Shown here: piece after piece, positions 1 to 40,000 of the stretch
How the letters are laid out: each line of letters opens with the position of its first letter
Position numbering within the stretch: position 1 is the stretch's first letter
NCBI RefSeq assembly: GCF_023554255.2
Contig: NZ_JAMJWD020000001.1
Coordinates: 796,755-836,754, forward strand
Reading direction: 5' to 3'
DNA: 40,000 nucleotides
Source: Phyllobacterium sp. 21LDTY02-6
GTDB taxonomy: Bacteria; Pseudomonadota; Alphaproteobacteria; Rhizobiales; Rhizobiaceae
Notes under the pieces: generated by a model
What the model saw: the letters and a program-made list of their open reading frames with translations, nothing else
Told to the model about the DNA's origin: nothing
The model's database searches: none
Made by a program: the position numbers and the translations under genes

Positions 1-14
1 AGAAACTTGACGCT

Positions 15-47
15 GAAAAAGCAAAAGGCCGGGAGCTACCCGACCTT
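15..47 (-). terminator. Rho-independent terminator-like hairpin
   Basis: Minus strand reads AAGGTCGGG-TAGCT-CCCGGCCTT (9-bp stem including one G.U pair) followed by TTGCTTTTT. It lies ~215 nt downstream of the nnr stop in an AT-rich non-coding stretch. Confidence 0.4.
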
Positions 48-199
48 CCTAAGTCTACCTCTACATCAGTGCCAGTACATCCGTGGTCAAGAATGGAAGT
101 AAACTATTCGCTTTGATCCATCACTACACTGACATTGCGACAGGATAATGACAACATCGAAAATATTGAGCGCGTACGCAGTACCTTATCGCGCTTGCC

Positions 200-225
200 G
201 ATCAAGGTGAAGGATCAAGGTAAAG
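200..225. repeat. Tandem 13-mer x2 (GATCAAGGTGAAG / GATCAAGGTAAAG)
   Basis: Direct reading of the sequence at 200-212 and 213-225, in the non-coding region downstream of nnr. Confidence 0.6.
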
Positions 226-261
226 ACCGGGTTAACGCTACCGGACGGGGCGCATATTTTA

Positions 262-1815
262 TCAGGCTTCCGCATGATCGATCATGCGGCCGATGATGGG
301 GCCGAGCGCTGCCGGCAGGTCCTCGGCGATCAGGCCATGGCCGAGATGCCGCGCCGCCGCCGCATGAATATGGACCGCGGCGCAGGCCGCCTCGAAGCCG
401 GGCATCGCCTGGCCCATCAAGCCGGCGATGAGGCCGGCCAGCACATCGCCGGACCCGGCCGTTGCCAGCAGCGGCGTGCCATTGCTGTTGATGGCGGCGC
501 GGCCATCGGGCGCGGCGATGACCGTGTCCGCGCCCTTGTAGACGATGGTCGCGCCCGCAATCTCCGCCGCCTTGCGCGCCCGCTCCAGCTTCGAGGGCGT
601 GTTGCCGGCAGTGATGCCGGGATAAAGCCGCGCGAACTCTCCCTCATGCGGCGTCAGTACGAGATCGCCGCCATGGCGGCGCAGGGCTTGCGGCTCGCCC
701 TTGAACGCGGTTATCGCATCGGCGTCGAAGACGAGGGCAGGCGTTTCGAGTTCGAGCAGCGCCCGGCCGAAGGCGCGCGTCTTTTCGCCGACGCCGAAGC
801 CCGGACCGAGGACGCAGGCGGAAACCTTGCGCCCTTCGACGAAGGATTGGAGACCGGCGGCATCATTGCACTCATGCAGCATGATCGATGTCAGATGGGC
901 GGCATTGCTCGCCATGGCGTCGGTCGGCGAAAGCACCGTAACGGCGCCGGCGCCGCTGCGGGCCGCCGCCATGGCGGCAAGGCGTGCCGCACCCGTGCTC
1001 CAGGCGCCGCCCGAGAACACGCCGACATGGCCGCGCCGGTATTTGTGCGTCTCGGCCTGCGGTCGCGGCAGCTGCGCCACCCATAGCGGCGGCGCATTCT
1101 CGAAGCAGTTCGGCCCCATGGCGGCAAGGGTTTCGGCGCCGATGCCGATATCGGCGATGACGAGCTGGCCGCAGAGTTGCCGGCCCGGATAGAGCAGGTG
1201 GCCGGGCTTCTTCCTGAAGAAGCTGATGGTGGCATGGGCGGCGAAGGCCGCTCCCAGCGGCTGGCCCGTCAGCCCATCGAGACCGGACGGCACGTCGACG
1301 GCGATCCGGGTGCAGGCGGCCTCATTGGCGCGCGCTATCGCCTCAGCCGCCGCGCCCGACAGCGGCCGGTTCAATCCGGCGCCGAACAGGGCATCGACGA
1401 TCAGCCCCGTGCGGGGCGGCTGGAACGCCTGCAGCGGGCGGGGAACGAGCGGGCAATCCGCCAGACAATCCGCCCTGGCGCGCGCCGCATCGGTGCCGCT
1501 GCTGGGCTCTGCCAGCGCCCAGAGATGCACCGGCACGCCCCGCCGTGCGAGGAGGCGCGCCACGACATAGCCATCGCCGCCATTATTGCCGGGGCCGCAG
1601 AGGATATGGACTTCCGCCGCGCCGCCATGATGGGCGAGGACATGCCGGGCAATGGCATCTCCCGCATTCAGCATGAGCCGGTAGCCGCTGAATCCGCCGC
1701 CTTCGATGGTCAGCCTGTCGGCCTCGGCCATCTCCCGCGGCGTCAATATTTCATGGCCCATGCGGCGATCCACTCCCATTTCCGGTTGCCACGATGCATC
1801 CAATGCGCCGCTCAT
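262..1815 (-). CDS. nnr: Bifunctional NAD(P)H-hydrate repair enzyme Nnr (YjeF_N epimerase + ADP-dependent dehydratase)
   Basis: 517-aa ORF. N-terminal YjeF_N motif GPGNNGGDGYVVARLL and C-terminal carbohydrate-kinase motif GSGDVLAGLIAG. Alternative starts at 1779 or 1761 (MGHEILTPREM) are possible. Confidence 0.9.
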   Translation of the reverse strand: MSGALDASWQPEMGVDRRMGHEILTPREMAEADRLTIEGGGFSGYRLMLNAGDAIARHVLAHHGGAAEVHILCGPGNNGGDGYVVARLLARRGVPVHLWALAEPSSGTDAARARADCLADCPLVPRPLQAFQPPRTGLIVDALFGAGLNRPLSGAAAEAIARANEAACTRIAVDVPSGLDGLTGQPLGAAFAAHATISFFRKKPGHLLYPGRQLCGQLVIADIGIGAETLAAMGPNCFENAPPLWVAQLPRPQAETHKYRRGHVGVFSGGAWSTGAARLAAMAAARSGAGAVTVLSPTDAMASNAAHLTSIMLHECNDAAGLQSFVEGRKVSACVLGPGFGVGEKTRAFGRALLELETPALVFDADAITAFKGEPQALRRHGGDLVLTPHEGEFARLYPGITAGNTPSKLERARKAAEIAGATIVYKGADTVIAAPDGRAAINSNGTPLLATAGSGDVLAGLIAGLMGQAMPGFEAACAAVHIHAAAARHLGHGLIAEDLPAALGPIIGRMIDHAEA

Positions 1816-1851
1816 GCGTTACCCACCATCATCCCACCATGGAGGTTAATC

Positions 1852-2088
1852 ATGACAGCTGCGGGCATCAAGGAACATATGGAAGTCATCGGGGCCGATG
1901 GCGTCCATATCGGAACGGTTGATCGTGTCGAGGGCGGAAGGATCAAGCTGACCAGGAAGGATAGCGGCGAGGGCTCCCATGAGGGGCATCACCACTTCAT
2001 TTCCAGCTCGCTGGTAGCCGAGATCGAAGGCAACAAGGTGCGGCTGTCGGCGAATTCCGATGTCGCTGTCATGTTCGAGGAGGAATGA
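1852..2088 (+). CDS. DUF2171-like small protein (78 aa)
   Basis: ATG at 1852 preceded by GGAGG (1841-1845). IKEHMEVIGADGVHIGTVDRVEGGRIKLTRKD...HHHFI matches my recollection of DUF2171 proteins. It is the internal start of the 1177..2088 ORF. Confidence 0.75.
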   Translation: MTAAGIKEHMEVIGADGVHIGTVDRVEGGRIKLTRKDSGEGSHEGHHHFISSSLVAEIEGNKVRLSANSDVAVMFEEE

Positions 2089-2327
2089 CTGCCGCGATTG
2101 CGGCGGGAGAATTTGCGATGACCCATAAAGCACAGATACCGGACCCGGGACCCGATACGAACAGGCCGGTAGACCCCGGCCCGACGCCACGGCCGGAGGA
2201 ACTGCCGCCCGATCCGGACCCTCGGCCGGGCGATATCCCGGTGGAAGAACCGCCGCCGGAGCAGCTGCCGGACGAAATGCCGGTGCCCAATCCGGATGAG
2301 GTTCGCGAACCGCCAAAGCATGTTTGA
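2085..2327 (+). CDS. Proline/acidic-rich hypothetical protein (80 aa)
   Basis: ATGA start/stop overlap with the DUF2171 gene. Pro-rich low-complexity sequence. Alternative start MTHKAQ at 2118. Confidence 0.5.
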   Translation: MTAAIAAGEFAMTHKAQIPDPGPDTNRPVDPGPTPRPEELPPDPDPRPGDIPVEEPPPEQLPDEMPVPNPDEVREPPKHV

Positions 2328-2350
2328 TCGGCAAGAAGTGAGACGGTGCA

Positions 2351-2554
2351 ATGACGATTACGATGGCTGGTGCCGACCGCATTGACGGCGGCGACGATGA
2401 TTGCCTGACATTCCTGCGCATCAGGATGGACGCCGCCGAAGAGCACGGAGCGAATGTCGCCGCGATCGTGACGGAAGCGATGCGGGCAGGCTGGAGCAGG
2501 GCGAGCGTCAGGCAGGCACTGGACGTGCTGGAGAGCGCCGGGCCGCCCGCATGA
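2351..2554 (+). CDS. Hypothetical protein (67 aa)
   Basis: ORF only. Helical-looking sequence, weak RBS. Confidence 0.35.
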   Translation: MTITMAGADRIDGGDDDCLTFLRIRMDAAEEHGANVAAIVTEAMRAGWSRASVRQALDVLESAGPPA

Positions 2555-2559
2555 TCGTT

Positions 2560-2724
2560 CTACAGGCCCCGCGACAGTCCGCGGCCGACATCATGGGCAG
2601 CCGGCTCGGCCCTGCCATAGGCGTCGGTATCCGGCGTGCGGGCCGTGTTGTAGCCGCTGCTCATGCAGCCGGCGACGAGCGCCGTGAGGCCGAGAACCAG
2701 CACCAATGATTTCAATCCCTGCAT
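2560..2724 (-). CDS. Small lipoprotein (54 aa)
   Basis: Internal start of the 2560..3171 ORF: MQGLKSLVLVLGLTALVAGC with lipobox LVAGC. GGAGG lies upstream of the ATG at 2724. Confidence 0.6.
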   Translation of the reverse strand: MQGLKSLVLVLGLTALVAGCMSSGYNTARTPDTDAYGRAEPAAHDVGRGLSRGL

Positions 2725-2818
2725 CGCATCCTCCGAATGGCTTCTGCCATGCAGATAGGTGCTCGCGGCGCAAATGAAAATAGCGGCATCGCATTCTTCG
2801 CCGGAAGCGGCCGCGAAT

Positions 2819-2843
2819 GGAACCTTCCGGGTTGTTTCCTGTT
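2819..2843 (+). promoter_or_regulatory. EcfG/general-stress-sigma-like promoter (GGAAC-N16-TGTT)
   Basis: GGAAC at 2819-2823 and TGTT at 2840-2843, ~27 nt upstream of the ATG at 2870. Compared with the published alphaproteobacterial GGAAC-N16/17-CGTT consensus. Confidence 0.4.
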
Positions 2844-2869
2844 CCATTTCAAAAGCGAAGAGGAAACGA

Positions 2870-3112
2870 ATGATGGACAAGAGAACGACAGACGGACCCG
2901 TGGAAAGCGCGACGGACGCAAAACAGGGCAAGCGCGGCACGCCGGTGCTGATGGTGCTCGTGGTCGGCCTCATCCTCGCGATGATCGCCTGGGGCGCGGC
3001 CGAGATCTTCGGCGAAAGCACGGATGATGGCGCCAGGATCGATACGTCCGAACAGTCGAGCGGCGACACCAACCAGCCGAACGTTCCGTCGTCATCGCCA
3101 TCGACGCAATAG
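2870..3112 (+). CDS. Small membrane-anchored hypothetical protein (80 aa)
   Basis: Internal start MMDKRTTDG of the 2759..3112 ORF with AGGAAA RBS. One TM segment (VLMVLVVGLILAMIAWGAA). Confidence 0.55.
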   Translation: MMDKRTTDGPVESATDAKQGKRGTPVLMVLVVGLILAMIAWGAAEIFGESTDDGARIDTSEQSSGDTNQPNVPSSSPSTQ

Positions 3113-3218
3113 GACAAGGATATTCGGCCGACAAGGAACGTCTTGCGTAGAGGGATATTGCCTGTCGACATTCGGCCGGCGGGTCTTTAGTGCCTAGAAA
3201 CCACACTATGATCTGAAA

Positions 3219-3581
3219 GTGTCGTTCATGTCGAAGATTTCACCGGAGCCGAGAGTAAAACTGTCCAGACTGCGCGATATCGGCTGGAAATGCTGGGATC
3301 CATTTGGTTTGCTGGGACCAGATGCCGGCAAATGGAACGACGAAGCGAACCTTTCCTTTGCCGATGAATATGACGAGCATTTGATCTCGGCGGCGTCGCA
3401 ATTGCGCAGGGGCATCGCGCGGGATCAGGTCATCGACTATCTCGTCGAGATCGAGACTCAATATATGGCTCTGGCAGAACATCCCTCCACGCGCGAGCGC
3501 GCAGCGGCCGTTGTCGATTCCATCCTCGCGGACCCCGAAATCTGGACCTGGCCCGACGAGAAAGGTCGATTTGCGGATTGA
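3219..3581 (+). CDS. Hypothetical protein (120 aa)
   Basis: ORF with ordinary amino-acid composition. No recognisable motif. Confidence 0.55.
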   Translation: MSFMSKISPEPRVKLSRLRDIGWKCWDPFGLLGPDAGKWNDEANLSFADEYDEHLISAASQLRRGIARDQVIDYLVEIETQYMALAEHPSTRERAAAVVDSILADPEIWTWPDEKGRFAD

Positions 3582-3597
3582 ATGACCGGTGGTTCAG

Positions 3598-3711
3598 CTA
3601 TTCCGGCTGGTTGTGCTTGCGGCTTGCCAGCACGAGCGACCCGATGCCAAGCGCGACGCCTATGAGCGTGCCGACGCCGATGAACAAAAGCAGCATTGTC
3701 AACTGATCCAT
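3598..3711 (-). CDS. Tiny membrane protein (37 aa)
   Basis: Hand translation gives MDQLTMLLLFIGVGTLIGVALGIGSLVLASRKHNQPE. GGGGAG RBS upstream of the ATG at 3711. Below the ORF-track length cutoff. Confidence 0.4.
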   Translation of the reverse strand: MDQLTMLLLFIGVGTLIGVALGIGSLVLASRKHNQPE

Positions 3712-3886
3712 TTCAATCTCTCCCCTTGCTCGGCGCCGCAATCTCGAAGAACCGGGTTGCGAGCTCGTTCAGACCTTCCTGCATCGTGCCCCGGTGCCCC
3801 ATGCGGTCCATGCGGCCCATGGAACTCGGGCATCCGGCCAAGGCATGATACATGGATTCCTGCCGCGTCGTAATGATCGCGTCGCC

Positions 3887-4114
3887 TCAGCGCGACGGCT
3901 TGTTGTGGCGGCTCTCCTGATGTTCGCCGCGCAGGCGGCTCTGGTCGTCCGGTATCCTGACGCGCGGCCCCGCATTGCCATGTTCGCTGATGTCGCGCGC
4001 GGCGTCCGACTTCCTCAGATCGGCCTTCGCGTCGAAATCCTTGTCGGCCTTGCCGGTCTCCTCGCGCTTCTCGATGATGCGGAGCTGCTGTTCGTGGGTT
4101 TTCCTGCCTGCCAT
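3887..4114 (-). CDS. Small hydrophilic stress-like protein (75 aa)
   Basis: Internal start MAGRKTHEQQ preceded by GGAGG. Charged, low-hydrophobicity sequence. Confidence 0.55.
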   Translation of the reverse strand: MAGRKTHEQQLRIIEKREETGKADKDFDAKADLRKSDAARDISEHGNAGPRVRIPDDQSRLRGEHQESRHNKPSR

Positions 4115-4122
4115 CGCTGCCT

Positions 4123-4146
4123 CCATATAACGGGCCATATAACGGG
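4123..4146. repeat. Tandem 12-mer x2 (CCATATAACGGG)
   Basis: Read directly at 4123-4134 and 4135-4146, just upstream of the minus-strand gene starting at 4114. GGGCGAACC also recurs at 4144-4152 and 4162-4170. Confidence 0.6.
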
Positions 4147-4197
4147 CGAACCCCGGCCAGCGGGCGAACCGCGCGGCCGGGGCTGTCGTGGAATATC

Positions 4198-4539
4198 CTA
4201 GCTCTGGCCTCCCTTGCGGCCGGCCTCGCGGGCGCGCTCTGGATCGCTGGCGAAATTGCCGCCCTGCTGACCGCCGCGGCTGCCTTCCTCGGCGCGATGC
4301 TGGCCGGAGACCGTGCCGCCCTTGTGGCCTGCCTGGCTCGCCCGCTCGCGGTCATGGGCGAAATTGCCGCCGGACTGCTGGCCGCCCTTGTGGCCGGCTT
4401 CGCTGGCGCGCTGCTGGTCATGGGCAAAATTACCGCCCGAGGCCTGGCCGCCCTTGCTGGCGATCTCGCGCTGCCTGTCGTCGTCCATCGAGGCGAAGCC
4501 GCGGCCCGAACGGTCATTGTTGCGTTCATTGTCAGCCAT
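4198..4539 (-). CDS. KGG-repeat stress-induced protein (YciG/GsiB-like)
   Basis: 113 aa with three GGNFA(H/S)D..ERA.EAG.KGGQ repeats. Confidence 0.85.
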   Translation of the reverse strand: MADNERNNDRSGRGFASMDDDRQREIASKGGQASGGNFAHDQQRASEAGHKGGQQSGGNFAHDRERASQAGHKGGTVSGQHRAEEGSRGGQQGGNFASDPERAREAGRKGGQS

Positions 4540-4600
4540 TTTCTTCTCCTTTCACGTTCCTTTTCAGGGTTGCTCGGGGCCTATTCCCCGATGCCTGACC

Positions 4601-4625
4601 AACCCGCCAATCGGGCGCATGTTCC
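4601..4625 (-). promoter_or_regulatory. EcfG-like promoter candidate (GGAAC-N16-GGTT) for the KGG gene
   Basis: Minus strand reads GGAAC (4625-4621), then 16 nt, then GGTT (4604-4601), ~60 nt upstream of the ATG at 4539. Confidence 0.35.
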
Positions 4626-4786
4626 TCAAAAAAACCGGGCGTTCTGGCGGAACATTCGGCGTTTGAACGAATTAGGAATGAGTGATTACGCCCGCTCCGG
4701 CGGGGCGAAACATTCCTGCGGCCACGCTGGAACAGCTTCCGCGGACCTGCGGCCGAACCTGAACAACCAATTGAGCGAGGCACCCC

Positions 4787-5653
4787 ATGACCGAGCAGTT
4801 CAACTATCCGAAACCGCCTTTCGACACGCCCCAGCAACCGATGCCGGGGACCGTGGCGCGCATGAATCCCCTGCCTGACCATGGCGAGAATTCCTACAAG
4901 GGGTCCGGCAGGCTCGAGGGCAGGAAGGCCGTTATCACCGGCGCCGATAGCGGTATCGGCCGCGCGGTGGCGATCGCCTATGCGCGCGAAGGCGCGGATG
5001 TCCTCATTTCCTATCTGGAAGAGGATGACGACGCCAATGAAACGCGCCAACAGGTGGAGGCGGCGGGGCGCAAGGCCGTGCTGGTGCGCGGCGACGTGCA
5101 GAATGCCAGCCACTGCCGCGAGATCATCGAGACGGCGGTGCGCGAGCTCGGCGGGATCGACATCCTCGTCAACAATGCAGCGCATCAGGCCAGTTTCAAG
5201 AGCCTCGAGGAAATCCCCGACGAGGAATGGGATCTCACCTTCCGCGTCAATATCCACGCCATGTTCTACCTGACGAAGGCGGCGGCGAAACACATGAAGC
5301 CGGGCAGTGCGATCATCAATACCGCTTCGGTCAATGCCGACAATCCCAATCCGTCGCTGCTGGCCTATGCGACCACCAAGGGCGCCATCCAGAATTTCAC
5401 CGCGGGCCTGGCGCAGATGCTGGCGGAGAAGGGGATCAGGGCCAATGCCGTCGCGCCCGGACCGATCTGGACGCCGCTCATTCCATCGACCCTGCCGGCG
5501 GAGAGCGTGCGCAATTTCGGCAGCCAGGTGCCGATGAAGCGCCCGGGCCAGCCGGCCGAGCTCGCGACCGCCTATGTGATGCTGGCCGATCCGCTGTCGA
5601 GCTATGTCTCCGGGACGATGATTGCCGTTACCGGCGGCAAGCCGATCATCTAG
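4787..5653 (+). CDS. SDR-family oxidoreductase (YghA/YdaD general-stress-protein-39-like)
   Basis: 288 aa. Rossmann motif TGADSGIGRAVA, NNAA, catalytic YATTKGAI (YxxxK). Confidence 0.9.
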   Translation: MTEQFNYPKPPFDTPQQPMPGTVARMNPLPDHGENSYKGSGRLEGRKAVITGADSGIGRAVAIAYAREGADVLISYLEEDDDANETRQQVEAAGRKAVLVRGDVQNASHCREIIETAVRELGGIDILVNNAAHQASFKSLEEIPDEEWDLTFRVNIHAMFYLTKAAAKHMKPGSAIINTASVNADNPNPSLLAYATTKGAIQNFTAGLAQMLAEKGIRANAVAPGPIWTPLIPSTLPAESVRNFGSQVPMKRPGQPAELATAYVMLADPLSSYVSGTMIAVTGGKPII

Positions 5654-5665
5654 CCGGGCCGCCGC

Positions 5666-7297
5666 ATGACCGCACCCTGGTTCAAGGATGCCATATTCTA
5701 CGGGATCGACGTGGAGCGTTTCGCCGATGGCAATGGCGACGGCATCGGCGATTTCGTCGGGCTGACGCAACGGCTCGGCTATCTGCGCGACCTTGGCGTG
5801 ACCTGCATCTGGCTGCTGCCGTTCTTCGGTTCGCCCGACCGCGACAATGGCTATGACGTCAGCGATTTCATGGCGGTCAATCCGAAAGTCGGCACGCGCG
5901 AAGACTTTCTCGCCTTCCTGCACAAGGCCGGCGAGCACGGCATACGCGTCATCATCGATCTCGTGGTCAATCACACATCCGACCAGCATCCCTGGTTCCA
6001 GGCCGCGCGGCGCGACGAGAAATCCCGCTACCGCGATTATTATGTCTGGAGCGGCGATCCGCCGCCCATAGCGCCCGGGACGGTGAGCATATTTCCGGGC
6101 GAGGAGAGCACCGTCTGGACCTATGACGAGGTGGCGCGGGCCTACTACTTCCACAAGTTCTATTCGTTCCAGCCGGAGCTCAACATCGCCAATCCCGAGG
6201 TGCGCGAGGAAATATTGCGCATCGTCGATTATTGGCTTTCCTTCGGCGTCAGCGGTTTCCGGCTCGATGCCGCGCCGCTGATCATCGGCGACAATGGCCT
6301 GCGGCAGGCCAATCCCAAGGACCCGCATGGCGTGCTGCGCGATCTCGCCGCCTATATCGAAAGCCGGCGGCCGGGCGCGCTGCTCCTCGGCGAAGTCAAC
6401 ATGCCGCTGGAGGAGACGAAGAAATATTTCGGCGAGGGCGACCAGCTCGGCCTGCTGTTCAATTTCATGCTCGCCTGCCACGTCTTCGCGGGATTGGCGC
6501 GCGAATCCGCCGAGACGATCTATGAGGCGCTGAGCGGTCTGCCCCAGCCGCCCGAGAATCGCGGCTGGGCGAATTTCCTGCGCAATCTGGACGAGCTGGA
6601 TTTCTCGCAGGTGCCGGCGGACCTGAAGGCCGACGTCTTCGCCAAGTTCGCGCCAAGGCAGGACATGCAGGTCTATGGCCGCGGCGTCCGCAGGCGGCTC
6701 GCACCCATGCTTGGCGGCGATGCGCGCCGCGTCGCCCTGGCATTGAGCATCATATTCTCGCTGCGCGGGCCGCCGCTGATCGTCTATGGCGACGAGATCG
6801 GCCTCGGCGAGGACCTGGAGCAGGAAGGCCGCAATGCGGTGCGCATGCCGATGCAATGGTCGCCGGCGCGCAATGCGGGATTCTCGAGCGCCAATGCGAG
6901 CGCCCTGCCGCTCAAGCCGGTGTCCGAGGGGCCGTTCAGCTATAAGCGCATCAATGTCACCGATCAGGCCGACGACCCGAAATCGCTGCTGAACGAGGTC
7001 AAGCGGCTCATTTCGGTCAGGCGGCGGAGCGAACTCATCCGGTCGGGGCGAGTGGTGCGGCTGACGGCGGACAATCCCGCCATCTTCATCAGCGGCTATG
7101 AGGATGCCGATGCGATGCTGCTGGTGGCGCACAATCTCTCGGCGAAGCCGGTAAAGGCCAGCGTCATGCTGAACCCGCTGCGGCAGCAGGAACTGACGGA
7201 TATCGCCAGCGGACGGAAATATGTGGTGAAGAAGGAGCTGGCGCTGGACCTGCCGCCCCATGGCTATTGCTGGCTGAGCTCGGAGGCGCAGGACTGA
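5666..7297 (+). CDS. GH13 alpha-amylase-family enzyme, trehalose-synthase (TreS)-like
   Basis: 543 aa. DGIGDFVGLTQRLGYLRDLGVTCIWLLPFF, VVNHTSDQHPWF, GFRLDAAP and YGDEIG are GH13 conserved regions and resemble TreS. Confidence 0.85.
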   Translation: MTAPWFKDAIFYGIDVERFADGNGDGIGDFVGLTQRLGYLRDLGVTCIWLLPFFGSPDRDNGYDVSDFMAVNPKVGTREDFLAFLHKAGEHGIRVIIDLVVNHTSDQHPWFQAARRDEKSRYRDYYVWSGDPPPIAPGTVSIFPGEESTVWTYDEVARAYYFHKFYSFQPELNIANPEVREEILRIVDYWLSFGVSGFRLDAAPLIIGDNGLRQANPKDPHGVLRDLAAYIESRRPGALLLGEVNMPLEETKKYFGEGDQLGLLFNFMLACHVFAGLARESAETIYEALSGLPQPPENRGWANFLRNLDELDFSQVPADLKADVFAKFAPRQDMQVYGRGVRRRLAPMLGGDARRVALALSIIFSLRGPPLIVYGDEIGLGEDLEQEGRNAVRMPMQWSPARNAGFSSANASALPLKPVSEGPFSYKRINVTDQADDPKSLLNEVKRLISVRRRSELIRSGRVVRLTADNPAIFISGYEDADAMLLVAHNLSAKPVKASVMLNPLRQQELTDIASGRKYVVKKELALDLPPHGYCWLSSEAQD

Positions 7298-8265
7298 TGG
7301 CATTCATCGGCTATCACGCGTCCCATGAGCAGTTCAGGCCGAGCGAACTGGTGCGGTTCGTGCGCGAAGCCGAGCAGGCGGGGTTCGCCGGCATCATGTC
7401 TTCGGATCATCTGGCGCCGTGGAGCATGCGCCAGGGCCAGTCCGGCGCGGCGTGGAGCTGGCTGGGCGCGGCCATGCAGGCGACGGCGCTGCCCTTCGGC
7501 ATCATCACTGTGCCTTCCGGCTGGCGCTACCATCCGGTGATCGTCGCGCAGGCAGCCGCCACACTCGCCGAAATGTTTCCCGGCCGGTTTCCATGGCTGG
7601 CTGTCGGCAGCGGCGAGGCCTTGAACGAACATGTGACCGCCGGCGCCTGGCCGCCGAAGGACGAGCGCAACAGGCGGCTCCTCGCGGCAGTGGAGGCCAT
7701 CCGGGCGCTCTGGAGCGGGCAGACCGTCAGCGAGAGCGAGCCGATACGAATCGACCAGGCGCGGCTCCATACGCTGCCGCCGCAGGCGCCGCGCATGATC
7801 GCCGGCGCGCTGTCGGCCGAAACCGCCGGCTGGGCCGGGCGCTGGGCCGATGGCCTTATTACCGTCAACCAGGATCGCGCGAGCCTTGCAGGCATTATCG
7901 AAGCGTTTCGGGGGCAGGGCGGCAAGGGCCAGCTATTGCTTCAGCTGCATGTCTCGCTGGCCGAGAACGACGAGACGGCGCGGGCCAATGCCTTCGATCA
8001 GTGGCGCAGCAATGCGATTACCGCGGAAACCGCCGAGAATCTCAGATTCCCGGAGGAATTCGACAAGGCGGCGCGCAATGTGCGGCCTGAGGACATGGAC
8101 AGGCATGTACGCATATCGGCCGACCCGGCGGAACATCGCCGCTGGCTGGAGCAATATCTCGAAATGGGATTCGAGCAGATCTATGTCCACAATGTCGGTC
8201 GAAACCAGTCGGAATTCATCGAGGCCTATGGAAAATCGGTCCTGCCCGCGCTGTCGCCGCGATAG
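7297..8265 (+). CDS. Luciferase-like (LLM-class) flavin-dependent oxidoreductase
   Basis: Start MAFIGYHASHEQF overlaps the GH13 stop (TGATG). This is an LLM / G6PD-related family signature from memory. Confidence 0.75.
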   Translation: MAFIGYHASHEQFRPSELVRFVREAEQAGFAGIMSSDHLAPWSMRQGQSGAAWSWLGAAMQATALPFGIITVPSGWRYHPVIVAQAAATLAEMFPGRFPWLAVGSGEALNEHVTAGAWPPKDERNRRLLAAVEAIRALWSGQTVSESEPIRIDQARLHTLPPQAPRMIAGALSAETAGWAGRWADGLITVNQDRASLAGIIEAFRGQGGKGQLLLQLHVSLAENDETARANAFDQWRSNAITAETAENLRFPEEFDKAARNVRPEDMDRHVRISADPAEHRRWLEQYLEMGFEQIYVHNVGRNQSEFIEAYGKSVLPALSPR

Positions 8266-8330
8266 GGGGCCTGGACGGTGCTATTATAGGCATCGCCGGA
8301 ACTGCATGGGGGAAGGGAATATCTGATGAC

Positions 8331-8405
8331 TGGCTCCCCGGGCCGGATTCGAACCAGCGACCAACCGGTTAACAGCCGGTTGCTCTACCGCTGAGCTACC
8401 GGGGA
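8331..8405 (-). tRNA. tRNA-Asn (GUU)
   Basis: The reverse complement folds as a cloverleaf. Acceptor TCCCCGG/CCGGGGA, anticodon arm CCGG-CTGTTAA-CCGG, T arm GGTTCGAATCC, encoded CCA. 75 nt. Confidence 0.9.
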
Positions 8406-8552
8406 AAAGGCTTCTCAGTCATCAGCGATGTGGCCTATAGCAAAAGGGTTCTGCTTTTGCAAAGGACCATTTCGATTTTTTTCAGCAAATGTGCACAGGA
8501 GAACCCTGGCACGTCCGGCGGAACGACCTACATCCTTGAATTGTAGCACCAG

Positions 8553-8888
8553 ATGACGAATTGGAAGCGAGTGACGAAAAGCAGTAAAACCGGCGGAAAT
8601 GATGCCGGCGAACAACCCCATCACGCGGCAGGCGCCAAGAAACGCCGGCATATACGGCTGTTTGGCCGCCACCTGCCGGTGCCGCAATCGGTGGCAATGC
8701 GTCGCACGCTGGGCGGATTGCTCGTCGCCGGCGGCACGCTGGGCTTCCTGCCGGTCCTCGGCTTCTGGATGGTGCCGCTCGGCCTGATCGTGCTGTCTCA
8801 GGATTCGGCCATCGTCCGCCGCAAGCGCCGCCAGCTCGAAGTGAAGATCGGCCGCAAATGGAAAGGCAGCCGCCCGGCCGATAAATAG
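8553..8888 (+). CDS. Small membrane protein (two TM helices), start uncertain
   Basis: The C-terminal 63 aa (from M at 8697) are hydrophobic: LLVAGGTLGFLPVLGFWMVPLGLIVLS. The overlapping minus-strand ORF looks like a GC artefact. Confidence 0.45.
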   Translation: MTNWKRVTKSSKTGGNDAGEQPHHAAGAKKRRHIRLFGRHLPVPQSVAMRRTLGGLLVAGGTLGFLPVLGFWMVPLGLIVLSQDSAIVRRKRRQLEVKIGRKWKGSRPADK

Positions 8889-9021
8889 GCGCGCCGACCG
8901 CATGGCATTCAGCAGCCGGACGTTAAAGCGCGGCGATGAGAATTTTGATGTTGCGGCACAAAACAAAAACGACTATTCAGAACGCCGCAAGGAGAACTAT
9001 TCGGAATGAATTTCCTTCTTC

Positions 9022-9049
9022 TTGTCTAATATGTTGAAATCTTTATAAA
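9022..9049 (+). promoter_or_regulatory. Sigma70-like promoter candidate for tRNA-Cys
   Basis: TTGTCT (9022-9027), 16 nt, then TATAAA (9044-9049), ~13 nt before the tRNA 5' end. AT-rich context. Confidence 0.3.
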
Positions 9050-9062
9050 TTTCGACGTTTGG

Positions 9063-9136
9063 GGCCTCGTGGCGGAGTGGTTACGCAGAGGACTGCAAAT
9101 CCTTGCACCCCGGTTCGATTCCGGGCGAGGCCTCCA
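9063..9136 (+). tRNA. tRNA-Cys (GCA)
   Basis: Acceptor GGCCTCG/CGAGGCC, anticodon loop CTGCAAA, T arm GGTTCGATTCC, encoded CCA. 74 nt. Confidence 0.9.
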
Positions 9137-9158
9137 ACACAGTTTCCCGCTTCCGTAT

Positions 9159-10343
9159 CTATCTGATTTTGCTTTGATTTTTCTCAGGTGTGGCAGTCTG
9201 GGACGCCATCGCTTCATCAGGGTGTGGCAGTTCGTTCCCGATTTCACCCCAATCGATCCTCAAAACCGCCTGTCGCGCGAGCTTTGATCTGCGGGCATTG
9301 CGCGTGTAGATTTTCGACGTCTTTCCGTCCGACCAGCCGAACATTCCCTCAAGCATGTGATCGGTCGCTTCATTCTCGGCCATGTTCGTCGCAAGGCCCT
9401 TTCGCACGCTGTGTGCGGTGAGATGGGGAAATCCGGCCTGAGTGAACCAGTCTGACACACGATTGCCCAGACCTTTGACCGAAAATGGCTTGCCGAACTC
9501 GGTAAGTAGATAAGCCATGCCCTTCACTGGGTGCATCGCCAGGACGGCCTCAAGGATAGGGTGAATCAGGATCGTCAGCGTCACCGGATGCCTGTTACGG
9601 TTCTTGAACACTCGAAATTCGAACGAATCGCCCCGGCGATGCTGAGGGCCGAGCTTGGCCAGGTCCGAAACGCGAACTCCGGTGTACATGAGAATGGAGA
9701 GGGCAAGGACGGCCTTCGATGAGGTGCCGTGATGCTGGATATATTGCCGAATCTCTTCGTCGCGAGCTGTGGCGTGTCCGTCCGTCTTCTGTCTGAACGA
9801 TTGAACGAGCTTTGCAGTGTTGACCTTGACCAACGGCGCCGGCTTGGTTTTTATCCCGGCTTCAAATATCTGCCTCAACACCTTCAGCCGCTCATCGGCC
9901 GCGAATGGCGTTTGTTTCTTCCTATCGCGCAGCACAGCGATGTTGTCGGCATCGAGTGCCGATATCGGCATGGCGGCGAAAATTCGTTTGTCTGTCTCGC
10001 TGATCGGCTCGAGGAGCATTGCGTCGATGATTGAACGGCGCTTTGATTGGGTTGTAGGGTCAAGGCTGCTGAAAGCATCGCTCTTGAAATACGCGGTGCA
10101 GAGGTAATGAAATGTACCGGGGCGGGCTATCTGAGGCACAACCTTGTCATCAGACACTACATCCTCGGGTAGGGCGATCCCATTGCGAATCCGCCAGTAT
10201 TCTTTCGTGAACTCCTCGCTATCAGGGTTATCTGGAAGGCGCCCCAGGCGCTTCCCATTCAAGCGGAAGTAATACCGCGCTTTGCCATGCCGGTTCGGGT
10301 TGTACTCGATGTATGGCAATTCAACAGCGGCCAAATCGTTCAA
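9159..10343 (-). CDS. int: Tyrosine recombinase / phage integrase
   Basis: 394 aa. TGVRVSDL (Arg), HSVRKGLAT (HxxR), GWSD, KIYTRNA (catalytic Tyr). Adjacent to a tRNA. Confidence 0.92.
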   Translation of the reverse strand: MNDLAAVELPYIEYNPNRHGKARYYFRLNGKRLGRLPDNPDSEEFTKEYWRIRNGIALPEDVVSDDKVVPQIARPGTFHYLCTAYFKSDAFSSLDPTTQSKRRSIIDAMLLEPISETDKRIFAAMPISALDADNIAVLRDRKKQTPFAADERLKVLRQIFEAGIKTKPAPLVKVNTAKLVQSFRQKTDGHATARDEEIRQYIQHHGTSSKAVLALSILMYTGVRVSDLAKLGPQHRRGDSFEFRVFKNRNRHPVTLTILIHPILEAVLAMHPVKGMAYLLTEFGKPFSVKGLGNRVSDWFTQAGFPHLTAHSVRKGLATNMAENEATDHMLEGMFGWSDGKTSKIYTRNARRSKLARQAVLRIDWGEIGNELPHPDEAMASQTATPEKNQSKIR

Positions 10344-10585
10344 GCCGATGCCCTCCAGCCTGAGACATCGACCTCCTCCTCACCATCCACCGGCCATTCT
10401 GCCATCGCAGCTTCAAGTTCGGCTATCCGCCAAAACTTCCGCGTGTGCCATCTGCGCGGGCGAGGGAGCATACCTTCCTTGACCATTTCATCAACAGTGT
10501 TTGGGGCAACCCCGATCGCAATGGCTACTTCAGCACGGCTGAGGCCGAGCCGAGGGATGTTTCTGAGGCTTTCAATCTTAGCCAT
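10340..10585 (-). CDS. xis: Excisionase / AlpA-type HTH DNA-binding protein
   Basis: Start MAKIESLRNIPRLGLSRAEVAIAIGVAPNTVDEMVKEG (HTH). ATGA overlap with int. Confidence 0.7.
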   Translation of the reverse strand: MAKIESLRNIPRLGLSRAEVAIAIGVAPNTVDEMVKEGMLPRPRRWHTRKFWRIAELEAAMAEWPVDGEEEVDVSGWRASA

Positions 10586-11006
10586 CGGACTTCCCCCCAT
10601 TATCCACAGGATGTCTCGGGAGCGTTTCTTTCAGGGCGGCGGAAGCGAGGTTTCGCATGTCGACGACTTTTGACGTACCGAGCTCAAAGTTGCGGCTGCG
10701 CTCCACAATCCTCTCCAACGCCTCCCTTGCTTGCTGGTATTGGGCTTCCAACGCGGCGATGCGTTTCTCGGGGGCTTCGAGGCGCGTCGCATTATTGGGG
10801 CGACGTGGGTGGATGTTCTCGTTTTTGGGGACATTATTGGGGTCAAAGGTGCAACTCTTTTCCAGCGTTTCACTGTTTGATCTTGTATCGTTCACGGATA
10901 GAGTGGCTTTAGCCTCATCCAAAGTTGTAGCCATGCGCCGTTGAACGTTCGATGACTTTTCCGGATCGGCAATCTGCTCATCGATGATGGGTTGTATGTT
11001 GGTCAT
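10578..11006 (-). CDS. Hypothetical phage protein with coiled-coil (142 aa)
   Basis: Internal start MTNIQPIIDEQ at 11006 with ATGA overlap to the upstream gene. Confidence 0.5.
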   Translation of the reverse strand: MTNIQPIIDEQIADPEKSSNVQRRMATTLDEAKATLSVNDTRSNSETLEKSCTFDPNNVPKNENIHPRRPNNATRLEAPEKRIAALEAQYQQAREALERIVERSRNFELGTSKVVDMRNLASAALKETLPRHPVDNGGKSDG

Positions 11007-11404
11007 TGCTGGCGCTCCTGATACATACGGCGAGGCGGCAGGGACTTGGTGAGTGGGGGCTTGGTTTTCGCAACCTTGGGAAAGCCAGGCGACTTTATGA
11101 TGCCTTTCGAGCGCTTCATGCCCAGGTGCTTCGCCTCGCGGCGCTTTGCCTGCGAGATGACCTTGACGTCCGCGGCGGTCTTCGGCTTGTGGCAGCAATC
11201 GTATCCGAGCAATTGACCGTGTGCCGCAGTGAGCTTTCCGCTCTTATCGACCTCAAGGCCATCGGCCTTTATATGATCGATATGCCATTTCTTGAGGCCG
11301 AGTACCTGGCCACAGCCCTCGCAGAAGATGCCATGGATCGGATGCATGGCTCGCTTCACAATCTGGGCATAGACAGCTTTGCTGAATTCGCGCCGAGCCA
11401 TCAA
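11003..11404 (-). CDS. HNH endonuclease-like protein
   Basis: 133 aa. CEGCG...WHIDHIKA...CCHKPKTAAD (CxxC / HxDH / CH..KT pattern). Confidence 0.65.
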   Translation of the reverse strand: MMARREFSKAVYAQIVKRAMHPIHGIFCEGCGQVLGLKKWHIDHIKADGLEVDKSGKLTAAHGQLLGYDCCHKPKTAADVKVISQAKRREAKHLGMKRSKGIIKSPGFPKVAKTKPPLTKSLPPRRMYQERQQ

Positions 11405-11589
11405 GAGGGCCTCCGCGAGCGCTTCACGGCGCGTTCAATGATCCGCTCAAGATCGGCCGCCATCGCCTCGATGGCATTCTCATTCTGAGAGACTTCGAGC
11501 TTCAAGCGCAGGTGCGTCCTGTCGTAGACCGCAGCCAGTTCGCGCGAGCGACGGACTTCGTAGGGAGCGTGGAGGGGAACGGACGTCAT
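11401..11589 (-). CDS. Hypothetical phage protein (62 aa)
   Basis: ORF with ATGA overlaps on both sides. Confidence 0.45.
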   Translation of the reverse strand: MTSVPLHAPYEVRRSRELAAVYDRTHLRLKLEVSQNENAIEAMAADLERIIERAVKRSRRPS

Positions 11590-12008
11590 GCTGCGTCATC
11601 CAGAAAATGGAGCGGGTCATAGCCGATAGCATCGGCCAACTGTTCCATCGCTCGGTTGAAATATTCACCGAATTGCTCTGCGCTCATTGCGTCAAAGGCA
11701 GTGCTATCGGTCGTGACAAATTCGTCGCCGTTCAGCATCACGTTAATGGTGACGTAGCCGCAGGCGCGCTTTAGTGCGTCGTGGAGGTGCTCCGGCGTGG
11801 GCCATTTATTGGTGGAGCGGCAAACTACGGACAGGGCTTTCCAGTATGTCCGATGCTGGGGAAGGCTTCTTTTCGTCAGGGAGGTCAGCCGGAACTCGGT
11901 TCCCAACGACTTTGCCATTAACAACTCGGCATCGAACCCGGACACCGGCTGCAAGCCCCTCGGCGTCTTTCGAACGATAATCGTTTGGGCTTCGCGCTTG
12001 TTTGCCAT
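11586..12008 (-). CDS. Hypothetical phage protein (140 aa)
   Basis: Internal start MANKREAQTIIV at 12008 with AGGA RBS. Globular-looking sequence. Confidence 0.6.
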   Translation of the reverse strand: MANKREAQTIIVRKTPRGLQPVSGFDAELLMAKSLGTEFRLTSLTKRSLPQHRTYWKALSVVCRSTNKWPTPEHLHDALKRACGYVTINVMLNGDEFVTTDSTAFDAMSAEQFGEYFNRAMEQLADAIGYDPLHFLDDAA

Positions 12009-12049
12009 GTCCTGTCCTTTCCGGGGCATTCGCGCCCCTTGCCTGGTTG

Positions 12050-13042
12050 CTATTCTATCACGCGGTCGTACGCCCGCTGCATGATGTCGACGAGCTTGTC
12101 CCAATCGACCGGGAAGAACGTCTCCTGCAGGTGAGCGAATTCGGATCGCAGCTCTTCCCAATCACCTTCGTCCTGGACGCAGGCGAAGCGGGTTTCCGCA
12201 TCGGCGATGACTTCGGCTGGATTGCTGAAATCGAGATCGGCGGCCGGTTTCGTCGCCGGCGGTGGTGATAGCTCCGTCGAGCGTTGTTCCGGTTCGATAT
12301 CGGTTACAGCTTCGCCGGCATTCTGCGATTGCTGCTCGACGGCGATTTCACGCGTTGGAGAAGGCGGAGTGATATCTTTTGCGCGCTCGGGCTCGTAGCT
12401 CTCGCCGGCGATCTCGCGCGCCTCGTATTCATCGGTGATGCCGCCAAGGACGTCGGCGAAGAGCTCGCGAAGGCAGTATCCAGCGGAACGCCACTGCTGC
12501 ATCCTCTGAGGGTAGCGGAACCATGGAGCCTCATTCGGCACCTCGTTCCACTGCTTGGTGTTCCAGTCCTGTTTCTTGACTGTGGGCCGGTCATCCCAAA
12601 GGCCAGCACGCTTGGCGTCGGCAACCGAGAACTCGGTACGCTTTTCTTCGCCGGTGTCGGATCGCTTTGCCTCACACCAGCCCACACCGCGGGCTTCGTC
12701 ATATCCCGTCCGGATATAGGCAGCCTTCTTGGAACGGCGAACGACATTGATTATGCCGTCGCCATAAAGCGCCGGCCGGCCGCCGATGACGGTGAAGCTG
12801 CGCAGGGCTACCATGGGAGGCAAACCGAGCTCGGCGCCAGCCATCACCGATATGGCGACCGCGCTGACGGCATCCTCGCCGGTCTTTTTCCCAACGAGAG
12901 CCTTTGGCGCCAAGCCAGCCATTACGACCATCTTGGATACGCGCCAGATTTCCTCGATGGACTGAGGCACGATGGCATTTACACTGCCGCCGACCATCAA
13001 GACGGGCGGTCGGCTGTCTAGGATTTGCGCTGGTGCGTTCAT
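12050..13042 (-). CDS. recT: RecT-family single-strand annealing recombinase
   Basis: 330 aa. GLPPMVALRSFTVIGGRPALYGDG...WFRYPQRMQQWRSAGYCLRELFADVLGG resembles RecT. Confidence 0.85.
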   Translation of the reverse strand: MNAPAQILDSRPPVLMVGGSVNAIVPQSIEEIWRVSKMVVMAGLAPKALVGKKTGEDAVSAVAISVMAGAELGLPPMVALRSFTVIGGRPALYGDGIINVVRRSKKAAYIRTGYDEARGVGWCEAKRSDTGEEKRTEFSVADAKRAGLWDDRPTVKKQDWNTKQWNEVPNEAPWFRYPQRMQQWRSAGYCLRELFADVLGGITDEYEAREIAGESYEPERAKDITPPSPTREIAVEQQSQNAGEAVTDIEPEQRSTELSPPPATKPAADLDFSNPAEVIADAETRFACVQDEGDWEELRSEFAHLQETFFPVDWDKLVDIMQRAYDRVIE

Positions 13043-13044
13043 GA

Positions 13045-14073
13045 TCAGGCTGCCCTCTGCTCTTCGTAGCGCTCAACGCCGTCGAGCTCGTGGCCAGCGC
13101 GGATCGCGCGGTTTGCGAGCTGCTCGACGAGTGCTTTCAATTCGGGATGCTCTTTCAGGGCGGTGACCGCCTTGTCGTAGTCGACGATCCGAGCCGATAC
13201 GAAGGTACGAAGGGAAACCTTCGACCCTGTCCGGCCTGCCGTTGCATTGCGAGCCTGTGCCTCGCGTTCTGCTTCAGCGGCTTCCTTCGCCAGCCTGTCG
13301 GCGTCTGCCTTCTTGGCCAGATCGACAGGATCATTCGGGTTGGTCGAGATATCCTCGGCCTTTCGGGCGGCCTCTTCCGCTGCGCGCCGAATCCTGTCGG
13401 CCTCGGCTTGGGCCTCTGCCTGGCGCTGGCGTTCCTTGCGCTGCTCTTCCAGAAGAAACGCATCCAAATGGCGCTTCATCTTCGTCGACAGTTCCTTCGG
13501 TTCTTCCTTGAGGTCGCGCCATTTCTCGTCGACACGGCGGCTCTCATCGAGGCTTGGCTGCTTCTCGACCTTGTGCAGGCCAGTCGCCTTGGTGGCTATG
13601 GCCGAAAGACGCTTGGCCCAAGCAGCGGCCTTGTCCGCCTGCTCCTTCGTCGTGATTGGCGACTTTAGGAACGCCTCTGCGATCTCGCGATCGCTTTCGA
13701 ACTCGGCTTTCAATGCTTCGAATGGATCCGATGGCAGGTTCGTCCGCTGCACGGTCGGCGCCGGTTCACCTGGCCACTCCGCGCCTTTGCGCACGGCGTG
13801 GTAGGTTCCTTCGCTGATAGGGTTACGGCAGGCGAAGGTCCACACGCTTTCGGCGTCGGCTGGCCTTCCATCTACCAGGCAGACGGTGTTCAGGTTGTCG
13901 AACCAAATGGCGACCGTCTGCCATGGCCCGTCCTTGTGAGCGCGCCGGCGGAAGAAGCCGGATTTCGGATCACCTTCCGATACACCGAGCGTTTTCATCT
14001 GTTCGCGGGAAAGCTCGCCGCAGTCGCCGGCCAGTTCCAGCGCCTTGAAATACCATGCGTATTGATTGCTCAT
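13045..14073 (-). CDS. Hypothetical phage protein with long coiled-coil (342 aa), RecT-associated
   Basis: Internal start MSNQYAWYFKALE at 14073 with AAGGAA RBS. The central region is E/R/A/K-rich coiled coil. No nuclease motif seen. Confidence 0.6.
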   Translation of the reverse strand: MSNQYAWYFKALELAGDCGELSREQMKTLGVSEGDPKSGFFRRRAHKDGPWQTVAIWFDNLNTVCLVDGRPADAESVWTFACRNPISEGTYHAVRKGAEWPGEPAPTVQRTNLPSDPFEALKAEFESDREIAEAFLKSPITTKEQADKAAAWAKRLSAIATKATGLHKVEKQPSLDESRRVDEKWRDLKEEPKELSTKMKRHLDAFLLEEQRKERQRQAEAQAEADRIRRAAEEAARKAEDISTNPNDPVDLAKKADADRLAKEAAEAEREAQARNATAGRTGSKVSLRTFVSARIVDYDKAVTALKEHPELKALVEQLANRAIRAGHELDGVERYEEQRAA

Positions 14074-14246
14074 GCTGCGATTTCCTTCGATTGTTCTTCG
14101 GTGAGGTTGAGGTAGAGCCGCCGCAGTTCGGCGCGCGCTCCGATGTCGGGAAGGGGACCAGCCAAGGTCTGCTCGAGGCGGGCAAGCTGTTCGGTCAACG
14201 GCAGCCGCTCGAGTACCGCCAGTTCGGTTTGAACGAACAGGTTCAT
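14070..14246 (-). CDS. Hypothetical small protein (58 aa)
   Basis: Hand translation gives MNLFVQTELAVLERLPLTEQLARLEQTLAG... ATGA overlaps at both ends. Below the ORF-track cutoff. Confidence 0.45.
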   Translation of the reverse strand: MNLFVQTELAVLERLPLTEQLARLEQTLAGPLPDIGARAELRRLYLNLTEEQSKEIAA

Positions 14247-14473
14247 TTCTGATCACCGTGCCCACCGCCACCACGTCCACCGCGAGAGCCGTTGCCGCAC
14301 TCGTAGTACCCAGAGGCGCAAGAGCGCTCGTAATAGGCGTCCACGGTGTTGCTGGTCTCAGGTGTCCATGTGTTGTACGTTCCACAGGCGGACAGGCAGA
14401 TCACCGATCCGACGAATGCAGCGATTGCAGCAAACTCTGCTGCGCAGCGGATCGCTTGAATGATGTTCTTCAT
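14243..14473 (-). CDS. Small secreted/lipoprotein-like protein with Gly-rich tail (76 aa)
   Basis: Internal start MKNIIQAIRCAAEFAAIAAFVGSVICLSAC (lipobox-like LSAC). ATGA-coupled. Confidence 0.5.
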   Translation of the reverse strand: MKNIIQAIRCAAEFAAIAAFVGSVICLSACGTYNTWTPETSNTVDAYYERSCASGYYECGNGSRGGRGGGGHGDQK

Positions 14474-14550
14474 TGGTAATTTCCCCAGATTGCGATGATT
14501 GCGAGAACGGGCAGAAAACCGGCCCAAATGATCAGGATCAGTTCGTCCAT
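14470..14550 (-). CDS. 26-aa membrane micro-protein
   Basis: MDELILIIWAGFLPVLAIIAIWGNYQ. ATGA overlaps with both neighbours. Confidence 0.3.
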   Translation of the reverse strand: MDELILIIWAGFLPVLAIIAIWGNYQ

Positions 14551-14879
14551 CAGGAACCGACCCTGGCGAGCGCGGTCCGCGCCTTCGCTTCGGCGGCAAC
14601 ACAGTTGGACCAAGCCACCATGTTGCTGATGCCGCTGCCCTTGTGTTTGGGATCGATGAGAACGGCCAAGATGCTCTGGCACTGGCGTAACGCTGTGATC
14701 AGATCGTCACTGCCCGTTGCCGTTCCGGGTCGACGTCCTGCCTTAAAGTTTAAGTCCGCCAACAGGCTCAGGAACGTGATTTGTGTATTTGCATCCTCGA
14801 GCACGCTCAGGTCGTAGACCGGGCCTTCGTCTGTTTCACGCGTGATCAGTTCGTAGATGCTGTCGATGAGGGATTTCAT
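14550..14879 (-). CDS. Hypothetical phage protein (109 aa)
   Basis: Internal start MKSLIDSIYELITRETDEG at 14879. ATGA-coupled. Confidence 0.55.
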   Translation of the reverse strand: MKSLIDSIYELITRETDEGPVYDLSVLEDANTQITFLSLLADLNFKAGRRPGTATGSDDLITALRQCQSILAVLIDPKHKGSGISNMVAWSNCVAAEAKARTALARVGS

Positions 14880-15019
14880 TGGAAGCACCACGTCGCGAGC
14901 GCCGACCAGAAGTAGAGAGATGACATGACGACGAGCGACCAGATGAGGGCGCGCTCGACCTTGCGGGCGCGGCGATCCTGACAAGCGGCGATGTCGTCGG
15001 TTTCGTCGAGGTAGACCAT
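14876..15019 (-). CDS. 47-aa membrane micro-protein
   Basis: Hand translation gives MVYLDETDDIAACQDRRARKVERALIWSLVVMSSLYFWSALATWCFQ. ATGA overlaps at both ends. Confidence 0.4.
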   Translation of the reverse strand: MVYLDETDDIAACQDRRARKVERALIWSLVVMSSLYFWSALATWCFQ

Positions 15020-15285
15020 CAGGCGGCCTCAGCGGTCGCCATTGCCTCGTCGGCAACCTCGTCAGTGACATCACGGACGGTGGCTTCAATGAGGTTGATG
15101 CAGAAAACCTTGAGGACCTTGCAGCTCTGATATGCCGAAATTGCTGCTTCACGCGTCATGTGAGCGAATTCGCGGTCACCGTCGATGCAGATGCTGCCGT
15201 CACGATGCTGCCAGATGACCTGATATGTTTCGCGGTCGAGAAGCTGATTGAGCAGTTTCGCTGTAGGATTGTTCATTGCGTCCAT
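15019..15285 (-). CDS. First gene of the leftward early operon, hypothetical (88 aa; start 15285 or 15276)
   Basis: The track ORF starts at 15318. That start lies upstream of the inferred PL transcription start, so MDAMNNPT (15285) or MNNPT (15276) is preferred. Confidence 0.5.
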   Translation of the reverse strand: MDAMNNPTAKLLNQLLDRETYQVIWQHRDGSICIDGDREFAHMTREAAISAYQSCKVLKVFCINLIEATVRDVTDEVADEAMATAEAA

Positions 15286-15302
15286 CCGTTGTTGATGAAC
15301 AC

Positions 15303-15331
15303 AATGTACGAAAATCATTCAATATGCGCAA
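15303..15331 (-). promoter_or_regulatory. PL-like early-left promoter candidate
   Basis: Minus strand reads TTGCGC (15331-15326), 17 nt, then TACATT (15308-15303). The -10 overlaps an operator-like 11-mer. Confidence 0.45.
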
Positions 15332-15353
15332 GGATAAATGTACGATAATCGTA
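15305..15353. promoter_or_regulatory. Operator-like sites OL (two TGTACGAWAAT 11-mers, 34 bp apart)
   Basis: TGTACGAAAAT at 15305-15315 and TGTACGATAAT at 15339-15349. The second is embedded in the perfect palindrome TACGATAATCGTA (15341-15353). Confidence 0.5.
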
Positions 15354-15448
15354 AAATATTTTGAGCCTGTGGATTGTTCCGATTCGCAAGATTCGACTCG
15401 ACTTGTAGTTGTGGTTCTGCTTTCAAATAGAACGTAAGGAGAACAAAC

Positions 15449-15673
15449 ATGGGATTGGCGTTACAGGCAAGTAGCCGCGTCTTTGCGCTACACATCAGGT
15501 GCTCAAACTGCCTGAAGGAGAGCGTACAGGAGATTTTCGGCGGCCAGAGTGGTCCGTCGGACGTCGAAGAGCTGATTGAGAGCGGACTGATTGGCCAGGT
15601 CAGATATTCTTGCGTCCATTGTGAAAGCGCCATCGGTCAGTTGGTGGCGATCACAGAAGGGGAAATGGAATGA
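15449..15673 (+). CDS. Zn-ribbon-like small protein (74 aa)
   Basis: Strong RBS TAAGGAGAACAAAC-ATG. CSNC ... CVHC (two CxxC pairs). Confidence 0.6.
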   Translation: MGLALQASSRVFALHIRCSNCLKESVQEIFGGQSGPSDVEELIESGLIGQVRYSCVHCESAIGQLVAITEGEME

Positions 15674-15972
15674 ATCAACGGCAAGTGGGTGATTTCGTAA
15701 TCGTCGCGCCGTTTGAAAAGCGGGCAGCGGCATCGGCGCAGAAAGATATGTTTACGGCTTACCTGAAGAGGTGTTTCCCCAAGCTCAACTTTGCCATCGC
15801 GCCCTTCGCGCCGGTCGATAGTGCCGGCGGATTCTCAGTGATCCCAATCATGGGAGCAGTGGGGGGCGACGGAGAATGCTCCTTGTGCGAGCCTCCGAGC
15901 CGATGGTTGATCGCCGAAATTATCAAGGCTTGTGAGCGGTTCGATCTTCCTGAAGTTCGCCTTGCGTCCTAG
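15670..15972 (+). CDS. Hypothetical protein (100 aa), coupled to the Zn-ribbon gene
   Basis: ATGA overlap with 15449..15673. Its stop overlaps the repressor stop (convergent). Confidence 0.55.
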   Translation: MNQRQVGDFVIVAPFEKRAAASAQKDMFTAYLKRCFPKLNFAIAPFAPVDSAGGFSVIPIMGAVGGDGECSLCEPPSRWLIAEIIKACERFDLPEVRLAS

Positions 15973-16661
15973 AATTCAAAGTCATTCACAACACGGCGAA
16001 CAAGTCCGATTATTTCCACCACAGTGCCTTCATCGGCATGCATGTCCCGTTTGACAACGATCGGCTTGTGTTTTGGATTGTTTGAGCGTGGATGGAATTC
16101 AGTTCGATCAGCGTAGATCTCAACCTGTTTGATCGACCACTCACGCGTGTGGCCGCCGTCCCGAGTTCTCTCAACTACCACGACCATCCCATCACGGAGC
16201 GTGGCGTCATGAGCGACGTCCTCATAGGCAACGCAAACAGCTCTGTCGCCAGGCAGGATAGGGCGAGGGCGAAGAGCGTTCATCGAGTCACCCTCTACGT
16301 CGAATGCCACCTGGCGGGCGCCAGGGAACCTTTCATCTGGGGGCAGGGACAAGAAGACTGGCTCTGATTGATCCATGTCGTCGACTTCCCTGAAGGAGCC
16401 CGCCTCGGTTTTTCCAATCACCGGGATAGGCACTAGGCGCGATGTTGCCGGCCTAATTTCGCTGAAAGGATCCGGGAGTTCGAGGTATTCGGCGATCTTC
16501 GGAGGCTCCGAAACCTTCAAGCTTCGCTTTCCTTGCAGGAGTTGGGTTATCTGCGGATGAGCGATACCGAGGTGCTTTGCCAAACCGGATTGCGTTTTTC
16601 CCGGTTGAGCCAGCCCCTGCTTGATCCACTCCAAATACTTTTCCGTTACCTCATCAGCCAT
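15969..16661 (-). CDS. CI-like repressor: XRE-type HTH + S24 (LexA-like) peptidase domain
   Basis: Internal start MADEVTEKYLEWIK at 16661. HTH QSGLAKHLGIAHPQITQLLQGKR. The C-terminal part has the GDSM Ser motif and a downstream Lys (IKQ). Confidence 0.9.
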   Translation of the reverse strand: MADEVTEKYLEWIKQGLAQPGKTQSGLAKHLGIAHPQITQLLQGKRSLKVSEPPKIAEYLELPDPFSEIRPATSRLVPIPVIGKTEAGSFREVDDMDQSEPVFLSLPPDERFPGARQVAFDVEGDSMNALRPRPILPGDRAVCVAYEDVAHDATLRDGMVVVVERTRDGGHTREWSIKQVEIYADRTEFHPRSNNPKHKPIVVKRDMHADEGTVVEIIGLVRRVVNDFEF

Positions 16662-16667
16662 TGTTTG

Positions 16668-16746
16668 ATTTTCGCACAACACATTTTCCAAATCCTTTAG
16701 TATTTTCGTACATTCACTATTGTCAGGTCTGTATGAATATCGTACA
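16668..16746. promoter_or_regulatory. Operator-like sites OR (three 11-mers, 34-bp phasing)
   Basis: On the + strand: ATTTTCGCACA 16668-16678, ATTTTCGTACA 16702-16712, AATATCGTACA 16736-16746. These are reverse complements of TGTGCGAAAAT, TGTACGAAAAT and TGTACGATATT. Confidence 0.5.
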
Positions 16747-16748
16747 TT
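16720..16748 (+). promoter_or_regulatory. PR-like early-right promoter candidate (possibly leaderless cro-like mRNA)
   Basis: TTGTCA (16720-16725), 17 nt, then TACATT (16743-16748). The ATG at 16755 is only 6 nt downstream and has no SD sequence. Confidence 0.45.
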
Positions 16749-16754
16749 GTCGGC

Positions 16755-16991
16755 ATGAGATGCGAACCCGCCCACACGATTATCAAGAAGTTCAATGGTT
16801 TGAAGCCAATTGCCCAGGCTGCAAATGTGACTGTCCATTCGGTCATGCGTTGGCGCTCTCCCAGGGAGCGCGGCGGTACTGGCGGCATCATTCCACATTG
16901 GCACATGCAAGCTCTCCTCGAAGCGGCGAGGGACAGAGGCATTGACCTCCAGCCATCGGATTTTCTTCCACAGCAGGATGAAGCAGCATGA
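16755..16991 (+). CDS. Cro/YdaS-like HTH regulator
   Basis: 78 aa. LKPIAQAANVTVHSVMRW (HTH) ... IPHWHMQALLEAA. Divergent from the repressor gene. Confidence 0.65.
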   Translation: MRCEPAHTIIKKFNGLKPIAQAANVTVHSVMRWRSPRERGGTGGIIPHWHMQALLEAARDRGIDLQPSDFLPQQDEAA

Positions 16992-17830
16992 GCGCCGAAG
17001 CCGAAATCAAACAGTTCATAGATCGCATCCTGCGCCTCAAAGAAGAGCAGGACACGCTTGGCGAGGATATCCGCGAGGTTTACGCGGAGGCCAAGGGCAG
17101 GGGCTATGACAAGACCGTCCTCGGCAACGTCGTCTCTCACCTGCGGAAGGTCGAGAAGCTCGGCCGGGAAACGCTCAGCGAGCGTGAAGCAATCTTCGAA
17201 ATGTACCTCAGTGCCTATGAGACTGGCGGTCGGGCGCACGCGCCTGCGCGTACGCGAGAAATCATTGAAGAATTTCCGGCCCAGGCGAAGCTCGTCGAGA
17301 CGGTAGCTGCCGGCTTGCAGACCGAAATCGGTCGCAAGGCTCTTATCGCGGCCGTCGATATCATGATTGAGCGCGACGAGCAGATCGACCCGGAAACGGG
17401 CGAGATTACCAATTCGCCCGAAATGGCGATCGAGTGCGCGGCACCTGAAAAGGACGCCGCAGCGGACGAACGGAATGTTGAAGCTACGGTGGAGCATCGT
17501 TCGTCCGCACCAATTTCCGAGACTACTCCTGACCCGCAGCCTCCAGTGGTTGCCGACGGCCAACCAGTACCAAGCTCTTCTCCCAACAGCGTAAAAAGCG
17601 ACCGGCCCGTGCCAGTCGTCGGTCAGGACCGCAAAGGCGGAACCATTGCGGGTCAAGAAGGGCAAGCCGTCAACAATTTCGAACCGCCAGCATTCCTGCA
17701 GCCGAAGGCCGCGAAAACAGCGTGCGATTACCGCCCGCACTGCCGGAAGCCAGACGCATGCGGGGCTTCCGGTCTCGCCCATTGCTATTCGTGCTCCATA
17801 TTGATGACAGCCTCGAGCGAGGTCGCGTGA
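16988..17830 (+). CDS. GapR/DUF2312-domain DNA-binding protein with long C-terminal extension
   Basis: N-terminus IKQFIDRILRLKEEQDTLGEDIREVYAEAKGRGYDKTVLGNVVSHLRK...FEMYLSAY parallels Caulobacter GapR (UPF0335). The C-terminus is Cys-rich: CDYRPHCRKPDACGASGLAHCYSCS. Confidence 0.8.
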   Translation: MSAEAEIKQFIDRILRLKEEQDTLGEDIREVYAEAKGRGYDKTVLGNVVSHLRKVEKLGRETLSEREAIFEMYLSAYETGGRAHAPARTREIIEEFPAQAKLVETVAAGLQTEIGRKALIAAVDIMIERDEQIDPETGEITNSPEMAIECAAPEKDAAADERNVEATVEHRSSAPISETTPDPQPPVVADGQPVPSSSPNSVKSDRPVPVVGQDRKGGTIAGQEGQAVNNFEPPAFLQPKAAKTACDYRPHCRKPDACGASGLAHCYSCSILMTASSEVA

Positions 17831-17947
17831 ATCATGCCGTGTCTGAATTTGTCGTATTTGCGGGAGTACCAAACTCGAGAGAGTAGTACGATCTATTGCC
17901 GAATCATCTTCCCGCAAAAGACAGCCGGTTGGTTCGGAGGATGCCTG

Positions 17948-18220
17948 TTACCTTTGCGACGTCAAATCCGGCTGCCTGTCCATTTCCGTATTGCTCGCCG
18001 TCGTCCCCACCTCCCACACGGCTTGAGCATAACTGACGGAGGAAGCCACGGCGTTGGCTTCCTCCGTCCTTTTTCTCGCGATCAGGGTGGACAAGACCGT
18101 CTGCGCGAGAAATCCGATTCTCTTCGTATCCCAGTCATCAGCTTCAAGATTGCAGTCTTGGCTGATGGTCTCTTTCACCTGTTTCGCGCCCTCCGTTCTG
18201 CTCAATGGCTGCTGCGTCAT
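17948..18220 (-). CDS. Possible antisense hypothetical gene (90 aa)
   Basis: It sits in a 412-nt gap between + strand genes. Its composition is more protein-like than the overlapping + ORF. Weak RBS. Confidence 0.3.
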   Translation of the reverse strand: MTQQPLSRTEGAKQVKETISQDCNLEADDWDTKRIGFLAQTVLSTLIARKRTEEANAVASSVSYAQAVWEVGTTASNTEMDRQPDLTSQR

Positions 18221-18242
18221 GCAAGCAACCTAGCCAAGGATT

Positions 18243-18680
18243 TTGAGCATGACGTGCAGAGAAACAGAGCATCTCGTACACAAATTAACCCCGGAGCCTA
18301 AGGTCGTGAGTAGCGCCGATGTTGCCAGCGGTTATGTGAACCGCATGATTGAAAGAGAAAGCCGAGGGTGGGGTGACATTGGCCCCGCCATGGATCGGCT
18401 GCAGTCCAGATACGGGCTTTCCCGCTGGACGCTCAACCATCTCAGAACCCGCAGGGCCAAGACGATCGATGCCGGAACCTTCCAGCGCATCCGCTCGGCC
18501 TATCTCGATTTTTGCGAACGCCAGATCGCAAATCTCTCACATGAACTCGAAGTCGAAAGGTCGGTGTATCCGGATGCTCATATGGAGGATTTTGAGCGCG
18601 AGGCTTCGCAGCTACTGGCGAAGGTTCGAGAAGCGAAGGAAGCAGCGCCGCGAAGAAAATATCCAGGGGGAGGGCGATAA
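18243..18680 (+). CDS. Hypothetical phage protein (145 aa)
   Basis: AAGGA RBS. Ordinary composition. Confidence 0.6.
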   Translation: MSMTCRETEHLVHKLTPEPKVVSSADVASGYVNRMIERESRGWGDIGPAMDRLQSRYGLSRWTLNHLRTRRAKTIDAGTFQRIRSAYLDFCERQIANLSHELEVERSVYPDAHMEDFEREASQLLAKVREAKEAAPRRKYPGGGR

Positions 18681-18683
18681 GAA

Positions 18684-18908
18684 ATGAACGGCTTCGGTAT
18701 CACCCCACGGCAGCGCCAGTTCCTCGACGCATTCACGGCATTCGAGAACACCAACGGCTATGCGCCCTCCTATGATGAGATGAAGGCTGCCCTCGGCGTA
18801 AAATCGAAAAGCGCCATTTCCAGCATCGTCGACGAACTCGAACAGCGTGGCTATCTCTGCCGGCTGCCAAACAGGTCCAGGTCCATCAAGCTTGCGGTGC
18901 AGCCATGA
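18684..18908 (+). CDS. LexA N-terminal (winged-helix) DNA-binding-domain-only protein
   Basis: 74 aa. ITPRQRQFLDAF...NGYAPSYDEMKAALGVKSKSAISSIVDELEQRGYLCRLPNRSRSIKL parallels the E. coli LexA N-terminal domain. No S24 domain. Confidence 0.65.
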   Translation: MNGFGITPRQRQFLDAFTAFENTNGYAPSYDEMKAALGVKSKSAISSIVDELEQRGYLCRLPNRSRSIKLAVQP

Positions 18909-18910
18909 GG

Positions 18911-19726
18911 CTATGCACTCCCCTCAATAGACTTCATCTTCTCAGCGAGGCTCGCATTGTAAATGCTGCCATCGGCCCCGGAATGAACTCGTCTGTGGCA
19001 GTTAGGGCAGAGCGCAATTACATGCCTCGGATCGTCAGGGCCGCCATCTGTCAGGCGTCGAATATGATGCGGCTCGAGATATGGAAGCTCGCTAGCTCTC
19101 AGAAACGGGGCGGGAGCTCCGCACCCTTCACAGTGTCCCTTGGCTCGTGCCACGACGTAATCCCGAACGTGGCGGCTACGCTCAAAAACGTTAGAGGTGG
19201 TTTGGGTTTTGCCTGGGCTTTCGTTTGCAGCAGCCATCGCCAGGGCTCGAAGAGCTGCAAGATCGAGTTCTGTCGTGACAGCCTTGGGAGAAACCACTTC
19301 CACGACCTCTGCGACGTTCTCGATCGGCCGCAATTCGAAAACAATCGCGTCGCGCAGATTGCCCTCGCGGTCAGGCGCTTGCTCAATATGGTGAGATTCG
19401 TAGACGAGCTCACCTTCAAAACGCAAACCGGCCTTTTCCTTTTTGAAGAGGAGAAGGCTTTTCCCGTCGGCCGAATGGTTCGCGATCGCTTTATTGCCGG
19501 CTCTCAGCGTCATGTCGCCGATCTGGCCTTCGCCGAAGTATTCGAACACTCCGTCGGCCCGCGTCCTGTCGGAATACCCGTGTTCAAGCCCTTCCTCGCC
19601 GGTAATGATAATCACAAGGGTGTGCTGTGCCGGCGTGATGATCCCGCCTTGCTGCTGGCCCCTAAAGCGCGCGTGAATATCCCCTCGACGATTATAAATC
19701 TTTCCGCGCTCAAAGCCCCAGCTCAT
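18911..19726 (-). CDS. SRA(YDG)-HNH modification-dependent (type IV) restriction endonuclease-like protein
   Basis: 271 aa. The N-terminus has GVFEYFGEGQIGDMTLRAGNKAIANH (SRA/YDG-like). The C-terminus has the HNH motif GHCEGCG...LEPHHIRRL...ALCPNCHRRVH. Antisense to the early-right operon. Confidence 0.75.
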   Translation of the reverse strand: MSWGFERGKIYNRRGDIHARFRGQQQGGIITPAQHTLVIIITGEEGLEHGYSDRTRADGVFEYFGEGQIGDMTLRAGNKAIANHSADGKSLLLFKKEKAGLRFEGELVYESHHIEQAPDREGNLRDAIVFELRPIENVAEVVEVVSPKAVTTELDLAALRALAMAAANESPGKTQTTSNVFERSRHVRDYVVARAKGHCEGCGAPAPFLRASELPYLEPHHIRRLTDGGPDDPRHVIALCPNCHRRVHSGADGSIYNASLAEKMKSIEGSA

Positions 19727-19800
19727 GCGCTCCCCCTTACATTTTCTACCTTGGCCCGACAGTCACATGGCGCCGATGAATTTTCAACGGGAGAGGCAGC

Positions 19801-19917
19801 ATGATCGAGTCTCAAGACGAACCCGTTAGCCCCATCACCATAGCTCTCGGCATTTTCCTTGTTGCGGTCGCCGCGGCTTGGATCGCTGCTCCCTGGATAT
19901 TCGGGAAGGGCTTCTGA
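19801..19917 (+). CDS. 38-aa membrane micro-protein
   Basis: GGGAGAGG RBS. MIESQDEPVSPITIALGIFLVAVAAAWIAAPWIFGKGF. TGATG overlap with the next gene. Confidence 0.45.
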   Translation: MIESQDEPVSPITIALGIFLVAVAAAWIAAPWIFGKGF

Positions 19918-20204
19918 TGGCGCGACTTAAATCCGCAAAGGAAAAATCAATGCACGAGATGAAAACCCCACACTACGTGGAGCCGTTCCTTGCGCGCATC
20001 CGCGGCGGCGCCGTTCTGGTCAGTCAGGCGCCCCAATCGGAGGAAGCGACGGCAAAGGGCGACGGCCACCTCTACTTCACCCACCCTGACGGAAGGCCCG
20101 TTGGAACAGCTTCTGCCGTCTATTGCATCCGAGAGGGGCTCGTCGTCCCCGAGGGCGACGATCTGTTCGGCGGATCGCAGACCTACAGGGCGGCGCTACC
20201 ATGA
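19917..20204 (+). CDS. Hypothetical phage protein (95 aa)
   Basis: Internal start MARLKSAKEK of the 19878..20204 ORF, coupled to its neighbours. Confidence 0.55.
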   Translation: MARLKSAKEKSMHEMKTPHYVEPFLARIRGGAVLVSQAPQSEEATAKGDGHLYFTHPDGRPVGTASAVYCIREGLVVPEGDDLFGGSQTYRAALP

Positions 20205-20407
20205 CCGAGAGGCTTTCAGCGAGGGAAATGACTGAAGAGCTATCGAAGCTGCTCTCCAGCAAGCTTGACTGGCTTTCACGGTTCTCAACAGGTCGAAACA
20301 AGCGCCCTGAGCACGAGCTGGATCGCGTTCGGCGCGAGCGCGATGTTCTCAGCCAGGCCGCACACGATTACCGCAGAGCGACAGAGCGGGAGAGGGGAGC
20401 GGCATGA
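20201..20407 (+). CDS. Hypothetical phage protein (68 aa)
   Basis: Internal start MTERLSAREM. ATGA overlap with the upstream gene. Confidence 0.5.
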   Translation: MTERLSAREMTEELSKLLSSKLDWLSRFSTGRNKRPEHELDRVRRERDVLSQAAHDYRRATERERGAA

Positions 20408-21006
20408 GCGAAAGGCCATTCATGCAGCTGTACGTTTCCGATTTCATCGGCGACACGCTGCACCTCAGCACGGAACAGATAGGAGCATACATGTTGCTCC
20501 TTATGGCCATGTGGAACGCCGACGGCAGCCTGCCTGACGAAGACGCGAAACTCGCTCGCGTCGTCCGCATGTCGGTCAAAAAATGGCGCTCCATCAGCGG
20601 CGATCTCTTGCCGTTCTTTGTGAAGGCGGACGGCAAAATCAGCCACAATCGTCTGACGAAAGAGCTTCAAAAAAGCGCGAGTAAAAGTCAATCGAGAGCT
20701 GCCGCCGGTGCCAAGGGTGGCGAAGCTAAAGCATTGAAAGATAAAGAACGGCACGTGGCAAATGCCAGCGTTTTGCCACAGCATCTTCCAGAAACCAGAG
20801 ACCATATAGAAAAACCTTCCGGTTTTTCAGGGCGCGCAGGCGCGCGAAAACCAAATGGATTTGTCCCAATTCGAAAATCGACAGACGCAGCACTTTCACT
20901 GATCCAGGAGCTCCAACAGCATGAACAATTCCGAGAAGATCGAAGCAACCAAGGCATTGACCAAGCTGTTCGGCAGTTTCCCGCAATCTCCCATGTCCGA
21001 CCCTGA
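20404..21006 (+). CDS. DUF1376 (YdaU-like) phage replication-associated protein
   Basis: MQLYVSDFIGDTLHLSTEQIGAYMLLLMAMWNADGSLPDEDAKLARV is the DUF1376 signature as I recall it. Confidence 0.75.
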   Translation: MSERPFMQLYVSDFIGDTLHLSTEQIGAYMLLLMAMWNADGSLPDEDAKLARVVRMSVKKWRSISGDLLPFFVKADGKISHNRLTKELQKSASKSQSRAAAGAKGGEAKALKDKERHVANASVLPQHLPETRDHIEKPSGFSGRAGARKPNGFVPIRKSTDAALSLIQELQQHEQFREDRSNQGIDQAVRQFPAISHVRP

Positions 21007-21223
21007 TCTGCAGCTTCGTGCCTATCTCGATGCCGTCGAGAGCTTCGAGTGCGTTGACGTTCTGGCAGCTGTCGAGCGTTTCCGGCAGGGCGAGGTGAAA
21101 GAGGTCAACAAGGCCTACTGCCCATCGACGGCTCAGCTCTGTGATGAGGTGCGGTACCGCAAGCAGATGCGGGAGATCATGGCTCGCGCCGGCGTAAAGC
21201 CTGGGACGCTTTTGGTGCAGTGA
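20921..21223 (+). CDS. Hypothetical phage protein (100 aa)
   Basis: AGGAG RBS at 20906-20910. Overlaps the DUF1376 ORF tail by 86 nt. Confidence 0.5.
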   Translation: MNNSEKIEATKALTKLFGSFPQSPMSDPDLQLRAYLDAVESFECVDVLAAVERFRQGEVKEVNKAYCPSTAQLCDEVRYRKQMREIMARAGVKPGTLLVQ

Positions 21224-21525
21224 TGGATACCGAAATTCAAGAACGAGCGAAACGGATCATAGCAGCGAGCCCAGCGTTGGCTCGTGAGATCGTTCGCCAG
21301 TTCAACCCGGCGCCGAAGAAGCTGACCGATCGCCAGCAACAGGCGCTGGACGCAGTGAAGGCATTCCAGACCGAGCATGGCCAGTCGCCGACGTTCAAGG
21401 AAGCGGCGGAGCTTCTCGGATGCTCGTCCACCGCGGCGTTCTACATGCTCCACCGCCTCGAAGAACGGGGACACATTGAGATCGAGCCGCATCAGCGCCG
21501 CTCGATCACCCTCAAAGCATCTTAA
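21220..21525 (+). CDS. Second LexA-N-like winged-helix DNA-binding protein
   Basis: 101 aa. LTDRQQQALDAVKAFQTEHGQSPTFKEAAELLGCSSTAAFYMLHRLEERGHIEIEPHQRRSITL parallels the LexA N-terminal domain. Confidence 0.6.
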   Translation: MMDTEIQERAKRIIAASPALAREIVRQFNPAPKKLTDRQQQALDAVKAFQTEHGQSPTFKEAAELLGCSSTAAFYMLHRLEERGHIEIEPHQRRSITLKAS

Positions 21526-21546
21526 TCGCATCATGAAGGACAAGCC

Positions 21547-22131
21547 ATGAAGGCGGGCATAGACAAAGACAAGCACTGGTACGTGGTGCGTACAACCGTG
21601 AAGGGTGAAGTGAAGGCTTTCGAGAGCATCCGTAAGGCCGGTTACGATGTCTATTTCCCGCGTCGGCGGGTTGAGGTGCAGCACAGGCGGACTAAGACGT
21701 ATGTTGTCAAGGAACAGCCGCTCATGCCTCGGTATCTCTTCGTGGGGCAGCCGAGGGTTAATCCTGACTTCTACCGGTTGCGCAACTGCGATTGTGTCGA
21801 GGGAGTGCTAGGAGTGGACGGCCGCCCAATCCGCGTTTCAGAAAAGAGCGTCGAGGAAATCTACATCGCCGAGATCGAAATGGATTTCGACGATACTCGC
21901 GCAGCACGTATTCATCGCAAGGAGGAACTGGCTTCCGCAAAGGAAAACGCTGCTAGGCAATTCCCATCAGGGCAGAGCGTTTTCGTAGTCGATCCTGCGA
22001 ATCCGTTCTCGAAACATGCCGGTGTGGTCCAGGAAGTCACTAGGGCGGGAAAGGTCAGAGCGCTGATCCAGCTCTTCGGCAGAATGACTCCGGTCGAGTT
22101 CGAAGCGAAACAGCTTTCGTCTGCGGCCTGA
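21547..22131 (+). CDS. NusG/RfaH-like transcription antiterminator (NGN + KOW)
   Basis: 194 aa. NGN-like region WYVVRTTVKGEVKAFESIRKAGYDVYFP and KOW-like region GQSVFVVDPANPFSKHAGVVQEV. Confidence 0.8.
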   Translation: MKAGIDKDKHWYVVRTTVKGEVKAFESIRKAGYDVYFPRRRVEVQHRRTKTYVVKEQPLMPRYLFVGQPRVNPDFYRLRNCDCVEGVLGVDGRPIRVSEKSVEEIYIAEIEMDFDDTRAARIHRKEELASAKENAARQFPSGQSVFVVDPANPFSKHAGVVQEVTRAGKVRALIQLFGRMTPVEFEAKQLSSAA

Positions 22132-22176
22132 CATCAAGTACTTTTGAGTATCGTTCGTCTCAAGGAGTGAGTCGCT

Positions 22177-23184
22177 TTGCAGTTTGAGTATACGGAGCCA
22201 CAAAGTGAACTTGAACGCATGTTTGGCGGCCATTATTCGATTAACTTGTTTGGTCCAATCAAGCTAGGCGATGACATCAGGTTCCAAGAGTTTCTAGCGC
22301 AATGCGCGCCACCGCCCAGAACGCCGGTGTACATCAATTCCACTGGCGGGGACGTTGAGACTGCGATCAAAATTGGCCAGCTCATACGCGGTGAGTGGTT
22401 TTCTACCCATATTGGAAGCTTCGTTCTTGATCACGACCGGCATCATGAACACTATGTTCCGCGGAAGCATATACCCGGTCGTTGTTTAAGCGCGGCTACG
22501 TTGATCTACCTTGGTGGACGGTTGAGATATTTTGACAACGACGCCAAGTTCGGAGTGCATCAGTTCTCGTTCAAAGACCCTGCCCCAGATCATGTTGGAC
22601 GTTCGCAAGTACTCTCCGCAAAGATTGCGCGCTTCATAGAGGACATGGGCATCACATCGGAGTTTCTGAATATCTCTACCGCTGCTCCGGGCGATAAGAT
22701 TAAGCTTCTGGAAGCGGATGAACTTGAGCGAATCGGGGTGGTTACTGGAGGTGAGACTGACGTCACGTGGAGCATGCAAGCGAGAAACAATACCCTCTAT
22801 ATTCGTGGCGAACGGGACTCATTGTATGGTCACCATAAGGTTATGCTTGGCCACACCCGGTCTGGAGGCTTCTACTTTCACGCAGTTATTGAAGCGCAAG
22901 GCCGCGAAGATGAACTGATCAGCTTTCCCGTAGTCGAGATCAATGTTGAAGCTAGTTCGAACAACATAGATATTTCTGAGCGCGCATTTCGCGCCGCGGT
23001 AGGGATATACGTTAATGTCTTTGCCAAACTCGAGCACAATGAAGCTGCAGTGATAGCTAATTCGATAGGTTTCGGAATTCAAATACGTGCGGCGCATGAT
23101 GCGGGTATGTTTTTGGGGATAGCACCCATGAAGACTGACAACGGAAAAGACCAGCTTCTAAGCTTCTACAACAATCTTCGGTGA
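22177..23184 (+). CDS. Orphan ClpP/crotonase-fold (COG3904/SppA-like) serine-protease-like protein with unknown C-terminal domain
   Basis: 335 aa. TTG start 9 nt after AAGGAG. VYINSTGGDVETAIKIGQLIR ... CLSAATLIYLGGRLRY ... FGVHQF aligns by eye with the ClpP INSPGG / Ser / His motifs. AT-richer than its flanks. Confidence 0.65.
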   Translation: MQFEYTEPQSELERMFGGHYSINLFGPIKLGDDIRFQEFLAQCAPPPRTPVYINSTGGDVETAIKIGQLIRGEWFSTHIGSFVLDHDRHHEHYVPRKHIPGRCLSAATLIYLGGRLRYFDNDAKFGVHQFSFKDPAPDHVGRSQVLSAKIARFIEDMGITSEFLNISTAAPGDKIKLLEADELERIGVVTGGETDVTWSMQARNNTLYIRGERDSLYGHHKVMLGHTRSGGFYFHAVIEAQGREDELISFPVVEINVEASSNNIDISERAFRAAVGIYVNVFAKLEHNEAAVIANSIGFGIQIRAAHDAGMFLGIAPMKTDNGKDQLLSFYNNLR

Positions 23185-23227
23185 ACTATTTATGAAAATA
23201 TACCGTTTCATCGGACTTAGATCAGGC

Positions 23228-23312
23228 TATACGCGCATGTAGGATGATTTGATGTTCAGCGCGGACCTTTGGACAGGGGACACTCGCCGGTCAAACCCAA
23301 CTTAAGCAGCAG
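23228..23312 (+). repeat. 85-bp direct repeat, copy R1
   Basis: TATACGCGCATG...AAGCAGCAG. 79/85 identical to 23976-24060 by hand alignment. Confidence 0.85.
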
Positions 23313-23523
23313 ACGAAGTGGCTTCAACAAAGGACAATACTGCTTGGCAGTTCCCGGCGCGTAGAGCGTTTTTGTAGTGATCCGCCAAATCCGTTCTAAG
23401 AACACACAGGCGTGGTTCAGGAAGTAACAAAAGCGGGAAAGGTCAGGGTGACCTCTCATGGAATTGTTTGGCCGGATGACACCAGTTGAATTCAGCGTTA
23501 AACTGTTAGTTTCCGCGGTATAG
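23275..23523 (+). pseudogene. Decayed duplicate of the 3' ~80 codons of the NusG-like gene
   Basis: Nucleotide similarity to 21890-22131. Conceptual translation retains DTR..AS.K.N.A.QFP..SVFVV..LFGRMTPVEF but has several stops and a frameshift. Confidence 0.75.
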
Positions 23524-23532
23524 GATCAGCGA

Positions 23533-23949
23533 TTGGCAGAAATATATCAATCAGCGGCATCACTTAATGTCTCGAGCGACGAACTTGAGATCGCACACGT
23601 TAGTCATCTTCTCGAAGCTGAGCCTGACTTAGCGTACGAGAAGGGGAAAGAACGTGTCTTGCCGAATGGAAATAGAATAATTGCGCACACTGGCCTTTGG
23701 TCCAGAAGCGCAGAATACAGAATACCCGGTGACCTCGACGGACAGATCGCTGAACTATTCACACCGCTTAGCCAGGATCTTGATCACTGGCTCGACGTGT
23801 CATCTCGGTACAGAATACGCATATTCTGCGGACTCTGGTTAAAGGGCAAAAACGAGGGCATAGACCTTGACCCCCAAACACTGATCGAAGTGGCACTGCG
23901 AAACGCCTCTATCGAATTTGACATCTACAACGGCGTTCAACGAAAATAA
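23533..23949 (+). CDS. DUF4279-like protein (138 aa)
   Basis: TTG start after AGGA. TGLWSRS...YRIRIFCGLWLKGKNEGIDLDPQTLIEVALRNASIEFDIY resembles the DUF4279 pattern from memory. Confidence 0.55.
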   Translation: MAEIYQSAASLNVSSDELEIAHVSHLLEAEPDLAYEKGKERVLPNGNRIIAHTGLWSRSAEYRIPGDLDGQIAELFTPLSQDLDHWLDVSSRYRIRIFCGLWLKGKNEGIDLDPQTLIEVALRNASIEFDIYNGVQRK

Positions 23950-23975
23950 TCCTTCACATAGGAAGAAAATCAGTT

Positions 23976-24060
23976 TATACGCGCATGCAGGATGATTTGA
24001 TGTTCAGCGCGGACCTTTGGACAGGGAATACTCGCCGGTCAAACCCAGCCCAAGCAGCAG
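23976..24060 (+). repeat. 85-bp direct repeat, copy R2
   Basis: See R1. Together they flank the DUF4279-like cassette. Confidence 0.85.
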
Positions 24061-24100
24061 CTTGAGGCAGATGGAGGTTTATTCCTCAAATTCAGTTTCA

Positions 24101-24177
24101 TGCGGAGTGGAGAAGTAGTCATCTCGCCGGTCTCATAAACCGGAGATCGTCGGTGCAAATCCGACCTGCCGCAACCA
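24101..24177 (+). tRNA. Non-canonical tRNA-like element with CAU anticodon (pseudo-tRNA or phage tRNA)
   Basis: D arm GAGA-AGTAGTCA-TCTC, anticodon arm CCGGT-CTCATAA-ACCGG, T arm GTCGG-TGCAAAT-CCGAC, 3' ACCA. However, the acceptor has a mismatch plus an extra nucleotide, position 55 is G, and G19 is absent. Confidence 0.4.
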
Positions 24178-24179
24178 CT

Positions 24180-24353
24180 TCATTTGAACTTGCAAAGCTT
24201 TGCCTGGCGAGCTTGCTCTTTCTCAGCCTCCGCCAACGTTTTGAATGGTCCGACGATCTCAGGTTGATCCGATCGTCCTTCAATTCTGAGATAGAACAAC
24301 CCGAGACTTGGCGTGACGTACATCGAAAGCTTTTTGGTCTTCTTTTTGGACAT
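24180..24353 (-). CDS. Possible small basic protein (57 aa)
   Basis: Internal start MSKKKTKKLSMYVTP preceded by AGGTG. ORF only. Confidence 0.35.
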   Translation of the reverse strand: MSKKKTKKLSMYVTPSLGLFYLRIEGRSDQPEIVGPFKTLAEAEKEQARQAKLCKFK

Positions 24354-24521
24354 TGAGCACCTGTGCAAAATGACCAAATAGCAGTTTCGCGGCTAACAAA
24401 TCAACCATGCGAGATCATAATGCGCTGCGTCCGCTTCGTAGGCTTCCGCGCTGACGAATATATGCCAGCCGTAAAGGCGTTCTTCATATTCGGCTCCTGT
24501 ATGCGTTCGTATCGATGAATT

Positions 24522-24546
24522 GGAACGATCAACAGGTTTGCGAGTT
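24522..24546 (+). promoter_or_regulatory. EcfG/general-stress-like promoter (GGAAC-N16-AGTT) upstream of the YciF-like gene
   Basis: GGAAC at 24522-24526 and AGTT at 24543-24546, 33 nt before the ATG at 24579. Confidence 0.4.
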
Positions 24547-24578
24547 GGTTAGGTACTCAATCAAAAGGGAGTACCATC

Positions 24579-25049
24579 ATGAAGACACTCGCGGAGCTGT
24601 TCGAACATACGCTCAAAGATGTCTATTATGCCGAGAACGCAATCGTAAAGGCGCTGCCGAAAGTGTCAGCCGCTGTAAAAAGTGCCGAACTAAAGAAAGC
24701 ACTGGATCACCACCTTGAAGAAACAAAAGGTCAAATTAAAATTCTAGACAAGGTGTTCAAATCGATCAACGTCAAACCCGCCGGTGAAAAATGCGATGCA
24801 ACCGACGGTCTTATTAAGGAGACCGATGGCGTTGTGGCCGAAGCGACGGGCGTCGCACTTGACGCGGGCGCGCTTGCCGCTTGTCAGGCTGTAGAACACT
24901 ACGAGATTGCGCGTTACGGGTCACTTCGTGAGTGGGCAAAGGTGCTCGGAAACGAGGAAGCCCATGTTCTACTCAGTGAAATTCTCGACCAGGAAAAAGC
25001 TGCCAACAACAAGCTGACCAATCTGGCCGTCACTACCATCAACAAATAG
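24579..25049 (+). CDS. YciE/YciF-family (DUF892) ferritin-like stress protein
   Basis: 156 aa. LKDVYYAENAIVKALPK...LDHHLEETKGQIKILDKVF...QAVEHYEIARYGSL...LDQEKAANNKL is typical of DUF892. Confidence 0.85.
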   Translation: MKTLAELFEHTLKDVYYAENAIVKALPKVSAAVKSAELKKALDHHLEETKGQIKILDKVFKSINVKPAGEKCDATDGLIKETDGVVAEATGVALDAGALAACQAVEHYEIARYGSLREWAKVLGNEEAHVLLSEILDQEKAANNKLTNLAVTTINK

Positions 25050-25131
25050 TCTTCCAGATTTGCAGTCATCCCGCACAATAGGTGCGCCTGCGGCAGTCTA
25101 CGGGCTGCCGTTTTCATTTGGAGCAATCACC

Positions 25132-25254
25132 ATGAACCGCAGATCAATCCTGGCACTCCTCGGATTTGCTCCCATAGCCGGCGCTGCTGCCGCAATGCCT
25201 CGCGCTGCTGATCCGGTAAAGCTGGCAAGCACCGGGGGGACGTGGAAGGTCTAA
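25132..25254 (+). CDS. Possible 40-aa peptide with twin-arginine-like signal
   Basis: Internal start MNRRSILALLGFAPIAGAAAA after GGAG. It may be a gene fragment. Confidence 0.3.
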   Translation: MNRRSILALLGFAPIAGAAAAMPRAADPVKLASTGGTWKV

Positions 25255-25276
25255 GGAAAGTCGTCTAGAATCCCGA

Positions 25277-25801
25277 TTATAAAGGATTAGCGTTCGGTGG
25301 GACCAACACAAACTTGTCTGTGTTCGCTTTCATTTCAGCCCACACATGATCGGGAATATAGTGGGGCCAAGACAATTGCTGGTGTTGACCACCAGGTCGA
25401 GAGATTAAACCCTTACTAAGCAATCCAACCAATCGACCCTCGCCGTAGGGATACGGAAAAGACTGAGTATTTCGTTTGAGAAGGTACGCCATAATTGCGT
25501 GTTCCTGGTCAGGTAAGTCGTAGAGTAGTTTTATGTGCCTCGCGATATGTGCACGAGTGGCAAACCAGCTTCTGACCGATGCAATACAATCGATTACTAC
25601 AAGGATCACTTTCACAAAGCAGATGCCGACAGCGAACAAGAAAATAATCAAAGCGGCCGCAAGAAAAGCCGGTCCAATCAAATCTGCATAGGGCAAATTG
25701 TAATAATTTGCGCCCAGGGTACCCCCGCTACCGATGAGCGCCACCAATGCAATTGGCCAGGACACGCTAAGCGCTTCGATAAAGTCTTTTAGGCTTGGCA
25801 C
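25277..25801 (-). CDS. Superinfection-exclusion SieB-like membrane protein
   Basis: 174 aa. GTG start after GGGGAG. Two N-terminal TM helices, then LLYDLPDQEHAIMAYLLKRNTQSF...LLSKGLISR, which resembles the SieB (PF14163) pattern from memory. AT-rich. Confidence 0.55.
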   Translation of the reverse strand: MPSLKDFIEALSVSWPIALVALIGSGGTLGANYYNLPYADLIGPAFLAAALIIFLFAVGICFVKVILVVIDCIASVRSWFATRAHIARHIKLLYDLPDQEHAIMAYLLKRNTQSFPYPYGEGRLVGLLSKGLISRPGGQHQQLSWPHYIPDHVWAEMKANTDKFVLVPPNANPL

Positions 25802-25866
25802 AATAGCTCCCCATTTTTAAATTTGATCCAACAGCTTCGCTCTCGGGAAAGCAAGAGGTGTGCCGC

Positions 25867-26496
25867 ATGTTCATGTCTCGCCCACTGCCACCAGAAGCGA
25901 TCACTGCCATTGACGCAACGAGCACCTTTGCGCCAGCTCCCCAATTGGTAGAGTGGGCCAGGGCGACTTTCATCAACGAAGACGCCAAGCTGTTTAACCC
26001 GGATCACTTCCATCTCAACAGCGCCTCGCTTGGCATTCTCTGGACCAACGTCAGTAACACCCGCAAGGGGCGCAGCATCATAGGCCAGTGCGAAGAGGGC
26101 AAGCCATCTGGCATGATGGGCAAATGGGGTAAGGCCCGAGCAGAAGAGCAGATCGTCGGATGGTTCGGCACGATACCCGATTTCATCATCACGATAGATG
26201 CTCTCTACGCCGTGGAATGTTCGGATGCTGAATTTTGCGCGCTGATCGAGCATGAGCTTTACCACGCGGCACAAGAGCGAGATCCTTTCGGTGCTCCCAA
26301 GTTCAGCAAGAGTACTGGCATGCCGATATTCACTCTACGGGGACATGACGTGGAAGAGTTCGTCGGCGTGGTCAGGCGATATGGAGCTGACGCCACCCAA
26401 ATTCGGGCGCTCGTCGATGCAGCCAATGCAGGACCAGAGATCGCCAACGTTCGTATCGCAAATGCATGCGGCACCTGTCAGCTTCGTGCTGCTTGA
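25867..26496 (+). CDS. Putative phage metallopeptidase (HExxH)
   Basis: ATG at 25867, 8 nt after AAGAGG (the track ORF uses GTG at 25858). HELYH motif within EFCALIEHELYHAAQERD. Confidence 0.65.
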   Translation: MFMSRPLPPEAITAIDATSTFAPAPQLVEWARATFINEDAKLFNPDHFHLNSASLGILWTNVSNTRKGRSIIGQCEEGKPSGMMGKWGKARAEEQIVGWFGTIPDFIITIDALYAVECSDAEFCALIEHELYHAAQERDPFGAPKFSKSTGMPIFTLRGHDVEEFVGVVRRYGADATQIRALVDAANAGPEIANVRIANACGTCQLRAA

Positions 26497-26497
26497 A

Positions 26498-26860
26498 CTA
26501 ACTGGTGTAGTCTGGAACGCGTCCGAGAACAGAAAAGTTGTAAATGGGATGATGTTTGGGGTCGCCGTATCTCAAGACCGCCAGCTTGCGCTTATCTAGA
26601 TCGATACGAACAATTTCAACGCTGTCACTGAATGTGCGAAGATTTTTGGCGTACCAATAGCCGATGGTTAAACTTCCAGCTCGTTTCGCCTGATCGTGAA
26701 TCTTGGCGATTGTTCGATAATTATAGTGGAGCTGTGCGGCGCCGTGTGTCCAGCTTGAAATAGCCTGTTGGGAAACCCCCATCCGCTTTGCCAACTCGGA
26801 TTGATTCATTCTAGTAAGCCTCATGATCTCCATGATCTTGTCGGCCGAAGAAAGTTCCAT
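26498..26860 (-). CDS. XRE-family HTH regulator with ~70-aa unknown C-terminal domain
   Basis: 120 aa. Strong RBS GGGAGGTGG. HTH MNQSELAKRMGVSQQAISSWTHG. Confidence 0.8.
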   Translation of the reverse strand: MELSSADKIMEIMRLTRMNQSELAKRMGVSQQAISSWTHGAAQLHYNYRTIAKIHDQAKRAGSLTIGYWYAKNLRTFSDSVEIVRIDLDKRKLAVLRYGDPKHHPIYNFSVLGRVPDYTS

Positions 26861-26899
26861 TATTCCACCTCCCTTTTTTGACCGGACTTTGACATAGCC

Positions 26900-27364
26900 A
26901 TGGCTAAAGCGAAACTCTCAGATGAGGTGAAAACCTACATCGTGCAGGCCGTGGCATGTTTTGACAGTCCATCTGTAGTCGCTGCTGCGGTCAAGAAGGA
27001 GATGGGCATCGAGGTCAGCCGTCAGTTGGTGGAAAGCCACGATCCGAACAAGAAGGCCGCTTCAGGATTGGCTCCGAAGTGGAGGGCGCTGTTCGAGGAG
27101 ACGCGCAAGACCTTTCTCGAAGACACTGCCACGATAGCCATTTCTCATCGGGCAGTTCGGCTCCGAGCATTGCAGCGCATGGCCGACAAGGCTGAAACCC
27201 AAGGAAATATGGTTCTTGCCGCGTCCCTGATGAAGCAGGCGGCCGAGGAAATTGGCAACGCCTATACGAACCGGCGCGAACTCACGGGGAAGGATGGAAA
27301 GGATTTGCCGGTGCCAGTATCGCCGGTGACGATATTCCAGTTGCCCGACAATGGCAGGAGCTGA
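26900..27364 (+). CDS. Terminase small subunit (DUF2280-like)
   Basis: MAKAKLSDEVKTYIVQAVACFDSPSVVAAAVKKEMG matches my recollection of DUF2280 TerS. Immediately upstream of TerL. Confidence 0.7.
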   Translation: MAKAKLSDEVKTYIVQAVACFDSPSVVAAAVKKEMGIEVSRQLVESHDPNKKAASGLAPKWRALFEETRKTFLEDTATIAISHRAVRLRALQRMADKAETQGNMVLAASLMKQAAEEIGNAYTNRRELTGKDGKDLPVPVSPVTIFQLPDNGRS

Positions 27365-28769
27365 AGCAGGGCAGGCGGCCCAAACCATAATCCGTCCTCA
27401 ACCGGGACCGCAGACTGCCTTTCTGGCTTCGCCGGCCGATATCGCGATCTATGGCGGGTCAGCTGGCGGTGGCAAGACATGGGCTCTCCTAATGGAGCCT
27501 TTGCGCCATGTTGCCAATCCGCAGTTCGGTGCAGTGTTCTTCCGTCGATCGACTGTGCAGGTGCGCAACGAGGGCGGGCTCTGGGACGAGAGCGAGAAGC
27601 TCTACCCGAGCATAGGTGCGGCGCCGAAAGAACACGTTCTTGAATGGAAGTTTCCGTCCGGCTCTTCGGTCTCCTTTGCTCACCTGGAGCACGACAAGAC
27701 AGTGCTCAACTGGCAGGGATCACAGATACCGCTCATCTGCTTCGATGAGCTGACGCATTTCAGCGCCAAGCAGTTCTGGTACATGGTTTCGCGCAACCGC
27801 TCGATGAGCGGCGTGCGGCCATATATCAGAGCAACATGCAATCCTGATGCTGACAGCTGGGTCGCCGAGTTCATCGCCTGGTGGATCGATCCTGATACGG
27901 GATTGCCGATACCGGAGCGGGCAGGCGTCCTGCGCTGGTTCGTCCGCATAGGTGACGCGATCATCTGGGGGAGTAGCCCGGGAGAACTCGCACACTACAC
28001 GGCGCCGAATGAAGATGGGATTGAGGCGCCGATACCTCCGAAGTCGGTAACGTTCATCCCGGCCAAGCTCAGCGATAACCGCGCGCTGATGGCAGCAGAT
28101 CCAAGCTACCTTGCGAGCCTTATGGCGCTTCCAACTGTGGAGCGCGAGCGGCTGCTCGGAGGCAACTGGAAGATCAGGCCAGCGGCTGGGCTCTACTTCC
28201 AGAGAGCGTGGTGCCAGATTGTCGACGCCGTGCCATCGGATATCACATGGATCCGCGGTTGGGATTTGGCGGGAACACCAAAGACAGAAAGCAATGACCC
28301 TGATTGGACTTGCGGTACCAAGATGGGAATGACCCGAGACGGTCGTTACTTCGTTGCTGATCATCGCAGAGATAGGGCGAGCCCTGCCGGTGTCGAACGC
28401 ATGATCAAGAACACAGCCGATCGCGATGGAATAACGGTGGGTATTTCACTGCCGCAGGATCCGGGGCAAGCAGGCAAAAGCCAGATCGCAACGCTGACAA
28501 AATTGCTGGCTGGCTACAACGTTCGGTCTTCGCCCGAATCTGGTGACAAAATTACTCGTTTTGGCGGGTTCTCAGCGCAGGCCGAGGCAGGAAACGTGTT
28601 TGTTGTCCGCGGTAGTTGGAACGAAATCTGGTTCTCTGAGCTCGAAGGCTTTCCCGAAGCCACACATGATGATGATGCGGATAGTACAAGCCGAGCCTTC
28701 AATGCCTTGCTTTCCGGCGGGTCGCCCGCGCCACTCTTCGGAACATATGGACGGATAGCAAATGGTTAA
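27351..28769 (+). CDS. Terminase large subunit
   Basis: 472 aa. Walker A YGGSAGGGKTWALL, Walker B-like LICFDELTHF, C-terminal nuclease-like acidic motifs. Confidence 0.9.
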   Translation: MAGAEAGQAAQTIIRPQPGPQTAFLASPADIAIYGGSAGGGKTWALLMEPLRHVANPQFGAVFFRRSTVQVRNEGGLWDESEKLYPSIGAAPKEHVLEWKFPSGSSVSFAHLEHDKTVLNWQGSQIPLICFDELTHFSAKQFWYMVSRNRSMSGVRPYIRATCNPDADSWVAEFIAWWIDPDTGLPIPERAGVLRWFVRIGDAIIWGSSPGELAHYTAPNEDGIEAPIPPKSVTFIPAKLSDNRALMAADPSYLASLMALPTVERERLLGGNWKIRPAAGLYFQRAWCQIVDAVPSDITWIRGWDLAGTPKTESNDPDWTCGTKMGMTRDGRYFVADHRRDRASPAGVERMIKNTADRDGITVGISLPQDPGQAGKSQIATLTKLLAGYNVRSSPESGDKITRFGGFSAQAEAGNVFVVRGSWNEIWFSELEGFPEATHDDDADSTSRAFNALLSGGSPAPLFGTYGRIANG

Positions 28770-30264
28770 TAACACGCCCGATACACCATCTTGCGATTAC
28801 CTCGCCATGAGTCCGTACTGGTGCATGGTGGAAACGATGCTTGAAGGTGCTCAAGCCATGCGTGCGGCCGGCAAGGCTTATCTGCCCCAGTTTCCAAATG
28901 AAACTGAAACCAACTACGAGTACCGGCGCAAGAACGCCAAGTTCACCAATGTGTTTCGCGATCTGGTCGAGGGCCTAGCTGCCAAGCCATTCGCCAAGCA
29001 GGTTGATCTCGTTGAAAAGTCGGCTTCGCCCGCAATCAAATCATTTGTCGAGGACGTTGACGGAGCCGGCAATCATCTACATGTTTTCGCTGGCGATGTG
29101 TTCTTCAATGGCATTGCGAGCGCGATAGATTGGATGCTCGTCGATCATACGGCTGTCCCAACGGGAATTAGCGCCACCGATGAGCGCAGGATGGGAGCGC
29201 GGCCCTATTGGGTTCGTATTCCGGCCACCCGCATGAAGTGGGTCGAATCCGCGATGATCGAGGGCAAGGAGCAATTCGTCTACGCCGCCATTCATGAGCC
29301 AACCACAGTTCGCAAAGGCTTTGATGAGGTCACGATAGACCGGATGCGCCTTTTGATCCGGGACAGGGCCGATGACGGTTCCTATGGTCCGGCACGATTT
29401 GAGATTTGGGAAGCGACCGCGGCAAAGGTCGGAAGCAAATCGACTTCGGTCAATTGGGTGATGAAGGAAAATGGCCCAATCTCGATCGGTGTCATCGCAC
29501 TTGTCCCATTCATGACCGGCCGTCGCAAGGAAGGTACATGGCAACTCCTTCCTCCGATGAAGGATGCGGCTTACCTGCAGGTCGAACACTACCAACAGGA
29601 AACCAATCTAAAATCGGCCAAAGAACTGACTGCATTCCCGATGCTGGCAGGTAATGGCATTTCTCCTCCGCTCGATAGCAACGGTCAGCCGGTGATAGCT
29701 CCGATAGGCCCGTCTGTAGTGCTCTATGCCCCGATGGGAGGGCAGGGTCAGCAGCATGGCGAATGGAAGTTTATTGAACCGACAGCGGCTTCCCTGAAGT
29801 TCTTAGCTGAAGAGGTAGACAAGACCGAGCAGCAGCTCCGCGAGCTTGGCCGTCAGCCGCTTACAGCCCAAACTGGCAATCTGACAGTCGTGACAACTGC
29901 CTTTGCCGCTCAGAAGGGCAATTCGGCTGTCCAGGCATGGGCATTGAATCTCAAGGATGCGCTCGAGCAGGCGCTGAGGTTCACGTGCTTATGGTTAAAG
30001 GATGCCACGCAGCCGGAAGTGACGGTTTACACTGACTTTGATGTCGAGACAGACAGCGTCGAGGGCATGAAGGTCGTCCTCGATATGAAGAAAGAAAGCC
30101 TGATCTCGCGCGTCGCTGCAATCAATGAAGCCAAGCGCCGGAACATCCTCGCTCCTGAATATGATGAAGCTGAAGATCTAGAACTTATTCTATCGGAAAT
30201 CCCCGGCGAGGATGGCGAGGACGATATTGCCGGATCGGTAACCCCGCCGGCAAACGCGGCCTGA
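28762..30264 (+). CDS. Portal protein (DUF4055-type)
   Basis: 500 aa, directly after TerL with an 8-nt overlap. Acidic C-terminus. Confidence 0.8.
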   Translation: MVNNTPDTPSCDYLAMSPYWCMVETMLEGAQAMRAAGKAYLPQFPNETETNYEYRRKNAKFTNVFRDLVEGLAAKPFAKQVDLVEKSASPAIKSFVEDVDGAGNHLHVFAGDVFFNGIASAIDWMLVDHTAVPTGISATDERRMGARPYWVRIPATRMKWVESAMIEGKEQFVYAAIHEPTTVRKGFDEVTIDRMRLLIRDRADDGSYGPARFEIWEATAAKVGSKSTSVNWVMKENGPISIGVIALVPFMTGRRKEGTWQLLPPMKDAAYLQVEHYQQETNLKSAKELTAFPMLAGNGISPPLDSNGQPVIAPIGPSVVLYAPMGGQGQQHGEWKFIEPTAASLKFLAEEVDKTEQQLRELGRQPLTAQTGNLTVVTTAFAAQKGNSAVQAWALNLKDALEQALRFTCLWLKDATQPEVTVYTDFDVETDSVEGMKVVLDMKKESLISRVAAINEAKRRNILAPEYDEAEDLELILSEIPGEDGEDDIAGSVTPPANAA

Positions 30265-30346
30265 TCACAGACAGTTCAAGTTTCTACCGTCTCGGCAGGG
30301 TGATCCTTCCGGGGCATCTCAACGCGCGGGATGCGCATAATCCGGG

Positions 30347-31135
30347 ATGGATATCACCATGGCACTTAAAGCAATTCTGGCATCGCTCGAGGGCGTCGAC
30401 GATGCAACCAAGGCTCTCTATGTGGAGAAGGACGGGAAGTTCGTCCTCGACGTGGAACCCGTCGACGGCTTCTCCCTCGAAGACGTGTCCGGACTGAAAA
30501 CGGCACTCGGCAAGGAGCGGACAACCCGCGAGAAGCTGGAAAAGGATGTGGTCAAGTTTAAGGATCTCGATCCGGACAAGGCACGTACCGCCCTACTTGA
30601 ACTGGAAGAGCTGAAGAAGCTCGATCCGGCCTCCGAAGCTGACAAGATCGCCAACACGAAGTTTGAGGCGGCAAAAGCCCAATTGCTCCAGAAGCACGAG
30701 GGCGAAATGGGTGAAATCAAGACCCGCAACGGCTTCCTCGAAAGCCAGATCGGCGCTTTGCTAATCGACAATGCGGCGACACTTGCCCTGGCAGAGGCCA
30801 AGGGCTCGGTCGATCTGCTCCTCCCGCACGTTCGCGCTCACACCCGCGTGAAGGAAATCGACGGCAAGTTTGTCGTCGAAGTAGTCGACAAGGACGGCAA
30901 CGCCAAGATCGCTGATTCCAAGGGAACGCCCATGGATATCAAAGGGCTGGTCGCAGAGATGCGCCAGTCAGACACTTTCGGCCGGGCCTTTGAGGCGTCC
31001 GGCAATACGGGCACTGGCAAGCAGCCAGGCAATGGCGGCGGCGGTGGCCAACAGAAAGGCAATTTCGGTGGGACGCGCGAGGAGCGCGCAGCGGCAATCG
31101 CTGCCAAGTTCCCCGACCTCAACAACGCGAGCTAA
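30347..31135 (+). CDS. Scaffolding protein
   Basis: 262 aa, helical and charged, with a Gly-rich tail. Lies between the portal and capsid genes. Alternative start at 30359. Confidence 0.65.
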   Translation: MDITMALKAILASLEGVDDATKALYVEKDGKFVLDVEPVDGFSLEDVSGLKTALGKERTTREKLEKDVVKFKDLDPDKARTALLELEELKKLDPASEADKIANTKFEAAKAQLLQKHEGEMGEIKTRNGFLESQIGALLIDNAATLALAEAKGSVDLLLPHVRAHTRVKEIDGKFVVEVVDKDGNAKIADSKGTPMDIKGLVAEMRQSDTFGRAFEASGNTGTGKQPGNGGGGGQQKGNFGGTREERAAAIAAKFPDLNNAS

Positions 31136-31243
31136 TCGCAACCCTTTCGCTGCTGTCTCGGGATGAGAAGCGGCACTACCGAGGCGGGAAGCCTCTCTCA
31201 AACCGAACAATTCTCCCGAGACAAACCGTGAAAGGATTTTTCC

Positions 31244-32215
31244 ATGTCTCTCTCCCAGATGCAGGTTTTCAACCAGTACATCATGCCTGCCACCATCGAA
31301 ACTCTCGCCCAGATGGTCGAGAAGTTCAACGGCGCCAGCAATGGCGCAATCCGGCTGACCACAGCGGGCTTTGACGGCGATTTCCTCCAGGAATCATTCT
31401 TCGCTGCCATTCATTCTGCCCAGCGTCGTGTCGATCGCTATGCGGCCCAGGCAGCAGCCACCGCAACGGATTTGTCCCAGCTCAAGCATTCTTCGGTGAA
31501 GGTTGCCGGCGGCTTTGGCCCGATCCGCTATGAGCCGTCTCAGTTGACCTGGCTGAACAAGCCGACTGCAGAAGGCATCGAGGTTGCATCCCGCAACTTT
31601 GCCGAAGCCCTACTTGCCGATCAGCTTAACACTGCGATTGCTGCGCTTGTCGCTGCCATCAAGGCTCAGGCTGCCGCGACCGTCGTGGACGTGTCTGCGA
31701 CAAGCGGGATTTCGCAGGTCGCGCTGAACAACTCCCATGCACTGTTCGGCGATCATTCACAGGCGCTGGTCGCTCAGGTCATGAATGGTGCGGCTTACCA
31801 CAAGCTCATCGGTCTTGCTCTGACCAACACCAACCAGCTCTACCAGGCTCAGAATGTCCGTGTTGTCGATATCCTTGGCAAGGCGGTAATCGTGACGGAT
31901 GCTCCGGCGCTGTTCGAGGCCGGCACTCCGGCCAAGCTCAACGTTCTGTCGCTGGCAGAAGGTGCGGCAACCGTGTTCGACGGCGGCGACGTGATCTCCA
32001 ACATCGAGACCTCAAACGGTCAGACCCGTATCGAAACCACGATGCAGGTTGATTACACCTTCGGTCTTTCGCTCAAAGGTTACACCTGGGACGAGGCCAA
32101 CGGTGGCAAATCGCCGACGGACGCTGAACTCGCCACGGGCTCCAACTGGGACAAGGTGGCAACGAGCATCAAGCACACTGCGGGCGTGCTCGCTCAGGGT
32201 GACGCTGCTCAGTAA
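31244..32215 (+). CDS. Major capsid protein
   Basis: 323 aa. Its position after the scaffold gene, AAAGGA RBS, and a downstream hairpin all fit. Confidence 0.75.
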   Translation: MSLSQMQVFNQYIMPATIETLAQMVEKFNGASNGAIRLTTAGFDGDFLQESFFAAIHSAQRRVDRYAAQAAATATDLSQLKHSSVKVAGGFGPIRYEPSQLTWLNKPTAEGIEVASRNFAEALLADQLNTAIAALVAAIKAQAAATVVDVSATSGISQVALNNSHALFGDHSQALVAQVMNGAAYHKLIGLALTNTNQLYQAQNVRVVDILGKAVIVTDAPALFEAGTPAKLNVLSLAEGAATVFDGGDVISNIETSNGQTRIETTMQVDYTFGLSLKGYTWDEANGGKSPTDAELATGSNWDKVATSIKHTAGVLAQGDAAQ

Positions 32216-32237
32216 GCAAACATCAAAGGATGAACGC

Positions 32238-32256
32238 GGCGGGCCAGAAGCCCGCC
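32238..32256 (+). terminator. Stem-loop after the capsid gene (GGCGGGC-CAGAA-GCCCGCC)
   Basis: Perfect 7-bp GC stem, but a weak T tract follows. Probably an attenuating or stabilising hairpin. Confidence 0.4.
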
Positions 32257-32287
32257 GATATTCCGTCGCACCTTAAGGATCAACCCA

Positions 32288-32683
32288 ATGACCGACAAAA
32301 GCTTTGAATTGACCTATTCCGACCAGGGATCAGGATTTGAAAAGGGAAGACGCTATGCGAACCCTCGGTTCTTCTCTTCGGTTCGTGCTGGCGTGAATGC
32401 CGTTACTGTCATCGGCGACTATCCGAAGATCGTTGAAGCCTATGAGGCAAAAGGCATTCCGGTGACGGTTATCGCCGAGCCCCAAAACCCGGTCGTCGAA
32501 GTTCGTGATGTATCTGTCGCCAGTTTTCCTGATGATCTCGGCCTTGTCGACGGCGACACATTTAGCGACGAACAGCTCCGCGCAATCATCTCAGAGGTCA
32601 CCGGCAAGGCCCCGCATCACATGCTGGGACGGGCAAAACTCATCGAGCAGTTTAACGCAGCCTGCCAGGCTGCTGCGGTCTGA
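32288..32683 (+). CDS. Hypothetical head-associated protein (131 aa)
   Basis: AAGGA RBS. Position after the capsid gene. Confidence 0.55.
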   Translation: MTDKSFELTYSDQGSGFEKGRRYANPRFFSSVRAGVNAVTVIGDYPKIVEAYEAKGIPVTVIAEPQNPVVEVRDVSVASFPDDLGLVDGDTFSDEQLRAIISEVTGKAPHHMLGRAKLIEQFNAACQAAAV

Positions 32684-32692
32684 GGTGAACTG

Positions 32693-33223
32693 ATGGCTCT
32701 GACCACCACTCCGGGCGCTGTTGATGTCGATAGCTATGCCGATGTCGCCGCTTTCAAGACCTATGCCGGTAACATGGGCTATGACATAGCCGATAAGACA
32801 GATCCGGAGATTGAGCAGGCACTACGCCGCGGCACGCGCTGGATTGACGCCACATATGGCGCGCGGTTCGTTGGCTCGCCTACGGATAGCGCGCAGGCGT
32901 TAGAGTGGCCGCGCACAGGAGCGAAATGGAGAGGTTCGGAGCTTCCGGACGATGTTATCCCATCGCAAGTTAAGAACGCGACAAGTGAAGCCGCTTGGCG
33001 CGAACTGACTGCGCCCGGATCACTGTCGCCTGACTACAATGGAGCAGACCAGATCAAACGGGAGCGCAAGAAGGTCGGCGAGCTGGAAAAAGAGATCGAA
33101 TATGCCGACGGATCATTCAGCCAGGCTGCATCTGTCCCGGTGTTCTCGGTCATTGACGGCATCCTGTCATCGCTCATCGGCGCAAAGCAATCCAATCTCT
33201 TCGGATCGGCAGCGAGGGCATAA
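32693..33223 (+). CDS. Head-tail connector / adaptor (gp6-like, DnaT-like fold family)
   Basis: 176 aa. SYADVAAFKTYAGNMGYD...IEQALRRGTRWIDATYGARFVG...LEWPR pattern plus its position. Confidence 0.6.
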   Translation: MALTTTPGAVDVDSYADVAAFKTYAGNMGYDIADKTDPEIEQALRRGTRWIDATYGARFVGSPTDSAQALEWPRTGAKWRGSELPDDVIPSQVKNATSEAAWRELTAPGSLSPDYNGADQIKRERKKVGELEKEIEYADGSFSQAASVPVFSVIDGILSSLIGAKQSNLFGSAARA

Positions 33224-33588
33224 TGGCTGTCGAGAAGTTTGACTATCTGGAAGCGCAAACCGACGCCCTCGAACTGCTTGAGGAATTCGGCGCCGCTGGC
33301 GAGATATGGCGCGAAGTTCCCGGATCTGGTCCGATCTATGATCCGGGTGATCCGACGATCCAGAAGACGCCCTGCACCGCAGCAATACTCGCTATCGAAC
33401 TGAAGGATGTGGACGGAACTCTCGTCAAATCGACTGATAAGACCGCCTATGTCGCCGCCAGACTTGCGATCGAGCCAACCACCACTGACAGGCTGCAGTT
33501 CAACGGCAAGAGCTACACCATCATAAAGGTCGCGCCGCTACAGCCGGCAGCGACCGTCGTTTATCACAAGCTGTTCGTTCGGAGTTAA
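33223..33588 (+). CDS. Hypothetical head-tail joining protein (121 aa)
   Basis: TAATG coupling to the upstream gene. Confidence 0.5.
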   Translation: MAVEKFDYLEAQTDALELLEEFGAAGEIWREVPGSGPIYDPGDPTIQKTPCTAAILAIELKDVDGTLVKSTDKTAYVAARLAIEPTTTDRLQFNGKSYTIIKVAPLQPAATVVYHKLFVRS

Positions 33589-34148
33589 TTGCCCTCTAAC
33601 TTGGTAAGTACCCGCTCGAATGTCCGGAGTATCTTAAGAGCATCGTCCAAAACCTCACCATTGCGTTGGTCAGATCGATAAAATCCGTTGATGCGGTCCT
33701 TATAGTCGGACATCTCATTGAGGAATTCGAGGCCAATTTTGTTTGCGGTTTCAGGCGCGTACCTGATTAGACCCATCATCGATGTATGGATTAGGCCGAT
33801 GTCAAATGACAATTGGCTAGCTATGGAGTCGTAACGATGAAGGTCGCTGAAACTCATCAACAGTACAGTATTTCCAAAAGCGAACCGCTCCTCTAAGGGC
33901 AATACTTTCCCAAAATCACTTTTGGCCAAGAATTTAATCAGTTTTTCCACGTTGGCCATCCCATTACGTATGGAGCGCTGAAAACCTTCCGCCATCGCAT
34001 CGCTGGCACTGGTCGCCGGTAATGTGCGCCGGTCTTTATAAGCGATGCCGGCTTGAACCACTGACGCTGCCGCAGCAACTGCAGCGATCGCAATGCTAAT
34101 GATTACGAATGGGTCAGGATCAACTCTTGGCACTGTGTCTTCTGTCAT
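33585..34148 (-). CDS. Antisense membrane-anchored hypothetical protein (187 aa)
   Basis: Internal start MTEDTVPRVDPDPFVIISIAIAAVAAAASVVQAGIAY after AGAGGGG. One TM helix plus a helical domain. AT-richer than the flanking structural genes. Confidence 0.6.
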   Translation of the reverse strand: MTEDTVPRVDPDPFVIISIAIAAVAAAASVVQAGIAYKDRRTLPATSASDAMAEGFQRSIRNGMANVEKLIKFLAKSDFGKVLPLEERFAFGNTVLLMSFSDLHRYDSIASQLSFDIGLIHTSMMGLIRYAPETANKIGLEFLNEMSDYKDRINGFYRSDQRNGEVLDDALKILRTFERVLTKLEGN

Positions 34149-34299
34149 AAGCCCCTCTAAGGAATCCCAAATGAACGCGCAGTATTGGATGCTCGGCTTA
34201 AACGCGTTCACGACGGTGATGATCCTCCTAAATCTTTACGTTACGCTTAAGAGGCGCTGACATGCTCAAGCGCTTTTCAGCCCGCGAGAAGTTCTGACT

Positions 34300-35346
34300 A
34301 TGGCCGGCAACCGCAGCATCTTTGAGCAGCTTCTAGACAAGTATGATCAGCGGCTTGCCGAGGCGTTCTTCCAGGGCATTGACGCAATCAAGTCGGGCAT
34401 TACGCTTCGCGTCGTGGCCGAGCGGCTTGAGAAGGGCGACATCGCCGGCGCGATCGATGCGATGCACCTGGAGCCGGAAGCGTTCTCAGCGTTGGAGGTC
34501 GCGCTTACCGAGGCGTACAACGCCGGCGGCACGAGCCTTGTCGAGAACCTGCCGAGGATCAAAGATACAGAAGGCAACCGTGTGATCTTCCGCTTTGGCG
34601 TCCGCAATCCGGAAGCTGAAGCAGAGCTGCGATATCATTCCTCGCAACTTGTTTCGCGCATCGTCGAGGATCAGCGGACAGCCATCCGCCAGGCGCTGCA
34701 GGAGGGATTCTCGGCCGGCCGCAATCCAAATTCCGTCGCACTCGATGTCGTTGGACGGATCAACCGCGTAACCGGCAAGCGGGTGGGTGGAATAATCGGC
34801 CTGACGGCGCCACAGGAGCGCTTTGTGTCATCGGCGCGGGCCGAACTGCTCTCGAGCGATGCAACGCTTCTCAGGAACTACCTGTCGCGCCAGCGGCGGG
34901 ATAAGCGCTTTGATCGCACGGTCACGGCCGTTATTCGAGAGGGCAAAGCCATTCCTGCCGATGTGGTCGCGCGGATGGTGAGCAGATATTCCGACCGCCT
35001 GTTGCTGCTCAGGGGCGAAATGCTGGCGAGAACCGAGACCATGACGGCGATCGGCACGGCACGCGAGAATGCGATGCGTCAGCAGATCAGCGCAGGCAAG
35101 GTCGAAGCCTCGGACGTCCAGAAGATTTGGAGGTCCGCCGGCGACGGTCACGTCCGCCATACGCACCAGTCCTTGAACGGCAAGGCAGTCGGCATCGATC
35201 AAGTGTTTCAGAGCTCGTCCGGCGCAACGCTGCGCTATCCTGGCGATCCGCGGGCTCCGACGAATGAGATCGTCGGATGTCGCTGCCATTTGGAATACGA
35301 GATCGATTACTTCGCGTCCGTGGTACGGCGCTACAGGGCTGCGTGA
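34300..35346 (+). CDS. Head morphogenesis / minor capsid protein (SPP1 gp7 / Mu F family)
   Basis: 348 aa. ARTETMTAIGTARENA...WRSAGDGHVRHTHQSLNGK...GCRCHLEY is the Phage_Mu_F signature. Confidence 0.8.
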   Translation: MAGNRSIFEQLLDKYDQRLAEAFFQGIDAIKSGITLRVVAERLEKGDIAGAIDAMHLEPEAFSALEVALTEAYNAGGTSLVENLPRIKDTEGNRVIFRFGVRNPEAEAELRYHSSQLVSRIVEDQRTAIRQALQEGFSAGRNPNSVALDVVGRINRVTGKRVGGIIGLTAPQERFVSSARAELLSSDATLLRNYLSRQRRDKRFDRTVTAVIREGKAIPADVVARMVSRYSDRLLLLRGEMLARTETMTAIGTARENAMRQQISAGKVEASDVQKIWRSAGDGHVRHTHQSLNGKAVGIDQVFQSSSGATLRYPGDPRAPTNEIVGCRCHLEYEIDYFASVVRRYRAA

Positions 35347-35492
35347 TCTGAAAAAAAGGCGAGCCGCCGAGAATTGGAGAGTAGTTCGACGGCTCTGACC
35401 AGACGACGCAAGAGCGTTGAACGGCGCCAGATATGCAACAACGACTATGCTTCAAGATGCTCCAAATCGCAAATAGGCAAGAGTGATTAGCC

Positions 35493-35939
35493 ATGGCGAA
35501 ACTCTCGTTCAGCGCACAAGTCGCGGCCTTCGCCGAAAAGATACCGGGCGCGGTGGAAGCCGTTTTCAAGGAAAGCGTGCAAGAGGTTGTTTCGGAAATG
35601 CAAATGCCCGTTTCGGCCGGCGGGCGGATGCGAGTGGACACGGGATTTCTGCGAGCTTCCCTGCTGGCGTCGACGGCAGCAATGCCTTCCATCAACGCGG
35701 GCAAGACGCCGGTCGAAGGCGCAAGCTACAGCTATGACGGCGGGCAGATCGAAGCAGTTATTCTCGGCGCCGACATCAATGCCACCCTGTTCTTCGGCTA
35801 TACCGCTGCCTATGCCGGGCATCGGGAATACGGTTCAAACGGTCAGGCACCGGATGCGTTTGTTCGCTCGGCAGCGCAGCGGTGGGATATGATCGTCGAG
35901 AACAAGGCGCGGGAGCTTAAGGCACGCTTGGGTCTTTGA
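35493..35939 (+). CDS. HK97 gp10-family tail-completion/neck protein
   Basis: 148 aa. VDTGFLRASL...YAGHREYG motif. Confidence 0.75.
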   Translation: MAKLSFSAQVAAFAEKIPGAVEAVFKESVQEVVSEMQMPVSAGGRMRVDTGFLRASLLASTAAMPSINAGKTPVEGASYSYDGGQIEAVILGADINATLFFGYTAAYAGHREYGSNGQAPDAFVRSAAQRWDMIVENKARELKARLGL

Positions 35940-36126
35940 CAGCGATGTTCCTGTCGCTTTCCTCATCCATGGCCTTGAGCAAGCCCATCTGAACCAAAGC
36001 GATAGCACGGCGTGCGGCCTTCAGGCTTGTATCGCCGCGCACGGTTTCGCCTTCCTCACGGCCCAAAGCCAGAAGGGCAGTGTGCAACCGCTCATATGCC
36101 TGTTTGTCTGAAAGCTTATCGGCCAT
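35917..36126 (-). CDS. Possible antisense small helical protein (69 aa)
   Basis: It fills an otherwise 205-nt gap in a tightly packed module. No clear SD sequence. Confidence 0.3.
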   Translation of the reverse strand: MADKLSDKQAYERLHTALLALGREEGETVRGDTSLKAARRAIALVQMGLLKAMDEESDRNIAVKDPSVP

Positions 36127-36144
36127 TGCCGAAGGATTAACACG

Positions 36145-36561
36145 ATGGCCGCGACTGTAGAAGCGACAATTGCCGAGCTGCTCTTTGCGAGGGCCGCCGC
36201 GTTGGTCCTCAATCCGGTGCTTCCGGTAGCCTATCCTGGTCGATCATTCACCGCCCCGGCCGGTCCATATCTGCGCGTAGACTTCATACCAAACCGCACG
36301 GACAATCTCGGCCTCGCCTATGATGCCACGGCCCGTCATCAGGGAATTCTGCAGGTGATGGCGATCTATCCCGTCGGCGCGGGCATCATCAAGGCCACAG
36401 ACACCGGTGGGCTCATCGCCTCTCACTTCGCCAAGGGAACGATCCTCTACGGTTCCGGCGTCAAGCTCAAGGTCTACCAGAAGCCGAGCGTCGGCGGTCC
36501 GCTTATCGAGCCGGACAGGGTCAATGTGCCGGTAACGGTCCAATGGCGCAGCTTCAACTGA
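36145..36561 (+). CDS. Tail terminator-like protein (DUF4128-like)
   Basis: 138 aa. AAGGA RBS. Located just upstream of the major tail protein gene. Confidence 0.6.
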   Translation: MAATVEATIAELLFARAAALVLNPVLPVAYPGRSFTAPAGPYLRVDFIPNRTDNLGLAYDATARHQGILQVMAIYPVGAGIIKATDTGGLIASHFAKGTILYGSGVKLKVYQKPSVGGPLIEPDRVNVPVTVQWRSFN

Positions 36562-36619
36562 ATTCCGGACGATCCGGTCTAACCCGCCCCGACAGGGGTT
36601 TTATGGAAAGGAAAACCCC

Positions 36620-37114
36620 ATGGCCATTACGACAGCCACTGGCGCGAAATATTTTATCGGCGGCACGACCGCCATTGACTACACGACCGACGCAACTGCA
36701 ATCGCTGATTTCGAGGCGCTGACCTGGGTCGAGGTCAAGGAAGTCGAAGACGGCGGCGAGTTCGGCGATGAATCCTCCGACGTTACATTCCAATCGCTCG
36801 GCGACGGCCGCGTTCGCCATCTCAAGGGCGCCCGCGATGCAGGAACCATTGCCCTTGTTGTCGGCGACGATCCGCTCGATCCGGGCCAGGTGGCCATGCG
36901 GGCGGCCGAAAAGACCAAGTTCCAGTATAATTTCAAGGTCGAGTACGAGGACGCACCAAGCGCTCAATACGAGAACAGCGTCGATTATTTCCGCGGACTG
37001 GTGATGTCCGGCCGGAAGAACGTCGGTACCGGCGACAACGTGCTTCGGCGGACCTTCAATATCGGCATCTCGACCGAGATCCTCACCGTCGATACGGCCC
37101 TCATCACTCCCTGA
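36620..37114 (+). CDS. Major tail (tube) protein
   Basis: 164 aa. AAAGGA RBS. Its position, and a GC hairpin downstream (37126-37144), both fit. Confidence 0.7.
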   Translation: MAITTATGAKYFIGGTTAIDYTTDATAIADFEALTWVEVKEVEDGGEFGDESSDVTFQSLGDGRVRHLKGARDAGTIALVVGDDPLDPGQVAMRAAEKTKFQYNFKVEYEDAPSAQYENSVDYFRGLVMSGRKNVGTGDNVLRRTFNIGISTEILTVDTALITP

Positions 37115-37161
37115 TCCTCAACAACGGCCGGTCTCGCACCGGCCATCTCTACGGAGCAATC

Positions 37162-37575
37162 ATGTTTGATCTTTCCCAGTTCGATGGTCTCGCCTCCAAG
37201 CTCGAAGAAGGCTTTGACCTCGATATTCTTCATCCGGCAACGGGCGAAAAGACCGGCCTTGTGGTCAAGGTCGTGTCCTATCGGTCGGAGCGCGTGAAGC
37301 GCGTTCAGCGCCGGCTTGCCAATGAGGCACTCCGCGAAGGCAAGAAGAACCCGAAGAAGGTCGGCACCGTCGAGGAGATTGAAGAGCGCACCAACGAAAT
37401 CGTTGCGGCTTCGATCATCGGCTGGAACCTGACGCAGGGTGGCAAGCCGGTCGAATGCACGCCGGAAAATGTGCTCAAGGTCATCTCCAATCCGGATTAT
37501 TTCTTCATATCCGAGCAGGTCGATAAGGCGGCGGATGAAGACGCACATTTCGTGAAGCCCTCGCAGAAGAGCTGA
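37162..37575 (+). CDS. Tail assembly chaperone (gpG-like)
   Basis: 137 aa, acidic. Lies between the tube and tape-measure genes. Confidence 0.65.
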   Translation: MFDLSQFDGLASKLEEGFDLDILHPATGEKTGLVVKVVSYRSERVKRVQRRLANEALREGKKNPKKVGTVEEIEERTNEIVAASIIGWNLTQGGKPVECTPENVLKVISNPDYFFISEQVDKAADEDAHFVKPSQKS

Positions 37576-37622
37576 TCGACTTCGCGAGGGCGCATTTTAC
37601 GCCACGGCGGAAGAATGATCCG

Positions 37623-37943
37623 GTGCCGGAGCCGCCCGACTATACCGATTACATCTGGGATTGGTTCGTCCAGCTCCACAATTTGAGATCGATCGGCTTC
37701 AGCGCCAACCCGATCAGTTTCCTAGAGCTTGAGGCGTTCTGCCGGATCACCGGTGCCTTGATCACCCCATGGGAGCTGTCAGTGCTTCGCCGCATCGATC
37801 AGGCCGTTCTCGGCGTCATCAACAAGACCGACAGGCAGGCGCCAAGCGAGAGCCAGGCAACGACCGCGGACGTGGCGGAAGCAAAGCTCCGCATCAGAGG
37901 CGCGGTTGCAAATCGCCGGGTGGTTCAGCGCAACAAGGAATAG
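37623..37943 (+). CDS. Second tail-chaperone ORF (gpT-like; GTG start or -1 frameshift extension)
   Basis: Its reading frame is open from 37539 and is -1 relative to 37162..37575. The only start codon is GTG at 37623. Confidence 0.5.
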   Translation: MPEPPDYTDYIWDWFVQLHNLRSIGFSANPISFLELEAFCRITGALITPWELSVLRRIDQAVLGVINKTDRQAPSESQATTADVAEAKLRIRGAVANRRVVQRNKE

Positions 37944-37946
37944 AAC

Positions 37947-40000
37947 ATGCCGGACATTGCACAACTTGGCGTGGAAGCGACAGCCAGCGGCGTTGAACAG
38001 ACGGCGAGGGCGCTTGATCGGCTGACCGGCGCTGCCAAGCGTGTCGAGGCGGCAACGGACGCTATAGGCCCGACGTCGAGTAGGGCAGGCGCAATGGCAT
38101 CGCAGGCGGCCCAGGCTCATGCCACGGCCCTGAATGCCGAGGCTGCTGCCGCAACCCGCGCTTCCAACGCGATGAAGGTTCACGCCACGGCTGTCAGCGC
38201 CAGCGGCCGGCAATTGGTCGGTGCCAATACGAACGTCGCCAATCTCGCGGCCCAATTTCAGGACATCGGCGTTTCGGCGGCCATGTCAATGAACCCGTTG
38301 CAGATAGCACTGCAGCAGGGAACGCAGATCAGCGCCGTCCTCGGTCCAATGGGAGCCGCAGGCGCACTCAGGAGCTTGGGCGCCGCGTTCCTTTCCGTAA
38401 TATCGCCGGTCAGCTTGGTGACGATCGGCCTGGTTGCAGCAGTGGCCGCCGGTCTGCAGATGGTAGATTGGGCCAAGACCGGCGCCGCTGTCCTCGTAGG
38501 TCTTGCCGACAGTCTCGAGGTCATCGCCCCCTATGCCATCGGCGCTGCCTCTGCCTTGGCACTGCTCTACGCGCCAACGATAATCGCTGGCGTTGTGCAG
38601 ATCATTGCACTGCTCGGGCGAGTTGCTGTAGCTGCGACCGTTGCCGCTGCTGCTATGGTAGCGGCTAATCCCGGTCTTGCATTCATTGTTGGCATCACCG
38701 CCGCCGTCGCGGCGGCCAATGTGTTCCGAGATGAACTCACGAAAATATTCGGAATAGATATCGTCGCCGCTGCAAAGGATGGCGTTAATTCGCTCATTGC
38801 GACCTTTGTCGGCGCCTATCGCGGCATCAAGGCGACATGGAGTGCATTGCCAGCCGCGCTTGGCGATATCGTCTATTTGACCGCCAACGCCACGGTCAAA
38901 GGCGTTGAAACAATGATCAATGCCGTCATCAAGCTCATGAACGATTATATCGGCGGCGCTTATAACAGCATCTCCGGTTTCGCCAGCAAGGTCGGGGTCG
39001 ATATCGGCAAGTTCGGCGGGATAGGCGAGGTGTCCTTCGGCGGTGTTGCCAATCCCTATGCGGGTCAGGCAGCCGGCGTCGATAAGGCGGTCGCGGATGC
39101 AATCAAGGCTGCGCAAGGGCAGGATTATCTCGGCGACTTCGGAGCAGCGATCGCGAATGGCGCTTCCGCCGCATCGGGCAAGTTGAAAGAGCTTGCGAAG
39201 TCTTTGACCGATGTCGATGAAAAATCAAAGAAAAAGGGAAGCAAGGGCGGCAAGACCGATGCGGAACGCTACGAGGATATCGTCAGGGGAGCCGAACGTC
39301 GCATCGCCTCGCTGAGGGCGGAACAAGCGGCTGTCGGACTGACGGAAGAAGCTGCAGCCCGGTTGCGCTATGAGCAGGATCTGCTCAACCAGGCTCAGCG
39401 GGCCGGTATTGAGCTAACGGCAGCCCAGAAGACGGAACTTGCGGGCTTGGCTGGCAGCATGGCCTCGATAGAAGCTGCCACCAGAAAGGCGCAAGATGCT
39501 CTCGATCTGGCGAAGGACGTCAGCAACGGCTTCCTCTCCGATTTGCGCAGCGGCTTGCAGAACGGCGAGGGCTTCTGGAAGTCCTTCGGCAATGCCGCTT
39601 TGAACGTGCTCAACAAGATAATCGACAAGATACAGACGGATTTCGTCGATGCGATCTTCTCTGTCGGCGGAAGCGGCAGCGGAGGCGGCGGCTTTCTCAG
39701 ATCATTGTTCGGCGGGCTGTTCGGTGGTGGTTTTAAGGTTACGCCAGGTGCTGGCCTGTTTGCCTCGGGCGGCTATACCGGCAACGGCGGGGCCAGCCAG
39801 GCCGCCGGCATCGTCCATGGCGGTGAATTCGTGTTTTCCAAGAAGGCGACCGACAGGATTGGTATCGGCAACCTTGAAGCCATGCACAACCGCGCCAAAG
39901 GCTATGCCAGCGGCGGCTATGTGCCGACGATGACGAGCACTCCGTCCGCCCCGGCTGCCAACAGCAATGCACCGCAAGGCATTCATGTGACGATAGGCTG
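37947..40000 (+). CDS. Tail tape-measure protein (partial, continues beyond window)
   Basis: ATG at 37947 after AAGGA. By hand check the frame stays open to 40000. Ala/Gly-rich with TM-like segments and a late GGEFVFSKKATDRIGIGNLEAM motif. Confidence 0.85.
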   Translation, partial: MPDIAQLGVEATASGVEQTARALDRLTGAAKRVEAATDAIGPTSSRAGAMASQAAQAHATALNAEAAAATRASNAMKVHATAVSASGRQLVGANTNVANLAAQFQDIGVSAAMSMNPLQIALQQGTQISAVLGPMGAAGALRSLGAAFLSVISPVSLVTIGLVAAVAAGLQMVDWAKTGAAVLVGLADSLEVIAPYAIGAASALALLYAPTIIAGVVQIIALLGRVAVAATVAAAAMVAANPGLAFIVGITAAVAAANVFRDELTKIFGIDIVAAAKDGVNSLIATFVGAYRGIKATWSALPAALGDIVYLTANATVKGVETMINAVIKLMNDYIGGAYNSISGFASKVGVDIGKFGGIGEVSFGGVANPYAGQAAGVDKAVADAIKAAQGQDYLGDFGAAIANGASAASGKLKELAKSLTDVDEKSKKKGSKGGKTDAERYEDIVRGAERRIASLRAEQAAVGLTEEAAARLRYEQDLLNQAQRAGIELTAAQKTELAGLAGSMASIEAATRKAQDALDLAKDVSNGFLSDLRSGLQNGEGFWKSFGNAALNVLNKIIDKIQTDFVDAIFSVGGSGSGGGGFLRSLFGGLFGGGFKVTPGAGLFASGGYTGNGGASQAAGIVHGGEFVFSKKATDRIGIGNLEAMHNRAKGYASGGYVPTMTSTPSAPAANSNAPQGIHVTIG

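Follow-up and report, generated by a model that had tools for sequence, protein, structure and literature searches.

Behind its NusG-like antiterminator gene and just before the late genes, a Phyllobacterium prophage has a variable accessory locus, a phage accessory-gene (moron) hotspot, as confirmed by the different cargo that relatives carry there. For the repeats found at this site, the explanation we favour overall, and regard as fairly likely, is a crossover by which two parental phages stacked their accessory modules, with a conserved non-coding element, named hereafter R, as probable late promoter and leader. The window (the whole 40,000-nt stretch of DNA that was analysed) holds this prophage of Phyllobacterium sp. 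21LDTY02-6, which is integrated at tRNA-Cys.

Anchors and cargo of the locus

The left anchor of the hotspot is an intact NusG-like gene (21547-22131, + strand, G+C 55.6%), whose 194-aa product carries NGN and KOW domains and is a member of the NusG family. The protein matched the Pfam NusG NGN domain (PF02357, E = 8e-16) and PHROG 6386, 'transcription antiterminator' (E = 3e-25), and its residues 11-191 were spanned in the TIGR00922 alignment. It scored below the NCBIfam cut-offs for NusG, RfaH, UpxY and LoaP (44, 19 and 37 bits versus cut-offs of 144, 125 and 100 for RfaH, LoaP and UpxY, respectively), and it represents a phage lineage (PHROG 6386) separate from RfaH, LoaP and UpxY. Orthologues with 64-85% identity sit at the equivalent position in Phyllobacterium prophages.

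The gene order typical of the family is NusG-like antiterminator gene, R, often tRNA-Met, metallopeptidase, small terminase and large terminase. Both the left anchor and the right anchors (R/tRNA-Met, metallopeptidase, DUF2280 and TerL) are common to Phyllobacterium, Rhizobium and IMG/VR loci. In the window, the conserved right-hand partner of R is a phage-encoded tRNA-Met with a CAT anticodon (24101-24177, + strand; ARAGORN, and Rfam RF00005 at 51.2 bits), and a tRNA-Met is likewise found 3′ of R in loci L001-L004, L011 and L041 and in Rhizobium phage RHph_TM3_3_3. The latter, an isolated phage, has the same layout, its gene being annotated as 'NusG-like transcription antiterminator' and its R left unannotated. 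The late genes start with a phage metallopeptidase gene (25858-26496), which is followed by the gene for a DUF2280 putative small terminase (26900-27364), both on the + strand, identified with Pfam and syntenic in relatives, and by TerL, starting at 27351. R/tRNA-Met is separated from the late genes by another variable stretch (24178-25857), which contains a DUF892 gene (24579-25049, + strand; Pfam E = 5e-51), a terminator-like hairpin picked up by a terminator scan (25090-25111, + strand) and a weak SieB-like ORF (25277-25801, − strand; Pfam SieB E = 4e-5, below the cut-off).

The first cargo gene (22177-23184, + strand) encodes a COG3904-family protein of 335 aa, with an N-terminal ClpP-fold domain and a C-terminal beta-rich domain, for which no Pfam, NCBIfam or PADLOC match was found. 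Its AlphaFold2 model (mean pLDDT 90) matched ClpP in a Foldseek comparison to the PDB (E = 3e-7, target TM-score 0.55-0.65 over about 180-210 residues), so that the ClpP fold proposed originally for this ORF is borne out for the N-terminal domain; residues S105 and H128 are invariant in 27 homologues. The second (23533-23949, + strand) encodes a 138-aa DUF4279 protein, again as anticipated (Pfam DUF4279, E = 5e-14). It starts 9 nt past the stop codon of an orphan NusG 3′ end and has a stop codon that falls within the left edge of a copy of R. Its only relatives had 96% and 59% identity, the latter located in Phyllobacterium prophage remnants in which R follows again. Both genes are indeed AT-richer, with a G+C content of 49.4% and 48.4%, respectively, versus 55.6% for the NusG-like gene and 56-57% for the neighbours; G+C is 48-50% across 22177-25857, whereas the phage genes on either side have 56-57% and the flanking host DNA has 64%. 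Consensus scans for cargo promoters and terminators gave weak sites only.

A single junction underlies the repeats

Self-BLASTN of region 21000-25000 against the window gave two non-trivial pairs. One pair consists of the two copies of R, named hereafter R1 and R2 (23194-23312 versus 23942-24060; 101/119 identical, 85%, E = 4e-33). The other joins the NusG-like gene to the orphan 3′ end (21922-22058 versus 23312-23446; 77% identity, E = 9e-23) and was extended by gapped local alignment to 21922-22125 versus 23312-23515, with 150/210 identical positions and a score of 168 versus 21 ± 3 for shuffles. The repeats of the original prediction are real, with significant similarity between parts of the regions 21880-22131 and 23275-23523 as well as between R1 and R2.

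The orphan copy (23312-23523, + strand; 71-77% identity) corresponds to codons 126-194 of the NusG-like gene and is fused directly to R1. Its translation runs through three reading frames with one in-frame stop (DEVASTKDNTAWQFP / SVFVV / DPPNPF*EHTGVVQEVTKAGKV / ELFGRMTPVEF); that is, it is a pseudogene. A decayed NusG 3′ copy had been placed at 23275-23523, which was right as to its nature, but the homology begins at 23312, not 23275, and the 'DTR' read there as NusG sequence (23279-23287) lies within the conserved core of R, its likeness to the DDTR of NusG being coincidental. Mismatches between the pseudogene and the intact gene numbered 15/69, 7/69 and 33/68 at codon positions 1, 2 and 3, respectively (p = 1.3e-6), and this bias towards third positions indicates that the orphan 3′ end came from the functional gene of another phage. 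When compared to the NusG genes of the sampled loci it gave short matches only, the best being to the window's own gene (71-77%), and a 1-kb metagenome contig (L097) was 97.8% identical across the end of the orphan copy plus DUF4279.

The region 23228-23312 had further been taken as the first 85 bp of the NusG 3′ copy, recurring at 23976-24060 as a nested NusG remnant. The count given for it, 79/85 identical positions, is exact. However, R1 and R2 cannot be the start of that copy, since the NusG homology starts at 23312; moreover, no similarity was found between the NusG gene and the R2 region (23942-24100), and R is itself conserved and non-coding. Only one orphan NusG 3′ end exists, with no nested series, and a single, novel junction at 23312, the fusion of R1 to the pseudogene, explains both repeat pairs. 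The tRNA-like element at which the series was thought to end is a true tRNA-Met, but R2 and this tRNA form a native, conserved unit.

R is a conserved and structured element

R is a conserved non-coding element of about 160 nt, in which a promoter-like part precedes a putative structured leader of about 115 nt with a near-invariant core, GGGAAYACUCGCCGG. The complete copy, R2 (23942-24100, + strand), matched positions 8-120 of the R profile (nhmmer, E = 4e-19) and abuts the tRNA. On the same strand it comprises a −35-like TTCACA (23953-23958), a −10-like TATACG (23976-23981), helices P1 (23996-24001/24038-24043) and P2 (24014-24016/24023-24025), the core GGGAATACTCGCCGGTC (24024-24040) and a P3 hairpin (24048-24068). 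It is 92% identical to the R of the cargo-free loci L017 and L055 and 84-86% identical to those of L001, L002, L006 and L011. R1 (23194-23312, + strand) matched profile positions 15-78 only (E = 6e-12). Its promoter-like part, P1, P2 and core are all still there, and of the P3 3′ strand only the first base is left. At sites that do not vary among 10 relatives, R1 has changes found in none of them, GGGGAC replacing GGGAAY and CAACTT replacing CAGCCC. R2 is thus the intact native copy, and R1 a truncated, decaying one fused head-on to the orphan NusG 3′ end.

Of 56 de-duplicated related phage and prophage loci, 44 have an R core that begins 46-110 nt past the stop codon of a NusG-like gene, and the metallopeptidase, DUF2280 and TerL genes lie downstream of it on the same strand, with the late genes 0.1-3.3 kb ahead (135 to 3250 nt from the core to the metallopeptidase gene across relatives). 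In L001-L006 and L011, R is found between the NusG-like gene and tRNA-Met. The 17-nt core had 79 exact matches in IMG/VR, about 70 of them with the whole architecture. While the NusG-like proteins drop to 25-30% identity the core remains unchanged, which was also true when R was found via its 5′ part.

In a structure alignment seeded on the conserved core, 167/185 cells of P1 were paired versus 120 ± 6 in shuffles, and the covariation score was 0.278 versus 0.089 ± 0.017, with 0/500 shuffles as high and low values for slid controls. Helices P1 and P2 covary, and the P3 hairpin was predicted in 62/62 R sequences, with lineage-specific stems. Folded as a single sequence, R2 was of unremarkable stability (z = +0.69) and its minimum-energy structure lacked P1. 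R displays the attributes of a structured cis-acting leader, namely a covariation-backed structure, a location in the 5′ leader of a long operon and an adjoining factor gene. R had no Rfam match, either in the window (E ≤ 5) or in 12 relatives (E ≤ 1); the only Rfam hits in these sequences were tRNA, and ar35 downstream of R in three loci. The promoter-like part of R is sigma-70-like, and R may have promoter activity. A strict sigma-70 consensus scan rejected the −10-like TATACG of R2 and picked TTGACA-18-GAAAAT at 23918-23947 instead. No U-tract terminator was found directly after R.

Relatives carry different cargo

As had been predicted for a variable accessory locus before the late genes, related Phyllobacterium prophages with the same anchors contain none of the window's cargo. 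The distance from the NusG-like gene to the metallopeptidase gene is 2.8, 4.4 and 7.4 kb in three Phyllobacterium prophages versus 3.7 kb in the window. In five relatives the NusG-like gene is followed by other genes, in one there is no cargo ahead of R, and the window's pair of cargo genes was present in no relative examined. From the NusG stop codon to the R core there are 0-4.6 kb of differing genes (more than 0.6 kb in 12 of the 56 loci). The cargo of the window is co-oriented with the phage genes, that of L001, L002, L004 and L006 being on the opposite strand. Foreign DNA is tolerated at two places, the short joint that separates the NusG stop codon from R and the DNA past R.

A possible role in defence had also been proposed. 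PADLOC gave no match for any of the four cargo proteins of the window, and among the relatives only L001, with the PADLOC candidate defence pair PDC-M31 A+B, and L006, with a DndB/DpdB-like protein plus a Dam methylase, had such matches; the cargo of the others consists of stress-type genes (YflT, HSP20, DUF892) or is of unknown function. Current models do not support a defence role for the window cargo, and defence is therefore not shown to be the theme of the locus. Nor does the blank PADLOC result support classing the locus of the window as an anti-phage defence island. The picture of an integron-type cassette array does not fit either. Instead of attC-like repeats at cassette ends, the locus has a repeated gene fragment and a repeated leader element, with junctions at varying positions from locus to locus; no integrase was found at the locus, the only one in the window being the prophage integrase (9159-10343).

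Origin of the repeats

We propose that one illegitimate, unequal crossover between two related phages stacked the COG3904 and DUF4279 modules. One parent would have had the order NusG - COG3904 - R, and the other NusG′ - DUF4279 - R - tRNA-Met. In the first parent the break would lie within the P3 loop of R, and in the second at codon 126 of NusG′. Such an event would leave an intact NusG gene on the left, an intact R with tRNA-Met on the right, and a dead joint of R1 and the NusG 3′ end midway, both dead halves of which would have decayed afterwards. At most about 3 nt of microhomology are visible at the junction. Arrangements like those of the supposed parents exist: prophage L091 of P. lublinensis has NusG - COG3904 - complete R, in the same order as the window and colinear with 21002-23299, and in L093-L096 an R lies behind DUF4279. 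The exact parents were not found, and L091 is only 71% identical to the window. The R of L091 belongs to another subtype and is 75% identical to R1, which is closest to R2 (85%); possibly, R1 and R2 come from one phage lineage.

The original prediction was that of serial recombination within the antiterminator gene, in at least two events, leaving nested NusG 3′ ends of which R1 and R2 would be pieces, each event bringing a fresh 3′ end. Part of this holds, in that there is one real orphan end from a different functional gene, and Phyllobacterium genomes commonly harbour orphan NusG 3′ fragments (L007, L010 and L011, two each in the latter two, L093-L096 and L097). However, some of these fragments lie in decayed remnants by tRNA-Asp (L093), where a deletion of the left arm explains them, and nine other cargo-bearing loci have no duplicated 3′ end, so that a fresh 3′ end is not the usual route for cargo. 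Furthermore, more than 50 loci have R, conserved by itself, behind an intact NusG-like gene, R covaries as RNA, the lack of NusG similarity in 23942-24100 already contradicts the model for R2, and the one junction accounts for both repeat pairs, leaving serial acquisition very unlikely. We give just as little credit to an in situ tandem duplication, within one phage, of the segment that begins with the NusG 3′ end and closes with the 5′ part of R, followed by replacement of one cargo and neutral decay of the redundant parts. Its topology (X3′-cargo-R5′, then X3′-cargo-R) fits exactly, and the closeness of R1 to R2, with subtype-specific states common to both, would be expected from it. Yet the two cargo genes are unrelated, an extra replacement event is needed, and the concentration of differences between pseudogene and intact gene at third positions (33/68 versus 7/69 at second positions) is not what neutral decay of a duplicate should produce.

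Two further alternatives concern R itself. R1 could be a working second promoter and leader, kept for driving DUF4279, in which case the arrangement would be a moron equipped with a late promoter copy of its own. In favour of this, the promoter-like hexamers are still present in R1, as are P1, P2 and most of its core, R1 has DUF4279 downstream of it in the same orientation, and second R copies ahead of cargo recur in L011, L049 and L093-L096. But R1 is devoid of the P3 3′ strand, its unique substitutions hit positions, core included, that are invariant in all relatives, and 210 nt of pseudogene separate it from DUF4279, which makes this reading unlikely. Rather improbable, and more so than a working R1, is that R acts as DNA (an operator, packaging site or cassette attachment site) at which a site-specific enzyme inserts cargo. 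The very high conservation of the core, the cargo abutting the left edge of R exactly and the HNH homing endonuclease genes adjoining R in L018 and L028 would agree with this. However, helices about 40 nt apart covary and P3 stems are lineage-specific, and R therefore fits a transcript rather than a protein-binding DNA site. In addition, the locus has no integrase or recombinase gene, the terminase genes are 1-3 kb away, and the junctions vary, falling in the P3 loop in the window, in the core in L097 and at profile positions 33-85 in L049. The crossover between two parents thus remains the preferred explanation.

Scars of several types recur in relatives, namely partial NusG ends, partial R copies and split tRNAs. 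L011 reads partial NusG - cargo - NusG 3′ pseudogene - R - tRNA - cargo - R - tRNA pseudogene, and L097 has a second, different joint of R and a NusG 3′ end. In L049, two Rs of different lineages surround an EthD-domain gene, L018 and L028 show R - HNH gene - partial R, and L091 has a split tRNA-Met.

Discussion

R is probably a late promoter plus leader on which the neighbouring NusG-like protein acts. RNA polymerase would thereby be enabled to pass terminators, for example that at 25090-25111, and to enter the late genes, which is probably analogous to Q, pR′ and qut in lambda. A bolder reading, which we hold only tentatively and at somewhat less than even chances, is that R represents a new class of phage leader RNA, the specific loading or antitermination site for a phage-encoded NusG paralogue and the RNA counterpart of the ops of RfaH, possibly also released by RNase P as a small RNA at tRNA-Met. 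R would then switch on the late genes in a large family of Rhizobiales temperate phages, and the antiterminator gene, R and the tRNA, being one tightly conserved block, would for that reason provide the shared homology for trading and stacking accessory genes.

In lambdoid and Stx phages, the region from the Q antiterminator gene to the late and lysis genes contains pR′, qut, tRNA genes and morons (stxAB); morons were reportedly described by Juhala et al. (2000) and Stx phage 933W by Plunkett et al. (1999). The locus studied here is similar in that an antiterminator gene is followed by a late promoter/leader, by tRNA genes and accessory genes of atypical composition, and by structural genes, and in that cargo varies between otherwise syntenic relatives. 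It differs in having a NusG paralogue (NGN + KOW) instead of a Q protein as antiterminator and a structured element of another kind as leader. In addition, much of the cargo precedes the leader, lying past the NusG stop codon but before R, and the anchors have left partial copies behind as scars. Some NusG paralogues have dedicated recruitment elements, such as the ops DNA element for RfaH and a leader RNA hairpin for LoaP, UpxY being another such paralogue. As in these systems, a NusG-family gene adjoins a conserved 5′-leader element of a long operon that it presumably controls, and the single-stranded core of the element is almost invariant. In contrast, the protein of the window scores below the NCBIfam cut-offs for these families and NusG, the R core differs from ops (GGCGGTAGCGTG), R is phage-borne and abuts a tRNA, and its pairing with the NusG-like protein is a prediction. 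Prophages and satellites have hotspots of anti-phage systems, for example those of P2 and P4, reportedly described by Rousset et al. (2022). Points of resemblance are the fixed flanks around interchangeable, AT-richer and often minus-strand cargo and, among the relatives, the PADLOC candidate of L001 and the DndB/DpdB-like protein and Dam methylase of L006, whereas the window's own cargo matches no known defence family. Finally, in the Bartonella gene transfer agent, a strong sigma-70 promoter (P_bgtA-K), a long leader and a terminator precede the capsid genes, and the processive antiterminator BrrG, encoded elsewhere and Q21-like, binds DNA at the promoter (bioRxiv 10.1101/2024.11.20.624540). 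This is likewise a phage-derived Rhizobiales element with promoter, leader and terminator under a processive antiterminator, but BrrG is not a NusG paralogue and there is no relation in sequence to R.

As a hotspot the locus is ordinary phage biology; of greater novelty is a by-product, the R leader, which Rfam lacks. The locus offers a clean, datable case of two accessory modules stacked without loss of function, through one illegitimate joint between two conserved anchors whose dead halves remain as scars. For annotation, the repeat is a conserved, unannotated regulatory element, not a gene remnant, and could mark the early/late boundary in many Rhizobiales prophages. To our knowledge, the recruitment of NusG paralogues has been worked out for few family members only, and a phage NusG paralogue together with a structured leader with an invariant core is a directly testable candidate for such recruitment.

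Prophage setting

The left boundary of the prophage lies at two host tRNA genes, tRNA-Asn (8331-8405) and tRNA-Cys (9063-9136), where G+C content falls from ~64% on the host side to 53-60% inside the prophage. After tRNA-Cys comes the gene for a tyrosine integrase (9159-10343) and, further in, at 15969-16910, that for a CI-like HTH/S24 repressor; both are on the minus strand. The rightward early operon that starts after the repressor gene includes GapR-like, DUF1376 (primosomal-type) and LexA-type HTH genes, and its last member is the NusG-like gene (21547-22131; Pfam NGN domain, E 8e-16; PHROG 'transcription antiterminator', E 3e-25). The NusG-like protein matched none of the curated NusG-family subfamilies of NCBIfam; that is, the antiterminator of the window is a NusG family member outside them. 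The late genes begin with a phage metallopeptidase (25858) and a DUF2280 putative small terminase (26900), both identified by Pfam, followed by TerL (27351) and portal (28762), which are labelled from synteny. No single-strand-annealing recombinase, a possible cause of relaxed recombination, was found by Pfam among ten prophage ORFs from the integrase gene to 19804. Searched against the 'phages' collection, the region gave tRNA matches only, plus distant NusG-like matches.

Two pairs of direct repeats

Self-BLASTN and gapped alignment both recovered the repeats proposed in the original prediction, as two direct pairs. The 3′ end of the NusG-like gene (21922-22125) matches 23312-23515 at 150/210 positions in a gapped alignment, with 77% identity over the best 137 nt (self-BLASTN, E 9e-23) and an alignment score of 168 against 21 ± 3 for shuffles. 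In the second pair, 23194-23312 (R1) and 23942-24060 (within R2) share 101 of 119 positions (self-BLASTN, E 4e-33), and the hand count of 79/85 for a segment of this pair was exact on recount. Chance similarity is thus excluded by the E-values and the shuffles. The downstream NusG-like copy is indeed decayed, being a pseudogene fragment of codons 126-194 spread over three frames with one in-frame stop; the genes between the repeats are AT-richer (48-49% G+C versus 56-57% in adjacent phage genes); and ARAGORN and Rfam both identify the 'tRNA-like element' as a true tRNA-Met. Two points were corrected. The NusG homology starts at 23312, exactly at the end of R1, and the 'DTR' read at the head of the copy belongs to R. 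Moreover, R2 had been taken for a fragment of the NusG-like gene, to which it does not align; in relatives, R is conserved in its own right.

R2 (23942-24100) is a complete copy of R that runs directly into the tRNA. It comprises a −35-like TTCACA (23953-23958), a −10-like TATACG (23976-23981), helix P1 (23996-24001 pairing with 24038-24043), the core GGGAAUACUCGCCGG (24024-24040) and hairpin P3 (24048-24068), and is 92-93% identical to the R of two cargo-free relatives (L017 and L055). R1 breaks off one base into the 3′ strand of P3, and beyond 23312 the sequence continues as NusG from codon 126; the two sides of the joint share no more than about 3 nt. R1 also carries changes unique in the family, with GGGGAC in place of GGGAAY and CAACTT replacing the invariant CAGCCC. 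It is a truncated copy on which constraint is relaxed.

Because the repeats are direct, inversion or shufflon switching was rejected, and a role of the orphan 3′ end as a silent cassette for antigenic variation was rejected on account of its frameshifts and stop codon. An inverted repeat with arms in the tRNA body and at 24250-24275 was also discarded, as its 11-nt exact seed is about chance level in 4 kb.

R is a conserved, structured element

In the Phyllobacterium relatives, which were fetched with the NusG-like protein, R lies between the NusG-like gene and tRNA-Met. IMG/VR contains 79 exact matches to its 17-nt core, GGGAAYACTCGCCGGKC; seven of these are chance matches, while ~70 show the whole architecture: a sigma-70-like promoter followed by GUGAUUUG, helix P1 enclosing hairpin P2 and the single-stranded core, and then hairpin P3 and a conserved AUAUUGCC-AAAUUC tail. 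In 44 of 56 de-duplicated loci, the distance from the NusG-like stop to the start of the core is 46-110 nt, and the metallopeptidase, DUF2280 and TerL genes follow downstream on the same strand. The core stays fixed while the NusG-like proteins drop to 25-30% identity. A search with the 5′ part of R yielded ~20 more copies, each with at most one core change, among them P1 variants with compensating changes (GCGGUU/GACCGC). The layout also occurs in an isolated phage, Rhizobium phage RHph_TM3_3_3, in which an annotated 'NusG-like transcription antiterminator' (1-687) is followed by an unannotated R (700-755), tRNA-Met (1347-1422) and DUF2280 (3514); an HNH gene lies just upstream of the NusG-like gene in this phage. 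R has no family in Rfam, and it was excluded as a small protein gene, given that length changes in the P2 loop are not multiples of three and that two Phyllobacterium loci (L003 and L004) do not preserve the frame.

RNAalifold recovered both P1 and P2. Paired cells in P1 numbered 167/185, against 120 ± 6 with shuffled partners, and the covariation score was 0.278 against 0.089 ± 0.017, with 0/500 shuffles as high and low scores for slid controls. P3 was predicted in 62/62 sequences (mean z −1.55), its stem being specific to the lineage. Folded alone, neither R2 nor R1 was significantly stable (R2 z +0.69). From the position, conservation and structure of R, all directly observed, we infer that it is a late promoter with a structured leader RNA tied to the NusG-like antiterminator; it would thus have promoter activity and take part in antitermination. 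An intrinsic-terminator-like hairpin (25090-25111, plus strand; 9 bp with a T-rich tail) lies after the DUF892 gene, between R2 and the late genes.

A short inverted repeat flanks the −35-like hexamer of R, in the window (23950-23966 and 23202-23218) as well as in L001, L003 and L006. Its arms read TCCT..AGGA in R2, CCG..CGG in R1 and AAACCT..AGGTTT in L006, compensating changes that weakly suggest an operator or a small hairpin. Separately, three prophage contigs from IMG/VR (L012, 1426-1563; L037, 780-917; L088, 857-993, minus strand) carry the known alphaproteobacterial sRNA ar35 (Rfam RF02346, 97-101 bits) ~100 nt past the R core, which makes ar35 part of the late-leader region in that lineage; it is absent from the window.

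Accessory genes behind the NusG-like gene

The site behind the NusG-like gene is a hotspot. Between the NusG stop and R, the minimal layout (L003) has ~230 bp with no ORF taken for cargo, and then tRNA-Met after R, while other relatives carry a 252-aa protein without known function (L002), an AAA ATPase and partner matching PADLOC PDC-M31 A/B (L001), two DUF1254/DUF1214 proteins (L004), an SNase-domain protein (L005), or a DndB/DpdB-like protein with a Dam methylase and a 163-aa ORF without family (L006). The interval measures 0.6-4.6 kb in 12/56 loci of the wider family. For loci with the right-hand anchor within reach, the spacing from NusG to metallopeptidase is 2.8 kb (L003), 4.4 kb (L004) and 7.4 kb (L006), compared with 3.7 kb in the window; in the wider family, the R core lies 135 to 3250 nt from the metallopeptidase gene. 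The cargo of the window was found in none of the compared Phyllobacterium loci.

The first cargo ORF (22177-23184) belongs to the 'COG3904 family' and is widespread in Rhizobiales at 52-69% identity. Its AlphaFold2 model (mean pLDDT 90) combines an N-terminal ClpP fold (Foldseek E 3e-7) with a beta-rich domain at the C terminus. Two residues, Ser105 and His128, do not vary among homologues. The fold and these two residues suggest that the protein may be an active serine peptidase. A sequence search of the PDB gave no match. COG3904 proteins have hundreds of homologues in Rhizobiales and Rhodobacterales, yet no Pfam or NCBIfam model, and their C-terminal domain is uncharacterised. The DUF4279 protein (23533-23949) is almost without relatives. 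No close relatives of either cargo gene were found in IMG/VR, nor did NCBIfam match the cargo. An ORF for a SieB-like membrane protein (25277-25801, minus strand) has a sub-threshold match to SieB (superinfection exclusion; E 4e-5). The original prediction of a variable accessory locus therefore stands in that cargo differs among relatives, whereas the possible defence role is unsupported for this prophage, since PADLOC matched none of the COG3904, DUF4279, DUF892 and weak SieB-like ORFs.

Origin of the stacked arrangement

It had also been proposed that each cargo arrives with a fresh NusG 3′ end. In nine other cargo-bearing loci, only chance-level alignments to a duplicated 3′ end were obtained, which argues that the scar in the window records a stacking event rather than the way in which cargo is generally gained. 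The order in the window, NusG3′-cargo-R5′ followed by NusG3′-cargo-R, is the topology of an unequal crossover, in which only R5′|NusG3′ is newly joined. Three results favour two distinct parental phages over duplication in situ: the two cargo genes are unrelated to each other; the orphan copy differs from the intact gene at 15/69, 7/69 and 33/68 sites of codon positions 1, 2 and 3 (chi-square p 1.3e-6), a bias implying that most of the divergence arose while both copies were working genes; and parent-like layouts exist, namely NusG - COG3904 - complete R in a P. lublinensis prophage (L091; colinear with window 21002-23299) and DUF4279 followed by R in L093-L096. The crossover product would survive because its left side retains one intact antiterminator gene and its right side one intact R and tRNA.

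A 1002-nt metagenome contig (L097; ERZ27253205 k141_730844) is 97.8% identical to window 23474-23928, covering the end of the orphan copy and DUF4279. At its positions 440-680, window 23929-24028 is missing through a 100-nt deletion between two TAC triplets (microhomology), which fuses the 3′ end of DUF4279 to the R core. The contig also has a second, different R|NusG3′ joint, starting from near residue 148, and this NusG 3′ fragment (residues ~148-192) occupies the place of the tRNA-Met of the window. The deletion and the different joint indicate that the module keeps rearranging.

Scars are frequent among relatives. Second R copies occur in L011, which has a partial tRNA-Met, and in L093-L096. 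L049 has two R copies of clearly different lineages (64-148 and 863-951) around an EthD-domain gene, the first without its 3′ part and the second without its 5′ part, with P3 stems CCGCC/GGCGG in one and GGGAGG/CCUCCC in the other; this pair is direct evidence of inter-lineage stacking. In L018/L083 and L028 an HNH_3 endonuclease gene directly follows a complete R and precedes a partial 3′ R copy. These homing-type genes (L018, 445-975 and 1015-1887; L028, 2805-3398, minus strand), one with an AP2 domain, raise the idea that breaks made by the endonucleases might be among the drivers of recombination at the R site. In L091, a tRNA-Met of the type in the window is split, its first 16 nt following R (7174-7189) and its last 34 nt lying 1.4 kb away (8589-8622), with minus-strand YflT-domain and function-unknown genes in between; further on, at 10456-10530, there is another tRNA-Met, which is intact and of a different type. 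Orphan C-terminal (KOW-part) NusG-like fragments lacking a nearby 5′ half were observed in several Phyllobacterium genomes (L007, 7902-8282; L010, 8001-8102 and 11135-11301; L093, 3582-3728), some in prophage remnants beside tRNA genes. No orphan 5′ fragments were seen among these loci, and the 3′ ends may be leftovers of decayed prophages.

Relation to known systems

The locus functionally resembles the Q - pR′/qut - tRNA - moron region of lambdoid phages, and is like prophage accessory hotspots in general; a hotspot with scars is of a kind already known. Bartonella BrrG antitermination (bioRxiv 10.1101/2024.11.20.624540) is no more than analogous to the R locus. Literature searches returned no description of R, nor of phage NusG paralogues with late leaders, and none of the phage records examined annotates R. 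The R leader could represent new biology that is directly testable.

Follow-up and report, generated by a model that had tools for sequence, protein, structure and literature searches.

A protein with predicted ClpP-fold and IalB-like domains, encoded by a low-G+C gene of alphaproteobacterial phages, plasmids and chromosomes, as a possible effector in mobile-element conflict

The window analyzed here is a 40,000-nucleotide stretch of DNA from Phyllobacterium sp. 21LDTY02-6, and the gene of interest lies in a variable cargo slot of the prophage that it contains, as a preliminary description of the DNA had proposed when it placed the gene in an insertion hotspot. The slot is marked by a NusG-like antiterminator gene, the stop codon of which lies 45 nt before the start of the target gene, and the same arrangement of antiterminator followed by target was found in a P. 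lublinensis prophage. On the other side, a 119-nt direct repeat bounds a second cargo insertion on its left, and the segment between the two repeat copies is absent from the sister prophage (L001). The next gene downstream of the target in the window encodes a DUF4279 protein, a polymorphic-toxin immunity family (PMC9424270). Stress genes are also found in the Phyllobacterium cargo slot, namely DUF892 in the window and YflT, DUF1236 and HSP20 in L001. Scans for sigma-70 promoters and terminators around the gene gave results at chance level, and an Rfam scan of positions 21000-27000 identified tRNA-Met only.

The encoded protein is 100% identical to M8997_003945 of NCBI (Phyllobacterium sp. 21LDTY02-6, hypothetical / COG3904 family protein). 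Its open reading frame cannot be extended upstream because an in-frame TGA is located at 22168-22170, and the same start position (M-Q/E-F-x-Y/F) is shared by 67/67 aligned homologues (alignment A1). The N-terminus, MQFEYTEPQSELERMF, is not hydrophobic and carries no signal peptide. Together with a confident AlphaFold 2 (AF2) model of the full-length protein (pLDDT 92.4), the sequence predicts an intact, cytoplasmic two-domain protein. The TTG start with its AAGGAG ribosome binding site and the missing signal peptide were thus both described correctly beforehand. The description of the protein as an orphan does not hold, as at least 279 homologue clusters were matched at E ≤ 1e-3, mostly over the full length and at 50-69% identity, in Rhizobiales and Rhodobacterales. 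The name COG3904 is given by UniRef to the identical protein (P0001), and by UniRef or NCBI to many of the homologues.

Table 1. Coordinates of the target gene, its predicted domains and active-site elements, and the flanking features (positions in the window).
Feature	Position	Strand	Basis or remark
NusG-like phage antiterminator gene, upstream neighbor, marks the cargo slot	21547..22131	+	Pfam NusG 7.9e-16; PHROG antiterminator 2.8e-25
Shine-Dalgarno sequence AAGGAG	22162..22167	+	9 nt 5' of the TTG start; direct sequence reading
Target CDS	22177..23184	+	Complete, 335 aa, TTG start; COG3904-type, two predicted domains
N-terminal domain, predicted ClpP fold (residues 1-187)	22177..22737	+	Foldseek against PDB; weak sequence matches
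S55-T-G57-G58 (end of the INSTGG motif, residues 53-58), matching the oxyanion-hole loop INSPGG of ClpP	22339..22350	+	Aligns to ClpP YINSPGG
Variable surface loop (residues ~84-100)	22426..22476	+	Least conserved block of alignment A1; His-rich in the target only
Ser105 codon (AGC), predicted nucleophile	22489..22491	+	Aligns to the ClpP catalytic Ser (GQAASAG); invariant in 67 homologues
His128 codon (CAT), predicted general base	22558..22560	+	Aligns to the ClpP His (MIHQ); at least 90% conserved
C-terminal domain, predicted IalB-like and beta-rich (residues 188-335)	22738..23181	+	AF2 model; Foldseek
119-nt direct repeat, first copy, just 3' of the target stop	23194..23312	+	Second copy at 23942-24060, 85% identical

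The N-terminal half had been read by eye as a ClpP-fold, serine-protease-like domain, and a Foldseek search with the AF2 model, the check that had been suggested for this relationship, agreed: the best 50 matches in the PDB were all ClpP (E 1.7e-7, probability 1.0, target TM 0.50-0.66), with alignments spanning 180-216 columns. Sequence-based signals were fainter. PHROG 1827 (“ATP-dependent protease”) matched the target at E 7.8e-7 and a profile search of the PDB reached ClpP at E 0.07. The whole-protein sequence search of the PDB returned chance matches only, and the BFVD search gave nothing convincing (best E 1.9e-3, TM 0.49, an unnamed protein). The target itself has no Pfam match at E ≤ 10, CLP_protease was matched weakly in 36/67 homologues (best E 0.0023), and neither the target nor any of the 67 homologues belongs to the ClpP family (MEROPS S14, PF00574) by a sequence model above its curated threshold. 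Based on the modeled structure, we assign the N-terminal domain to the predicted ClpP-fold hydrolases of peptidase clan SK.

All three active-site motifs named in the preliminary description are present, i.e., the INSPGG-like loop, the nucleophile segment CLSAATLIYLGG (residues 103-114) and FGVHQF (residues 125-130). Residues S55, G57, G58, C103, S105, G113, G114 and R117 are invariant across the 67 homologues, and among 77 representatives of the wider superfamily G57 and G58 are each retained in 76. Ser and His are both kept in 69 of these representatives and both lost in the other eight, with no case of a single loss; such strict joint retention or loss is expected of a working dyad. The Asp of the ClpP triad is not conserved, as its expected site, placed by eye in the PGDKIKLL segment, is variable in alignment A1 (D, T, S, N, A and others). 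Catalysis would be carried out by the Ser105-His128 dyad and the Gly57-Gly58 oxyanion loop, in the absence of the canonical Asp and of an unfoldase, and the protein is probably an active Ser-His peptidase. Compared to ClpP, the target shares the fold, the INSxGG oxyanion loop, the homologous Ser and His positions and a subsequent GG..R motif. It differs by falling below the Pfam threshold, by the unconserved triad Asp, by the fused 148-residue C-terminal domain and by a variable loop that is ~18 residues longer than the corresponding ClpP stretch in a profile-to-ClpP alignment. This loop is the His-rich insertion noted earlier; the insertion itself stands, but its His-richness is not kept in the homologues.

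The C-terminal half, initially regarded as matching nothing recognizable, was modeled with similarly high confidence (pLDDT 93), and its best Foldseek match in the PDB was 3dtd, the invasion-associated locus B protein (IalB) of Bartonella henselae (E 5.7e-4 to 2.3e-3, probability 1.0, TM 0.55-0.63, ~150 columns). IalB-family proteins are typical of Alphaproteobacteria. The likeness is one of beta-rich fold: identity to IalB is 12-14%, the Pfam IalB model (PF06776) matched none of 67 members at E ≤ 1, and a profile search of the PDB with the C-terminal domain returned chance matches and did not recover 3dtd. Because no function has been defined for IalB either, the match to 3dtd is informative on fold but not on activity. 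A profile of the C-terminal domain found only 160 representatives among 1.84 billion proteins, and in all intact matches examined the domain lies behind a ClpP-like domain. Four short matches that were read (175-206 aa) begin within the last helices of the N-terminal domain and were therefore not counted as stand-alone domains, being probably truncated gene calls. Four very long representatives (P0131, P0162, P0236 and P0249) with repeated fragment matches to the profile were treated as repetitive-sequence artifacts; P0131, the one of the four scanned with Pfam, gave incoherent matches. The C-terminal half is thus predicted from its model to be an IalB-like, beta-rich module that, in the intact proteins examined, occurs only behind a ClpP-like domain of the target's kind. 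It would recognize a substrate or ligand, or gate the active site. The two domains evolve at the same rate (mean pairwise identity 55% for each).

Members of the wider COG3904 superfamily (“predicted periplasmic protein”) commonly have both domains as well as the CxS, GG.R and GVH motifs, and the target shares all of these along with the family name. Cellular location separates them. Approximately 60 of the 77 representatives have signal peptides or membrane segments, so that the superfamily is predicted to be mostly periplasmic, and for the same reason its ancestral job was presumably periplasmic and unrelated to phages. Most members are exported or anchored and carry a CxSAC cysteine pair, and fusions to caspase, PAN or LprI domains occur in some. 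In contrast, the clade of the target has no export signal and begins at the conserved mature N-terminus, with Ala at position 107 where the periplasmic members have Cys. Given its N-terminus and fixed start, the target does not share the periplasmic location of COG3904, and its clade is found on phages, on plasmids and in single-gene islets.

Base composition sets the gene apart from its surroundings. Its G+C content is 49.4%, versus 56.8% for the left arm of the prophage and 63.9% for host DNA, and the low value (41.7%) first noticed for the 60 nt at 22201-22260 was confirmed, with only 2.3% of the 60-nt lines of the window being as low. The gene lies below its flanks in 31/31 loci (mean −12.8 points), the low-G+C islet usually consisting of the gene alone; its composition is foreign to each of the genomes examined. 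A scan of 185,579 species genomes identified at least 29 loci with the gene, and similarity between the copies barely follows taxonomy (57% identity within orders versus 53% between orders), with 81-89% identical copies in different genera of Rhodobacterales. Close full-length copies are carried by two Rhizobium plasmids and distant signal-less ones by Pseudomonas megaplasmids, and three copies are disrupted. No neighbor family, be it Clp ATPase, toxin-antitoxin, immunity or other partner, recurs across the 31 loci. In line with the earlier remark that no ClpX or ClpA partner is nearby, and unlike the situation for ClpP, no ClpX, ClpA or ClpC gene is linked to the target there, nor is there an AAA+ Clp family among the 25 commonest families listed per neighbor scan; a host ClpX encoded elsewhere in the genome may act with the protein. 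A common mobile cassette with shared ends (integron-, MITE- or IS-like) was considered and rejected, as the flanks are alike only between close relatives. Overall, the target is very probably an autonomous mobile accessory gene.

In five phage lineages the gene is present as a moron, i.e., a non-essential cargo gene picked up by a phage, and its position differs in each of the five. In the lineage of the window and L001 it follows the antiterminator gene; in a Brucella/Ochrobactrum lineage (L003 and eight IMG/VR contigs) it lies on the antisense strand, with the connector and head-closure genes on either side; in L041 it adjoins a TIR_2 gene; in an Ensifer prophage lineage (L047 and L058) it forms a pair with a DUF4238 gene within the tail module; and in L050 a cI-like HTH+S24 repressor gene precedes it by 16 nt. 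Unrelated temperate phages have thus captured the gene repeatedly, and in four of the five lineages it is placed beside lysogeny or conflict-type genes (cI repressor, TIR_2, DUF4238 or DUF4279). Other loci include a PIN/FitA pair (L040) and an nSTAND/resolvase island (L008). A DUF4238 protein from the P2 hotspot confers strong resistance to T7 (Rousset et al., bioRxiv 10.1101/2021.01.21.427644). That protein, Rst_DUF4238, resembles the target in being single-gene cargo of a prophage hotspot, and a DUF4238 gene adjoins the target in the Ensifer lineage; the two proteins are unrelated, however, and linked by neighborhood only.

The phage slots are typical of genes that are expressed alone or together with the lysogeny repressor, and we therefore infer that the most likely role of the protein is in conflict between mobile elements. 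A mobile Ser-His peptidase acting as an effector in such conflict is the best explanation overall, one that we put forward tentatively. The protein cleaved by the target would belong either to a superinfecting phage, leading to exclusion, or, upon triggering, to the host, leading to abortive infection. Lit protease of the Escherichia coli e14 prophage, a zinc metalloprotease, is a single prophage-encoded abortive-infection effector. It offers a conceptual precedent for the proposed mechanism but has an unrelated fold. The more specific proposal of the preliminary description, a single-gene phage-exclusion or abortive-infection effector, is possible but doubtful: carriage as cargo by five phage lineages, four of them with the gene next to lysogeny or conflict genes, speaks in its favor, whereas the mostly periplasmic superfamily and the chromosomal neighborhoods do not. 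When homologue neighborhoods were inspected as had been suggested, the prophage cargo slots fitted the proposal, but the neighbors in 21 species-representative loci were mostly diverse housekeeping genes, with only two integrases, one transposase and one resolvase, and no enrichment of defense genes was seen among them. PADLOC matches among these neighbors were few (mad3, four; mad8; AriA), and the mad3 matches were read as cross-matches of ABC ATPases because they equal in number the four Pfam ABC_tran matches, a comparison of counts and not of individual proteins. The C-terminal domain is not hypervariable, unlike many sensors in arms races, which counts against a role in defense. The statement that no described defense system has this architecture still stands, as no PADLOC-DB v2 family matched the target at E ≤ 10 and nothing relevant was found in the literature.

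The closest competing explanation is that of an accessory cytoplasmic peptidase with no part in phage conflict, e.g., one that turns over peptides or damaged proteins during stress, and often transferred as neutral or host-beneficial cargo; we regard this as somewhat unlikely. It would account for the many chromosomal copies, most of which lie among ordinary genes with no mobile-element or defense markers, for the general-stress-type genes (DUF892, YflT, DUF1236 and HSP20) in the Phyllobacterium cargo region, for a mainly periplasmic and housekeeping-looking superfamily, and for a C-terminal domain that is not hypervariable. It is harder to reconcile with the very patchy distribution, the foreign G+C content at all 31 loci, the three disrupted copies and the independent, repeated capture by phages beside cI, TIR_2 and DUF4238 genes. 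Moreover, no EcfG-type general-stress promoter (GGAAC-N15-18-CGTT) was found upstream of the gene in the 31 loci.

A protease that serves the carrier phage itself, in lytic growth or in counter-defense by degrading a host defense or regulatory protein, appears improbable. In the window and L001 the gene is on the same strand as the antiterminator gene, and because the gap to this early/regulatory operon is so short (45 nt) and no promoter-like site of its own is present, the target may be made there in lytic growth, early or middle, and not in the lysogen. Agrobacterium phages Atu_ph08 and Atu_ph07 also encode signal-less homologues, which consist of the N-terminal domain only (28% and 22.5% identity). 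However, many copies stand alone on chromosomes or plasmids, away from any phage, and both in the Brucella and Ensifer lineages, where it is antisense to the late operon, and in L050, where it follows cI, the gene takes up a position of genes expressed in a lysogen.

Loss of catalysis is less probable still. A ClpP-fold pseudo-protease that acts by binding only, e.g., as a decoy or assembly factor, would agree with the unconserved triad Asp, with the eight superfamily representatives that persist after losing both Ser and His, and with the sub-threshold or missing CLP_protease matches. Within the clade of the target, however, Ser105 and the oxyanion-loop glycines are invariant and His128 is at least 90% conserved, and the joint retention or loss of Ser and His fits a working dyad.

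That the target serves the prophage as a prohead maturation protease or as part of the scaffold is barely credible: Clp_rel_HeadMat of NCBIfam (E 0.012 over 33 residues) and PHROG 1684 (“head maturation protease”, E 0.026) matched weakly and the Brucella-lineage gene lies inside the head-tail module, but L003 (PF00574) and L041 (S49) have head proteases of their own and L001 a fused Peptidase_S78-capsid gene, the structural operon of L003, L047 and L058 is on the strand opposite to the gene, and most copies are outside phages. Recent copying from the head protease of the prophage was likewise rejected, as the family profile fails to detect the resident head proteases (E ≥ 5.9) and the window holds no paralogue.

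ClpP-fold peptidases are usually seen as unfoldase-dependent barrels, membrane-bound signal-peptide peptidases or phage head proteases. The target would add a soluble, partner-less version with a private IalB-like domain, carried by a selfish-looking, single-gene mobile unit. In its fullest form, the conflict-effector reading makes it the first ClpP-fold anti-phage effector: a single-gene, ATPase-independent Ser-His peptidase with an IalB-like domain that would sense or capture a protein of phage or host origin. Such an effector would have arisen from a COG3904 ancestor in the periplasm once the signal peptide had been lost, and would be spreading through the phages, plasmids and chromosomes of alphaproteobacteria as an islet of 1 kb with low G+C content. 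This complete scenario is speculative and, taken as a whole, unlikely. If the protein is a conflict effector, it would bring a new enzymatic chassis to phage defense in Rhizobiales and Rhodobacterales, hosts that matter in agriculture and ecology and whose defenses against phages are little studied, and would offer a first clue to function for both the uncharacterized COG3904 family and the IalB fold. Otherwise, it still makes a clean and cheap test case, with one gene, two obvious point mutants and natural lysogens.

The TTG start and AAGGAG ribosome-binding site proposed for the ClpP-like gene in the preliminary description were both read in the sequence, and an upstream extension of the reading frame is precluded by an in-frame TGA at 22168-22170. 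The start residue is common to all 67 of the 67 aligned homologues, and the translation matches a Phyllobacterium sp. 21LDTY02-6 protein at 100% identity (M8997_003945, hypothetical in NCBI and named "COG3904 family protein" in UniRef). The gene has a G+C content of 49.4%, whereas the left arm of the prophage reaches 56.8% and the host DNA in the leftmost part of the window 63.9%; the low value counted earlier for the line 22201-22260 was measured at 41.7%. The protein is no orphan, as had been supposed, since at least 279 clusters matched it at E <= 1e-3 in a word-indexed search. The best 120 of these were nearly all full length (51-69% identity), with named clusters from Rhizobium, Mesorhizobium, Ensifer/Sinorhizobium, Brucella, Rhodovulum and Salipiger. 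Both halves of the protein always co-occur in homologues and have evolved at an equal rate (mean pairwise identity 55% each).

When an AlphaFold2 model of the protein (67-sequence alignment; pLDDT 92.4, pTM 0.87) was searched against the PDB using Foldseek, the top 50 matches were all ClpP (E 1.7e-7 and above, probability 1.0), with 180-216 aligned columns and target TM-scores of 0.50-0.66. This agrees with the ClpP-like reading previously made by eye, and the N-terminal half is a ClpP-fold domain. Neither Pfam nor PADLOC gave a match for the protein itself; NCBIfam Clp_rel_HeadMat scored E 0.012, PHROG 1827 ("ATP-dependent protease") 7.8e-7, and Pfam CLP_protease produced sub-threshold matches in 36 of the 67 homologues. 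A profile search of PDB sequences paired the segment "gkClSaatlvylGGr..lrylseeskfgvhq" with "GQAASAGALLLAGGAkgKRHCLPHSSVMIHQ" of Coxiella ClpP, so that S105 and H128 fall on the catalytic Ser and His, respectively. The family is most conserved at the three ClpP-like motifs picked out beforehand; S55, G57, G58, C103, S105, G113, G114 and R117 are invariant in the 67 homologues and conservation of H128 is at least 90%. The reported 22-aa His-rich insertion is indeed an extra loop relative to ClpP, but its His-richness is peculiar to this protein, and the loop is the most variable stretch across the family. The column taken by eye as equivalent to the triad Asp varies freely, so the third triad residue is not conserved. 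Among 77 full-length superfamily representatives (clustered at 50% identity), Ser and His were both present in 69, both absent in the same 8 and never found singly. This joint keeping or loss is the strongest evidence for a putative working pair; the 8 representatives lacking both are probably pseudo-enzymes.

When modeled alone (30 sequences; pLDDT 93), the C-terminal half, previously said to match nothing recognisable, forms a beta-rich domain that includes three helices. It has an IalB-like fold, the best-scoring PDB structure being that of Bartonella henselae invasion-associated protein B (3dtd; TM 0.55-0.63, identity 12-14%, E 5.7e-4, probability 1.0). No sequence-level link to Pfam IalB was detected in the 67 homologues scanned, and viral structure models offered nothing convincing. 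A profile of the domain matched only 160 of 1.84 billion representative proteins at E <= 1e-3, most of them 330-390 aa long with the domain at approximately residues 200-350, i.e., the same two-domain architecture; the four short matches that were read begin inside the last helices of the N-terminal domain and look like truncated gene calls. With so few matches, mostly two-domain, the C-terminal domain therefore appears to be private to the ClpP-like architecture. Polar residues of the domain are conserved superfamily-wide (among them W198, G218, K221 and R243, in a KGER(D/N)...G..K...QGR..E pattern), which suggests that it offers a surface for binding or function and is more than a spacer.

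Across the wider superfamily, a signal peptide or membrane segment was found at the N-terminus of ~60 of the 77 representatives, which fits the older COG title of the family, "predicted periplasmic protein". The clade of the window protein and a few others begin exactly at the conserved mature N-terminus (M-x-F-...-P) without an export signal; the superfamily is mostly periplasmic, this clade is not. At position 107 the window protein has Ala, whereas 69 of the 77 representatives have Cys, the periplasmic members mostly carrying C-x-S-A-C. Export signals were also absent from distant Pseudomonas-megaplasmid homologues and from N-terminal-domain-only proteins of Agrobacterium phages Atu_ph08 and Atu_ph07. 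Among periplasmic relatives, the two-domain module was seen fused to a caspase domain (Peptidase_C14; P0182), PAN domains (P0201), the lysozyme-inhibitor domain LprI (P0172) or a multi-pass membrane anchor (P0159).

Compared with known families, the protein is predicted to work as a ClpP-clan serine peptidase and shares the ClpP fold, but three things set it apart from ClpP: its sequence scores below the family threshold, the triad Asp is not conserved and no ATPase partner gene is linked to it. By database naming it belongs to the uncharacterised COG3904 family, from which it is set apart by the absence of periplasmic targeting, and its C-terminal domain has the fold of IalB but is not a Pfam IalB member. 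Nothing resembling it was found in PADLOC v2 or the searchable literature, in line with the initial statement that no described defence system has this architecture. The family is real, well defined, uncharacterised and easy to test.

Host DNA runs to ~8.3 kb of the window, followed by tRNA-Asn, tRNA-Cys, a tyrosine integrase gene and prophage genes to the window end. The tRNA-Cys is the likely attachment site because it directly abuts the integrase gene; its 3' end is not repeated anywhere in the window, which puts the far end of the prophage past 40000. The stretch 22132-26900 (50% G+C) is clearly cargo. Its description as an insertion hotspot held up, as the sister prophage L001 of P. lublinensis shares the order of antiterminator and ClpP-like gene, yet carries different downstream cargo (YflT, DUF1236, HSP20) and a different late module. 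Relative to L001, the window contains ~640 nt extra, bracketed by a 119-nt direct repeat (23194-23312 and 23942-24060, 85% identical), an apparent trace of a second cargo insertion directly downstream of the ClpP-like gene. This segment holds the DUF4279 gene preceded by a decayed, frameshifted 3' NusG-like fragment (23311-23446, possibly to ~23495; 77% identical to 21922-22058), and the apparent source of the DUF4279 cassette is therefore a phage that carried it directly after its own antiterminator gene. Since two cargo genes have stood behind NusG-like antiterminator genes, the slot is a recurrent cargo site. DUF4279 has been described as FdL-Imm5, an immunity family belonging to polymorphic toxin systems (PMC9424270), and the window copy may be an orphan immunity gene. 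The tRNA-Met surroundings (23942-24175) are conserved in the P. lublinensis prophage. General-stress-type genes share the cargo slot, namely DUF892 in the window and YflT, DUF1236 and HSP20 in L001 (11527-14270), and both prophages may deliver stress-tolerance cargo.

Features of the prophage region and phage-borne homologues of the ClpP-like gene
Feature	Sequence	Positions	Strand	Remark
tRNA-Asn	window	8331-8405		
tRNA-Cys	window	9063-9136	+	abuts integrase gene
Tyrosine integrase gene	window	9159-10343	-	
DUF1376	window	20404-21006		
LexA-type HTH	window	21220-21525		
NusG-like antiterminator	window	21547-22131	+	
AAGGAG ribosome-binding site	window	22162-22167	+	9 nt 5' of TTG
ClpP-like gene	window	22177-23184	+	335 aa, TTG start
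DUF4279	window	23533-23949	+	intact, 138 aa
tRNA-Met (CAT)	window	24101-24177	+	within low-G+C cargo region
DUF892	window	24579-25049	+	
Phage metallopeptidase	window	25858-26496		
DUF2280	window	26900-27364		
Large terminase	window	27351-28769		
Portal	window	28762-30264		
Phage lineage 1	window, L001			homologue after antiterminator gene
Phage lineage 2	L003 and 8 of 11 close IMG/VR matches			Brucella/Ochrobactrum HK97-like prophage; antisense between head-tail connector and head-closure genes
Phage lineage 3	L041	8001-9891		Brucella pseudintermedia prophage region; 86 nt upstream of TIR_2 gene
Phage lineage 4	L058; L047	8001-9894; 10001-11894		Ensifer prophages; antisense pair with DUF4238 inside tail module
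Phage lineage 5	L050 (IMG/VR contig)			16 nt after cI-like HTH+S24 repressor gene, same strand

Clustering of neighbours by blastp across 31 loci revealed no gene family that travels with the ClpP-like gene; the unit is the single gene. Homologues occur in five phage lineages, each time at a different position. In lineage 3, the TIR_2 gene (263-aa product) lies on the same strand and is followed by an acetyltransferase gene, while in lineage 4 the DUF4238 gene lies 8 nt downstream to form a two-gene moron; a DUF4238 protein from a P2 hotspot conferred strong T7 resistance in E. coli (bioRxiv 10.1101/2021.01.21.427644). Elsewhere, homologues adjoin a FitA/PIN toxin-antitoxin pair (L040), lie within a primase and AlpA islet (L042), beside a transposase gene (L005) or in an island with resolvase and nSTAND genes (L008), and many copies sit between unrelated housekeeping genes (L006, L043, L056, L057). 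In 21 species-representative genomes, the 81 immediate and 120 larger neighbours were overwhelmingly ordinary metabolic or transport genes, with only two integrases, one transposase and one resolvase among the families listed. PADLOC matched mad3 (4), mad8 (3), AriA (2) and an ATPase-Toprim model (1) among these neighbours, which we read, from family counts rather than per protein, as ABC-ATPase cross-hits because the mad3 count equals the four ABC_tran proteins in the Pfam scan. Of the enrichment proposed earlier as a check, phage capture was clear and repeated, but chromosomal defence-island enrichment was not seen in the 21 genomes.

At least 29 loci were found among 185,579 species genomes, all in Alphaproteobacteria. 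The gene had lower G+C than its surroundings in 31/31 loci (45-53% vs 54-70%, mean -12.8 points), the low-G+C islet usually being the gene alone (~1.0-1.5 kb). Copies were 57% identical within orders vs 53% between Rhizobiales and Rhodobacterales, several Rhizobiales copies had their nearest neighbour in Rhodobacterales, and copies 81-89% identical occurred in different genera and contexts. Three loci contained disrupted copies (L030, 255 aa; L032, 131+145 aa; L034, 176+191 aa), which could reflect pseudogenisation or, for the metagenome-assembled L032 and L034, assembly error. These comparisons give the profile of an accessory gene that is often transferred and often lost.

The protein thus joins a ClpP fold bearing conserved Ser/His and an oxyanion loop to an obligatorily fused IalB-like domain without an export signal, encoded by a mobile, phage-captured gene with no linked partner. 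We infer that it would act as an ATP-independent Ser-His peptidase. With no immunity or antitoxin gene accompanying it, the protein would have to be harmless at rest, and hence narrowly specific or latent, with the private C-terminal domain an obvious candidate for substrate capture or gating. Homologues lie after cI in one phage lineage, antisense in late operons in two, and beside TIR_2, DUF4238 or DUF4279 in three. Such positions are typical of lysogen-expressed cargo such as exclusion genes, and for this reason a phage exclusion or conflict effector, as first suggested, is tentatively ranked first; although appealing, the defence reading is a circumstantial one. Second, close behind, comes an accessory or stress peptidase unconnected with phage, itself a possible if doubtful explanation. 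A lytic or counter-defence protease serving the phage ranks third and is improbable, even though the window gene follows the early operon after a 45-nt gap with no promoter-like site of its own upstream, an arrangement that fits it better than lysogenic expression.

Copies of the gene are also carried by Rhizobium plasmids. On large Pseudomonas megaplasmids, e.g., pQBR103 (NC_009444.1), the distant homologues (25-33% identity) usually occupy two places per plasmid and are annotated as hypothetical; one that was translated (NZ_CP093017.1, 119228-120187) has both domains and no signal peptide. A further 58 Phaeobacter plasmid records match the protein as well.
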